This document shows positions 1 through 64,000 of a DNA stretch of 64,000 nt, one piece after another. Source of the DNA: Oikopleura dioica (lineage: Eukaryota > Animalia > Chordata). Location of the stretch: NCBI GenBank assembly GCA_907165135.1, contig OU015569.1, positions 11,842,001 through 11,906,000 on the forward strand. The letters run 5' to 3'. The position numbers were made by a program, and so were the translations under genes. The notes under the pieces are model-generated. The model was not told the origin of the DNA, ran no database searches, and saw only the letters and a list, made by a program, of their open reading frames with translations. Within the stretch, counting starts at the first letter, position 1. Each line of letters starts with the position of its first letter.

Positions 1-38
1 CAAACCGAAAACAGTTACAGTAATGAACGCAACTTTAG

Positions 39-334
39 GACGCAGTTGTTGCGGCTCAATTCAACAAGAACCGCGCTTGCTGGGAAGCGACGGCTAAATT
101 CTGGGCTCAGTACCACGCCAGCGCTCCTGGAGCACTAAACGCTACTTACAAAGATTCGCTCGATAAAGTTGTTGCCATGGGTTTTGGTAAGTTGTCCGCT
201 CTTTTCCAGTCATCCAGTTTATCCAATTGCCGCCCTTACTCATTCTGGTCTTTTCAGACAAGCAAAAAGTACTTGCCAGCCTGTCGCAACACGACTGGAA
301 CACGGAGAACGCGCTGCAATTTCTGTTCAACTGA
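39..334 (+). CDS. UBE2K: Ubiquitin-conjugating enzyme E2-25K, last two exons (39-186, 258-334); 5' part lies outside the window
   Basis: Spliced translation DAVVAAQFNKNRACWEATAKFWAQYHAS...DKVVAMGF|DKQKVLASLSQHDWNTENALQFLFN*: end of a UBC fold followed by a UBA domain with the MGF motif; GT-AG intron with matching phase. Confidence 0.88.
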
Positions 335-809
335 AGCCTGTAATTTTGTAATTAAAAAAATAGAAACCGAAACTCTTCACAGCAGAACATCGTGCTGCGT
401 ATTCCAACAAAAAATAATAAAATTTGATCAGCGATACCGATCATTTCATCCTTCTTCTTTCTCACCCCCAAACTCAATCATTTCAAATTCACGAAACAAA
501 AAGAAAACAGCAGTTGTAGATCAAAACCCAAGCTACCCGACCTTACTCCTTTCTATTCTCACGCCTTTGATAAAAAACACATGTAACTAGAGTATCCAAA
601 ATGAAAAAAAAAGTTCGATTGAAAGTTCAAAATTCTTGATTCAAAATTCCAAAAGTAGCAACGCCGACATGAATATTTATTTATATATATTTACAAAGCT
701 CAGTAAGAAACTTCTGATTGAACATTTCAGTGAATTTAAATAAATGATTAATATGATCATCCTTGTCATCTCACTTTTGAATGTTTTAATTGTAGAAATG
801 TAACGTTTG

Positions 810-3800
810 ATGGACAGGGAATTTTCAAATTGGTGGGAGATTCCATGGATTGCTTATTTTGTTTCTCTTTACAAGGTAAAATTGACGGTAAAGACCGTTG
901 AGTGAATTGTTTTATTTTTGAAGCATCCTTTCGACATTTCCGAGTTTTCGATTTATGAGCTGGAAGAATGCCTCGAAACGGACGACCCGCAAAGCAGACT
1001 CTTCTTTTCAACCCTTCTCAGCGAGCTTCTACGGTAAGTCCACGTCTCTGGCATAGATTAGCATTTGAAATATTTTCAGAGGTCTCTATCAAAATCCCAA
1101 AATCGACCCGTGGAACTTCGACAATTCGCTTCATGAAATCTGCTCGGTGCGTCTTCCCGCTGAGAACTCACTGTTCAACCCTTTGGCAGATCCGACAGTG
1201 TCGTTTTTCGATCTCCCAGTGCGCTTACGCATTTGGCTGGTCTACAAGCTCTGCTGTTGGCGCGTCGAGGACGAGCAGTCGATCACGGACGCAATCGAAA
1301 TCGCCGAAGCGCGGCCTGAATCGCTCGCTGAAGATCGCCACGGAAACCTCTTCTGGTACTTTGGCGGCATTCACCTCTTCAAGCAAATCAAAGAGACGGG
1401 CGATTGGAAGACTGTGGCGCGGACGAAGGAGGAGTGGCGGGCATTAAGGGACAAGTACGCGAACTCGACGGACAAGGAGGAAATCTGGTTCCGAGAAACG
1501 ATCGAGCAAAACTTCGATCCGACCTTGTCCGGAATCGAAGAAGAAACACACACTTGGGCGAGAACGCGGAGGAATCAGCGACTCAAGAAACTAGAAAAAC
1601 TCAAGGGCAAGAAGCGACGAGCGCGTGTGACGAACAAGGAGCCCCATCCGACGCTGCTTCCGGTTGATCAGATTGAAATACTCGCTCGTGGCGCCGGGTT
1701 AATCACCAAACTCGAAAAGGAGCAAAGATCAGCTGAAATCAACGAGGAGGATTTGCATCATTCTTCGTCCAAGTCCGATCAAAGCACTTCGAATTCAGAT
1801 TCCGATAGTTCGTCCCAATCTTCCACTCACTCATCAGTGAAGAAGAAAAAAATCCAAAGAGAGAAGCTCGTTAATTCGAAGCTGCAAAATGCAGTAAAGC
1901 GAAATTCGAATAATCAGGTGCCCAACAGAAGGGATACAAGCTCAAGCTCCAGCTCCGAAGAGGAAGAAGATCAAAAAGAGCGGAGCGGGGCGGAAAGTCC
2001 CGGCACCTGGGAATTGCTCCCAGGCTGCTCGGCAACGCGGCCACAGTTCGTCAAAGTCCGCCCCGGCCAGACGCTCGAAGAGGCCGTCAAGTTCCACAAA
2101 AATCCCAATGCCTTCTCGCCTCTTGAAAAAGCCAAAAAGCGAAAGCGAAAGAAGGGACAAAACGGAACAAACCCCTCCCCGGCTAAAAAACAGGCGCGAG
2201 GACGAGGTCGTCCAAAGAAGGCCAATGCGGGCAAAAAGAACAATCTGCCGACGAAGAAGAAGACCGTTCTCGTTCCCTCCGACGTTTCTAGCGGCTCAAG
2301 CGAGGCAAGCGAGTCAGCTGGTGAAGGGAGAAATTCGCCAATTCGTCCCGATTCTAGAGATAGTTCCAGTTCTTCCAGTAGTGGTTCAGAAGAAGAGGAA
2401 TTTTCCCCAGTGCCCCAAAAGCCACAAGTAAAAAAGGCCAAGTCTACTAATTTAAAGGCTCCAAAAAAGAAACCCGCTCCCAAATCGAATCCGCCCGCTT
2501 CTCAAAAGAACCTTACCAACTGGCAAAAGATGCAACTTGTGATCGACACGATTCGCGCGCACCCAGACTCGTGGCCCTTTTACAGCCCGATCACGGACGA
2601 GATCGCGCCGAGCTACTCCTCGATCATCCGACGTCCGATGGACATTGAAACCATCGAGGAAAAAATCGCTGCTCGAATTTACTCAACGCCTCGCGAATTC
2701 GTCGAGGATGTCTGCTTGATGTTCGACAATTGCCGCCTCTACAACGGCGAGGGAAACGAGTACTCAGAATCTGCTGACGATCTCGAGGCGATCTTCAACG
2801 CGCAGATGAAGGAAGTCATGCCGAGTGTGAGTCTCGCCAAGTTCCGGTTTTCAGACGAATCGGGGAATGAAAATCGCTCCTCCGCTTCTTCTAGCTCTGA
2901 TGAAGAAGAGTTCGATCCGGCTCACTCAAAATCGCAAAAAACAGCCTCTAAATCGTCCAAGGGAGCGAAGGGTCAAAAGAAAGGGCCCAAGAAAATCGCC
3001 AATTCAATCTCGAAAACGAAGCAAGTTCAATCTCAAGCTCAAAGGAAGACTCAAAATACTAGTGACACGCGAAAAGTGGGAAAACTCAACATCAAAATTG
3101 GCCAGCTAAACGGGCAAAAATTTGCCCGATCTCTTGGCAATTCAAAAACTGCTCAAAAGAAGAAACGATCGTCCTCGTTTTCGAGAGAAAGTAGCTCCTC
3201 TTCCGAAAGCAATGACTCCTCCCCTGAAAGACCTGCTTCTCAAAACAAACAGACCAAAGCGCAAAAAGAAAAACTAGCAATCAAAGAATCAAAAAAGTTC
3301 CAAAACACTTTGAAGCAAAAGCGCCCAGTAGATAATAGTAAACCTGTCAGCTCTAGTGCCAAGAGCAAGCTCAAGAATCCGCCAAAAAGCGCGAACTTCG
3401 TGCCACCTATCCGCGGCCGGCCAAACATAAAGAAGAAGAACGCTCCTGCTCCTGCAGCAATTGCTAAAAAACCGCTCCCAAATCCAAACCATCGAAACAG
3501 ACCTGATAATTCCGCCTCATCAAGCTCGAGCTCGTCCTCCAGCTCTTCCGGTTCGAGCTCGTCATCGTCTTCTTCTTCGAGTTCTAGCGACTCGGAAGCG
3601 GAAGATGCAAAGACGAAGGCACGCACCAGCCCAATGAGAATGTCGACTGAGATCCAATCTGCCAAGAAAACTACGAAAATCGCAATCAACACTGTTAACT
3701 CCGAGAAAAACTACGATTCGGACAACAACAAAATGTCTGACAGCAGCCCTTCTCTTCTATCCACCGCCAAGCCAACTGCTGTAGTTCAACCTCAACCTGC

Positions 3801-6136
3801 CAGAGACTCGAGGTTAGTCTATCTTACGGTTAAGTTAGGGTTTAGTAACGTCCAAAAATTGCTTTACATAATTGTTTCGTTCAGAGAGTCCTCTGAATCA
3901 CCAATGGAAAGCGCAACGAACTGGGAGCAAGACTACTCGAAAGCAAAAGTAAACCCTGTGTCCCGTGTGCTCGATGCTCAGGATGTCCAGATGGTTGATT
4001 CTCCGACGACTATGAAGCGAGTTGCAGAAGTTCAAGACGCGATTTTGGAGATGAATGAAGATTTCAAAAACTCGCCTCAGGTAAAGGAATCAGTAGTCTA
4101 TTCCTCGATTTCATTCAAAATCTACAGGTACCGGACAAAAGTGACGAAGTTTCTCTTTCTTCCTCGAAATCGGAGAGGAAGCGCTCATCCGACTCCTCTG
4201 ACAAGGACTACAACTTGACCAGCGAGCAGATCGAACGCGACTCGGAGCTCTACGGGAATTCTTCAGCAAAGAAAGAGTTGCCCAAGGAAGAGCTACAGAC
4301 GCCTTTGTCTAGTGACAGCTTCAAATCAAAAATTCCAGAAAGCAGCTTCGTTATCAATCAAGAGCAAAAGTACGTTCTTTCTTCAATAATCTTTTTTAAT
4401 TTAATTTCAAGAAAAATCGTCACTGAAACGAACCCGGCAAGAAGCAAAAGTCCAGTTTGTGAGAGAAAGAAAAGCACAGAAACCCACACCCCTCAAAATC
4501 CGAGTCTCAAAGTATCGCAAAGTGACAAGATCGCAAAAGAGTCAACACCGGAAAATACCGCGAAAACGGCGCAGCATCCTCTTCCGATTCAACCGCCGAA
4601 GCTGCTAAAAGAAGAAACAGCTTTTTCAAAGTCATTTGCTGGGCAAACTCAACCGCGCTTCGGAGTCCCACATCCTGGGCTTGACGCTCCTACCGTTGTT
4701 CCTAGGTACTCAATTTCGGCGAAATTCAATTGTCTAATCATATTTTCTTATTTTAGCTACTTGTCTGGGTACACCCGCGTTCCCTCTCCAAAGAACAACG
4801 AAGCATACGCTCCTGCCGTTTCGATCAGCGCTTCTTCCAGCATTGCCCCTTCTTCTACCACTATCCCCTCCTTATCAAAGTCAACTATCCCGAGCCTCCC
4901 CCAGCCATCTCCATCGACTCTTCCGCCAGCGCAACCGAAACCAACTCGCGTGATCAGCACGGCTACTGAATCGTCGCTTCTCCAAAATGCTGCGACGCAC
5001 GAAATCGTGAAATCAGCGGCCGCTGCTGCTGAATCATCGCTGCGCAATCATCTGTTGGCTCCGCATCGTGCGGTTTCGACGTTTGATTATCAAAGCACAG
5101 CGAACGGAACGGCGCTGAATCAGGCTTTGCCCGATCGAAGAGCCCAGCTCTCGCTGCCCCACTTCCCGATTAATATTCCCGCTCCGCAGAACAGTGCCAC
5201 TCAGAAAAAGGTACTAAACATAAACTCAAAACCTTATCTAACGTATTTAAAAACAAGGAAAGTGGCGCTCTGCCCCCGACATTCCCGGGACATCCAGCTC
5301 TGGCAAGTGGATTCCAGCAGCGCCAGGAACGACCGTTCTTCCCTCAACTGGGCGTCTCCCCAGCTACGGGCCCTGTTGGTTCATCTCTTCATTCTCAAAA
5401 TCCTCTCCAGGACTTGCAGAATCTATCTTCTTATCCTCAACTGCTCCACCACCATCCGCACATGATCAACCACGCGCCGCAGGTAATACCTTTTTTCTGT
5501 CTTCCTTGATTTCAATTTCCTCTTCAGGGCGTTCCTAATCCGGGTTTGATCGGACTCGCGGGTTTCCATCCTCCCGGTCTTGGCCCAGCAGCATTTGGCG
5601 CCGCCGCTGCTGCAAGCACCAGCCGCTCAAGCTCCAATGGCACTTCTCTTCCTCATCATCCATCTATGCCGTTAGGTCCAGTGTAGAAAAATAATCTGCT
5701 AAATTTTCTTTTCGAAATTTCATTTACTCAAATATTTAACATATTCTGGACTATTTTATTTCCGCTCAAAATTAGTTAAATGAAAGATCAAATCTATATC
5801 TACCAGTTCCTTAGCTTAGACGAGCGGGATAGCCTTAAAAACGAGCACAAGCCCTGTTTGGTTGTTAGCGCTTATCTGTTTGAAACCCTGTCCTTTTTGA
5901 ACGTTGTCGGCGTTTGACAATTATCAAGTTTCTTTTTGACAAGGAGCGATAAAACGCAAATATTGAGTGGTATTGCATCTGCTCGGGTGATTCCGAATTA
6001 TCCAAATATTAAATCACACAATCACTTCATTCAATTTTCAACGCTGAAAAAAGGCATGTATTCGTCGCAGCTGGGCCCGTACGCGCAGTTTGGCTACCCT
6101 TGGCCGCACCATCCCAACGCCAATCCAAGACGCTGA
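810..6136 (+). CDS. CECR2: CECR2-like bromodomain chromatin-remodelling subunit (multi-exon; stop at 5686 if last intron is retained, or terminal exon 6054-6136)
   Basis: Exons 810-875 (NWWEIPWIAYFVSLYK), 924-1033, 1080 onward. WHIM-like LAEDRHGNLFWYFGG, AT-hook RGRGRPKK, bromodomain (WPFYSP...PMDIETI...NCRLYNG) and Ser/Lys-rich low-complexity tracts match CECR2/Dikar architecture. Confidence 0.85.
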
Positions 6137-8417
6137 CGAAAAAACACAGAACTATTCAATTAAAATTCTATTCATTTAAAATCTTAAAAATACAAAAAAA
6201 AACTACGAACCAGCCTACATTCAACTTATTTCTTTCTTTTACTACTTATTACCCGTCTCTTTTCCTTTACCGCTTTTTGCTAATTTTCTAAGCAAAACTA
6301 CCAGTACAGTACGACTCGTTTTTTTCCCGAAAATACAGAATCTTTACTGTTTGAATTCAATTCTATTTTATTCCATCCGTAATTACTCTCTTTCGTTTCC
6401 AGTCGATAATAAATTTAAGAAAATATTTCATTATTTTTTCTGCCGCTTTTCTTACAAATTTTTCCGTTTCATCCTTTTCTTGAATTTAATTATTAATATA
6501 TTACACAAGAGCTACTGTCAGTTACAGTAGCTCTGGCTCTACTTATCCAAGTTTTCAAAGCTCAACGCTCCTTCTTCTTATTCACTGACTGTAACTTTAA
6601 TCTGCGACGAGCAATAAAAAGTAAAGGCGCCGGGTAAAATGTATTTTTATTTTATCACTCAAGTGCAGTGAATCTGGGCTATTTTGGGAAGGGTGACTTT
6701 TAAGAGAGAGAGCAGCTGTGTTTTCTCTTTCGCGGAACATCTCCTGATAGAATCGCTGGACTCTTGTCCCTTGGAGCCAGGACATAGATATTCTCCTTTT
6801 CTATTCATGCATCTTGCCTTTTTCGCTTTCCATTTCCTTTTTTTTCAGAGAAACACAATTTCGTGAAACTCCATTTTCAAATTTACATGCCAATTTTTTC
6901 TCGCGGAATATTCTTTTTTAACAAAATCACTTTTCAAAGGTAACATTTTTCTTTAAAAAGACAGTCTATTTTCTTAGAAATTTGAATTTATCACAAACTT
7001 ATTATTCGAAAAATGACCCCTCTTTTTGTATTTAGGAAAGGCGTTCTTTTGAGAAGCAGTCTTCCTTGATTTCAAGTGTCATTTTTCAATTATAATTTTT
7101 CAAAAAAATTCAAAAGCTTCTGAATGCAAAAATTACTGCGCGTTCTTTATCCAGATTTGCGTGATTTCGAATGATTGTTCATTTTTCGGATTTATTTAAT
7201 TTTGTTTGATTTCATTTCCATTCTGTAAAGAAAGAAAAGAGCGCGTTTAATTAACGAGCTGTCAATTCTGTCTGTGATTTTCCGTAATTCCAAATTAACA
7301 AACAGTCCAGTCCTCGCTTTTGGCTCTTGCCCCGCTATTTTTCGCAGCGAAAGAAAAAGAAAAAAACGATTAACTCTCTTATCGATTTGGACAGGAGAGA
7401 GAAAGAAAGAGAGACGCGTACTAATTTGATACACGGCCCACAATACGCAAATTGAACTACAATGGCCAGCACATTCAAAATAGCTGACTAGCGCTCAATT
7501 TTCAACTCTTCAATTTTAGCAGCTCCATTTCTTTATTTTTTTTCATTGTTCTCATTTTGAAACGGTCCTTTTTCAATAAGAATTTTTGAAAATAAAATGA
7601 ATCGTGTATGTGTTTTTCTGTCGTTTTTTTTAATCTTTATTGCAGCCGCCCGGGCTGAGCTCATCTCTAATCCCCTCTCTCTCTCCGTCTTAATCTCTCT
7701 CTGCCTCAATTCTCGGAAGAAAAAAAAGAGGAAGGGTCGAGTCCGAGGCGCCTGTCGCTGGCGCCAGAAAGGTGAAATCTGTGACGCTGCTGGTTTAACA
7801 GATGTCAGTTTCTGGTGCTTCGCTAGGTCCTCTCTAAAAGGCTCTTTCTCTCTCTCTGGTTATTTCTCTAGTTTTTCATTTTCGAAAAGCTGCTGCGTCG
7901 AGGAGCAGAGGGCGACGAGCTTTGAGCCACCAGAGATCACGAATTGGACCTTTCAAGGATGCGCTCCACGGCGCCAAGCAGCGGCACTGGCGCCCCTTAC
8001 TCTTGTTGAGGTCGACCGTTTTTCTTTCTCTCCCTCCTCAAGGCGGCCGTTTTTTCTCGCCACTGGTTTTGCTCAAACTTTGAAGCGCCCTCTTTTCCCC
8101 TTGTTTTTTTCCGAATTTCCCCGCTTTAATTTTTTTCCCATTGAAAATAAATTTGAAATTGAATTGCTTTTTTGCTCTTTTCTGGCTCTTTTTTTGTGTT
8201 GGTCTCTTTCTCTAGCAGCGTTTTTGACACTTGGTTAGCCCGGGTGATGACTTGTCATTAGAAAAGGGTTACTTCCGGACTAATTTCCGCGTGTTTACTC
8301 GGAAACAGGTCCATCAAGACAAATAAGGCGACTTATTGGACCGTAATTCACCTGATTTTTGATACTTCAGAACTCTGTAAATAGCGGTGGTTGGTTTTGG
8401 GGCCCGCTTGCGGCCAA

Positions 8418-13805
<5,388 letters not shown>

Positions 13806-14003
13806 AAAAATACGTCTGCCTCGTTTCTTTCCTTTTTAGCAATTTCAAGTCTATATCCAGTTTTACCTCTTCCTTCTTTTTTCTGTAGTGCAATTTTTCC
13901 AATACTTTCTGTAACTTCTCTTTTCTGTCGTAAACTGTCATAAATGCCCTTCAAATAAACACAAAGATAGACAAAGCAAAAAGAAAAGACACGTCGAGGA
14001 GTT

Positions 14004-15779
14004 TTATTTTGCAAAGATTCTAGTGGCAGTGAGAGCTAGAGCCTCGGCGTCGTCGAGGCTGTCCGGCAAGTCGCTTTTGATGACAGGTGGTAGCAGGAAA
14101 ATGAGAGTTGCGGAGAGCAAAGCGATCAGGGCGAAAATAGGAGTGCTGGTTCCGAAAAATGAGAGGATGAGCGGCGCGCAGGTCGAGCTCAAATTGCCGA
14201 AGGCACTAGAGTTTGGCTGAAATCGACAGTTTAAATGCATGACTTACAGTAGGGCAGACATCGCTCGAGCCCGGATGAAAGTGGGAGAGACTTCGGAAAC
14301 CATGGTAAACATGTAGGACATGTAGCTTTGAATCATGAGTTTGGAAGCGACTCCAAAGACGAGTTTCGGAATCCAGAACTCGTCTCCCTCTTCGTACTTT
14401 TGCAGCACCAACATGATCATGAAAAAGGCCGACGAAGCGGAAAGAAAGAAGGCGATTCCTTTTCGCCGAATTCGTTTCAGCAAAATCGCGTTGTAAGAAA
14501 TCCTCAGCGGCCCTTCCAAAAGGACCATCACCGCGAAAGTCACGTAGATGCAGCAGTGCATTTGGCCAGTGGCGAAAACGATGTTGTACCAGAGGAGCAT
14601 CGCGCAAGAACTGAAGAAAATTATAACAAGGAAGAAGAAGGAGGGGTCTTACTGTATCCAAATGAGGATGAAAAAGCGTCCGGAAACGGCTGTTCTTTTT
14701 AAATAATTACAGATCGTTTCTTCTTCGTGCTTTTCGCTCGGCGATTTGGGTTTCAGCGCTTGCAGTTGTTCAAGAATGGAGCTTCGCTCGATTTGAACGC
14801 CGTTTGTCTTGGCGATTTTCATGATCCAGTCGACTGCTTCCTCGATTCTTCCTTGCTCGAGGAGCCAGCGCGGGCTCTCCGGATAGTAGAAAATGTAGAA
14901 GACGGCAATCAGCATTGGGCTCGAGTAGACTTTGAAAGCCAGTCGCCAGTCGCGAATAAAGTACGTCACTAGAATCAGCCAGAAGACGCTGGCAGTCCAC
15001 ATGCCCGAGTTGACAAGCCCGATCATCCACTTCCAGGACTTCTTCGACAGCTCCATCATGTTCGGATAAGAGCCCAAGGCGGACACGCAGATTCCAAGCA
15101 CGCAAGAGCAAATCTTGAACTGAAGACTCGTCCCGGACGTTACCAAGCCTAAAACACACATTTTTCTCCATTCAAAGATTTTTGGCAAACCGAAATAGGC
15201 GAACATCGACATTAGCGCATAAAAAATCGCAGTTTTTCTCCGCCCAAATGCATCATAAACGATTCCGTTGAGCAGAACTCCAATCGAAGTGCAAAATAAA
15301 AAATAACTTTCGATGGGTTCCAAAATCATTCCTTTTCATTTCTTTTTTTATTATATTTTGTGAGCCCTTATTCTTAAAATGGTTGTTCGATGAGCCGCAT
15401 CTTCGCAAAGGAAATTGAATTCATTCGCGTACGAGCTTTCCATTGAGCACTCCTGGGCGCAGGAATCGCTCGAGTTGCGAGCGATTCTTGAACTTGAAGA
15501 ATTAAAATCGAAAGAATACTGAAAAAAAATCCGATAAAAAAATTCATCGAAAATTAAATTGCTTTACCTGCTCGAGTATTTTATTATTTTCATCGCACGC
15601 GTGGTCGAGTTCTTGGCCGAAGAAAAGGTTGTGGAAGTACAGTCCTTGCAGTGGCAGGATTATTACTGTATTGATAACTAGGAAATAATGTCAAATTTCA
15701 AAGCAATATCCGAATATTTACAAAGTGAGCGTTTCTGAAAGTAGCCAGTTCCCCAAGTTTCCTCCAGAAGAAGATCCAT
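14004..15779 (-). CDS. SLC22/organic cation transporter-like MFS protein (multi-exon)
   Basis: Start MDLLLEETWGTGYFQKR; Cys loop ending NEFNFLC; YDAFGRRK; YPESPRWL; SEVSPTFIRA; LPPVIKSDLPDSLDDAE are SLC22 signature motifs. Confidence 0.85.
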
Positions 15780-16366
15780 TCTGATTTGATTCTATTTTCT
15801 CTTCTGATAAAAAAAAGATATAGATTGAACAACTTCGTTGATATAATCTGTTGACTCAGGACAATTATCCGAAAATGAGTAACAAGGAGTTTAATTCTGG
15901 CAAATTTCCAGGCTTATTATTTTTTATTTTCTTTTCGTTAAAGCTGAAAATCGAACAATGGAAGATGCGACAGACATGTCTGTCTCGGCCGATGTTTGCT
16001 TTTGACGAAATTGCAGAATACACAGCACAATTTCGTAGACTGGAACACTGAAAAAAAAATCAAATGAACCGAACTACCAAGGTCATCTAGAACTTTCTCC
16101 TCACGTCACGCCCTTTTTTCCCCGCAGCGCTAAAACTGCCTTTTGAAAAGGCCCTTTTCAGCGGAAGCAATTTCTTCTCCTGCTTCTAATTGCTTACAAG
16201 TCAACTTGGCAAAAATCTACGACAAGACCGCAGCCTTCCATTTTATCCGCTATCTAATGAACCATTTCCTCTTGCCGTGTAATATTATGTCATGATTTTT
16301 TTTTTCGACGATTGTTTGATTTTATTTAAAAAAAGAAGAAAGTTTTGGCCAGAGAATTTTTTTTTT

Positions 16367-17596
16367 TCAGTTTCGGTTGGGTCTTGCTGGTCGTTTGTTC
16401 TGGCCCTTGTTGTTGGCTGGCTTCTTTGGCTGGCGCCTTTTTGGTGTTCGGTACTTTCGGGTTGTAGTCGTACTTGGCGTGTATTTAGTTGTTGTCGGTG
16501 TTGTTGTCGTTGTCGTGGTCGTGGTCGTGGTCGTTGTTGTGGTGGTTGAAGTGGTGGTAGTTGAGCTGGTGGTGGTTGGTTCTGGAGTAGTGTACTTATT
16601 GGTAGTTGTGTAGGGATCAGTGGCGGTCGTGTAGGAAGCGGTGGTGGTGGGTTCAGTAGTGTAGTCAGTTGTGTAGACGGAAGTCGCAGTAGTCGGCTCA
16701 GTGGTGATATCGATGTAGGGGCTTTGGGTGGTTTCTTCAGTTGTCACTCCTGTTAATGTAGACAGGGTTGTTTCCTCGTACGGCATCGTTGGCGGAGCAA
16801 CTGTAGTTGTCGTTTTGTACGGCGCCTTGGTCGTGGTTGGTTTGTAGGGATTTGGGGGAGTTGTTGGGTTGTAGGGATCGACCACTTGCCCGGTAGAGCT
16901 GTAATACGGGTTTTCGGGAACTTCACCGGGAATCTGATTGATGCAGACGTTTTCCATTCGCTGCAAATCGTTCATCAAGTGGTTCATTCTTCGCTGCCAC
17001 GAGCCGAGTTTCGGGCATTTTGACAAAACATCGTCGTTGAGAGCGCCCAACGCGAACTAGAAATGGAGACCGGAAACGTTGAGTTTATGATTACCTTGCT
17101 GCAGATTTTCTTCAACCGATCGAGCTGCTTCTCGCTGGCCATTGGCGACTTGAGAGCTTTCCCTTCGAAGCCGTTTTGTTCGTTCGCATTTCGCATCAAC
17201 GCGACGATTAACGCAAACTCGCGGTCAGCATCCAAAAGAGATTCTTCCAGAACTTCTGTTTCACGTCGTTTTCGATTGCCGTAATTGGCCGAGTCGGGGT
17301 TGTAGCCGCTCACCATCGCAGGCGGAATTCGGCACTTTCCAACAGCCAAGTGGTGCAGCGCGTCGAACAAGACCTGAGTTTTTGGAAAAGAAAGAAAAAA
17401 CGAACGAAAATGGTACCTTTGAAATTCGATGCTCGTACTTGCCGATTTTGTCGATTGGCGGATCGCAGACGTAGGCAGTCTCCATGTAGAAGTTGCAGCG
17501 ATCGATGGCCTTGGTGACTTTCTCTTCGAGTGTCATTGAGCTTGGATATTGCGCCTGGGCGACGGAAGCTGAGGCGAAAAAGGCGAAAAGCTTCAT
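16367..17596 (-). CDS. Secreted protein: signal peptide, 6-Cys helical region with RKRR site, Thr-rich mucin stalk, basic tail
   Basis: MKLFAFFASASVAQA signal; three exons joined by short GT-AG introns; poly-Thr/PTT repeats at 16440-16860; tail KRRQPKKPANNKGQNKRPARPNRN*. Confidence 0.8.
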
Positions 17597-18331
17597 TTTC
17601 AACTTCGGAATTTCGACTTTGGAAATCAAGGAAGATTCTCTCTCAACTCTTATCGAGTTGCAGATGATGGTTAAGAAGGAATGAGCGAGGCTTTTATAGA
17701 AGATCGAATGAGGAAAAGCGATTTCACGCATCTTTAGCTCCGGTGGTGGTGGTGAACAGAAACTAGACAAACTCTCTCATTAGGGCCACATCGTCTACGT
17801 AGAAAGGGCGATTGCCAAATTCATTACACAACTTTAATTTGCCGAGATGGCCACTATCGAAAGGTCGCTACCAGTAACGTTTCATGGAAAATTATTCAAA
17901 CATTTTCAAGAAGGTTAAAAATATCATCTTCTTGGAATGTCCTTCTGAACGGCACTTCAGAGAAAAAAACGCTCGCTAGAAACAACAGACTGTATAAATT
18001 GTATTATTATAATTCAACAGCAAACAAAACAGGATTCCAAAGCCAGAACAGGGGACAAAATAAATCTCTAGAGGACCAGTAATAACAACTCAGTTTTTCG
18101 ACCAGGCCCCGGGTCCAAAAGGTCCGGAACCGAGGAAACTGATCTAAAGAAGATATCAAGCTTCAAGCCCATCAAAAACTGCGAGTTGAACCAGGAATGG
18201 AAATCTGAGCGGCACGGCACGGCGGCAAAGCACGGAGAAGAAAATCTGGTTGCGGCATTGCGGCACCTTCAGCCCCGTACATAGCCCTGATACATGTCGC
18301 CTAAATTGACCTTATTTTCATTTACTTGCAG

Positions 18332-18581
18332 TTTTGTTCTGCATTTTCCAACAAGGACACTTCCTACTGGTTTGGATTGTCGCTGGACAAAGAGAGCGAT
18401 CGTCTCAGCTGGGTTGAAAACACGAACGGAGAGCTCTTTCCAAAACTTTCCAACACTCATCCCCTTCTTTCAACGATTCTAGCGCTCGGAGCGGTGCATC
18501 CAGTCCGCGGGCCTGCAGTTCGGCTACAAATGGTACCCCTCAAAATGCGACCGCGAGTTCCGCTACATTTGCCAAGTCTAA
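18332..18581 (+). CDS. C-type lectin-like domain, last exons (5' exons probably from about 18070, unresolved)
   Basis: SYWFGLSL...LSW then, after a predicted GG-AG intron at 18428-18482, ERCIQSAGLQFGYKWYPSKCDREFRYICQV*, giving the CTLD WxGL, C...W...C...YIC pattern. Confidence 0.65.
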
Positions 18582-18827
18582 TCCCCTTTTTGTAAATCTG
18601 CTACTTTCACTTGTTCTACCACCTGCCGCAATCTCTTCAAACTGTACATCGATAATAAAACAAAGAGCAAAATAGCTGTTTCTGTTTTGGTTCGCTTCTG
18701 GACAGGAGCTATCTCTTCCCCGCTATAGTAATAGTCTACTGCAAAATGTAAAAAAAATGAAAATAATTTTCACAATTTTTATTTTCACGATCACGTGTTT
18801 GTTATAAAGGAATGATTGTTTTTTCAG

Positions 18828-20991
18828 TCATCGAGTTCTAGTCAGAGTAACTGAAAAAGCTTGAGGCAGAAGATACCATTTTTCGGTTTCCATGTTGAAT
18901 TCTTCGTTCACTAACTCAAGAAACTCGCTGTTGTCTCCATAATAGACGAAATCTTGGTAGCTGTTGTAACAGTCTTTCATCATTTCTTCATCGGCGTAGA
19001 ATTCTCTTGAAACTGGAATTCTGATTTGAGAGCCGGAATGGTCGATGAGCGTGTTTTGGAGAATGAATTCGGAGTTTTCGATTCGGTCCAGCACCATTTG
19101 GTGGAAAAGTATTGAAGAGTCGCGATTTAGATAGACGCCGGTGACGGTAAGGGGACGGGAGAAGACGAAGTTGCCGTGGAGGAGGACTGAATTTTTAATT
19201 TTTGATTTTTAGCTTTGAATTTTTACCTTGCTCGAAATCAAAATTGGCATCCATCGAAGCGCTTGAGTTTTCTCTGATAATTTGCAATCCACTTCTATTC
19301 AAATAAGTCTTGAATTTCAATCTTCTTAGAAGCAATTCAATTTCGTTCGTTTGAAATTTTTGTTCTTCAAATTTCGGATTGAGGTTGAAGCCAGCCAAAC
19401 TCCGCGGATAAATCACCATTGTCAGTTGAGTGAAGATTTTTTCAATAGTAAAAAATCTTTCCATTTCCCGATCTCCAACTTTCAAATCATTTTTGAGTGC
19501 CCATCTCAAAAGCACCGAAACTGAAATGGGAACGCAAAGATCGCTTTCTTTTTGGTTTAAAACATTCTTCGTCACGTTCTTGAAGTCGAAATTGATCTGT
19601 TTTGTCAGTTTCTGTTTTATACTGGCCATTGCAGTTGATTTCGTCAAATTCGGATCGTCCAAGCAAAAATCAGAAGACGCGTTTTCAAGAGAAATGATTT
19701 TTGACAAGTTTTGGATGCCTTCGGTTGATGGTTTTCTTTTCTTTGAGAGCCAGCCAGCATTGCAAGTCTAAGAAAGATTTATTTTTTTATAAGAAAGTTA
19801 AGACTTACCTCAAGTTCTTTTTTGATGATTTCTTTCTCTTTTTCTTTGATCGGTTTGAATAAAAGAGTCCAGGCCGTCGTCGACTCGCAAAGGATAAAAA
19901 TATGAAGGAGAGATTCATCTCTTCCGTAGTGTCCGCCTATCTGCTGGCTATAAGAAAAGGCAGGAGACCCAGCATCTACGAAAAAAAATATAAAACACGA
20001 GAATTTTCAAGAAGCTCAAAACTTACATAAACAACTGAAATTTCTAAATCTGTTTCCTGTCCTCGCGTAACCCATCTCCCGATAACTCTCTCGTCCAGTT
20101 ATTTCGTGAATAATGCTGAAATCGATCCACTTGGCTTCTCCATTTTTCAAAAGGACATTTTCCGGCTTCTCATCGAAATGCGAAATTCCAATTTTGTCCA
20201 AATACTCTTCTCCCTCTTTGACGCCAATCGCAATTTTCTTCCTTTCTTCCAAATTCAAATCATTATTCTTCAATTTGCTTCTCAAATCCGAGTCGCATTT
20301 CTCCATAATCGTAATCCAGCCAGCACAATCTTCTTTCTCCAAGTCGCTGCTCAAAAAGACTTCGATGTTGCAGAAATTTTTGATCACGTTTTTGTGAAAA
20401 GGAATCAATCGGGCATCATCTCTTTCTCTGTCTTGGGCAATTTCGTATTCTAAGAAATAAAAAGACAATAAAAAATAAAAAATTACCTTTCGAAAGATGA
20501 ATTTCAAAGCCCAATTCTTCATCCCCCACAAACAGCGCCGGATCAAAAGCCTGAACCCGAACAGCAGATTCCAATTCTCCGAATTTTTCTTCCAAAACAA
20601 TCGCTTCTCCTCCAGCTGAAATCTTCTGAAGAGAAGGGTCGAGAATCCATTCTCCGGTTTCTTCTTTTAATTCCGAACGTTGAATTTTTCGTCCTTCGAA
20701 GCCTGGATTTTTGTCGAGAATCGTTTTTTGAAATGAATTTATTGCCCATTCTTCCTGAATTTTTCGTCCAGTAATTAGGACAGTTCCAGATAGTTTTCCT
20801 TTTCCATGTTCGAAAATGACCTCCTCCCATGCAGCACAACCATCATCTTCAAACTGCATTCTGTCCAGCGACAAAATCAACCTGTCCAAATCATCTCTGC
20901 TCGTCGTTCTCTTCAATCTCTTTGGAAACTCTTCCAGCCATTTCTCAACAACTTCTCTTGTCAGTTCTTCTGGATGAGTTGAAACTTGCAT
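18828..20991 (-). CDS. Atypical protein kinase domain fused to a putative papain-fold cysteine peptidase domain (5 exons)
   Basis: G-loop SAGGEAIV, beta3 AVRVQ, IMEKCD hinge, HFDEKPENVLL, WIDFS; then VLNQKESDLCVPIS...FHQMVLD...FILQNT. Exons join in frame through GT-AG introns. Confidence 0.75.
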
Positions 20992-21666
20992 TTTGTATAC
21001 AGAGCGATAACCAAATTTCCGAAAGAGTGATTTCAAAATATTTTTCAATCGCGGAAGATCATAAACCAGCGAGAGACCGCACTCTTGACTCTGAGTTTAC
21101 GACATATTTTTATTATCACAATTCAAAGTAGGGAAAAATCGACAAAAATGTGCAATTAAATCAATTTGAAGACATTTGGCTTTCAATTTTTCAAAATATT
21201 AATTGTCGCTATTTCGATTCTAATTTATAAAAACCAATGCAACAATCACATGAATATTTGGACGAAAATATTAACATTCGCAGTTGCAAGTTCAAATAGC
21301 TAAAATCGCAAAGGGTGAAAACTTGGCAGAGGATTTGCCTTTTTTCGCCGGTCAATATTTGACTCTGGAAAGGGTACCCCTTTACCCCATAAAAGCTTCA
21401 TCTCCCCAAGAGCTTCATCTGCCCAGGCTAGGGAAATGAAGCCTATCCGATTCTACCCAACTGTCGTAATTTGGCATGAAAGTGCGGGCGAAGCCGCTCT
21501 CCTCCAGAACTAACTACAGTTAGACTAAGTACTGTCTTTTTCCATTTTGCCACAAAAGAATAACTTTAAAGTTAATCATACTCTTTAGCATCAAGATTAA
21601 CCCTGGATTGAAAATTACCAGATGAGAAAATCTCTCGAGGGCCAGTTATACAATATCGCTAGAATA

Positions 21667-21810
21667 CCGACCCGATATTTTGACCCAGCTGTCGTCAGGA
21701 TTTGGCTCGATCGGGATGTTCGCTGATTTCTAGTCCGAAGGTCCCGAGTTCGAATCTTGTCATGAGACTCGTTTGACGATGATTAGCCCTCGTCCTGGGA
21801 AACGAGAAAA
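21667..21810 (+). mobile_element. tRNA-headed SINE-like element, copy 1
   Basis: A-box-like TGGCTCGATCGG, B-box GAGTTCGAATC, and a 50-nt core shared with copies at 31505 and 31898. Confidence 0.65.
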
Positions 21811-22256
21811 CTGAGGGTGAAGAATGATGGCAACGCCAGTAAGGAAGCCATCAAAGAAGAAGATAATAAGCACCATAGCTGCCGATTATGATAGAAAAAC
21901 GCGAAAAATATGAACCTGAAGCGAGAGATCGACGAAAGAGAATTCCAAAACTCCTCTCTCAACAACAAATCTTTTTCAATTTTAAAACTCTGGAGAGCTT
22001 GTTTCTCGACCAGGTTTGCTCTTGCAATTACAGTAGCATATCAAGTGTCATTTTATAAAAAAAATCGAGGCGTATTCTTCAACGGAGAATCTCCATTATT
22101 TCGAGCTTTTGGGAAAAAAGGGACGCGTGATGCAATCGTTTTTGCAATCTGAAGCTTATCACCACGTCAGCTGTAAACTTCGACTTTTAATCGCCTTTTT
22201 CGCCTTTTTTGAAATTTCAAATTCGCTAAATTTCAAATATTTTGAAAAGGAAAAAG

Positions 22257-23885
22257 ATGGAGTTGATCAAATGGGTAGAGAGTTTTGAAGGAAGCGTTTT
22301 TGACAAAAGAGTCGAAATTCAAGAAACCAAGTTTGGAAAAGGACTCGTCGCTGTGGAAGATTTGCCAGCCGGAATCACGCTGCTCCAAGTGCCCAAAGAT
22401 GCGATTCTAACTGTATCGCATGCAGTAAAAGACGAAAAATTAGTTCAAGCGCTTGAAAAATCGGATCTTGTTTTCAACGGCTGCGAAATCTTGGCGATCT
22501 ATTATCACATCAAGTAACTATAAAACCAATCGTCTACTATCAACTATTCTTAATTTTAATTTTCTACCAACGAATGAACAAAGAAAATTCTAGCGCTGAA
22601 GATCCAAATGACAAGTTCCATTTGTATTTCTCCGGTTTGCCGAAAGAATTCTCCTCTCCGATTCTTTGGACGCCAGAAGAAGTGGCAAAATTACCATTTG
22701 GTCTTTCGAACAGCATCAAAATAGTCCAGGTAAACCTACAGTAATTCCCGTTCAGTAATTAACACGACCAAACAAGAGTAGGATAAATAAAATAGCCGCG
22801 GCGCTAAATTTCGACGAAAAGAAATTCGCGAAACATTTTTGCGCGATGTTCACGAGGGCGTTTTCGTCGAAGATCTCGGCTCCAGAAACGAGTGATTCTT
22901 TACCCACGTGGTTCTCAATGACCGGGGGTGAAACTGCTATGGTTTGTCCTTTGGTCGACTTTGCTAATCATGGCTCTACTCGGAACAGAGACGCTATTGT
23001 CTGGTCAGGAATGGGTTCATCTTCTTTTTGGAGATTCGGAAAATGAGTTAGCGTAGTGACACCCTTAATGCATTTCGTATAATTTTCAATAATCAAAGGA
23101 ATGAACCCAAGTCGGGAATGGACTACGAGAAGAGCGCGACATATTTGAAAACAAAGAATGCCATTCCGAAAGGTCACCGACTAATGCACCTCTCATTGAG
23201 GCTTAATCTAATACTTCAGGCTCCGAATTATGCATTTCATATGGATTGACAAAAGGAGATGATGAGCTATTCATGGCGCATGGATTCTGCGAACGTCCTG
23301 GCTAAATTGGTTCCAAACATTTTTCCCCAAAAGTTATCATAGCGACACCCTTATTTTCTTTCGCCAAAAAGGAGCTGGAAACCAAAATTTTGGAACCAAG
23401 AAAAGGGTTAATAAACACAGCGTCGTACAAGTGGAGCCAAAAGACATCCTCCTTTCACTAGAACCCTCGCGAAAATTGGCCCTTTGGGCGTACGCAAAGA
23501 AAACTTCGAAGAAATTCCTCAAGTACAACTTCTCGCTCAAGGGACCATCGGAAGATCTCTTCTTTGATCTGGCAATCTTATCTGGCGCCAAAGCTGCTCA
23601 AGTTAAGAAGATGCAGCAGACGGGGAGCAAGGAAGAAGATATTCAACTTTTGGTTGAGAAAACTAAGTGAGTTTCTTTTCTCGATGAATTATCATCGCGA
23701 CACCCTTATGTTCCCCTAACCCTAACCTTACCTAACGCTAACCCTAACCCCTTTGTAGGCAAATGATTGTCAAAGTGATTCGAACGAAACTGAAGCAGCT
23801 GTACATGATGGACAACAAGGAATTTCCTGGCAAAGAAATTCGACTTGTTCACTGCGAAATTCTGCAGCGCAATTTGCTATTCTAA
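22257..23885 (+). CDS. SET-domain methyltransferase of the Rubisco-LSMT/SETD3-4-6 class (multi-exon)
   Basis: FGKGLVAVEDL...LLQVP...LT; YFSGLPKEFSSPILW; CPLVDFANH; C-terminal substrate-binding-like region. Confidence 0.8.
23714..23750. repeat. Interstitial telomere-like (CCCTAA)n tract next to an intron acceptor
   Basis: ccctaaccctaaccttacctaacgctaaccctaaccc followed by tttgtag acceptor. Confidence 0.75.
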
Positions 23886-24156
23886 ATACCGACTGAAATA
23901 AAAAAAATACTCTAAAGAAATAAATTTCAGTCAAATCAAACCCGGATTTATCTTCTTATTTTACAAATCAAGAGCATTACCGCTTGAGTTTTGAATTTGT
24001 TGACCTTTTTTATGCAGCGGGGAAAATTATTAGCTCGCCGGCGAGGAGCAGAAGCTAGTCAGAAGAGAATTAGCTTTTTTCACTTCAGGAGAGTTGAGCA
24101 ATTTTTAGAGATAAATAAAAAAAACTTACAATTGTTCAATTTAAAACAGAAAAAGG

Positions 24157-25011
24157 ATGAAGCTTTCTTTGGCCTTGTTGCTCGGCGCCGATGCCCTCGG
24201 AGCGGGAGATACTTCCCAGTGCGAGAGAGTCCAGGCCGCTTTCCCCGACTGCGCATGCATGAACATCGCCTGGAAGGGATCCAAAGTGTCCAAATCCTTG
24301 GCCGGTTCTGCCGAGAGCGAGCTCTTCCAGATCGCCATCGCCAACAACGCTGATGGCGTCGCCGATACCGCTTTCAACATCCGAGATCCCACCTCGCCCA
24401 ACTACGTCAAGGACTACACTTTCTACATGATCTTCAAGCGAGAGTTCTGCGGCGTCGACTTCCTCAACAAAGTCGGCGACGGAACCATCAAGTTCAACTT
24501 CATGGACCACTACGCTGCCTACGACAGCTCCGTCGTCAACACTTACTTCCAGAACCACAAGAACATCGACACCCTCTACCCAGACATCGTCGGCTACCCA
24601 AGCGTCCACAAGAACCAGGAGGCCGCCGTCGTCCAGGTATACTTAAATATTCCCTAGAAGAAGAGTCTTTTCAACCTGATCTTTTAAGGGTTTCACCCTC
24701 GATACCCTCCAGGCCTCCAACTGGCCCAACGGCAAGGCTGTCAACGATTTGCCAACCGCCAAGGTTAACGGTCAAATCGTCCCTAACACCAAGAAAGACA
24801 TCGTCTACGTCATGGCCACTGGTCTCGAAGACGTTGTCTGGAAGACCGACAGTGAGTACTCATAGCAATTCAAATTCTAAAGATATTTTTTCAAGGACTT
24901 TCCTGCATTCTCCGAAGCATGGTCGGTGTCCGACCATGGGACAAGGCCGGCAGCGAGCCAAACCACACCGACGATGCCGAATGCGTCAGTATGGCCAAGA
25001 TCTTCTGGTAA
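24157..25011 (+). CDS. Secreted Cys-containing protein, 3 exons; candidate house (oikosin-like) component
   Basis: Signal MKLSLALLLGADA; exons 24157-24636, 24688-24850, 24899-25011 join in frame; very strong C/T-ending codon bias suggests high expression. The oikosin label is inference only. Confidence 0.75.
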
Positions 25012-26209
25012 AGAAAGACAGAGAAGCTTCTTTTCCCGACAATGATACATACAGTGTCCTCAGTATTCTGACCCTCCTCGTTCTTCCTCGTTGATTTCCT
25101 GCATTTTTAACCTTTTCACTTTTTTTTCTGTAATTGTTCATTTCTCGCCGGCTTGCCCTGTAAACCAAAAAAATCGCAAAATATGAGTCAATAAAGTTGT
25201 TCGTTTGTAAAAAAGAGTTCTTTTCTTTTTCATAAGATAGTTTTTTATTTGAACAAATTTTAAGAGCGAGAGCGAGAAGTAATTATTTACACTGATTTTT
25301 TTCGGTCTTGATTTGGCAACAGTTACGATAACGAAGAAGAAAGGGAGAGTTTTGGGGATTAAGGTTTTATTTCGTTTTTGACGAGACGATAATAATAATT
25401 CTGGTGGGTTTTGAAGTTTGGTAGTTTTGGTATAGAAAGCGGAACTAAACGAAGAGGAGAAAATAATTTGTTAAAAAAGAAGTGACAGTTGATGGACATC
25501 AAGTTCAAAATTCTGAAAGGCAATAAAATAATTTAATAAAATAATAATAAATTCAATATGTCTTGAAATTGTCTCCAAGAGTTTCAGATAGAGGCAATCG
25601 ATTAGGGTCATACATATTGTTTTATTTGACAAAGAAGACGATGCAAATAGCCAATTATTTGCAGGAAGGAAAATCGAGTTTGAAAGTAAAATTGGTGACA
25701 CCAACAAAAAAAGGATGAAACCGCAACTAATAGACATTTTTGGGGGGTTCGTAAAAAAAGAGAGAAAGAGAAGGGAGAGCTTGTGGAATGATGAAGCAAC
25801 TTGGTGAATGTGAAGAGCGGAGTTTCGTTTTAAATTTGGCCGGTCTTTTCTTTTTACAAATGGGATATTTAATTTCGTTTTAATAAATAAGCTTGAGCAT
25901 GCGGAATGGTTAATTGGTGTCTATTTTGTCGAGTAGTTGTGTCTCTCTGTTTGCGAGAACGTCTGTGTTTTAGGGGTCTAGTCGTCGATTTTCGCCAAAA
26001 TTGAAGTTTTGGAACTCATTTTTGAGAGATTGAAAAGATTATTTCTTCAGTAGATTTTGAAGAAAAGGGCTAGAATGATCAAAAATTGGGTAAAATCCAC
26101 GACGAAACCTATGAATTTTCGTTTTCAGGAGATTCTTTTTTGGACATTTATAAATTAATGTACATGATGGCAAAGAATAAAATAGTTTTAAGAAGTCAAC
26201 AAAAAGGCA

Positions 26210-28506
26210 CTAGCGCTTGGAAACCGTACTGGAGCCGAATTCGACGTAATCGACGCGGTCCTTGTGGCCGATCGGGTTCTTGCTCTTTGGCTTGCCCATC
26301 TTGGCCGCGTCGAGCGAGTGGTACTGTCCAGACGAGTTGTTGTTCGTCTGCTGCTTCGGATCGTAGTCGACGTACTGCCCAGGCGCGTATCTGTTGTCCG
26401 AGTGGTCGACCAAGCTCGTGTCCGAGCCCGAGCTGGCAGGCGGCCCACGATGCGGCGCCGTTGGAGCTCCAGCAGAGTACTGAAAATTAATATTCAATTA
26501 TTCGAAAATGAATGGCTCCTCAAAATGGCCTATTTGCAAATTCTTTGAATAATCGCGTTTCGCCAAAGTGACTATCAACATTGATTAATCGGACCTAGCA
26601 ATTTTAATGGGACAAATTTAAGGAGGTAACGATCGTAATAACGACTTATCATCAGACTCCTTTTCCTACTGAAATAAATATAAGAGTGACACCCTTATCA
26701 TTTCTCTCTAAAATAAGGGTGTCACTACGTAGTAAGAAAAGTCTGATAATAAGATCTGATTACGATGGCTACCTCCTTAAATTTATCCAATTCAAAATGT
26801 CAGCTCCGATAAATCAATTTCGATAGTCATTTTGGAGGTTAATTGAAAAAAGCAACATCGCGTTCAACATCAATTTTAAGGTGACCCTAACCCTGATCGA
26901 CATGTTCTTTCTAATGCTCGACCTTTTTTAAAACTCGAGTTTGGGATTAGCTGCGCACAGGCGAGTTTTATTGATGAATCGATTGATGCTTTTTAATGCA
27001 GTCTGTTTTTGAATGAACCGAAACAGAAAATGTGGATACTGCTACTTCTGACTGACCAAACTGGCTCTCCGAGCAGCTGTAATTAAGGGCCTCGCTCTCC
27101 AAAAAATAAAGAAGGAGAAGGTTTAATTATTCAGCTGCGATGCGCAAATTCAAACGAGGAAAAAAGAGGGGCTCTTATTTCTAATTTTACTAATTTTCTC
27201 TTTGAAAGAACTTCAAGTTTACGACTCTTGATTTACCTCATATGCAGCGGGATTGCCATCGAGCTTCATACTTTCTTGCTCCTTCGAATTCGCGGCTCTT
27301 CTTCGATTGCAGATAACGAGGCCGACAACTGCAAGAATGGCGACGACGCCGGCGACGGCGGAAATGATGAAAATGCCCGCTGTGGCGATGCTGCTCGCGC
27401 AGACGTCTGAACTCGTGAACTCAGCAGACTCCATCGAAGACCCTTTGACGTTAATCAGTGAACACGTGATCGACTTTTCTGCAAGTTCGGAAGGGTCAGA
27501 CACTGTATATGTTCTCTCATTGCCCACTGTTACGCCGTCTTTTCTCCATTGGTAAGATGTTACTCTGAAAATTTCACATGAATTCGGCAAATTCAGAAGA
27601 AAATTGAGTTTGATCTCTAAACTCTTATCTAAACTTACTCTGGGTTAGTTTCAGGAAGCGTGTCGTTGCAGAGGAGAACCAAAGGTTGCGTTTTATCCTG
27701 ACAGTATTCGGATTGAATAACGATTTCTGGCTGGGCTGGGACAAAGGCGATGCTCAATTCAAAAGGCTCACTGGCGAGAGAGTTGTATTCTGCAGGTCTG
27801 ATTTGATCGTCTTCGCTGCTCGTGAACTCGACATGGCATTTGAGGGGTTTCTTATGATGCTCTTTTGTGAGAACGAGGGAAGCTTCGTTGAGTCTTTCAC
27901 CGTCCAAAGTGTAGTAAACTTCTCCTTCGAGGTTGTTCTTATCGCACGAGAGAAGGACGGACTCGTTTTCGTTGACTTCTCCGAATTCTCCAACTGCGGG
28001 CCTTTGAACTTTTTCCACTTGAAAAATGGCGTCATCATGGTCTCCGGCGTCTCCAAGCCGACCAGAATCCCTGAGACGAATTCTGAACTCGTCTTCTCGC
28101 GATTCAAAGGGAAAAGTCAGACTCAACGAATCGTCGTCGTACATCACCAGTTCATTGGTATTCAAAGGAACATAGTTGAAAGATTCATCCGCGCCCGCTT
28201 CTCGCTGTTTTGTCAATTCGCCGTGTTTTACATTGTTCTTTCCTCTTGCGATTTCGTACTTCACGAAATTCGGGTCATTTTGCTCTGAAAAAAATGGTTA
28301 TTTTTTTCTATAAACGAGAGTTCTGTTTTTGAAAGCCTGACTCAGGTATTCCACACAGGATTTGAATTTTCACAATATAACTTTTACAGAATCGATCTTT
28401 CCTACTTATCTATTATTAATTTTTTAAAAGAAAATTTACCTTTATCCAATTTGTAAACAAAACTCTCGCCTTCGGGCAAGAAAATGTTCGTTTCCGGCAT
28501 CTTCTT
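26210..28506 (-). CDS. Type I membrane immunoglobulin-superfamily receptor (signal exon not located)
   Basis: Ig motifs VLLSC...LKCHV and LVLLC...SYQWRKDG...SITCSL; TM GIFIISAVAGVVAILAVVGLVIC then NRRR; Tyr-rich tail (YVDY, QYHSL, VDYVEF). Confidence 0.8.
26563..26835. mobile_element. About 270-bp intronic foldback element with GTGACACCCTTAT motif at its centre
   Basis: Left arm ccaaagtgactatc...aaatttaaggaggta...gtgacacccttat is the reverse complement of right arm ataagggtgtcac...tacctccttaaattt...gatagtcattttgg. Confidence 0.8.
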
Positions 28507-30054
28507 CTACAGCTCTTTCTCTCTTTCTTCTTTTTCCCCAAGTCGGCGATTGGGAAGTTGCCCCGGGCGAGATCGGAGACGTTCTCTTTTTTCGATGAAA
28601 AATTGTGGATCGGAGAAGTGGGATTGAGAAGCGTAGTGGCGCCGATTCAGCGCCATTCACTCCCAAGCGCGGCGATTCGGCCTCGCAGCGCCCACGGCCT
28701 GACTCATCGGAAAACACACAAGAACACCATCTCAGCCCGCTGCGCTCAAGCGCCATCTCCTGGCTGCGAAATGAACTGGCTTTTTAATTAGACATTAGAG
28801 CTGATTTAGGATTTGTTCTTTCTTTTCTTTTGAACTTTAAAAACAATCGCTATGAGATCGAAAACTTGATACCACTGTAATTAGTAATTACTAATTACTT
28901 TTGATTACAGTATTATCGATCAAGTTGTGGATCTCATTGTGGACCATTGTTTTGACTTTGAAAGAAACGATACAAATTCTAAATCCGCTCTAATGTCTAA
29001 TTTAAAAGTCAGCGCATTCTGCTGCTTGTAATTTGACTGTAGCTCATGAAATTTCTGTTACAGTTGACCACCAGAATCAAGCTGCTTTCTGGAAAAGTAG
29101 ACAGTTCCACTAATAATCTGCCAGTCTGACTGTTATATAAACAGTTTCAGAAAATATACTGTGTATTTTCCATTGAAGTACAGTCGACTACTACAGTAAA
29201 TGTAGAGCTCCATTTTATCCAGTGTGTTCCAAAAATAAAATTGCCAGTTCCGCTTCTTCGGGTCGCCTAAGAATCAAGCAAATATTGAAGCTGATTTTTT
29301 CCCATTTTTTGGTGTTTTTGTTTGTTGAACGTTTTTGACTGTTTTTCGAAGGATTAGCAAATTGAGAATGTGGCAAAAGGGATGATGGTTCTTCTCATCG
29401 ATCTGAATTGGAAAAAGATATAATTGGCGAGCTTAGGGCTTTTTCCAACATTAAAAAAAACGCCCAAACTCGATGTAATTAAATAAGCCACACGCTCAGG
29501 GCAGACCTGGTCAAAGAAAACGAGACAGCTCGATTTTCTCACTTGACGTAGTTCATCACTTATTCATCCCTTTTTCGGGCGCGCCCTTGGGGGATCAATA
29601 ATTCCAATTACGCACATTACAGTATCCCATCATCAACAGTTCTGCTCAAGTGTTTATTTCAGCAGGAAGCAACTGTAGGCAGTTTCGAAGTTCAAAAGAG
29701 TTGTCACGCAATATTCTCAAGGGGGTTAGGGTATTCGACTTTTCCAGTTATCGGATTGTAACGACCAGACCCTCCTGGAAGTATTTTAATGGCCTCCGAT
29801 GAGGTTCAGAAGGGCTAGCTAAGCAGGGTGTTTCAAGTGAGATTTCTCGAAGTTCTTTCTGTTAATTTGTTTCTAGATACAAACCTGTTTTTCCAGCTTG
29901 AACCAGATTTCCAAGTAGTTTGAAAAAAGGGTGCTCTGATCTTAGATCTTGGCGGCTTTTTGAATTTTTTCTCCATACTTTTCTACGATTAATTATTAGG
30001 ATTTTCAACATAGTCCAATTGGAAAGCCCAAGAAACAGCTACTAGGCTACAGGA

Positions 30055-31061
30055 ATGCGAAAAGCCGAAAACATCCGAAATGTTGAAACCTTTCGCCGAC
30101 AATCTGCAATCCGACAGGCCAAAATGAGCAAGGGTAATGCTCTACTTCCATGAATTCGATCATTCTTGAGCTTGATTCTAGAGCTGTCGGACGAGTTCAG
30201 CATCGCGAACATGTGCGAGAGCTGCTCGGAACTGTTCGTCGAGGTGCTCAACTGCTGCTTCGCCTGTTTGACTTGCCAAAACGCGCGGAAGGACAGTGGC
30301 GAAGAGTCGAGGATTCATTTGGAAGACAAGGAGAGGAATATTCGACGCATGTCTGGTTCCAACATTCGCGACTCCATTCCCATTCAAGAGGAAATCTTCA
30401 GGTTCGATTCTATTATAAAAAGGGACTCTCAGCATTCAATTTTAGGCGTCGGAGAAGCAGCCTTGCCCCTCTCCTTGCCACTCCCTCAAAAGAAAAAAAG
30501 CGCCCAAGTCGGAAGTCGAAAGTCAACTACGAGGACGAAATCGAAGACCCGAAAAACAACATGTACTCGGACGAAGAGCGAAAAGTCATTGTTTTCCATC
30601 CCCACTCGTTCCCAGAAGGAAAAAGGTTGAAATTCCCAAAAATGAGCATTGAATTTTTGAGTTGTTGGGTCTTCAACCCAAATTTGCACCTTTGAAAAGT
30701 CACGTGGGACCCAAAGAAGCAGCCAAGAAGGAGCAGTTTGGCGGTGAGCAGTGAGAGGAAGCAGACCAGACGAACGACCATTCATCATCATCGAAATAGC
30801 GTTTTCGTCGCTCCAGTCGAGGTAAACCCTAACCCTTTCGGGCTCTTTTCTTCCAAATTTTTCTTCCTTGATTCCATTATTTTCATCAGGAAGAAGACAC
30901 TCCTCCTCCCGAAGTGATGATGAGCACTTATGAAACGAATTCAAAGGGCATTCTCAAAAACATCTCCGTCCAGCCGGAAATCAACAAGGAGGACTCAACA
31001 GCTCATCCAGAAGATTCTGCTTGCGAAGGAGAATCATCCTCACTTCAAGGCCTGTTTTAAA
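30055..31061 (+). CDS. Uncharacterised multi-exon protein with Cys cluster CESC-x8-CC-x2-C-x2-C
   Basis: Exon 30181-30399 reads ELSDEFSIANMCESCSELFVEVLNCCFACLTCQNARK; later basic and acidic exons; start and end are approximate. Confidence 0.55.
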
Positions 31062-31504
31062 CCTTCCAATTTAAAAATGGATAGAATTAGCGTTTTAAAA
31101 CTTGAAAAAGAAATAGAAGAGACTCCTGCTCTCGCTGAATCCTGCTCGATTGAAGATGAAAGTTGAGAGTTTGAAAAAAAATTCAAGTTTTTCCTTTTTT
31201 ATCTACTAGCTGTTTATTTCTGTGCGAATTTCAACGAATAAGATAGGTATTCAAAACTTAAAAATAAAGACTTTTCATGTGCTACTGTACTGAAACAGTA
31301 AATCTGGTCGAAAAAGTGTAGCATCCTTGAATTCAATTGAAAAAGAGTTGTGTTGAGGACTGCGATGTTGTTTGTACTTTCTTCTTCGCGGTCTTTTTGT
31401 TTCTTTTTTCACCATGATCGACAGTAGTTCGCGATATTTTCATCGTAGATTTCCTCTTGCGCTTTCTTTTTTTGACAGGCGGACCCACACTTCTTCTTCT
31501 TTAC

Positions 31505-31647
31505 TTTTCTCGTTTCCCAGGACGAGAGCTAATCTTCGCCAAACGAGTCTCATGGCAGGAATCGAACTCGCGCCTTCAGGAGCCGAATCCCTCGAACATG
31601 TCAATCGAGCTACAGCCTGCCGACAGCTGGGTCAAAATTTCGGGTCG
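31505..31647 (-). mobile_element. tRNA-headed SINE-like element, copy 2
   Basis: Reverse complement has TAGCTCGATTG A-box, GAGTTCGATTCC B-box, the shared core, and the same 5' flank as copy 1 (gacccga.attttgacccagctgtcg). Confidence 0.65.
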
Positions 31648-31897
31648 TGATTCTAGCAATATTATTACTGACCTTGAGAGATTCTCTCACTTGGCAATTT
31701 CAATCCTGCGTAAATATTAATGCTAAAGAATAAGATAAATCTTACAGTTGTCCTTTTATCGCGAAATCGGAAAAGAAAAAACTTGCTCGATTCCTTAACT
31801 TACAAAAGGGTTTTTTTTTGAGGTTACTTCTTCTTCTTTCTCAGTCTATCTTTGAAGATCTTGCCTGCTTTGTGCTTCGATATTTTCTTCAGTTCGG

Positions 31898-32019
31898 TTT
31901 CCTCGCTTCCCAGGACGAGAGCTAATCATCGCCAAGCGAGACTCATGTGACTTGTCGGGATTCGAACCCGGGACCTTTTTCGGCGAAAGAGAAGAACTTG
32001 CCGACTTGGCCATCCGGGC
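31898..32019 (-). mobile_element. tRNA-headed SINE-like element, copy 3 (divergent head)
   Basis: Reverse complement GCCCGGATGGCCAAGTCGG...GGTCCCGGGTTCGAATCCCG followed by the shared core. Confidence 0.65.
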
Positions 32020-32392
32020 CGAGGGCGTGGTCAAGAAACTGGTTTGTTATTACTATTCCTCTAGAGATTTTAGAGGTGTAACGAAGTGAGAAGAAAATTT
32101 GAGACTATTTTGACCAACATTTTGGTCAAATTTTGGACCAATCAGATGACGCATTCGACCTGTAAGAATCCTGACTCAGGAAAAGATCAGTCAGTATTTC
32201 AGTATTCGGCCTATAGAAGATGAAAGAGAGTAAGAGAAAAGAAGGTTGTTTTTTTATCAAGCTGTATTTTTCTGTGCAAAGTTCTACGAATAGTTAGATA
32301 GGCAATATTCAACGCATAAAATAAGGACACTTCATGTGCTACTGTAATTAGACTTTGTAGAGCGGCGTCAGTTCGGCAGGGTCGCTTGCTTT

Positions 32393-34590
32393 TTAGTCGT
32401 CGCAGTTCAGGTTTTGATGCTTCTGAAAGAAATTTATTCTCTAATCAAAATTCGATATCATTTTTTGAAAATTACTTTTAGTTGATGCTTTCTGGAGAAA
32501 ACTTTCTTGCAGTGGTCGCAAGTGAATTCCTCCGCCTTGCGCTGATTCTCTCTCGGATGAATTTTGCTGACGTGATTTTCCAGAGCCGATTCCTTGTTCG
32601 TCCAAAACAGACACAGGTGGCAGTAGTACTTGCGGACCTTGTGCGAGATCTCCCGGTGGATTTGCAGTTCCTTGTCGCTTTCGAATCGCAGCGAGCAGAG
32701 CACGCAAACTTGGTGCACGCGGCGGAGGTGCGCGTCCAGCAGCCGCTTCGTTTTATAGCTTTTCGCGCAGTGCTCGCATGGGAAAGGACGCTCGCCCAGT
32801 TCGACTTCGCTGAGTTTCGGAACTTTCGCGAATTTGTGATTTTCAAGGCTTGAATTTGTCGAAATTCGAATGTCCTCGAGGATCTCGCTCGAAACTAAAT
32901 TGCATTCGAGCATTCCCAAATTGCTCGAATTCGAATTCGAGTTCGAATTTTCGAGTCTCGAATTCGAAGTCGAGCTTTGGACTGAAAGATTTTGATTCTT
33001 CCTTGATTTCAGCTTTTTTGGCTTTGACGATTTTCGATTTTGCGAGTTTCTCGACTTTTGGTTCGTCGATTTTTTTGACGGAGAGGCACTTTTTTCGGGA
33101 GGAGGCAGTGAGACGGGAAGAGGGATGAACTCGGACTCGGGCTCGATTTTGATGAAATCGGCGAGGTTCAAATGGGCGATGTTGGAATGATCAGGGTCGA
33201 GTTCTTGCTCGTGGCAGTTGGCGATCTCGTGGGAAGGGTCGTCTAGCGGCGCGGGCTCGAGTTCTAGCTTTCATTCGAAAAACATATTCGGGATTTTTAA
33301 ATTTTGGAAAAGTAAGTTCTAAGCCTGGAATATTCAGAGTCTCTTGATTATTCAAATTTCCTGGAATCTCCATCGAGTCGAGCTCTGTCGCATCTCGTTC
33401 ATCATCCGTGCAAGTGTTCAACCCTTCATCATTTCTCGGCGATTTGTGGCCGAGTTGATCTTCGTCGACGGCGGTTTCGATCGTCTCAATCACCGGAAGG
33501 TCGAAATCGGTGGCGCTGCTGGCAGTTCGCGACTCATCCTCGTGCAAAATGTCGAAATCAGCGTCGTTTTCTCCGCTCAAGTTGTTTCGTTCGAATTTCG
33601 CCAAAAGAAACAGAAAAACTTCGAGCGTCAATTCAACGATCGTCTGTGTCTGCGGCTCACCGATTCCGTTCGAGGCTGCAAAAAGGCTAGAATAGAATAA
33701 AAATGAGTTTAGTTTCCAAATTGCTTTCTTACCGAAGGTCTTCTTCAGAGTTCAATAAATTGGCGATGAGATCTTTTGGCGTGAAATTTCGAGTTTCAGA
33801 ACTAAAGTGAAAATTAAGGACTTCATGAAGGTTGTTTGTAACCCTAACCCCAGGGCCTGGGCTCGGCAACCTGTGCAAAAAACCTGAGTCAGGATTCGAA
33901 AAAAGAAGCCGCAGATCGGCTTCGCCACAATATCTCTCAGTTTTTTTCAATTAAGGTTTTTCATATCCTGACTCAGGTTTTCTATAAAGGTTGTCAAGCT
34001 CAGCCCTAACTTCTTATGTTTTCAAGTAGAATTTATCTTTAGACGTTTAGTCCGAAAAATTGTCAAAAGAAAGATAAGGGTTTTAACTTCAATTTGATGC
34101 GATTAAATAAGGGTGTCATAACGTTAAATTTAGGGAAAAAAAGTGCACGTAAAACTCAATTTTCAAGCGCCTTCTTTCCCTAAATTTAACGTCATGACAC
34201 CCTTATTTTATTGCATTAAATTGAAGTCCAAACCCTTATCTTTTTTTCGAATAAAAAAAAATGTTAATTTACCTGCATAAAAAAGTCGCTCTGTGAACAT
34301 TACAATTGTCGTAGTAAGTGACTTCGTCGCCAATCTAGAATAAAGTGAAGCTGATAAGTGAAGTTCGGACAGCTTGTTTACCGGGCGGTGTGCCAACTTT
34401 TACGCTGCGTATGATTCAAACCCGAAAAACAAAGAGAAGAAGAGTACCTCTGGAATTCTGCCCTGAGAAAGCGCGAAAATGGAGTCAAAGACAATTCTTC
34501 TTCTGATTTTCGCAAAGTGGGAGATTTCGCCAACCCGCTCTTCTACGCAGACCCACATTGGAAAATTCTCCACGCTCTGCTGATTTTTTC
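32393..34590 (-). CDS. C2H2 zinc-finger protein ZF1 (4 fingers; multi-exon N-terminal region; true start unresolved)
   Basis: CEHC...H..VH, CVLC...H...H, CHLC...H...H, CDHC...KH|QNLNC; upstream exons IGDEVTYY, LHEVLNF...TPKDL, LFAASNG join in phase. Confidence 0.75.
33851..34008. mobile_element. MITE with about 40-bp TIRs containing CCTGAGTCAGG (intron of ZF1)
   Basis: cagggcctgggctcggcaacctgtgcaaaaaacctgagtcaggat ... atcctgactcaggttttctataaaggttgtcaagctcagcccta; related copies near 8607, 10355, 28337, 40517, 41464, 44817, 45405, 49846. Confidence 0.8.
34106..34207. mobile_element. Foldback MITE with about 33-bp TIRs
   Basis: aataagggtgtcataacgttaaatttagggaaa / tttccctaaatttaacgtcatgacacccttatt (one mismatch). 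Confidence 0.85.
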
Positions 34591-34842
34591 TCTTTTTTGG
34601 AGTGTTTTTGGAGCGCTCCGCGGCGAGTTCTGGATTTTTACGAAAATGAAAATTGAACTTTTAAATTTAAAATTTCGATTTTATTTTTCAGATTTTGAAG
34701 GCAAAAACCGGGGCGATCCTTTTTTTCACCAGCGACACACTACGACTAGCGTAGGTTATTATCGCTTCTGGCGCGGACTCACGCTCAAGTCTACCAGGTT
34801 AAACGTTCTAACGGAAGCAGAATATTCTGAAAGCTTTTCCCG

Positions 34843-35172
34843 AAGAATTATCATAGTGACACCCTTATTTGATTTTACCAAAATTAAGTTTTAAACTTTT
34901 TCAAATTTCTATCAAAGTCGACATAATTTATCATGGCGACACCCTTAATAAAAAAAAATTTCATTTGATCAAATTTAAGCCAGTTACAGTAGGAGCTTTT
35001 ATTCAGTCACTCCTTCTGTAACCGACTTGCTCAAATTTGACCATACGAACTTGTTTTTATTAAGGGTGTCGCTATGATAAAAATATACCGACTTTAGCTT
35101 TGATAGAAGTTTTAGAAAGTTTAAAACTTAATTTTGGTGAAATAAAATAAGGGTGTCACTATGATAATTCTT
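34843..35172. mobile_element. 330-bp foldback element (about 160-bp arms, two GACACCCTTA motifs per arm)
   Basis: aagaattatcatagtgacacccttatt...ccagttacagtaggag mirrored by ctccttctgtaaccg...aataagggtgtcactatgataattctt. Confidence 0.85.
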
Positions 35173-35299
35173 AAAGAAACGCCCATTTAAAAAAGGGCTA
35201 CCTTGTTGTAAAATAAATTTATTAAAAAGGTTTTCTTTTTTTAGTTTTTTGCTTTATTCAGGCTAGATAAAATAAGGGTGTCACTATGATAACTCTGAA

Positions 35300-36290
35300 T
35301 TCAGCTGAGTTGATTGAGCTGCAGATCGAGCTCCGCTTGCTCGAGTTCTTCTTCAATCATCATGTTCCGGCGATTATCCTGCGAGTCGTTTGCTAACGCG
35401 ATCATTTCAAAATCCTAAACGTGAATTTCAAAAATTGCAAAAGAGAAAAAGTCTCCACCGCGGATATTTGGCTCAATGTCGCACTCGGCCTCTGGGTCGG
35501 ATAAGCAGAAGCAGTTGCTGATTCCATCCAAGCAAAAGAACCCTCGTCCTCTAAAATATTCGAAGAAAAAGAGCTTTTTCTCATTTTAGATCGTGATACC
35601 CTTATTTATTTTTTTTATTTCGGCAATTATTTAAACTTTGGTCATTTTGACAACTTTGACTAAAATTTTTATTAAAATTATTTTATTATTAAAATTATTT
35701 TGACAAAAATTTCAGTCAAAGTTGTCAAAATGACCAAAATTAAAATAATTGCTGAAATTTAATTTCATAAAAAAATAAATAAGGGTATCAAAATCGAAAT
35801 TCGAAATTAGAAATTCTGACCTTCTGACGAGTCAGATAAGGATTTGAGTTTTTTTTTCGGTAAAATAATTAAGGGTGTCTCTTTATTATTCTTTTGGAAA
35901 GAAAGGTCTGAAGAAAAAGGGCGATTTTGATGGTTTTTTCGCCCTTTTTCTTCAGACTTTTCTTTCCAAAAGAAATTTAAAGAGACACCCTTACTTTATT
36001 CTACCAAAAGGCCATGTTTACCTATGATGACGACGGTGGGAGTGACTTTGACTTTTTCCGTTTTGCCGTTGTTTTTGGTGAATTTGGAGATTTGTTCTTG
36101 AATGTTGAGTTTGGGCTGGAGCTCTCGTGTTCTCTGAGCGAGGCAGTTGCCCATTTGAGCGGTGCACGATCGTCGCTGGTGTTCGTTTGATTTAGCAAAT
36201 TCGCGTTTTATTCTTTCCAATGGGTTGAATAATTGACCGCGATCGAAACGCCCTGTTCGAAATGTGCAGCTGACATTTAGCCGCTATGTT
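35300..36290 (-). CDS. Possible multi-exon gene of unknown function interleaved with foldback elements
   Basis: Coding-like stretches (NPLERIKREFAKSNEHQRRSC...; MMIEEELEQAELDLQL) with a GT donor near 36024; phases could not be reconciled. Confidence 0.3.
35595..35789. mobile_element. Foldback element with GATACCCTTAT/ATAAGGGTATC ends
   Basis: Inner arms ttggtcattttgacaactttgact / agtcaaagttgtcaaaatgaccaa. Confidence 0.8.
35870..35993. mobile_element. 124-bp near-perfect foldback with TAAGGGTGTC ends
   Basis: taagggtgtctcttta...gaagaaaaagggcga / tcgccctttttcttc...taaagagacaccctta. Confidence 0.85.
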
Positions 36291-36578
36291 TGTGTCCTTG
36301 CAAATTATATATTTCTCGCTTTCTTTTGCTCTCTCCGTCTCCGCGAAAAATGGAATGAACTCTTCTTGGAAAGACTTTTTGAAAGGGCGGATTTATGGCT
36401 TTGTCGATTTCGAGCAATTCCGATTTGAGGCGCAAATCGAGCGGAGAAATAAAGAAAAAATAGACTGGTGAACTCTCAATTCAACCGGAATTAATAAAAG
36501 GGATGAAATATAAAAAAGCGACACATTTGAATGATGACGTACGAAATTTTTGGTATTGTAGCCGAACGCCTCTGGTTT

Positions 36579-36852
36579 GGTCAGTATTAAAAATGTCACG
36601 ATTTTGCTAAAGATGTCACGAATGAAATTGTGTCTCTGTTTTCGTGATGTTTTCAGCAAAATCGTGACATTCGTGACATTTTCAGTACGAACCTCTGGTT
36701 TCTAACTCAACTGGTCAGTACTGAAAATGTCACGATTGTCACGATTTTGCTGAAGATGTCACGAAAACAGAAACACAATTTTTCGTGACATTTTCAGCAA
36801 AATCGTGAAATTCGTGACTTTCGTGACATTCGTGACATCTTCAGCCCTGACC
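36579..36852. repeat. Double palindromic array built from TGTCACGA/TCGTGACA units
   Basis: About a dozen gtcacg/cgtgac-type units in two palindromic modules whose central spacers are reverse complements of each other. Confidence 0.8.
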
Positions 36853-37094
36853 GAGTTCACCTCTACAATGAAAACCCATTTTTTCTACCAAAATTATATT
36901 TTTTTTAAATCTGCGATGAATCGAAAATAAAATAAAGAATGAAAAAAGAAGTTCGTTGTTTGAATGTTTATTTTAAATTTTACAGTTCTACTTTTATATC
37001 TACAGAAACATAAAGAGCAATTTACAGATGACTAGAAAACATTTTTGTACAGAGCAATTGTGACATTCAGTTTTACACTGCTAGAAATTGAGAA

Positions 37095-37479
37095 TTATTC
37101 GTTTTCCGAATCTGTCGAAAAAACATCAATATCGTTGATTCCGCTATCCTCGTCACTTTCCATCTCGATCTCGATGAAGTGATTCTCTTCCGCCTCTATG
37201 TCGCTGAGAGCATCTCCTTCGCTGTACAAAGAAGCTTCATCTTCGTCCAAAAGGGCGTTGTTCAAAATGTCATGCGATCGGTCGAGGAAAGCAACAATCT
37301 CTTCTTGCCGAGCATCCAGTTCTTCCTGCATTATTGCGTTTTCGAAGCTAGAATCACTGTAAAAACGACTCTTTTTCGAATATTTCTTACCGTAAAGCAT
37401 CAACTTGCATTTGGAGAAGATTGACTTTGGCCGTCAATTGCGCCACGAGCTCATTTTCAGCGAGATTTTGAACGCTCAT
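37095..37479 (-). CDS. 116-aa protein, N-terminal coiled coil plus acidic tail (exons 37479-37391, 37356-37095)
   Basis: MSVQNLAENELVAQLTAKVNLLQMQVDALR|DSSFENAIMQEELDARQEE...SENE*; 34-nt GT-AG intron in phase. Confidence 0.65.
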
Positions 37480-38007
37480 TTTTTCAAATTTCAAAAATCC
37501 TTTTCTCTCTTTTTTTCGTAAAACTAAAGTGCCAGGCGAGCAAGAATCTCCGCGGAGTTATCGCTTATCATTTTCGCCATCATCGTCCAATTTTTTTCAG
37601 TTGAGCTCCACTTTGAGATGGTAAACCTCGATTTTCTCGGCCAAATTCTGGGAGATTCCTACAGACAGGACAAATCATCAATCAGTCAACTTCAGAAGCC
37701 ATCAATCAAAATTTCAAACGAAACAACTGTCATTTTTAGGGTAGCTCACGCACGATTTCACCACCTTTTTTCTCCTGCCGCGCAAGTTTTTTCCCCTTGA
37801 TTTTTTGCCACGTGAGAATTTCTCATCCCTGCTGAGATTCCCTGCAAGAAAAGCTGGCTTGAGATATAGGTAGGCTTTCGTGAAGATTATTTGAATTTTA
37901 TTCAAAGAAGAGGCAGAAATGGTTGTTGTTTCAGTGTCTTTTTGTTTTCAGTTGTGTTTATATACAAAAATGGGGATGAAAAAAGGGCTGGTTTTTGAAG
38001 AGCTCGC

Positions 38008-38606
38008 TTATTTGTTCATATTTTTGGCGTTCCTTCGAAGCCGATCCATCTGTTTCGCGCGAAACTGCTGCTTGGTGACTGCTTTCTTTCGCTTTTTAGG
38101 GGGACTTCCAGGGGGCGGAACGCAGCTTGTGTCCAACTGACGACGGGGAGAACGATCTTCCTTTGCTCTGGACGTGCTGGGCAGTTCTTCGGAGTGCGCT
38201 TTCTCCCTTTTCAGAATTGAAGCGGGAGAGTCGCGCTCTGGGAGAGAGGTAGTACGTCGGGCTCCTCTGATGGGCTGCGGTTCGAAGAATATTTTCATCT
38301 CCGGGTCGGAGATTTTTTTCTTTTGCGACTCAAAAGAACCCTTTGGAACGTTCCTATCTCCTCTGTATCGCGAAGGTCTGCTTGTCCCTTGCCCTATAAA
38401 AAATGCTTGAAATCAAGGAAGAGAAGTTTTTAATTACCTGTGTTTTTCGCCAAATGCGCTGAGCGATTTTCCACTCGCTCTTTCTTGCAGGTTGTGACAT
38501 TGACCGCGTCTGGATTCGTTTCATTCAGGAGTCGATTCCCCTTTGGTTGGTATTCTTGCACTTCTCGGTTCGGTAGGGCACAATCCGCACTTGTTTTTGG
38601 CCGCAT
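38008..38606 (-). CDS. Small basic orphan protein, tandem paralog A (exons 38606-38438, 38393-38008)
   Basis: MRPKTSADCALPNREVQEYQPKGNRLLNE...KNTG|QGTS...SPPKKRKK...NMNK*; acceptor TTTTAAG just before the ATG. Confidence 0.75.
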
Positions 38607-39502
38607 TCGTATGTCTCTTAAAAATAAAGGCTTTGAATTTTTTTATTGCTGAAAATAGCAAAATGAGCCGGCAAAGATCCCTCCCTTCAAAAAAGGCTTG
38701 AAAGGGCTGAAGATGGCACTAGAGAGGGTGAGCACTCGCGCGCCAAGGTTGCTCGCTCAAGTTTGCTTGTTTTTGAAAAACAGGTCGTCTTCAAATTTGC
38801 GGTTTTGAGTTAGCACCCTTGCGCCATAAAAAACGAACTTACTCCATTTTTGAACTTCGATGAATGTTCCTTCGAGGAAGGAAGGCTTGGAAGTTGACTC
38901 AGTCTAAAAATCAAAGTTTTCTCTCTCTGAAATTTAATTATTTCACTGGCTTATAAATGGATTCGATAAATTTCGCCACTCGTGGATGGTAGCTGAACTG
39001 CTGTTAGCTGAGCGTTCGCGGCCGTGAAAGAGATTCCGCGGCGGTGAAATGAGGCCCTGCGAATCGTGCCCCGGGAAGACCGATTGATGTCAAGGAAGAC
39101 TGCTCAAACCGCGCCAAAAATACACGGCTGAAGACTCATTTTTCGCCTTCCAAACAGAATAAATGATCAATCAAAATTTCACAATTGGAATTGCGAATTG
39201 CGATTTTTACGAAAAAAAAGAGCCATCAATCAAAATTCCTAAAATGACATCTGTCGCTTATATTTCACGCCCGATTTCATCACCTCTTCGTTTCCTGCCG
39301 CTTTTTCATCCCTGCAAGAAAAAAAAAACTGGCGCGAAATAAAATTTCGTGAAGATTATTTGAATTTTATTCAAAATAATAAAAAATCTGTGTAAGGCAA
39401 AAGGCAAAAAAAAGCTGTTTTTCAGGTTGTTTTTGTTTCAATTGGTGATTATATACAAATAAAAAAGAGGATGAAAGAAGTGCTCTATTTGAAGAGAATT
39501 GC

Positions 39503-40114
39503 TCATTTGTTCATCTTTTTGACGTTTTTCTTTGCGTTTTCGATCATCTTGATTCTTGAGTTTTGCTTTGATAGTGGCTTCTTCCGCTTTTGAGGAGGTG
39601 GAACAGCGCTCGTATCCAACGAATTTCTTCGTGGAGAAGTGATTTCTGGCTCTTTGGCAGGTCTTGATGTGCTTTGCGGTTCTTCCGACTGGGTTTTCTT
39701 TCTTTTCAGAGAGACGGGAGCGGCGCGCTCTGGACTCATCAAGGAGGAGGTTCGACCTCCTCGAGGGGGCAGTGGCTGGCAGTAGGCTTGTATGTTCGGG
39801 TCAATGTCAGTCATTCGATTCATCTGAGAGTCGAAAGAACCTCTTGGCGTGTTTCTATCTCCCCTGTACCGCTGATCCTTGCTCGTTCCTTGCCCTAAAA
39901 AGCAAAGTCTTGCAATCAAGGAAGAGAGAACTCGAAAACTACCTGTGTTTTTCTTGAGATGCGCTGCAGCCCGATTTCCCACCCGTTCCTTCCTGTAGGT
40001 CGATACATTGTAAGCTGCTTTGTTCACTTCATTCAGCATTCTGTTCCCTTTTGGGCGATATTCTTGAACTTCGCGCGTCGGGATTTCCCAGTCCGCGCTC
40101 ACTTTTGGCTTCAT
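39503..40114 (-). CDS. Small basic orphan protein, tandem paralog B (exons 40114-39943, 39894-39503)
   Basis: MKPKVSADWEIPTREVQEYRPKGNRMLNE...KNTG|QGTS...PPQKRKK...KMNK*; same intron position as paralog A. Confidence 0.78.
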   Translation of the reverse strand: MKPKVSADWEIPTREVQEYRPKGNRMLNEVNKAAYNVSTYRKERVGNRAAAHLKKNTGSFRVLSSLIARLCFLGQGTSKDQRYRGDRNTPRGSFDSQMNRMTDIDPNIQAYCQPLPPRGGRTSSLMSPERAAPVSLKRKKTQSEEPQSTSRPAKEPEITSPRRNSLDTSAVPPPQKRKKPLSKQNSRIKMIENAKKNVKKMNK

Positions 40115-40516
40115 TCGTAAATCTCTTAAAAAAAGTCTTTGAAATTTCTTTTTTATTACTAAAGCAAAATGCGACGAAAGCGCGTCTATGATCCCCATCT
40201 TCAAAAAAAGGGCTGAAGATGGCGCTAGAGAGCGAGTGAGCACGCGCGCTTTTTGCTTATTTTTCTTTCAAAAACAGGTCATTTTCATAAGCCACTGTCT
40301 GTTTTGAGTTAGCACCTCGGCGCAATAAGAAAGCGAACTTACTCCATTTTTCGATGAAAACTTTCGTCGTCGTGGACAGGGTTGGCCACAGATTTGAAAA
40401 GTTGAGTTGACTCAGCCCTCTTTTCAACTCTAAAAAGGTCAAATTTAAGGTCTTCTCTTTTTCAGAAATTCGCCTAAAAAGGCAAATTCTATCACTCAGG
40501 AATATCAATTTCTCTG

Positions 40517-40716
40517 CTGGTCTCAAAAACCTGTGTGAAAAACCTGAGTCAGGTCTCTGATCGAGCTGAAGTAAAAGCCGCGTAGCGGCTTTTTTTTTTG
40601 GAAAACAAAGCCGCGAAGCGACTTAGCCGGAATTCCAGGAATAAAAATTAATCGATAACTTTTTTTTATAATTTCTGTCCCTGAGTCAGGTCGTTTACAC
40701 AGGTTTCTGAGCCCAG
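40517..40716. mobile_element. CCTGAGTCAGG-family MITE with internal AAGCCGC/GCGGCTT hairpins
   Basis: ctggtctcaaaaacctgtgtgaaaaacctgagtcagg ... cctgagtcaggtcgtttacacaggtttctgagcccag. Confidence 0.75.
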
Positions 40717-41463
40717 TGTTTACGAATTAAATACACAAGCAGAATTATTCCCTCGAAGTTAATAAATCGCCTCCGTCAAACTTTATTAACCTAAAATTGA
40801 TTTCTCACGAGCTGCTTCTGTAAATAGAAAAAAAAACGATTGCGACTGTCACACTAGCTACTGAATAAAAACTCGGTCTTGAAATTATTTTCACGAAAAA
40901 TAAAGCACTTCTGAATAGCAGGAGCCTCTCAAATTCTCTGCTGGAGATCAAAAGAAAAAACGAAAATGCGGCTTTAAAAATAGTAAACTTGAACTTTTGA
41001 CATTATAAATTTGCGTTAAAAACCCGGCAGGAAGCGCTAATTAGCGAAGAAAGGGAAAAGGAATGGCCGGTTCAGCCAATAGAAGCGACGAAATCCACCC
41101 TTTTCCCTTTTTTCAATAAATTAAGCAAACACTAGAATTCGTAATTCTAGAAATTTTCTCTGAGAAAAAAATTTTTAACAAACTTGTTTTTAAATTAGCC
41201 AATCAGATTCAGATTCAAACCTGTTGGAGCGAAGTCCAATTTTCTTTTGAATTTCTATTCTCTTCATAAAAAAGGGTTGAAAAAGTTTCCTGTGGGTTTG
41301 AAAAAAATGACTGTAATGATTGTGGCTGCCTCGCCCCGCGCGTTTTAGATCAAAAAGGGAAAAGAAAAAGGGATGAATCATTCCAAAGAGGGAAAAGGGA
41401 TGAGCCGAGAAAAGGGGAGGGCGCCAAGGTTCAATAAAAACGAATTATTTTCGCCCCTTTTTT

Positions 41464-41651
41464 CTACCTGAGTCAGGCTCTGAAGTAGCTAAAGTGAAAA
41501 GCCGCGTAGCGGCTTATTTAGAAACGAAGCCGCAAAGCGGCTTCGCAAATAAACCATATAAATATTCTTTTTAAAAAAGCCGCTACGCGTCTTTCCATTT
41601 ATGCTCTTCCAGATCCTGACTCAGATTTTCTACTTAGGTTGCTGACCCCAG
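41464..41651. mobile_element. CCTGAGTCAGG-family MITE, 5'-truncated
   Basis: cctgagtcaggctctgaag...aagccgcgtagcggctt...cctgactcagattttctacttaggtttgctgaccccag. Confidence 0.7.
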
Positions 41652-42578
41652 CCGTTGCTACCGTTGCTGCTGCTGCTGATGTAGTTGTTGTTGCTGCGTA
41701 ACTCGATGCTGAGTTGTTGGTTGTTGTAGTAGTAAAAAGACTGTTGATGGTTTTTTTGATGGTTTAGTGATGGAGAGATATTGTAACAGGTCTGTTTATA
41801 TAGTCGGTAAATGCTAGGGGTATGGAGAAGATGTCGCGGTTGAGTGACTCGTTGCTGCCATCGTCGTGAGTCATTGTTTGAGAATCTGGCAGGTGCGTTG
41901 GCGCTGGAGAGCGCGATGAGTCATCTTTTGGAATCATCTTGATCCAACACTTATGACTCATAAGTTATGAGGATATCAGCGCCACTTTAAAGCGGTGGGC
42001 GGAAGTGATAAGGGTAATAATGAGGATTTCTATCGGCGCTTCCCAAGGCAATGGATGAGCCAAACAAAATATCGATTGAGAATCTTGCAACTGGTGGGTT
42101 CAGATGAATACTTTTTTCATTTCTCACATTCGAAAGTAAAGAGAACAGAAATTTGTTCTTGTAATTTATTCATTTTCAAATAGCAGAATTGTCCCACAGA
42201 AGTGAACCATTCAATTGAAGATTTAACCTTTTCGAGATCAAAGAACGCCGCGTTTTTACGCAGCTGAAGTACCATTTTTTTCCAAGGCAAATTTTAAAGG
42301 TCGAAAATCTCAAGTCCCGCGCCACTCTTCCTTGATTCCAAAACCGACGAAATCAACTTCTTCCTCGGCCGATTGTTTATTTCTTCATCACAGTAATTGG
42401 TCTGATTCTAATCCCTTGTTTGAACTGATGGAGTTGAAAGTTTGCGATTTGAATAATTCAAATTCAAATTTGAAAATCGTGGTGTTGTTATTTACCAATT
42501 TGGAATGGAGAAAATCTGACCTCGTCAATAAAAGAACCAACACTCGGCAAAAGAAGAAAAAACTAGAACGAGAGTAAA

Positions 42579-44174
42579 ATGAGACTTTTCCCAGCGATTT
42601 TTGTTGCTTTTGCCGCTGCTTATCCTTACGGTAAGACTTGTAATAAGGGGATGGAGGGACTTAAGCCTACCGGGAAGGGTCCCTACCCGTTCCGATAAGA
42701 TAGTGATACTCTTATTTAATATGGCCAGGAGAAAGTTCAAAGCTTTAGTTTCTTTGGAGGCCGGAATCCTCTCTGGAATCAAGAAGCCGCTCGCGGCTTC
42801 GAGACGAAAAATATAAGCCGCGGCTTTTTATTATTATTTTCGCTCGAACCCGTTAGCGGCTTTTGGGATCGGGGAAGATTCAGAGGAGCTAAAGCTTTGA
42901 ACTTTCTTCTGGCCAAAAAATCAACACTTGAGAAAATTGGGATTCTTGATGTTTACTCCGATGAACAAATAGAACCCCTAAATACTCGACTCTCTTTGTG
43001 CAAACTCTCAAAATAAAAAAGTCTGCACAAAGTGTCAATTTTACCAACAAACTACTGTCATCGAGAAGCTGCTTGCGGCTTTGAGCATGAAAGACAACAA
43101 AGACTGCCTTCGCGCGGCTCATTTTTTTTAGTCAAAGCCGCACGCGGCTTCTCGAGTAGATTTGAAATTGAATTTCAGCAAACATCGCCTGCAACGGAAA
43201 TCGTCGCTACTCGTGTCGTTTCTGCGGCGAGTCCTGTGGCCAGGAAAAGTGTCCCGAGCCGTTTAAATTGGAGGACTTCGCTCACCCGGACGACTTCCCG
43301 GACTGCACTTGGGGATGCTACTGCGAGGAAGGGACTGTCTGGTCGCCAGATCACGAGACCTGCGTCGACGGTAATCGGGCGAAATATGAATGTAGTCGAG
43401 TAGAGTCGACTTAGTTGGAGATTTAGCTAGAATTACCTAAATTTAGTCGAAAAAAAAGAGAGCGAAATCGAAACAACAAGGCGGCTAACATCTCCTTTTA
43501 GTCGACCCCGCAAGCGGTTTTTCGATTTCGTATGATTTTTCCGACTAAATTTACGACTAAATTAACGATTGTTTGTATACGTCGCTTTTAAAGAGTAAAA
43601 GTCAAGCTCGAAATGAGTGTTTCAAGCCGTAAAATCCAGGCTTCTGCTTTTGAGAATTAATATAACTTTTGATTAGTCAGTATGAGGTCGTCAAAGATGC
43701 TGTCAAGATCGCTCAAAACGATGGTTTATTACCCTTGGGGTCGGCAACCCATCTTTCAAAGAAAAGATGGGAAAGGGAAAGATGGGTTTTCCGAAAGATT
43801 GGAATGATGGGAAAGATGGGTCCCAAAGATGGGAATGGAAAATAAGCTAGGAGTGTATTTTTCTTTCACTGGCGAAATCCATCTTTCGCATCTTTTGAAA
43901 ACCCATCTTTCCCATCATTCAGACCGAAAGATGGGTGAGGGAAAAAAGACGAAAACCCATCTTTCCCCTAACCCATCTTTCGAATCATTCTCATCTTTGA
44001 AAGATGGGTCGCCGACCCCAGATTCTAGCTAAATCTTCCACTTAGTCGAATAAGACTAAAGTCGACAAAACTAACAGTAAGCTTAAAATTTCAGTTTAAA
44101 ATTTGCATTCAGGAACTTGGGATGAATTCTGCCCGAAATACTACCCAGTTCACTTTATTCCCAAACTCGGCTGA
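42579..44174 (+). CDS. Secreted single TIL-domain (trypsin-inhibitor-like) protein (exons 42579-42630, 43179-43370, 44113-44174); not in ORF track
   Basis: MRLFPAIFVAFAAAYPY|ANIACNGNRRYSCRFCGESCGQEKC...DCTWGCYCEEGTVW...TCVD|GTWDEFCPK...*; 10 Cys in TIL spacing; both introns phase 1. Confidence 0.8.
42723..42914. mobile_element. Intronic MITE with about 30-bp TIRs and internal AAGCCGC hairpins
   Basis: ggccaggagaaagttcaaagctttag / ctaaagctttgaactttcttctggcc. Confidence 0.78.
43736..44020. mobile_element. Intronic MITE with hAT-like GGGGTCGGCAAC ends and repeated AAAGATGGG/CCCATCTTT motifs
   Basis: tggggtcggcaacccatctttcaaaga / tctttgaaagatgggtcgccgacccca; about 10 internal motif copies; no 8-bp TSD seen. 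Confidence 0.8.
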
Positions 44175-44926
44175 AATCAGAAGAAAATGCAAAATTAAAA
44201 AAATTTGATTAAAATTTAAATCTTGAAAAATAAAATAAAAAACAAGAGTTCAACCCTCAAAGAATCGATCAAGTGACAGTAATTACGAAATAAAAAGCCG
44301 CGGAAAAGCGGAAAATTCCCAAAAAAAAAGAGTGATCAAAAAGTGGCGCCATTTTGCCCCGCGTTCAGGCCAATTGCTTCTTCCTGTTTTTAACAAAACG
44401 AGAAAGAGAAAAGCGCGAAAGACTCCCACTTTTAAAACTTGTGAAACTAACAGTGGGAGTCGCAGTCTGAGTGAGAAAAAAGTATATTTCCCGTACTGGC
44501 GCGGTGAGTTTTTTGAACTTGGCGCCGCGCTGTTACGTCATCGGGAGGCGTGGGCGGCCGATCGCACTGATTCGCCGTCGTCCTTCCTCGATTTCAGTGA
44601 CGGTTTCAGTCGCTTTTTAAGAATCGCCAGAATCGTAAAATTCAGAGAGAAAAGCTCCTTTTCTGCGACATTCAGAGAGTTCCTGTGCTCCGAAACCTGT
44701 GTAGAGATCCTGAGTAAATGTCCTGAAAGAATTCGAAGGAAAAAACTGTAGAATCCGCAAAATCCTTCTTTAGAAAAAAGCCGCTACGCGGCTTTATGTC
44801 AAAGATTTTTTAAAACCCTGAATCAGGTATTCTACACAGGTTTTCGAGCTCATGAAAACCATCTTCTGCCTTTACCTGAGACTCCTTATTCAAAAAACTT
44901 TTCTAACAAATTCTTTTTATTTTAGA

Positions 44927-45787
44927 ATGGCGCTTCCACGAGTTTACTTTGACATGAGCATTGGCGGCACCGCAGCCGGCCGAATCGTCATGGAGCTCCG
45001 AAGCGACGTCGTTCCCCGAACTGCCGAGAACTTCCGAGCTCTCTGCACCGGCGAGAAGGGCTTTGGCTACAAGGGCAGCTCCTTCCACCGAGTCATTCCC
45101 CAGTTCATGTGCCAGGTAATTTTACTCAAACGATACTTTTCAAGCGACAAATTGAAAAAATAGTTCAATTTTGTCGCTAGTAAAACGTCGTTTATTTACA
45201 AACCTCTTTTCATCCATTCCTAACCGCTTTCTAGGGCGGTGACTTCACCAACCACAACGGCACCGGAGGCAAATCGATCTACGGCAACAAATTCCAGGAC
45301 GAGAACTTCCAGCTCCGACACACCGGCCCCGGAATCCTCTCCATGGCCAACGCTGGTCCCAACACCAACGGCTCCCAGGTACACAACCAGTTCTTATTGC
45401 GAGAAAACCTGCGTAGAAAACCTGAGTTAGGATTTGGCACAAATACCATTCTTATCAACTCCTAAGTACTTTCGAAGCCGCTGTGCGGCTTCATTTTTGC
45501 GAAAGCCGTTACACGGCTTGCAATTAGGTCATTCGAATCGTGACCCAGGTTTTTTGGTAATGGGCGAATTGGATAAGTTCTAACATATCTTGAAATATTT
45601 AACCCGTCTAACATTTCTTTTTCAGTTCTTCCTCTGCACCGTCCAAACCGCCTGGCTCGACGGCAAGCACGTCGTCTTCGGCTCCGTCGTTGAGGGCATG
45701 GACGTCGTCAAGAAGATCGAGTCCGTCGGCAGCCAGTCCGGCTCCACCCGCCAGAAGGTCGTCATCGCCGACTGCGGCCAGCTCTAA
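44927..45787 (+). CDS. PPIA: Cyclophilin A-type peptidyl-prolyl isomerase, 164 aa (exons 44927-45115, 45235-45378, 45626-45787)
   Basis: RVYFDM...[39 protein letters not shown]...[16 protein letters not shown]...[10 protein letters not shown]. Confidence 0.96.
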
Positions 45788-46192
45788 ATCGCCCGTCCCG
45801 CGCCCCAGAGTCGCCCGTGATCGTCCCTGAAATCGAATCATTCTCCCCATTGCCCCGAACATGTACCACTTAGTTGTTTTCTGCCAGCTCAACTACTTTA
45901 GTCCAATTTTGTTGTTCTCAACGTTCAAGTAGGTAAATTTTGATCGCTGCCAAAATACAAGTCTTCCCCTTACTCCCGCGTCTGTGTCTTTTTACTAGCA
46001 GAGATGAGAACAGAGTTACAGTCACTTCGAAAAAGCAGGAATCGTCGTCGGTTTCAACCGTTGTCTAAAATCGAGAAGCCGCTTGCGGCCTCGAGCAAGA
46101 AGAGTCGCACTTATAATTTAGGTCGTGACACCCTTATTTTTGCCTGAAATCAATCTTGAAGACGAGAAATAAGGGTATCACTTTCTACATTA

Positions 46193-46353
46193 CAGTGGCG
46201 TTTGCGGTTGCCTCCCTGTTGGAGCGTCCCTCGTTGCCTCCCTATCCAGACGCTCTTTTTCTAGAAGGGCGCATTAAATCGAACCAGAAATCGTCCCGCG
46301 TTGCCTCCCTCTCTAGACGCGTTTGGATAGGGAGGCAACCGCAAACGCCACTG
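46193..46353. mobile_element. 161-bp Tc1/mariner-type MITE
   Basis: Perfect TIR CAGTGGCGTTTGCGGTTGCCTCCCT flanked by TA on both sides (46191-46192, 46354-46355). Confidence 0.9.
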
Positions 46354-46641
46354 TAAGCATTAATCGGGTTCTCTAGAAGCCGCACGCGGCTTTGAGAAAA
46401 TAAAATTGCAGCCGCGCTTTCTGCGGCTTTTTCATTCTAAAAACTCGAAGCCGCAAGCGGCTTCTCGAATTATTCTTCTTTGACTTCATGATTTCGAGCT
46501 TGTTGTTTTCTCTAGAATCGCTCCCTCCTTGTTGCTTTTATGTCAGTTTTTCAATCATTTCAAAAACTTGAATTCCAATTGTCCCCTTTTTTGGTAGTGA
46601 TCCGTTGCTTCTTTTAAGACAGTCAAGATACACGAGTTCGA

Positions 46642-47589
46642 ATGTTGGCTTCTGCTTATAGCGTTCATTCTGGCATGGAGCCTTCGACGCGAACGCTTTC
46701 TCCTTCTGTTACCGGAGGATCGATACTTGGAATCATGTTTGATGGTGGCGTTCTTCTAGCTGGCGACAGACTCGGCGCCTACGGCGGCCTCCACCGCTTC
46801 CGAGACATCGACAGGATCTTGAAAGTCAACGAAAACGTTCTCATCACCTACACTGGCGACGTCGCCGACTTCCAGTACATCGAAGGTAAGTTTTTATGAG
46901 AGAAAAGGCTAATAGGACATAAAGAGTTCAGATTTTCAAGATGTTTTTTCTTATCGACTCTACGTAGTGACACCCTTATTTTTCAACTCAAAATAAAGTG
47001 GATATCATTATCAAGTGCCTGAACTTCATTTTCAATGTGAAAGTTAAGGGTGTCACTAGCTTAACTCTCGGAGACATTGTACAGTGTATGACCCTTCTTT
47101 AAGAAATTCTGGAAGACGAGCAGCGAGAAAACGACATGAGAAACGACGGCTATGAATTGGGACCCTCTGAATATTTCAATCTCATGGGTCGAATCATGTA
47201 CAATCGACGGTAAGCCCTTATTTTGCACAACTCTTTTGACCAAAAACTGTTAGATCGAAGGGCAACCCGCTCTGGAACCGAATCGTCGTTGCAGGATACG
47301 ACAAGGCAACAGACAAGCCATTCATGGGCCAAATCGACTCAAAGGTGCAAAAGAAAGTGACGAGAAAAAGGCCAATTTTGAATTTAGGGAACTGTTTTCG
47401 AAAGCCACTTGATCGGAACTGGCTTCGGCGGCTTCCTGGTGCACCCTTTGATGGAACGAGAATTGGAGAAGATCGAAGGACGGCCGACTAAGCAGCAGGC
47501 GACCGAGATCCTCGAGCGCGCGCTCAAGGTTCTTTACTACAGAGACAAGACTACTTACAACAAGTGGAGCATTGGAACTACAGAAAAGG
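46642..47589 (+). CDS. PSMB4: 20S proteasome subunit beta type-4 (beta7); final exon unresolved beyond 47589
   Basis: VTGGSILGIMFDGGVLLAGDRLGAYGGLHRFRDIDRI...GDVADFQYI; MYNRR|SKGNPLWN; IGTGFGGFLVHPLM; ALKVLYYRD. Confidence 0.9.
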
Positions 47590-48856
47590 TAACACAACTT
47601 TTTTTTTGAAGAGAATGGTAAAAGAGAACATTAATGAGAGGTCAGCCATTATGAACTTCATTTTGAAATTGATATCGTATTATTTTTTGCAGACATTGTA
47701 ATTACAGAATTTCTTTTTCAGGGAAATAATATTGGTATTTTAATAGCCTGTCGAGAAAATCCGATGGATGTTCATCCTATTGCCTCATTTTGAACTAAAA
47801 TTCTCTATTAATTTTGTGGAAACTTGAAACAGCTGATACAAAAAGTATATAATCCAGTTGTTAACGGCTAGGTCGAATTATTCTCATGCTTCTTATCAAT
47901 TCCAATTAATACTGTCTCATTTTAAAATATGATCGCTAACTTCCAGTCCTCCTTTTTATACCTCCAAAATTTAATGCTCGATTGAGCAAGCATAATTTTT
48001 ATAGATCTTCAAAATCGAACCATTAACGACCCAAATTGCTCATAATTTATGGCCCATCAATTTTATTAAAAGAAGATCTTTCTTTTTTCATTTTTGATCA
48101 AAATATAAGATTAATTTTTATTGAAATAAACAGAATAATAGAAGCTATTTTATTAAAACAATATTCTCGACTTAGCTGCCCTGTTTGCTATTCTAGCATT
48201 CTTCTCGATTCATTTTGAACACGATAACTAATTATACTTTCCAATTACAGTGGTATAGACACAGTAGTTTTTCATAGTGGCAGTTTAAAAACAGCCAAAG
48301 CTAATTTTTGACTCTGTTTTTCGTCGTGCTTTGGACTCATGTTCCGGTGTTATGTTTAATGTCTCATTTTAAAAGCTGACAACTATTCCTCAGTTCCCTC
48401 TTTATACGGGACTTTTCATGCTTGAGCTAGTTTTAGAGATCTTATCAGAAAAAAGCAACCATAGAAACAACCATAAAAAGCAGCAATCAGCTACTCATAA
48501 TTCAGGGCCCATCGATTTCATCGAAATCAAAGAATAAATATCCTTTAGAAGTCCAAACTCCCCAATGAACAACTAAAAATTCCCCCTTTCAGACCGGATC
48601 AACCATCGAAGCTTCCCGAGAACTCGCGACAAACTGGGAAATCGCCAAACTGATCGTTGGCTACGAGTAATTCCAAAACCCAACCAGCGCTCTCACTACT
48701 TTTCATCTCTAGCTCTTTACATGTATTCTGAAAACTGGAAATCTCTGTTCGATTTTGTTCAATTTTGAAAATAAATATTGCCGAAATTTCAAAAAGCAAA
48801 AAAAAAAAAAAAATCAATCTCTTTTTTTTTTCTTTGTAGAGAGAAAAGCGCCACAA

Positions 48857-50977
48857 ATGAAGCCGTACTATTTCTTCAAGTATTTTACGTTTGTGGTGCA
48901 GGAAGAGGCGAACTCAGAGGACGGACTGATTGACTTACAGTCGCTGCTCAAAGTTTTACAGGAGGAAATCGGATGCGATCCTAAAGGAAACAGTTGAAAC
49001 ATAAGAAATGAAGCTGGCAGTACCATCTCAATCTATTTCTATTCTCGCAAAGCAGCTTCGCGGCTTTGGATTTGTGCTTTGATGACCCTGACTTAGCTTT
49101 TCTGGACAGGATGTATCCACGCTCGTAGCTGCTAGCGGCTCTTGGAGAATCCTAATGATACATAGTCTATGTCTCTAAGAGAAATTAACTTTTGGTCGAA
49201 TAAAATAAGGCTGTCATAAGGATATCGATTATGACTTTAGGAAAAAAGTAAAACTGTGTGTTCCTTTATTTTGAAAACTGTGAAAAGAATACATCCAGAT
49301 GATCTTCAAATTAGATATGGCAGATATTGTGGCTAATCATCTGGAAAGAGAGGCGTTCGAAAAAGTTCAGAGTTTATCCGGAGAGCAAGAGAAAGGTTCT
49401 TTGAGTCTGAGGAGGCTGGAACGATCACTTTCCAGAAATCAAGTAGGAACGCGTCTTCCAAAGACAATAAAAATGCGGACCTTCATTTTTGATGACGCAG
49501 GAAAGAACTACTGTGCGAAAACGGGGTGAAAATTTTGATTTCGCCGCCGCCTGGTGGCTTGAAAAGGAGGATTTGCTACAGATGCTGTGAATTTTCGACG
49601 TCGCCGAAGATACTCCTCGAGTGCAAACTCTGCTGGAGGAAGTATCATCTCAAGTGCGACTGTAAGCGAGTTCTGTTTTTTCTTCGTTAGATGGTTCAAT
49701 TCTAGCCGGCTGCGTTTGTTACAGAAGTAGAAAGAGAGAGGAGCAGCGAGCCAAGGCGGATGTTCCCAAGTCCTTGATGAAAATCTTAGGTAAGAAATCG
49801 GGGCACCCAATTTTTATTGGTTCCAGACTCGCATAGTGTTTCTCTGGGCTCGGCAACCTGTGTAGAAAGCCTGAGTCAGGGTCCAAACAAAGAATCCTGG
49901 ATTTTGATTGGTCGAGACAATGAACTCTGACTTTTGATTAGTTGAATCGCTCCATGTAACCTTTTCTTTATCCAAAACTTAGATTACAAGTGGAAATCTC
50001 ATTCAAAAATTGATATTTTAGGTCTTGAGAACTCACTGACAATGGCAGACACAGACTTCCTGAAGAAGCTATTTATGTTTATTTCGAAGAACAAGCTAAA
50101 AATCAAGCCACTGCCAAGTCCTGCGAAAACTGCCGAATCAGAAAGAATAGCGAATGAGAAAGCATGCCAAGCTGCGAGTACACTTAAAGACGAAACGCCG
50201 GAGATTTTGCCAAACGGGCTTCCGAGAAACGCGCCGAAGCCAGAGCTGATCCAGGCGGTCTTCAATTCGAAAATGGTGCAAGCAAAGCTCAAACTGGAAA
50301 AGCACAATACACCGCGCTGCGCAAAATGCTTCAAACGCGCCAACTGCCAGGTCAACTGCTGCGAGTTCCACCTCTACTGCGATTCTTGCCGATACGAGGA
50401 TCAGAGAGTTCTCACTGTTTCTTGCGACGACCGGGATTTAGTTTCCAAGAAAGACGTCAACGACTGTAAGTTATCAAAGTTGGAGTTGTCTCTAGTAGTC
50501 ACAAATCATTCGAGAAGCCGCTTCGGCTTCGAGAAAACGAAAATGAATCCTGGCGTGCGCGGCTTTATATTCTAAGCTAGAATTTCTAGGAGCTCAAGAA
50601 ATTCGAGTAGCCGCTTGCGGCCTCTAGCTGTTCAAAAGAAAAGCCGCGCGATGGTCGATTTCTATTTCGTTTTCTCGAAGACGCAAGCGGCTTCTCGACA
50701 ATTTTGATAATCACCCAATTATTCTTTAATTTATTCTTAAATTTAAGGTCGAACGAAAATGATGATGGCGTCGACGAAATTGTGGGTACATGAGAAGGAG
50801 GGACGCACAATGAGCAAGTCCCCGTACGTCGACATTAAGGAGATTTACGATGACGCAGTTAGAAATTCATCGAATCTGAATCGCGATTGCTTGCCTTGCC
50901 GAAAGCCGGTCACAACAGGAGTCAAGATCAATATTCCAAGAGAGAGCGGCTACGACTCCGATTTCCTAGAGAAATAG
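48857..50977 (+). CDS. PHD-like plus MYND-like zinc-finger protein, tandem paralog 1 (multi-exon; some junctions unresolved)
   Basis: MKPYYFFKY start; CYRC...CKLC-x4-H-x2-C|..CVC; RCAKCFKRANCQVNCCEFHLYCDSC; exon-by-exon similarity to paralog 2. Confidence 0.65.
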
Positions 50978-51135
50978 AAGAAATCGAAAATCATTCATAT
51001 TTGAAAATTCACCTCAGGATCACTCACTTCACTCAAAACAAAATATTTTTCACATTGACTGCCTTTCTTCTTTTTTTTTCACTCGAACATGGATAAATAG
51101 GAAAAGAAGAATCAAGTTTTATTTTTCAGAAAAAA

Positions 51136-53020
51136 ATGGGTGAAAAATTAAAGCCTTGCGATTTCTTTAAGTACACGAGTTTGCTTTTGAACGAGGCGAA
51201 TTTCAAGGATAAAGAACGGGGAATTATTGAATTGCGCGAATTGGAGAAGCTCTTGGTCGAAAAAACTCCGATACACCCGATAGGAAAAGGAGTTACTGAT
51301 TCTCTATATGAGTGAATGACAGACCATCCTGTCCTATATTTACCCAAGAAAAAGAACTCTAAGTACCTTCCTTACAAAGTCAGTAACTCAGGTCAGATTT
51401 TATCCGATTGCTCTTTCAACTGGATCTTGCGATACTCGCGGATTTGGGAACTAAAAGCTCTCGTCAAAACCTGGCCGAGAAGATTACAATCATGGCGAAA
51501 AGCAACCGAGGAGACAAGAAGAAAAGACCAGTCCGATTCCGCAAGCCCGAGCGATCCTTCCGCAGAGCACAATTAGGAAGGCGTCTTTCCTCTTTGAAAG
51601 AGTGAACTTTGACCTTTTTTGAATCATTCGTTTTCGTGACGCATGGAAGAGAAAATTGTCGAAAATCAAGGCGCAGTGGTTTTAAAAATCCCGCCTGGCG
51701 GATTGAAAAAGAGAATTTGCTTCCAATGCGTTGAGTTTTCCCTTCTTCCGAATTCGCTGCAGTAATGCAGGCTTTGCTGGAGAATGACACATCCCAGTTG
51801 TGACAGTAAGTTTCCTTTTCCAGCAAATGCTCGATAGTATGCGTATTTCTAGAACTGTGCGTCTGCCTCAGTCAGAATAAAAAAGCAAAGCAAACTGCTG
51901 AAACGACAATTCCATCATCTCAACTAGAAATATTAGGTAAGAAGCCCCTGCTATATCTTAGATTGTCATTAGAATATGTACTCAATAGACTGGGGTGTGG
52001 TTTTTGAGGGGTACGAATACCGTATGATGATCTGCAATCCTATCAGAACCCCCTGTCGTAGAGTGCAGGTTGATTTAGTGATCAACGTTCCGTTCTGATA
52101 TGGGGTTAATGGGCTTTTCATGGGTGAGACGAAGAATTTTCGGCTCTTATTTGCTAGAAGCACCCATAGAACTCCATATCTTACTTTAGAAACCCCTTCA
52201 TCCATTAAATAGAATATGGAAGGCTTACTATGCACTGTGGGGATGGGGTCTTTATAGCCAATCATAAGTCCGTTTTCTAACTCTCAGCAAGTAATAGATA
52301 AATTTTCCTAATGAAACCCCAAGCCTAAGCTAATTCTAGGACTTGAGAAGACCAAAATCACGCTTGGAGACAAAAACTTCCTCACTCAACTCTTCCCTTC
52401 TTCAACAATATCCGCGTCCGACAAACAGCCACTGGATCATCTCAAAAGCCAGAAAAATGCCACCGAGACCGTCCTAAAAAGCCAGTTCGACGATTCAAAT
52501 CACCGCCGAATGATTTCGGAGGCGGAGAGTGATGCCATCCTGTTCATCGAGAACGCGAAACTGACTCTTCACAAATACCCACTTCGCTGCGCGAAATGCT
52601 TCAAAGCCGCCACCTGCCAAACGAACTGCTGCGAGTATCACGTGTTTTGCGACCTCTGCAAAGAACAGGCGATAACTTGCGAGGATGAAAATCGCGAGCT
52701 TCTGACGAAGATGCACATTGGAAGCTGTAAGTTATAAAAGCAAGGAAGACAGCTTCTTTCATCGTTCTGTTTTTGAAGATCGAGGGAAGGTGATCCAGTT
52801 CGTGACCAAGCACTGGCACGAGAAGTACAAAGCCGACCCGAGCATCGAAGATCCGATGATACCGCACAAAGAAACTGGAACGACCCTGAAAGAGATTCAC
52901 AAATCAATGTGCGATGAGGGACTCATGTTTTATCGACGCAGTCTTCCAGTCGTTTCAAGCTCGAAGGCCAAAACCGAGAAACATCCTATCGTCAAAACAG
53001 AACGAGAAGAAATCGAATAA
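51136..53020 (+). pseudogene. PHD-like plus MYND-like paralog 2 with in-frame TAA in the PHD-like exon
   Basis: MGEKLKPCDFFKY start; CFQC...LQ*CRLCWRMTHPSCD (TAA 51763-51765 aligns to GAG in paralog 1); RCAKCFKAATCQTNCCEYHVFCDLC. Confidence 0.6.
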
Positions 53021-53455
53021 ATCACAAAATTTCACAAAACTCCGCTAAAAGTTCCGCTTCAATCAAAATCACTGCTGTAATTCAAAATGCTGCCTCACTA
53101 TGCTACTTTCTGTTTGAATAGGGTTATCAACGAATAAGGTACGAGTATTCTTTGTTTCAATCAATCAAAGCCAAGCAAAACCCTATTTATCAACCCCAGG
53201 AGCAAAAAGCTCCTACCTTTTATGGGGCGTAGAGGGTCTCTGACTGGCTGTGACAAAGAGTACTCGCATCATATTTGCTTAAATCCTGATAGAAGGCCTC
53301 TAATTAATTTGGTTATTTTGAAGAATGTTCTCCCGTGCTATCCTCCGAACTTCTGCTCGAGTCGTCCCCCGACAGACCTTGTCTGTTCGATACGCTGGTG
53401 AGAAGGTCAGTTTCATGGTAAAATTATCTTTGAATAACTCCGTTTCTAGGCAGAA

Positions 53456-53989
53456 ATGAGCATCCAGCAGTGGCTGAAAATGGAGCCCGCTCTTGAGCAG
53501 GTCATCTTCGTTCTCATGGGCGGTCTGGCCGCCATCATCGTCGCCCAGCTCTTCGGTGCTTCTCCCCCAACTGCTCTTCCCGCTGGAGCCCCTACTGTAA
53601 TTACCTTATCCTTCCAATCAGTTCATTTATGATTTTACTTTCAGTACCCTTGGGAAAACCCACCCCAGGTCTCTGACGCCGCTTTCGGCTCTCACCCAGT
53701 CGAGAAAATCGTCATGGAAGAACTCGGACTCAGCAGCTACGAGGTAAGGAATCCTTGATCAATGGAGAAGCCGCTTGCGGCTTATACAGAATTCTTCCAA
53801 CACATATTCGATTGAATTACCTCTGTCAAGAATTCTGGGTGATAAGAAGTCTCTTCTTTTGGTTTCCGATTTCTAGCGCTCTTTTAGGAAGCCAAGCCTT
53901 ACCTCAAGGCCTGGTGGGCCGAGCAGCTCGCTGAAATGTCCGAGGACGAAATCAAGGCGCTCAAGACCAAATACCGACTCTGGCAATAA
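53456..53989 (+). CDS. 113-aa single-pass membrane protein, 3 exons (53456-53596, 53645-53743, 53888-53989); not in ORF track
   Basis: All introns are phase-0 GT-AG; MSIQQWLKMEPALEQVIFVLMGGLAAIIVAQLFG...YPWENPP...KYRLWQ*; strong codon bias. Confidence 0.82.
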
Positions 53990-54187
53990 ATCAAGTTCAA
54001 AGTTCTCTTCTGTACCAAAAAATCGACCAAATTATTTATTGGTGTGAATAAAATATCTCACCGTCACGGAATATAAAAACACTTCCTTTCTTTGAGCAAT
54101 GATTCCATCAGGCTTGAGCATTTGACCTTTGTAAAGAAGACTTAAGTCTAATGGATACTTTTTGCAGAAAGTCGAAGTCGGAACGCC

Positions 54188-54923
54188 ATGCCAGTCGAGA
54201 AAAAGAATGGCGAGTGGTTGAGTATGACGTTGGCGCAGGTGTTCAAAGGCAGGGTTCATCCTAAACTTATGAATTAGCTCAAAGAAATCAATACTTTGTT
54301 GACTGATTTGTTGAAACCATGTAACAGATCCCTGGAGTTCTGTTTCGAGGAAGAAAGCAACGACGTGGGAGACCAGGTGATCTACAAAACGAGGGCTGGT
54401 CGTCAAATCGTCGCCATGCTCGTTGCCAGCTCCAAAATGGGCATGACTCCGATGGATGTGTTCAATGAGGTACTCGTGGAAGATCACGACATTCTCGCGT
54501 TTCTTAAAGAATACAGCGTCACTGAAGATGTAGGACATTCAGTGACGACTTGGAGTCGCATTCAAGGTATTAGGGAAAAAGGTAGTTATCGTATTCATCA
54601 CTCTAGGTGGGGTTTATGGGGCTTTTCAGCCAATCAGAGAGCACTTTTCTTTGCTTTAGCATATCAGAAGTTTTGTGGGGTTAGTGGGGATGTTCTGTGG
54701 GGTTGGTCGTTTCTAACTTGCTAAGCAAAGAATACTGGTCTTTGATTCGCTGAAAAACCCTATAAGCCACATAAAAAGGTGCACTCTCTCTCTCAAAAGA
54801 AGCGGAAAATTAACATCCTTTTTCTTCAGCTTACCTCCTCTTCGCGAAGCTAACAAAAATGAACGTCTTCAAGCCACTTGGAAAATGCGACGTTTCCTCT
54901 TGCGATCCTTCCGAAGAAGAAGT
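54188..54923 (+). CDS. 5' part of C2H2 zinc-finger gene ZF2, interrupted by the LTR element
   Basis: Exon from 54830 (YLLFAKLTKMNVFKPLGKCDVSSCDPSEEEV) joins in frame to 61669 once the element and one TSD are removed; upstream exons (about 54188-54254, 54330-54530) are less certain. Confidence 0.65.
54607..54770. mobile_element. Intronic foldback MITE
   Basis: gtggggtttatggggcttttcagccaatc...tttgctttagca / tgctaagcaaag...gattcgctgaaaaaccctataagccac. Confidence 0.65.
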
Positions 54924-55274
54924 TACTGGGTTCTCAACGGAGTCCGAGAGTATCCCTGGCCAGTAATTCTTGAGAAGCTACTGTCCAAGGGTACGACTAT
55001 GGTCAACGATGAGGCCATGTTCTTTTTGTGCCTCGTTGCTACGAATTCCTGCTACGACTACTCTAGAATAAACTCAGTGAAGACACAGTAGATGGAGTTT
55101 TTCTCTATGTATTTGGCGCTCGATCATAAAAATGCAAAGCGGCTTTCGCCGAGAATGGCAGGACACTGAATGTTGAAATTTGCGCCGGGCGCAGAGTCGA
55201 GCGAAAATCGTCCGCCTCCGCGCAGCCCGAGGCACACTGAGTTACATAACGGACTAGCCGCTCTGAACCCATTA
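54924..55274 (-). repeat. 3' LTR (351 bp)
   Basis: Base-for-base identical to 61314-61664 by eye; preceded on the minus strand by a short purine-rich GCCGGAAGGCA (weak PPT). Confidence 0.95.
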
Positions 55275-55307
55275 TGCCTTCCGGCGCGTTATAGAATTAC
55301 TATGCCA

Positions 55308-56175
55308 TTATGCCTGGGCAAGTTTTTGGTCCGCAAGTTCCTGGGCCACTTTTTGGTCCTGGGTTTCTTGGGCCTGTTTTTCCGAGCGGTCTTTTGCCTG
55401 GGCTTGCTTCAAAAGCTGATTTCGCGTGACGGGCCGAGTAGCATAGGGGGCTGGAAGTCTGGGATTTTGTAGGAGCGCACAACGCGCGCAGGACCAGGTG
55501 CTGGTTCTGACGGTGCGCTAGAATTTCCGATATCTGCAGGAACTGTCAGGGGTGACTGTGAGGGTTCAGGATGACGGTTTTCGGCCGGCGAAACGGTATT
55601 CTGAGTAGAATCAGCGGGCGGTACTGTCGTATTCGCAGGATCCTCACAGTCAAAGTAAATCGTTTCCTCTTGATCGGGAGGTGGCGGAGTAACATTTTCA
55701 GGGCGCACTGCCTCCGGATCAATTCTGAGGTTATCAGGAGGAGGGTCCACGAGCGGAATTGGACTTTTGGAGGGCTGGGCGTGGTTTTTGGCAGCGGAAT
55801 ATTGAGGGCAGGGAAATATGGAATTGGACCAAGATGTGGGAACCGCTTGATCTTTTTGATACAAGAGGACCGATGGAACCAATCCGAATTACCTTCCTCG
55901 TCAGAGGCCTGGACAACGAATCCGTTCGAAGCTTGCACGTAATACGGGCCAAGCCAGCGACATTTGGACGACTTCGCGACTGTCGAGTTTTCGCGCTTGA
56001 TCAGAATTTCGTCGCCAGGTTCTAACGGTTCAGGGGTGATTCTTGGACGGTTCCGGAGCACAGATTCGTCAGCGTGCTGCTGACAAATAGACATTTTATC
56101 GTAGAGTAGCTTCGTAACTCTTCTTCGCTGCTTGAGGAAATCAGGGATATTTACGCCCGACGGCATCTCAGTCAT
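55308..56175 (-). CDS. Integrase C-terminal tail (GPY/F domain plus Pro/Thr linker), split over three frames
   Basis: KCRWLGPYYV motif in ORF 55546-56175; P/T/E-rich EETIYFDCED in ORF 55409-55882; YATRPVTRNQ...DQKLAQA* in a third frame. Confidence 0.7.
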
Positions 56176-59100
56176 TCTATCGAAATCAGAGAGCTGCGGG
56201 GAGTACCAAAAACGGCTTCGTGAGGCGACACGCGAGTGCTCTTGTTGGGCATTGCATTCATGATAAAGACGACTCTTTTGAGCACAACCGGCCAGTCAAC
56301 CGAGAGTGAATGCGCCATGATAAAGACAGCATTTTTCAGCTCTCGGTGACGAGACTCGAGGAGTGAGCAAGATTGAGGTCTATATGCGCAGTGAAATCGC
56401 CATTTCAACTTATTCGCGAGTGCAAATTCGGCATTGAGCTGACTCGTAAAGTGCGTGCCGCGGTCGGTCGACAGGATTTCTGGCTGGGGATAAACGTCGA
56501 GTAGATTTTCAGTAATTGCCTTTACTGCGTCCACCGCGCGACAGCGACGGGTAGGAACGACAATAAGGTATTTCGTGAAAGTGCAGAGGATCGTGACGGC
56601 GTACCGGAGGCCTGATCGGCTGACCGGAAGCTCAATAAAATCCACGTGGCAACGCTGAAAGGGCCGTTCGCCTTTGACAGTAGGGCGGAAACCGGGGTCT
56701 TGATGACGTCCACGTTGACCACTTACATGATGGCAAGGGCAGGATTTGACGTAGTTAGTCACATCAGTTGCGAGACTGGGCCAAGTCATATGCGACATTT
56801 TCTCGAGCATTCTCTTGCCTCCAGCGTGATTACAGTTATCATGATATGATCGTAACACGTCTGGACGGAGAGAGGCGGGAATGTACATGCGTTTTTGATG
56901 GAGCAAGGCACCAGTATCTTCACATAAGCTAAGATGACGAAATTCGCGGGCAAGATAGGCCGATTCTTCGCATTTCGAGTCAGATTGAAATGCTTTGGAG
57001 TGTCTCAGCGCATCCATCGCGTCTTTGATCGGCTCGCAGGCATACTGTTCTGATGTGATACTCGTCTTTTGACACAGTGAACTCTCGATCGGGACTTTGT
57101 CGCACACGTGGGCAACAAGGTCACTTCCGTTAGACATCGATAATTCGTTGGCGTCAAACTGTACTTTCGGCTGTTTGGAGAGATCGATCCAGGATGGAAC
57201 ATAAATCCGAAACCCGTGGAAATCGTGGAATTGACCGGCTGGAATCGATTCACCGTTGAAAGTCGGGCGAAGAGTACTTTCGTTTGACGGGCGACTGTAA
57301 TAGTCAGCCAAGGAATTCTTCTCTCCTTCGAGGTATTGAACGCAAAAGTCGAACTGTGAGAGGAAGGCCCACCATCGGGCGAGCTTGTCGTTCTTACTTG
57401 TCTTCGCGTCAATAAAACTGAGGGCTTTATGGTCGCTTTTAATGATAAAACGGCGACCAGTGAGGTAAACACGGCAATCGGTAACAGCTAGAACAACTCC
57501 GAGGGCTTCTCGCTCTGTGGCAGAGTACCGTCGTTGAGTGTCTGTGAGTGTTTTTGAGCCGATTCGGACGATTCTCGATTTTCCATCTACGACTTGGAGC
57601 AGGGCCCAGCCGGCGGCAGCTGAGCTAGCATCTGTTACCAAGCAGAAGGGAAGGTTGAAGTCCGGGAACCATAGAGTCGCTGGCGATGCAAGTTTCTGTT
57701 TTAACTTGTTGAACGCCTTTGACGCTTCCGATGACCACGTAAATTTTGACTTGGGGCGATTCGTTTTCAGCAATCCGGTAATTGGCTTCATTATGTCGCT
57801 GAATGACTCAGAAGCGACATTGTCCATCGGCTTGACAGAACAGTAGTTACGAATCCAATTACAGAGGCCAATAAGGCTTTGAAGCCCTTTGTAATCAGTC
57901 GGAGGGGTCATCTTGAGGATAGCGGCGGCGTTGTCGGGATCGACAGTCGTTCCATGAGTGTTGACAATGCGGCCCAACCATTTTACCTCATCATAAAGCA
58001 GAAACGTTTTCTTGCCTCCAGCGACAAAACCGTATTCGTGTATTTTGTCCAGGAGCTCGATCAGTGTTTCGCAGTAGGTATCGAAGTCAGAAGCGAATAT
58101 GAGGATATCGTCCACATACACTTTGATGTTTTCACGGTATTTCATGCCACGAAGAGCAAATGCAATAGCGCGAGAAAAAATGTGACCGGAAGTGCGGAGC
58201 CCGAAGGGCAACCGCGTAAATTTGAGAGTTTCATTATTCCAAGTCACGGTTAGCTTGACCTGATCTTCCTCTCGAACAGCGATATTCCAGAAGCCTTTCG
58301 AAATATCGATCGTGCCAAAGAATATCATGCCCGGAGGGATCTCGGCTTCAGCGTCGATGGATGGAATCATGAACGTGTCGTTGTTAACTAATAGTTTGTT
58401 AACAGTGAGGTTGAGATTGAGGATTAATCTTGTTGAACCGTCGCTCTTGAGAACACCTCCCACTGGCGTGTTCCAGCCGCACGTGTTATCGCTTGGAACT
58501 AGAACAGTCAGGGCCTTGAGCTTCTCAAACTCAGCTGTTATCGCAGGTACATGGCGTTGCGCTACTCGGAATTGAGGGACGTGCTTCGTTTTTCCAGGCA
58601 CGGTATCAATATCAGCCACATAGCTTTTGAATTTGCCAACAGGGCGAGAAGGAGTTGAATAAGCTGCGCGTCTGTCAAGGACGATCTGCGCGACTCGCTG
58701 AGCTCTGCTGGGATTGTCGCCGATGTGGATGTTGGCACCGATTTCCTTCTTGACGATCTCGACGAGATCGACAGCAGTGACGGACTCGTAAGCAGCGTAG
58801 GTTTTGCCAGAATCGAAGCACTGGAAGAAACTCTCGTACTTGGGGTTATTCACATATGGAATCTTAGCTAAGGTGTTTCCGTGGTAAGCACGTAACAGTA
58901 ATTTTCGATCCCCAAGTACTTGAACGATTTCTCCGCAGCGGTCGAAAAGAGGATGTCTACCAATTATAGCCGGGATTTGCATCGTATTTGACGGAAGTAC
59001 AAACCACCTGGTAGTTGGGAACATTGCGTGTGGGCCAATGCGAATGCTGGTGTTGATAACGCCAATACAGCGATTGTCAGCACCGATCCCCCTTACTTTC

Positions 59101-59357
59101 TGTGAAGTCGGCTCAATTTTGAGGTTGAGATCGCGTGCTGCACGCTCAGAAATTAGGCTTCCGAAGCTGCCAGTATCGTACAAGCACGGGACCCAAAGAC
59201 CAGAAAATTTATGGCGTTGAATGAACTCCACAGGAAGGTAGACGGCTTCGCTGTTGGCCGAACAATGTTTAAAAAAGGAGCCACCGCAGACGGGCAGCTT
59301 AGCAGCTTTGGCAAGAGAAAGTCCGACGAAATCAGATGTTCCGCCGGAGCCAATTAG
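56172..59357 (-). CDS. pol: Pol polyprotein (protease, RT, RNase H, integrase core)
   Basis: LYDTGS; IDISKGFWNI, LPFGL, YVDDILI; LVTDAS...YSATEREAL...SDHKAL; HHCC finger, HVDFIEL, STDRGTHF, LLESRH; frame open back to the gag slippery site. Confidence 0.95.
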   Translation of the reverse strand, partial: LIGSGGTSDFVGLSLAKAAKLPVCGGSFFKHCSANSEAVYLPVEFIQRHKFSGLWVPCLYDTGSFGSLISERAARDLNLKIEPTSQKVRGIGADNRCIGVINTSIRIGPHAMFPTTRWFVLPSNTMQIPAIIGRHPLFDRCGEIVQVLGDRKLLLRAYHGNTLAKIPYVNNPKYESFFQCFDSGKTYAAYESVTAVDLVEIVKKEIGANIHIGDNPSRAQRVAQIVLDRRAAYSTPSRPVGKFKSYVADIDTVPGKTKHVPQFRVAQRHVPAITAEFEKLKALTVLVPSDNTCGWNTPVGGVLKSDGSTRLILNLNLTVNKLLVNNDTFMIPSIDAEAEIPPGMIFFGTIDISKGFWNIAVREEDQVKLTVTWNNETLKFTRLPFGLRTSGHIFSRAIAFALRGMKYRENIKVYVDDILIFASDFDTYCETLIELLDKIHEYGFVAGGKKTFLLYDEVKWLGRIVNTHGTTVDPDNAAAILKMTPPTDYKGLQSLIGLCNWIRNYCSVKPMDNVASESFSDIMKPITGLLKTNRPKSKFTWSSEASKAFNKLKQKLASPATLWFPDFNLPFCLVTDASSAAAGWALLQVVDGKSRIVRIGSKTLTDTQRRYSATEREALGVVLAVTDCRVYLTGRRFIIKSDHKALSFIDAKTSKNDKLARWWAFLSQFDFCVQYLEGEKNSLADYYSRPSNESTLRPTFNGESIPAGQFHDFHGFRIYVPSWIDLSKQPKVQFDANELSMSNGSDLVAHVCDKVPIESSLCQKTSITSEQYACEPIKDAMDALRHSKAFQSDSKCEESAYLAREFRHLSLCEDTGALLHQKRMYIPASLRPDVLRSYHDNCNHAGGKRMLEKMSHMTWPSLATDVTNYVKSCPCHHVSGQRGRHQDPGFRPTVKGERPFQRCHVDFIELPVSRSGLRYAVTILCTFTKYLIVVPTRRCRAVDAVKAITENLLDVYPQPEILSTDRGTHFTSQLNAEFALANKLKWRFHCAYRPQSCSLLESRHRELKNAVFIMAHSLSVDWPVVLKRVVFIMNAMPNKSTRVSPHEAVFGTPRSSLISIE

Positions 59358-59363
59358 TTTTTT
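59322..59363 (-). promoter_or_regulatory. -1 programmed ribosomal frameshift signal (A AAA AAC plus stem-loop)
   Basis: Heptamer 59357-59363 directly before gag TAA; 8-nt spacer; 10-bp stem TCCGGCGGAA/TTTCGTCGGA with 7-nt loop; pol is in the -1 frame. Confidence 0.88.
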
Positions 59364-60730
59364 GAAGAATACTCGGGGTGAGGGTCAGCGTAGTAAGATG
59401 CGTTGTTGTAATTGTACATCTGATTGTGTGGCACGAAAGGGGCTGCGTTAGGATTATACGGACTTTCAAAGTGCTCGTATCCCTGCGGCGGCGCGCAATC
59501 GGCCGACTCGGCGGCGTTGACGCCGTAGACTTGCTGACCATAGGCAGGGTTTGATTGGTATCGACGCATTTGAGGAGGGAAATTAGGGCCATCGTGGCGC
59601 CTGTACATAGACTGATTGTTTGGGTTACCCTTGGCGCCGTTGTTCCCATTGCCCGCGCTACCACCGTTGTTGGAACGATTGTTCCCGTTGTTTTGGCGGT
59701 TATCGCCGTTGTGACCATTGCCGTTGCCAGCGTGGCCACCATTGTTATTGCCATTACGGCGGCGACGTCGGTTATTATTGGATTGATTCTGATTATTGTT
59801 CGACTGAGCGTTGTTGTGACGATCGTCATCGTCGCGCTTGTCGTTCTTCGCGCTGGAATTGTTTCCCTTCTTGTTAGACTGGTTTCCAGGGCGTCTCGAC
59901 TCGGCGGCGTTGCACGAGGAGAAAGTAGTCTGGACGCTGAGTGCCTGAGCTCTCGCAGCAAGCTGGTCCGGGGATGAGAACGTACTCAACTCGATCACGA
60001 TGGAGCTGTACAACTCGGCCGACTCCTGGCGGATCGAGTGCAAGGTCTTCATCGTGACGAGGAGATTAAAAGCATCATGAAATGTCGGAGTGTAGGAAGT
60101 AAGCGTAGGGTCAGCTTTGATCTTGTTCGCTTTGATCAGTTCCTCGTAACCTTGGATGATCGGCTCTAGCTGGGCAACGCACTCGGCATGGAAGGTCGAG
60201 AACGACTTATTAAATGGCTTCGGTCGGTTCTGCCATGTTTCCAAGCGTTGAAAAACGTTGCTCGCATTGCCATAATTGGTTTGGATGCACTTGATGAGGT
60301 CGCTTTCACTCTTAATTGAAGCAAGTTCTAGCGTCTTCAAAACATTAGCCGATAACTTAGGCTTAATGGAAGCGTAGATGCGTTCAAAGTCGAGAGTTCG
60401 GCATGACTGGATAATCGCTCTTACTTTGTTGATGAACGTGCTAGCATCTTCGGCACTGGCACCGGTAAACTTGGGCAGTGATTGCAAGTGTTGGCACAAA
60501 AGTTGGCCTTCTAAATGAATCATGTCCGAAGAACCCGAGCTGGCGGAAGTAGCTGGACCGGCGCTCATAACAAGTTGGACGAGTTCAGCTTTGGCATCGG
60601 CGATCTCCTTCTCGAGGTCAGCTTTTGCCTGAATCTGGGCATCCGTGGTGGGAGGGCGATCAGTGTAGGTATCGAGTTTAGTCTGAGCCACAAGAATCTT
60701 GGCTTTTAGTTCCTCCATTGTCGTAGTCAT
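59354..60730 (-). CDS. gag: Gag, 458 aa, with Asn/Gly-rich then Tyr/Pro/Gln-rich C-terminus; no CCHC knuckle seen
   Basis: First long ORF after PBS; N-terminal coiled coil; LPKFTG capsid-like motif; ends at the slippery site. Confidence 0.88.
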   Translation of the reverse strand: MTTTMEELKAKILVAQTKLDTYTDRPPTTDAQIQAKADLEKEIADAKAELVQLVMSAGPATSASSGSSDMIHLEGQLLCQHLQSLPKFTGASAEDASTFINKVRAIIQSCRTLDFERIYASIKPKLSANVLKTLELASIKSESDLIKCIQTNYGNASNVFQRLETWQNRPKPFNKSFSTFHAECVAQLEPIIQGYEELIKANKIKADPTLTSYTPTFHDAFNLLVTMKTLHSIRQESAELYSSIVIELSTFSSPDQLAARAQALSVQTTFSSCNAAESRRPGNQSNKKGNNSSAKNDKRDDDDRHNNAQSNNNQNQSNNNRRRRRNGNNNGGHAGNGNGHNGDNRQNNGNNRSNNGGSAGNGNNGAKGNPNNQSMYRRHDGPNFPPQMRRYQSNPAYGQQVYGVNAAESADCAPPQGYEHFESPYNPNAAPFVPHNQMYNYNNASYYADPHPEYSSKN

Positions 60731-60732
60731 TG

Positions 60733-61187
60733 CTGAAAGATGGAGATTCTAGGAGTGCTACACTATCAAGGTTTGATTGAGACTTGGGATAAGAAACCTT
60801 TCGGAATCTTACAACGAAAATCTTTCGTTGAAAAATGCGCGAAAATAAAATTTGAAAATCTGATATGGGGCTAGCCTAAGTCTAGTGCGCAACGGCTTGT
60901 CCGGATTCCGTTACACTGACTTGATCTACAACCGCGATCGACTGTTGTCGTTCTCATCAACAGGTTCGCAGGAGATTGTGCGCAAAGTCCGTTACTGCGG
61001 ACATGTTATTATGTTTTCGACCTTGGAAGCATCCGTTGCCTCGAAAACTGACCAGCAGTTTCCGGGGAAAACGGCGTTCTCATTGGCCGCCCAGGACCAT
61101 CCCCCTAGACCGCGTGATAATAAGGGCTGGGAGCTAGAACTAGGAAAAATTATGACGAGGGGCGAAGTCGCGCCGCTCGGCTCATAC
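60733..61187 (-). other. Predicted 455-nt intron in the element's 5' leader
   Basis: Donor AAG|GTATGAG at 61187; acceptor CTTTCAG|CAATG two bases before the gag ATG. Confidence 0.55.
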
Positions 61188-61296
61188 CTTGACCGACAGA
61201 GTTAACGTAAAAATAACATAAAAAAATAACGAAAAAGTAAAAATAAACATAGGAAATACAATACCGAGTGTCGTAGAGGGAAATTCGAGCACTCGG

Positions 61297-61311
61297 CTCT
61301 TCTGCACACCA
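61297..61311 (-). promoter_or_regulatory. Primer-binding site TGGTGTGCAGAAGAG
   Basis: Begins with TGG 2 nt after the 5' LTR end; primer tRNA not confidently assigned. Confidence 0.75.
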
Positions 61312-61313
61312 GT

Positions 61314-61664
61314 TACTGGGTTCTCAACGGAGTCCGAGAGTATCCCTGGCCAGTAATTCTTGAGAAGCTACTGTCCAAGGGTACGACTATGGTCAACGAT
61401 GAGGCCATGTTCTTTTTGTGCCTCGTTGCTACGAATTCCTGCTACGACTACTCTAGAATAAACTCAGTGAAGACACAGTAGATGGAGTTTTTCTCTATGT
61501 ATTTGGCGCTCGATCATAAAAATGCAAAGCGGCTTTCGCCGAGAATGGCAGGACACTGAATGTTGAAATTTGCGCCGGGCGCAGAGTCGAGCGAAAATCG
61601 TCCGCCTCCGCGCAGCCCGAGGCACACTGAGTTACATAACGGACTAGCCGCTCTGAACCCATTA
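61314..61664 (-). repeat. 5' LTR (351 bp)
   Basis: Ends TAATGGGTTC...GAACCCAGTA (9/10 inverted repeat). Confidence 0.95.
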
Positions 61665-64000
61665 AAGTCGTAGTTGTCACTTTGAAAGAAGAACCAGCCG
61701 ACATCGAAGAAATCAACTTCGAACACGAAAACGAGTACTCCAGTTTTGTGGTAAACAACTTTTCTGGCGATGAGTCCGAAGACGAAACTTACTTGGACGA
61801 AAATCAACGGCCGAGGTTAAGAAAACGACGCAAAGATGGATCTGCCAAGGTTTCTAAAAAGATGAAGACACCGGTAAGTCATACTAGATATCCTTTGATT
61901 CTATTGAATATTCGTTAGTTTAACAAGCAGCTTCTCATTTATCTCTCGATAGTCCGTCAAAAAGTTTCTTAAGGTAATCAGAAACGCTCCCTCTTTAAAC
62001 TCTCTGGTCAAACCAGTAAGCGCTGTGGATGAAGCCGTTGGCTTGGACTACACTGACGGCAACGAGGTCACTTACATCAACACTCCGATGATCGACGAAG
62101 ACAACGAAATGGAACTCATCCAGAAGCAGTACGAAAAGGCGGAGAAAAAACGAAAGAAATCGCTGGAAAAAGAAGCAAAAGAAGCCTCAGAGCAGCGAAT
62201 GCGCCTTCCCCAAATTAAAAACATGACGGCAAAGTTGAAAACAGAGCTTCTGGAGAAAATCGCCACGAGTTGCGGCAAATGCGGAAACAGCGAACCGCTG
62301 CTCGACATTCCGCAAAAAGACTACGACGTGCTCTTCCGGGAACACATGATGCAGGTGCACGGAGAAAAGGACGTCACCGCGCTGCAGAGCGAGTACGACG
62401 CCGAAATGCTGCTCAAATACAAAAACGCCAAGACTAAAGTCGTCGACGGAAAGACGCGTTACATCTGCACCAAGTGTCCCGAGCCACTTTTGTCCTTTGA
62501 AGCGTATAGAGATCACGCTCAGTGGCACGCAGAAATTGTTGAACGCGAAAAAAATTTCAGGAATGGATTTATTAGAATTACTTTCACAGTTTTTTATTTC
62601 ATTTTTTCATCCAACGAAAAGTGCGAAGGAACAGACGTACCCCTGCTCGGAAGAAAACTGCCATAGTATTTTCACTAGCTTCTTGGGCGTCTGGAATCAC
62701 ATGAAGGTCGTGCACCCGCGCTTCGTCTTCCCATGCCGAGTTTGCGACCAAGTCTCTCGCACCCAATTCGGAGTAAGTTCAGCATAGTGACACCTTTATT
62801 TCATCCCTTTCTTCTCTGCTGGAGATGAAAAACATGCTCTGTTGATTTTTTTTTCAAAAAAAATTCACTCAAGAAAAAAAATCATCAAAGTATTTTCTTT
62901 ATAAAAGCTTCATTTCAAAATTCATCTGTAAGACATAAAAATTGAATGAGCCATTTATATGTTCCAAAAACACTGGTCAAGAAATATCGTCTAAATTCAA
63001 GATCGGAGAGGAACAGTTGGGATCGACAAAATGAAATGAAAAGAGGGTTGAAAATGGTCAGAAATAATCATGTTTTATCAAGTTCCCTCCTTACCATTAT
63101 CCTTTTCTAGCGTCAGCAGCATTGGCACAAGTACCACTATGACGAGGGGACAATCAATGTCTGCGAAACTTGTGGCGAGTCCTTCACTTCTCAGTTCGCC
63201 CTCTACCATCACACCAAGCAACACCGCGCAAAGAAGAAGAAAGAGGAAGACGAAGAAAACGGCATCGGCAACTTGGCATGCGAGTTCTGTGGAAAAGTTT
63301 ACACGCGAAAGATGTCGCTCAGAAAACACATTGAAACTGTTCATGGAGAGCCTAAGTACAAGGTGACCGAAAAGAAACAAACTCTTCCTTATAAAACTGT
63401 CATTCTAGTGTCCATTGTGCCCAGCAAAGTTCCACCATCGCAAAAACATCCAACCACATTTATGTCGAGAGCACGGGGCGCCGCGTAAATTCGCCTGTGA
63501 GCTCTGCGGCCAACAGGTAAAAGAAAAGACAGATAGGATTGATGCTAGAGGTCTGTTCAGTTCATCCACGGAACGCACTACAAGAGGCACATGAAGCTGC
63601 ACGAAGAAAACCCGGGAAAAGTGCGGACGCCGAGGGCGAACCGCAGCGCCAACGGAGTCAACAGAAAGGACCAACTCAAGAAGGACGGGCAAAGCAGGCA
63701 AAAGCTGCCCACTTACGAGCCTGAGCCGATTTCGATCGCGACATTCGGGTTTAGAATCTTCCTTGATTACTGTTTCAAACGAGTTTTCGTGTATTTTCTT
63801 GGGTAATAATTCTGAGAAATTCTTTGAAATTCCGTTCTAAACCCGTCAAAAGTTCCCATCGAAGACGATGTCCAAGGAGAGCCCTCGACTTCTGCTCATC
63901 CACACGCCTCGGGCCCTATTTTCCCGCCCTTTCAACCCTTCGCCGGACAAAACCCAGACCCAAATGGGGGGCCCCAACAGCCGCCTTTTAACTACAACAA
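61665..64000 (+). CDS. 3' part of C2H2 zinc-finger gene ZF2 (several fingers; runs past the window end)
   Basis: VVVVTLKEEP...; CGKC...HMMQVH, CTKC...HAQWH, CSEENC...HMKVVH, CETC...HTKQH, CEFC...HIETVH, CELC...HMKLH across short introns. Confidence 0.85.

What the first reader, a model, noticed from the sequence alone, without database searches (positions are those of the whole stretch)
18828..20991. Kinase fused to a putative papain-fold cysteine protease
After the kinase domain the spliced protein reads VLNQKESDLCVPISV ... LFHQMVLDRIENSEFILQNT. This mirrors the papain-clan layout: oxyanion Gln six residues before the catalytic Cys (19534-19536), then a His-strand (19101-19103) and a strand-Asn (19053-19055), as in VKNQGSCGSCWAF...HAV...WIVKNS. 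There is no signal peptide, so it would be intracellular. The kinase is atypical: Arg replaces the beta3 Lys (AVRV), HFDEKPEN replaces HRDLKPEN, and DFS replaces DFG, while the catalytic Asp, Asn and Mg-binding Asp remain. A phosphorylation- or nucleotide-gated protease module is an architecture I do not recognise in animals.
Basis: partly seen in the sequence, partly recalled or inferred. Interest (0 to 1): 0.78.

Follow-up and report, generated by a model that had tools for sequence, protein, structure and literature searches.

The report
Kinase fused to papain-fold protease
This intact five-exon gene of the tunicate Oikopleura dioica joins an unusual protein-kinase-like domain to a very divergent cysteine-protease domain of the papain fold in one chain. 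It is one of more than 130 copies of a gene family that no database or paper I searched describes, and its function is untested.

Summary
A minus-strand, five-exon GT-AG gene (18828-20991, 664 codons) encodes an N-terminal region, a kinase-like domain, a conserved linker and a ~300-aa C-terminal domain.

The C-terminal domain matches no Pfam model or solved-structure sequence. An AlphaFold2 model of the closest paralogue (pLDDT 77.7, pTM 0.73) resembles only papain-like (clan CA) enzymes: all 50 listed best matches among 48,161 solved chains, best Z 9.4. The Cys starts the core helix. The alignment starts put Gln and Cys on the oxyanion Gln and catalytic Cys of cathepsins B and C, PCAT1 and ComA.

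Across about 75 family members Gln, Cys and His are 96-99% conserved and Asn 93%; three copies have Ser for Cys.

The kinase is atypical family-wide: Arg replaces the beta3 Lys in 51 of 51 copies, while the HxDxKxxN loop is kept. DFS instead of DFG is limited to this copy's subgroup.

The genome is O. dioica OKI2018_I69, with at least 130 copies. Named relatives elsewhere are all O. dioica; the rest are metagenome fragments.

Fusion is supported by two paralogues with a single ORF running from the kinase into the Cys-bearing half. Catalysis, gating and expression of this copy are untested.

The scan has already reported this family many times on other DNA of this genome.

The parts
18828..20991 (-). 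Whole coding region. Five exons: 20487-20991, 20027-20449, 19809-19975, 19227-19767 and 18828-19186 (stop codon 18828-18830). Four GT-AG introns of 37-51 nt.
   Evidence: Sequence reading; exon translations without stops; the same exon structure is seen in paralogues.
20632..20991 (-). N-terminal region of about 120 aa. It is hydrophilic, has no signal peptide and no known domain.
   Evidence: no Pfam match; conserved among family members (alignment A4).
19809..20622 (-). Atypical protein-kinase-like domain, spanning the end of exon 1, exon 2 and exon 3. It runs from the GGEA loop to a CxWKxxWxLL helix that I take to be alphaF.
   Evidence: Pkinase PF00069 scores E 2.6e-8, 34 bits against a cut-off of 31.7, on exon 2. 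Only profile positions about 57-160 of 263 match in full-length relatives. The best solved relatives are CDK9 and DAPK1, over the catalytic-loop region only.
20602..20613 (-). GGEA, in the position of the glycine-rich loop.
   Evidence: Invariant in 51 of 51 paralogues read.
20557..20559 (-). Arg in place of the beta3 (VAIK) Lys.
   Evidence: Arg in 51 of 51 paralogues. The assignment to beta3 is inferred from its spacing after the GGEA loop.
20157..20180 (-). Catalytic loop HFDEKPEN (pattern HxDxKxxN).
   Evidence: Asp, Lys and Asn are present in 55 of 55 paralogues and His in 54 of 55.
20115..20123 (-). DFS in place of DFG.
   Evidence: DFS occurs only in this copy's subgroup (L001, L002, L004, L005, L006, L010). 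Most paralogues have DFG or DYG.
19636..19665 (-). Conserved linker motif CLDDPNLTKS between the kinase and the protease. Its role is unknown.
   Evidence: Alignment A3. The Ser and Leu columns are among the most conserved. This part has low pLDDT in both models.
18831..19566 (-). Papain-fold (clan CA) domain, interrupted by the intron at 19187-19226.
   Evidence: AF2 models of paralogues L029 and L003; structure searches.
19552..19554 (-). Gln six residues before the Cys; candidate oxyanion-hole residue.
   Evidence: Gln in 77 of 78 members. The alignment starts place it on Gln23 of cathepsin B, Gln228 of cathepsin C and Gln11 of ComA (the residue numbers of the known enzymes are from my own knowledge).
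19534..19536 (-). Candidate catalytic Cys, the first residue of the core helix.
   Evidence: Cys in 76 of 79 members and Ser in 3. In the L003 model the helix begins at the equivalent Cys58. The alignment offsets map it to the catalytic Cys of cathepsins B and C, PCAT1 and ComA.
19101..19103 (-). Candidate catalytic His (motif FHQM), at the start of a beta-strand.
   Evidence: His in 72 of 73 members. It lies in strand 201-212 of the L003 model.
19053..19055 (-). Candidate third triad residue Asn (motif LQNT), 16 residues after the His.
   Evidence: Asn in 68 of 73 members. It lies just after the neighbouring strand 215-219. The spacing equals that of papain His159 and Asn175 (my own knowledge).
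18778..18783 (-). AATAAA about 45 nt after the stop codon; possible polyadenylation signal.
   Evidence: Sequence reading only; not tested.

Best explanation
The locus is an intact member of a large gene family (at least 130 genomic copies). I found it only in Oikopleura dioica and in unnamed marine-metagenome fragments. It encodes one cytosolic chain with four parts: an N-terminal region of unknown fold, a shortened and atypical protein-kinase-like domain, a conserved linker, and a highly diverged papain-fold (clan CA) domain. The kinase-like domain has Arg for the beta3 Lys but keeps the catalytic-loop Asp, Lys and Asn and the metal-binding Asp. The papain-fold domain keeps the Gln, Cys, His and Asn arrangement. 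Shown here: the gene structure, the kinase-like domain, the predicted papain fold, the positions and conservation of the candidate catalytic residues, purifying selection, and family size and range. Inferred: the C-terminal domain is an active thiol peptidase or isopeptidase working inside the cell, and the kinase-like domain on the same chain controls or targets it by nucleotide binding or phosphorylation. The family's size, clustering, broken copies and narrow taxonomic range suggest a fast-evolving role such as defence or genetic conflict. That last point is speculation.
For: Gene model. Kinase-like domain. Papain fold: the L003 paralogue model (80% and 84% identical to the window's exons 4 and 5) has pLDDT 77.7 and pTM 0.73, with the core above 90. 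All 50 listed best matches of 48,161 solved chains are clan CA: Der p 1 Z 9.4 over 157 residues at 3.7 A, xylellain 9.3, cathepsin B 8.9, cathepsin C 8.8, PCAT1 8.7. An independent first model of paralogue L029 gave the same families at Z 5-6. The Atlas neighbours are C39 and C39-like peptidases and BtrH_N. Catalytic residues: the Cys is the first residue of the core helix; the alignment offsets put Gln and Cys on the known oxyanion Gln and catalytic Cys; His and Asn are 16 residues apart on neighbouring strands. Conservation: Gln 77/78, Cys 76/79 (the rest Ser), His 72/73, Asn 68/73. Selection: dN/dS 0.19-0.53. This copy departs from only 1 of 42 highly conserved columns of the domain. Fusion: single ORFs run from the start codon through the kinase into the Cys-bearing half in L025 and L026; full-length Bergen-strain proteins of 690-795 aa carry both parts; a kinase exon precedes even the most divergent relative, P0125. 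Range: only 209 hits among 1.84 billion representatives, and every named one is O. dioica. Family transcripts are present in oligo-dT RNA-seq of another O. dioica lineage.
Against: No sequence method links the domain to any peptidase family: Pfam, solved-structure sequences, hhalign against this genome's own cathepsins and language-model features. Foldseek E-values were only about 0.1. The structural Z of 9.4 is moderate. The model is of a paralogue, not this copy, and contains a 15-residue read-through of an in-frame intron. I could not measure triad geometry because no coordinates were available. About 40 other columns are as conserved as the triad, so conservation is not specific to catalysis. 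Lys-to-Arg at beta3 is the classical kinase-dead change, and Pfam sees only the middle third of the kinase. This copy also has DFS and lacks two Trp that are almost invariant in the family. No RNA reads of this locus were found.
Confidence: 0.6

Rival explanations
1. The papain-fold domain is an enzyme but not a protease. It could be a transglutaminase, an acyl- or acetyl-transferase, or an amidase or deamidase, all of which use the same fold and a Cys-His pair.
For: Clan CA includes such enzymes (PMC10318531). The structural matches include phytochelatin synthase, a CD lyase, the transferase-like CtaG and BtrH_N. There is no sequence-level tie to any peptidase family.
Against: The best and most numerous matches are true peptidases of families C1, C39 and C47. 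A Gln six residues before the Cys with Asn 16 after the His is the peptidase-type arrangement. According to PMC10318531, most of the transglutaminase-type cluster lacks the canonical oxyanion residue.
Confidence: 0.15
2. Both domains are pseudoenzymes. The protein would be a scaffold or binding module that keeps the folds but has lost catalysis.
For: The beta3 Lys is Arg in 51 of 51 copies. The kinase is truncated and barely passes the Pfam threshold. Some paralogues have Ser for Cys, Asp for His or no Asn. Many other columns are as conserved as the triad.
Against: Asp, Lys and Asn of the catalytic loop are present in 55 of 55 copies and the DFG Asp in 54 of 55. Gln, Cys and His are kept at 96-99% even in relatives only 23-33% identical, such as P0125, P0081 and P0029. 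The only replacement of Cys is Ser, another nucleophile; PMC10318531 reports partial activity of Cys-to-Ser papain-like enzymes.
Confidence: 0.15
3. The kinase and protease parts are not one functional chain. They would either be made from separate transcripts, or the chain would cut itself at the conserved linker so that the parts act independently.
For: No RNA reads cover this locus. The linker motif CLDDPNLTKS is highly conserved and has low confidence in the models, which fits a cleavage or docking site.
Against: One ORF spans the kinase and the Cys-bearing half in L025 and L026. The frame is continuous across all four short GT-AG introns here. The order kinase then protease is kept in every copy read, and in the metagenome contig L072. 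Self-cleavage after translation would not contradict a fusion gene.
Confidence: 0.07
4. The Q...C...H...N pattern is a chance resemblance and the domain is not papain-like.
For: No sequence-based method finds a peptidase relationship. Foldseek found nothing at E <= 0.001.
Against: Two independent models gave lists dominated by clan CA enzymes. The alignment offsets place the Cys on the catalytic Cys in several unrelated clan CA families. Even the weak Foldseek list is led by clan CA entries.
Confidence: 0.03

Closest known systems
Papain family C1 (cathepsins B, C, L; Der p 1; xylellain)
   Same: It gives the best structural matches (Z 8.8-9.4, about 155 aligned residues). It shares the helical lobe plus beta lobe, Cys at the helix N-terminus, Gln six residues before the Cys and Asn 16 after the His.
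   Different: There is no detectable sequence relationship. The Pfam C1 model finds this genome's ordinary cathepsins but none of the family loci. The protein has no signal peptide and no recognisable propeptide, it is fused behind a kinase, and the NSWG and Trp motifs are missing.
C39 and C39-like peptidase domains (PCAT1, ComA)
   Same: Structural matches are nearly as good (Z 8.4-8.7, rmsd 3.1-3.5 A) and these are the nearest ESM Atlas clusters. They are also cytosolic papain-fold modules fused to another enzymatic machine, with Gln, Cys, His and Asp/Asn in the same spacing.
   Different: They are bacterial, about 130-150 aa, and fused to ABC transporters, and they cleave double-glycine leader peptides. 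The domain here is about twice as long, with an extra helical lobe, and has no Pfam C39 match.
EDR1/CTR1-type Raf-like kinases of plants (EDR1 domain PF14381 plus a kinase)
   Same: This is the one published case I found of a papain-like-fold domain habitually fused to a protein kinase (PMC10318531).
   Different: The domain order is opposite: EDR1 lies N-terminal to a canonical kinase. The EDR1 domain resembles C71 and C93 peptidases. No Pfam EDR1 match was found here. It belongs to a different kingdom.
Plasmodium SERA family
   Same: It is a multi-copy papain-fold family in which some paralogues have Ser in place of the catalytic Cys. SERA5 is among the structural matches (Z 7.2-7.4).
   Different: SERA proteins are secreted C1-type proteins without a kinase (my own knowledge).
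IRE1 and RNase L (a kinase or pseudokinase controlling a fused effector enzyme)
   Same: This is an analogy of mechanism only: one chain in which nucleotide binding or phosphorylation of a kinase-type domain switches on a C-terminal hydrolase (my own knowledge).
   Different: Their effector is a helical KEN ribonuclease, not a protease. No homology is implied or tested.

Membership tests
Clan CA (papain-like fold) | Overall fold resembles solved clan CA enzymes | tested here: met
   All 50 listed best matches of 48,161 chains are clan CA, best Z 9.4 over 157 residues at 3.7 A. A second model gave the same families. Atlas neighbours are C39-type. The evidence rests on paralogue models, not on this copy itself.
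Clan CA (papain-like fold) | [quoted passage not shown] | tested here: met
   In the L003 model the helix 58-73 begins at Cys58, which is equivalent to window codon 19534-19536. The L029 model shows the same: helix 80-95 begins at Cys80.
Clan CA (papain-like fold) | His on a beta-strand, with a polar third residue on the neighbouring strand, in triad geometry | tested here: inconclusive
   His204 lies in strand 201-212 and Asn220 directly follows strand 215-219. No coordinates were available, so distances could not be measured.
Clan CA (papain-like fold) | Oxyanion-hole Gln before the Cys | tested here: met
   Gln is at position -6 in 77 of 78 members. The alignment starts map it to the known Gln of cathepsins B and C and ComA. 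The mapping assumes no gap in the first nine aligned residues.
Peptidase family C1 (Pfam PF00112) | Significant match to the family profile | tested here: not met
   No match for the window's exons or any of 74 family sequences, even at E <= 1. A genome-wide PF00112 search found none of the family loci. hhalign against this genome's own cathepsins gave probability 0.09.
Peptidase family C1 | Signal peptide and inhibitory propeptide | tested here: not met
   The N-terminus is hydrophilic. No propeptide-type Pfam family matches. A kinase-like domain precedes the protease instead.
Peptidase family C39 (PF03412, PF13529) | Significant match to the family profile | tested here: not met
   No Pfam match. 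The similarity is structural only.
Eukaryotic protein kinase (Pkinase PF00069) | Profile match above the curated cut-off | tested here: met
   34 bits against a cut-off of 31.7 on exon 2. Full-length relatives score 34-45 bits, covering only profile positions about 57-160 of 263.
Eukaryotic protein kinase | Beta3 Lys (VAIK) | tested here: not met
   Arg here and in 51 of 51 paralogues.
Eukaryotic protein kinase | Catalytic-loop Asp and Asn, and the DFG Asp | tested here: met
   HFDEKPEN and DFS are present here. Asp, Lys and Asn are in 55 of 55 paralogues and the DFG Asp in 54 of 55.
Eukaryotic protein kinase | Complete C-lobe (APE motif, helices alphaG to alphaI) | tested here: inconclusive
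   The alignment shows G[ST]P.F and a CxWKxxWxLL helix, then the linker. Nothing beyond the DFG motif is recognised by Pfam.
EDR1-domain kinases (PF14381 plus a kinase) | EDR1 domain profile match, N-terminal to the kinase | tested here: not met
   No PF14381 match. The domain order is opposite.

The most novel reading that the evidence does not exclude
The family is a lineage-specific, single-chain sensor-effector system. Nucleotide binding or phosphorylation of the kinase-type domain would release a cytosolic papain-fold protease or deconjugating enzyme. The expansion to over 130 fast-evolving copies would serve innate defence or intragenomic conflict in an animal said to have a reduced immune repertoire (my own recollection, not checked here). 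This would be a new kind of animal immune or conflict module.
Probability: 0.15. Interest if true: 0.85.

Novelty: new variant of a known kind. Interest (0 to 1): 0.58.

Why it matters
Both folds are well known. The novelty lies in three points. First, the C-terminal domain is a papain-fold family so diverged that Pfam, HMMER against solved structures, profile-profile comparison and language-model features all miss it. Second, it is joined to a kinase-like domain in one animal protein, an arrangement for which I found no published animal example. Third, it has expanded to more than 130 copies in the most compact chordate genome.

Public records call these proteins only 'protein kinase domain-containing' or 'uncharacterized'. 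If the protease is active and controlled by the kinase-type domain, the family would be a new regulated intracellular protease system. It would also be a candidate for the poorly understood defence or conflict biology of larvaceans.

If it turns out to be a pair of pseudoenzymes, it is still a striking case of large-scale expansion of a two-fold scaffold.

Tried and rejected
- **Word search.** The word-index protein search with the exon-4-type region of paralogue L025 found nothing. A second search seeded with a database relative found 28 O. dioica or metagenome proteins.
- **Pfam.** Scans of the C-terminal exons and of 74 family sequences gave only chance-level hits.
- **Solved-structure sequences.** A profile search found only a chance hit to Atg16, E 0.56.
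- **Profile-profile comparison.** hhalign of the family alignment against a shallow alignment of this genome's own cathepsin exons gave probability 0.09.
- **Foldseek.** Against PDB it gave nothing at E <= 0.001 for either model. The second list is nevertheless led by clan CA entries.
- **Language-model look-alikes.** The best score for the C-terminal domain was 0.76, which is uninformative.
- **RNA evidence.** No listed run holds the stretch. Three oligo-dT RNA-seq runs with the same species label gave only 10-13 reads each. These matched short conserved stretches at 90-99% and then diverged. Their overhangs translate to motifs of Bergen-type family proteins. So they show that the family is transcribed in another lineage and say nothing about this copy. 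The single-cell run gave no reads, which is no test.
- **UBA tail.** I checked the lead from an earlier scan note on paralogue L054. By eye a UBA-like pattern spans its last intron, but Pfam on the two exon pieces found nothing. This is inconclusive.
- **Discarded alignment.** The first alignment, A1, misplaced the start of the exon-5 pieces onto a similar exon-4 motif and was discarded. A2 and A3 use trimmed pieces.
- **Paralogue fetching.** About 65 of the 130 or more copies were therefore read.
- **Not done.** The joined, spliced protein of this window has no reference. All searches were exon by exon, and the structures are of paralogues. No complex prediction was run.
Full report
**1. The observation**

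On the minus strand, 18828-20991 holds a five-exon gene. The exons are 20487-20991, 20027-20449, 19809-19975, 19227-19767 and 18828-19186. All four introns are GT-AG and 37-51 nt long, and the reading frame is continuous across them. Each exon translates without a stop, giving 664 codons.

The coordinates given for Cys (19534-19536), His (19101-19103) and Asn (19053-19055) are exact, and the Gln lies at 19552-19554. AVRV, HFDEKPEN and DFS are also there. The first 20 residues are hydrophilic, so nothing suggests a signal peptide. An AATAAA lies about 45 nt after the stop codon.

The joined protein was never assembled for a search or a fold.

**2. The organism and the family**

The window's genome has 64,281,565 bases in 19 contigs. 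A family relative in the public collection is named Oidioi.mRNA.OKI2018_I69.chr2.g8366. It sits on a contig of 16,158,756 bases, exactly the length of contig C5 of this genome. The paper on that assembly gives 64.3 Mb in 19 scaffolds (PMC8008620). So the genome is Oikopleura dioica OKI2018_I69.

Six-frame searches of this genome found 134 places matching exon 4 and 125 matching exon 5, at 29-91% identity. A minority of them contain stop codons. Many are clustered, for example on C2 at 11.6-12.7 Mb, where the window lies, and on C1 at 15.4-16.6 Mb.

A profile of the C-terminal domain, run against 1.84 billion representative proteins, found only 209 hits at E <= 0.001. Most are exon-sized fragments. 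Every hit that carries a name is O. dioica, labelled only 'Protein kinase domain-containing protein' or 'Uncharacterized protein'. The others come from ENA or JGI metagenome contigs.

I found no paper on the family. The scan itself has reported it many times in other windows of this genome.

**3. The kinase-like part**

Pfam Pkinase matches exon 2 just above its cut-off: 34 bits against 31.7. In full-length relatives only profile positions about 57-160 of 263 are matched. Against solved structures the best relatives are CDK9 and DAPK1, again only over the hinge, catalytic loop and DFG. Language-model features also say kinase, with a score of 0.97.

Counts over the paralogues I read:
- GGEA, in the place of the glycine-rich loop, is invariant (51 of 51).
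- The residue that by spacing should be the beta3 Lys is Arg in 51 of 51.
- In HxDxKxxN, the Asp, Lys and Asn are present in 55 of 55.
- The DFG Asp is present in 54 of 55.

DFS is a trait of this copy's small subgroup only. After G[ST]P.F and a CxWKxxWxLL helix, which I take to be alphaF, the chain passes into the linker. The C-lobe therefore looks shortened. I could not fold this part, so that reading is an inference.

In this copy the helix reads CESTTAW. It lacks a Trp that all 56 other copies read keep (codons 19878-19883).

**4. The C-terminal domain**

Nothing in Pfam matches it, nor do the sequences of solved structures.

Because the domain of this copy is split by an intron, I folded paralogues that can be given by reference.

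- **L029.** This paralogue has no intron in the domain. With 57 aligned rows the model reached pLDDT 67. Its best matches among 48,161 representative solved chains were papain-like enzymes at Z 5-6.
- **L003.** This is the closest paralogue, 80% and 84% identical to exons 4 and 5. Its ORF contains a 15-residue read-through of an in-frame intron. With 74 rows, including 17 spliced database proteins, the model reached pLDDT 77.7 and pTM 0.73, with the core above 90.

For the L003 model, all 50 listed best matches are clan CA proteins:

| Match | Z | Aligned residues | rmsd (A) |
|---|---|---|---|
| Der p 1 | 9.4 | 157 | 3.7 |
| Xylellain | 9.3 | 158 | 3.9 |
| Der f 1 | 9.2 | 155 | 3.6 |
| Cathepsin B | 8.9 | 156 | 3.7 |
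| Cathepsin C | 8.8 | 158 | 4.2 |
| PCAT1 | 8.7 | 128 | 3.1 |
| ComA | 8.5 | 125 | 3.3 |

Lower in the list come staphopain, IdeS, streptopain, ATG4, UfSP, ZUFSP and others. The tool warns that Z under 8 can be a common arrangement. Here 12 chains exceed 8 and no unrelated fold intrudes among the listed 50. The nearest ESM Atlas clusters are Peptidase_C39, C39_2 and BtrH_N. Foldseek gave only E about 0.1, but its list is also led by clan CA entries.

**5. The catalytic residues**

In the L003 model the Cys (residue 58) is the first residue of helix 58-73. The His (204) lies in strand 201-212. The Asn (220) directly follows the neighbouring strand 215-219.

The first aligned positions reported map the residues as follows:
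- Cathepsin B: model 49 to chain 20, so Gln52 falls on 23 and Cys58 on 29.
- Cathepsin C: model 49 to chain 225, so they fall on 228 and 234.
- PCAT1: model 51 to chain 14, so Cys58 falls on 21.
- ComA: model 52 to chain 11, so they fall on 11 and 17.

From my own knowledge these are the oxyanion Gln and catalytic Cys of those enzymes. The mapping assumes no gap in the first few aligned residues. His and Asn are 16 residues apart, as are His159 and Asn175 of papain (my own knowledge). I had no coordinates, so the triad distances are not measured.

**6. Conservation and selection**

The counts below come from about 75 family members: 59 distinct paralogues of this genome plus 16 database proteins.
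- Gln is kept in 77 of 78, with one Glu.
- Cys is kept in 76 of 79. The three exceptions all have Ser.
- His is kept in 72 of 73, with one Asp.
- Asn is kept in 68 of 73.

Gln, Cys and His are kept even in relatives only 23-33% identical to the reference (P0125, P0081, P0029). P0125 reads PHAV...VIKNS, closer to the classical papain motifs.

These columns rank 9th, 24th and 12th of 292, and about 40 other columns are as conserved. Conservation is therefore consistent with catalysis but not specific to it.

dN/dS between this copy and eleven paralogues is 0.19-0.53, highest for the most recent duplicates. This copy departs from 1 of 42 highly conserved columns: Trp to Leu in SGW, codon 19285-19287. 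That is within the normal range for the family.

**7. One chain or two**

In paralogues L025 and L026 a single ORF of about 635 aa runs from the start codon through the N-terminal region and the kinase into the Cys-bearing half of the papain-fold domain. Bergen-strain gene models of 690-795 aa hold both parts. The metagenome contig that encodes the most divergent relative, P0125, has a kinase-matching exon just upstream on the same strand.

I could not obtain RNA evidence for this copy. The available raw RNA runs come from another lineage. Their few reads match only 30-nt conserved stretches and then diverge into sequences that translate to Bergen-type family proteins. The family is therefore transcribed in that lineage, and this locus remains untested.

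**8. How it most likely works**

Shown here: the architecture, the predicted fold, the retained residues, the selective constraint, and the size and range of the family.

Inferred:
- The C-terminal domain is an intracellular thiol peptidase or isopeptidase.
- The kinase-type domain keeps everything needed to hold Mg-nucleotide and a catalytic base, with Arg for the beta3 Lys. It controls or directs the peptidase, or is its partner in a two-step action.
- The strongly conserved linker motif CLDDPNLTKS might be a docking, phosphorylation or self-cleavage site. Nothing here tests that.

An earlier scan note reports a UBA tail on one paralogue, which would point towards ubiquitin-type substrates. 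I saw a UBA-like pattern across the last intron of L054, but Pfam on the exon pieces found nothing. This stays a lead.

**9. Comparison with what is known**

The domain has the clan CA fold. It is not a sequence-level member of C1 or C39: the profile tests failed. It is best described as a new, very divergent clan CA family.

The only published habitual pairing of a papain-like fold with a kinase that I found is the plant EDR1/CTR1 type. It has the opposite domain order and an unrelated subfamily (PMC10318531). The same paper notes that papain-like enzymes with Ser for Cys can keep partial activity, which bears on the three Ser copies.

**10. Verdict**

This is a typical intact copy of an undescribed family known only from Oikopleura dioica and unnamed marine metagenome fragments, and the scan has met the family repeatedly. 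Its biochemical activity, regulation and biological role are open.

Noticed in passing
L024, L026/L031 and L035 (paralogues on C4:5.41 Mb, C4:3.23 and 3.29 Mb, C5:15.52 Mb): Three distinct paralogues have Ser in place of the candidate catalytic Cys while keeping His. This recalls the Cys/Ser alternation in the Plasmodium SERA family.
   Followed up: partly
L054:2700-2934 (G000 C2, about 12.5067-12.5069 Mb): This paralogue has a sixth exon. Across the last intron the protein reads like a UBA domain (I..L...GF...A...gd.e.A..yL). Pfam on the separate exon pieces finds nothing.
   Followed up: partly
L028:2763-3401 and database proteins P0179, P0176, P0180: Some family members start with a hydrophobic stretch of about 20 residues that the window's copy lacks. 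It may be a signal anchor or an annotation artefact.
   Followed up: no
window 19285-19287 and 19878-19883: The window's copy has Leu where 76 of 78 members have Trp (SGW). It also has Ser-Thr where the other copies have Trp-Lys in the presumed alphaF helix of the kinase.
   Followed up: partly
window 16367-17050 (-): There is an ORF of 227 aa with long Thr/Pro-rich, mucin-like repeats just downstream of the gene. It may encode a secreted glycoprotein.
   Followed up: no
window 14206-15329 (-): There are ORFs with several hydrophobic segments that resemble exons of a sugar or organic-ion transporter-type membrane protein.
   Followed up: no
G000 C1:5969804-5970737 and C16:2559-3492; C5:4609475-4610582 and C5:4651583-4652690: These pairs of family copies have identical scores in both exon searches. 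They are either very recent duplications or duplicated assembly pieces.
   Followed up: no
P0126 (CAG5114306.1, OKI2018_I69 chr2 g8366): This annotated protein joins a partial family C-terminal region to a DnaJ-like segment (...YYAILGV...HPDKNP...). It is probably a chimeric gene model.
   Followed up: no
window 19380-19415 and 19125-19160 (family motifs YPRSLAGxNLNP and RPLTVTGxYLNP): Two conserved motifs in the two halves of the domain resemble each other enough to mislead MAFFT. This is probably chance.
   Followed up: no
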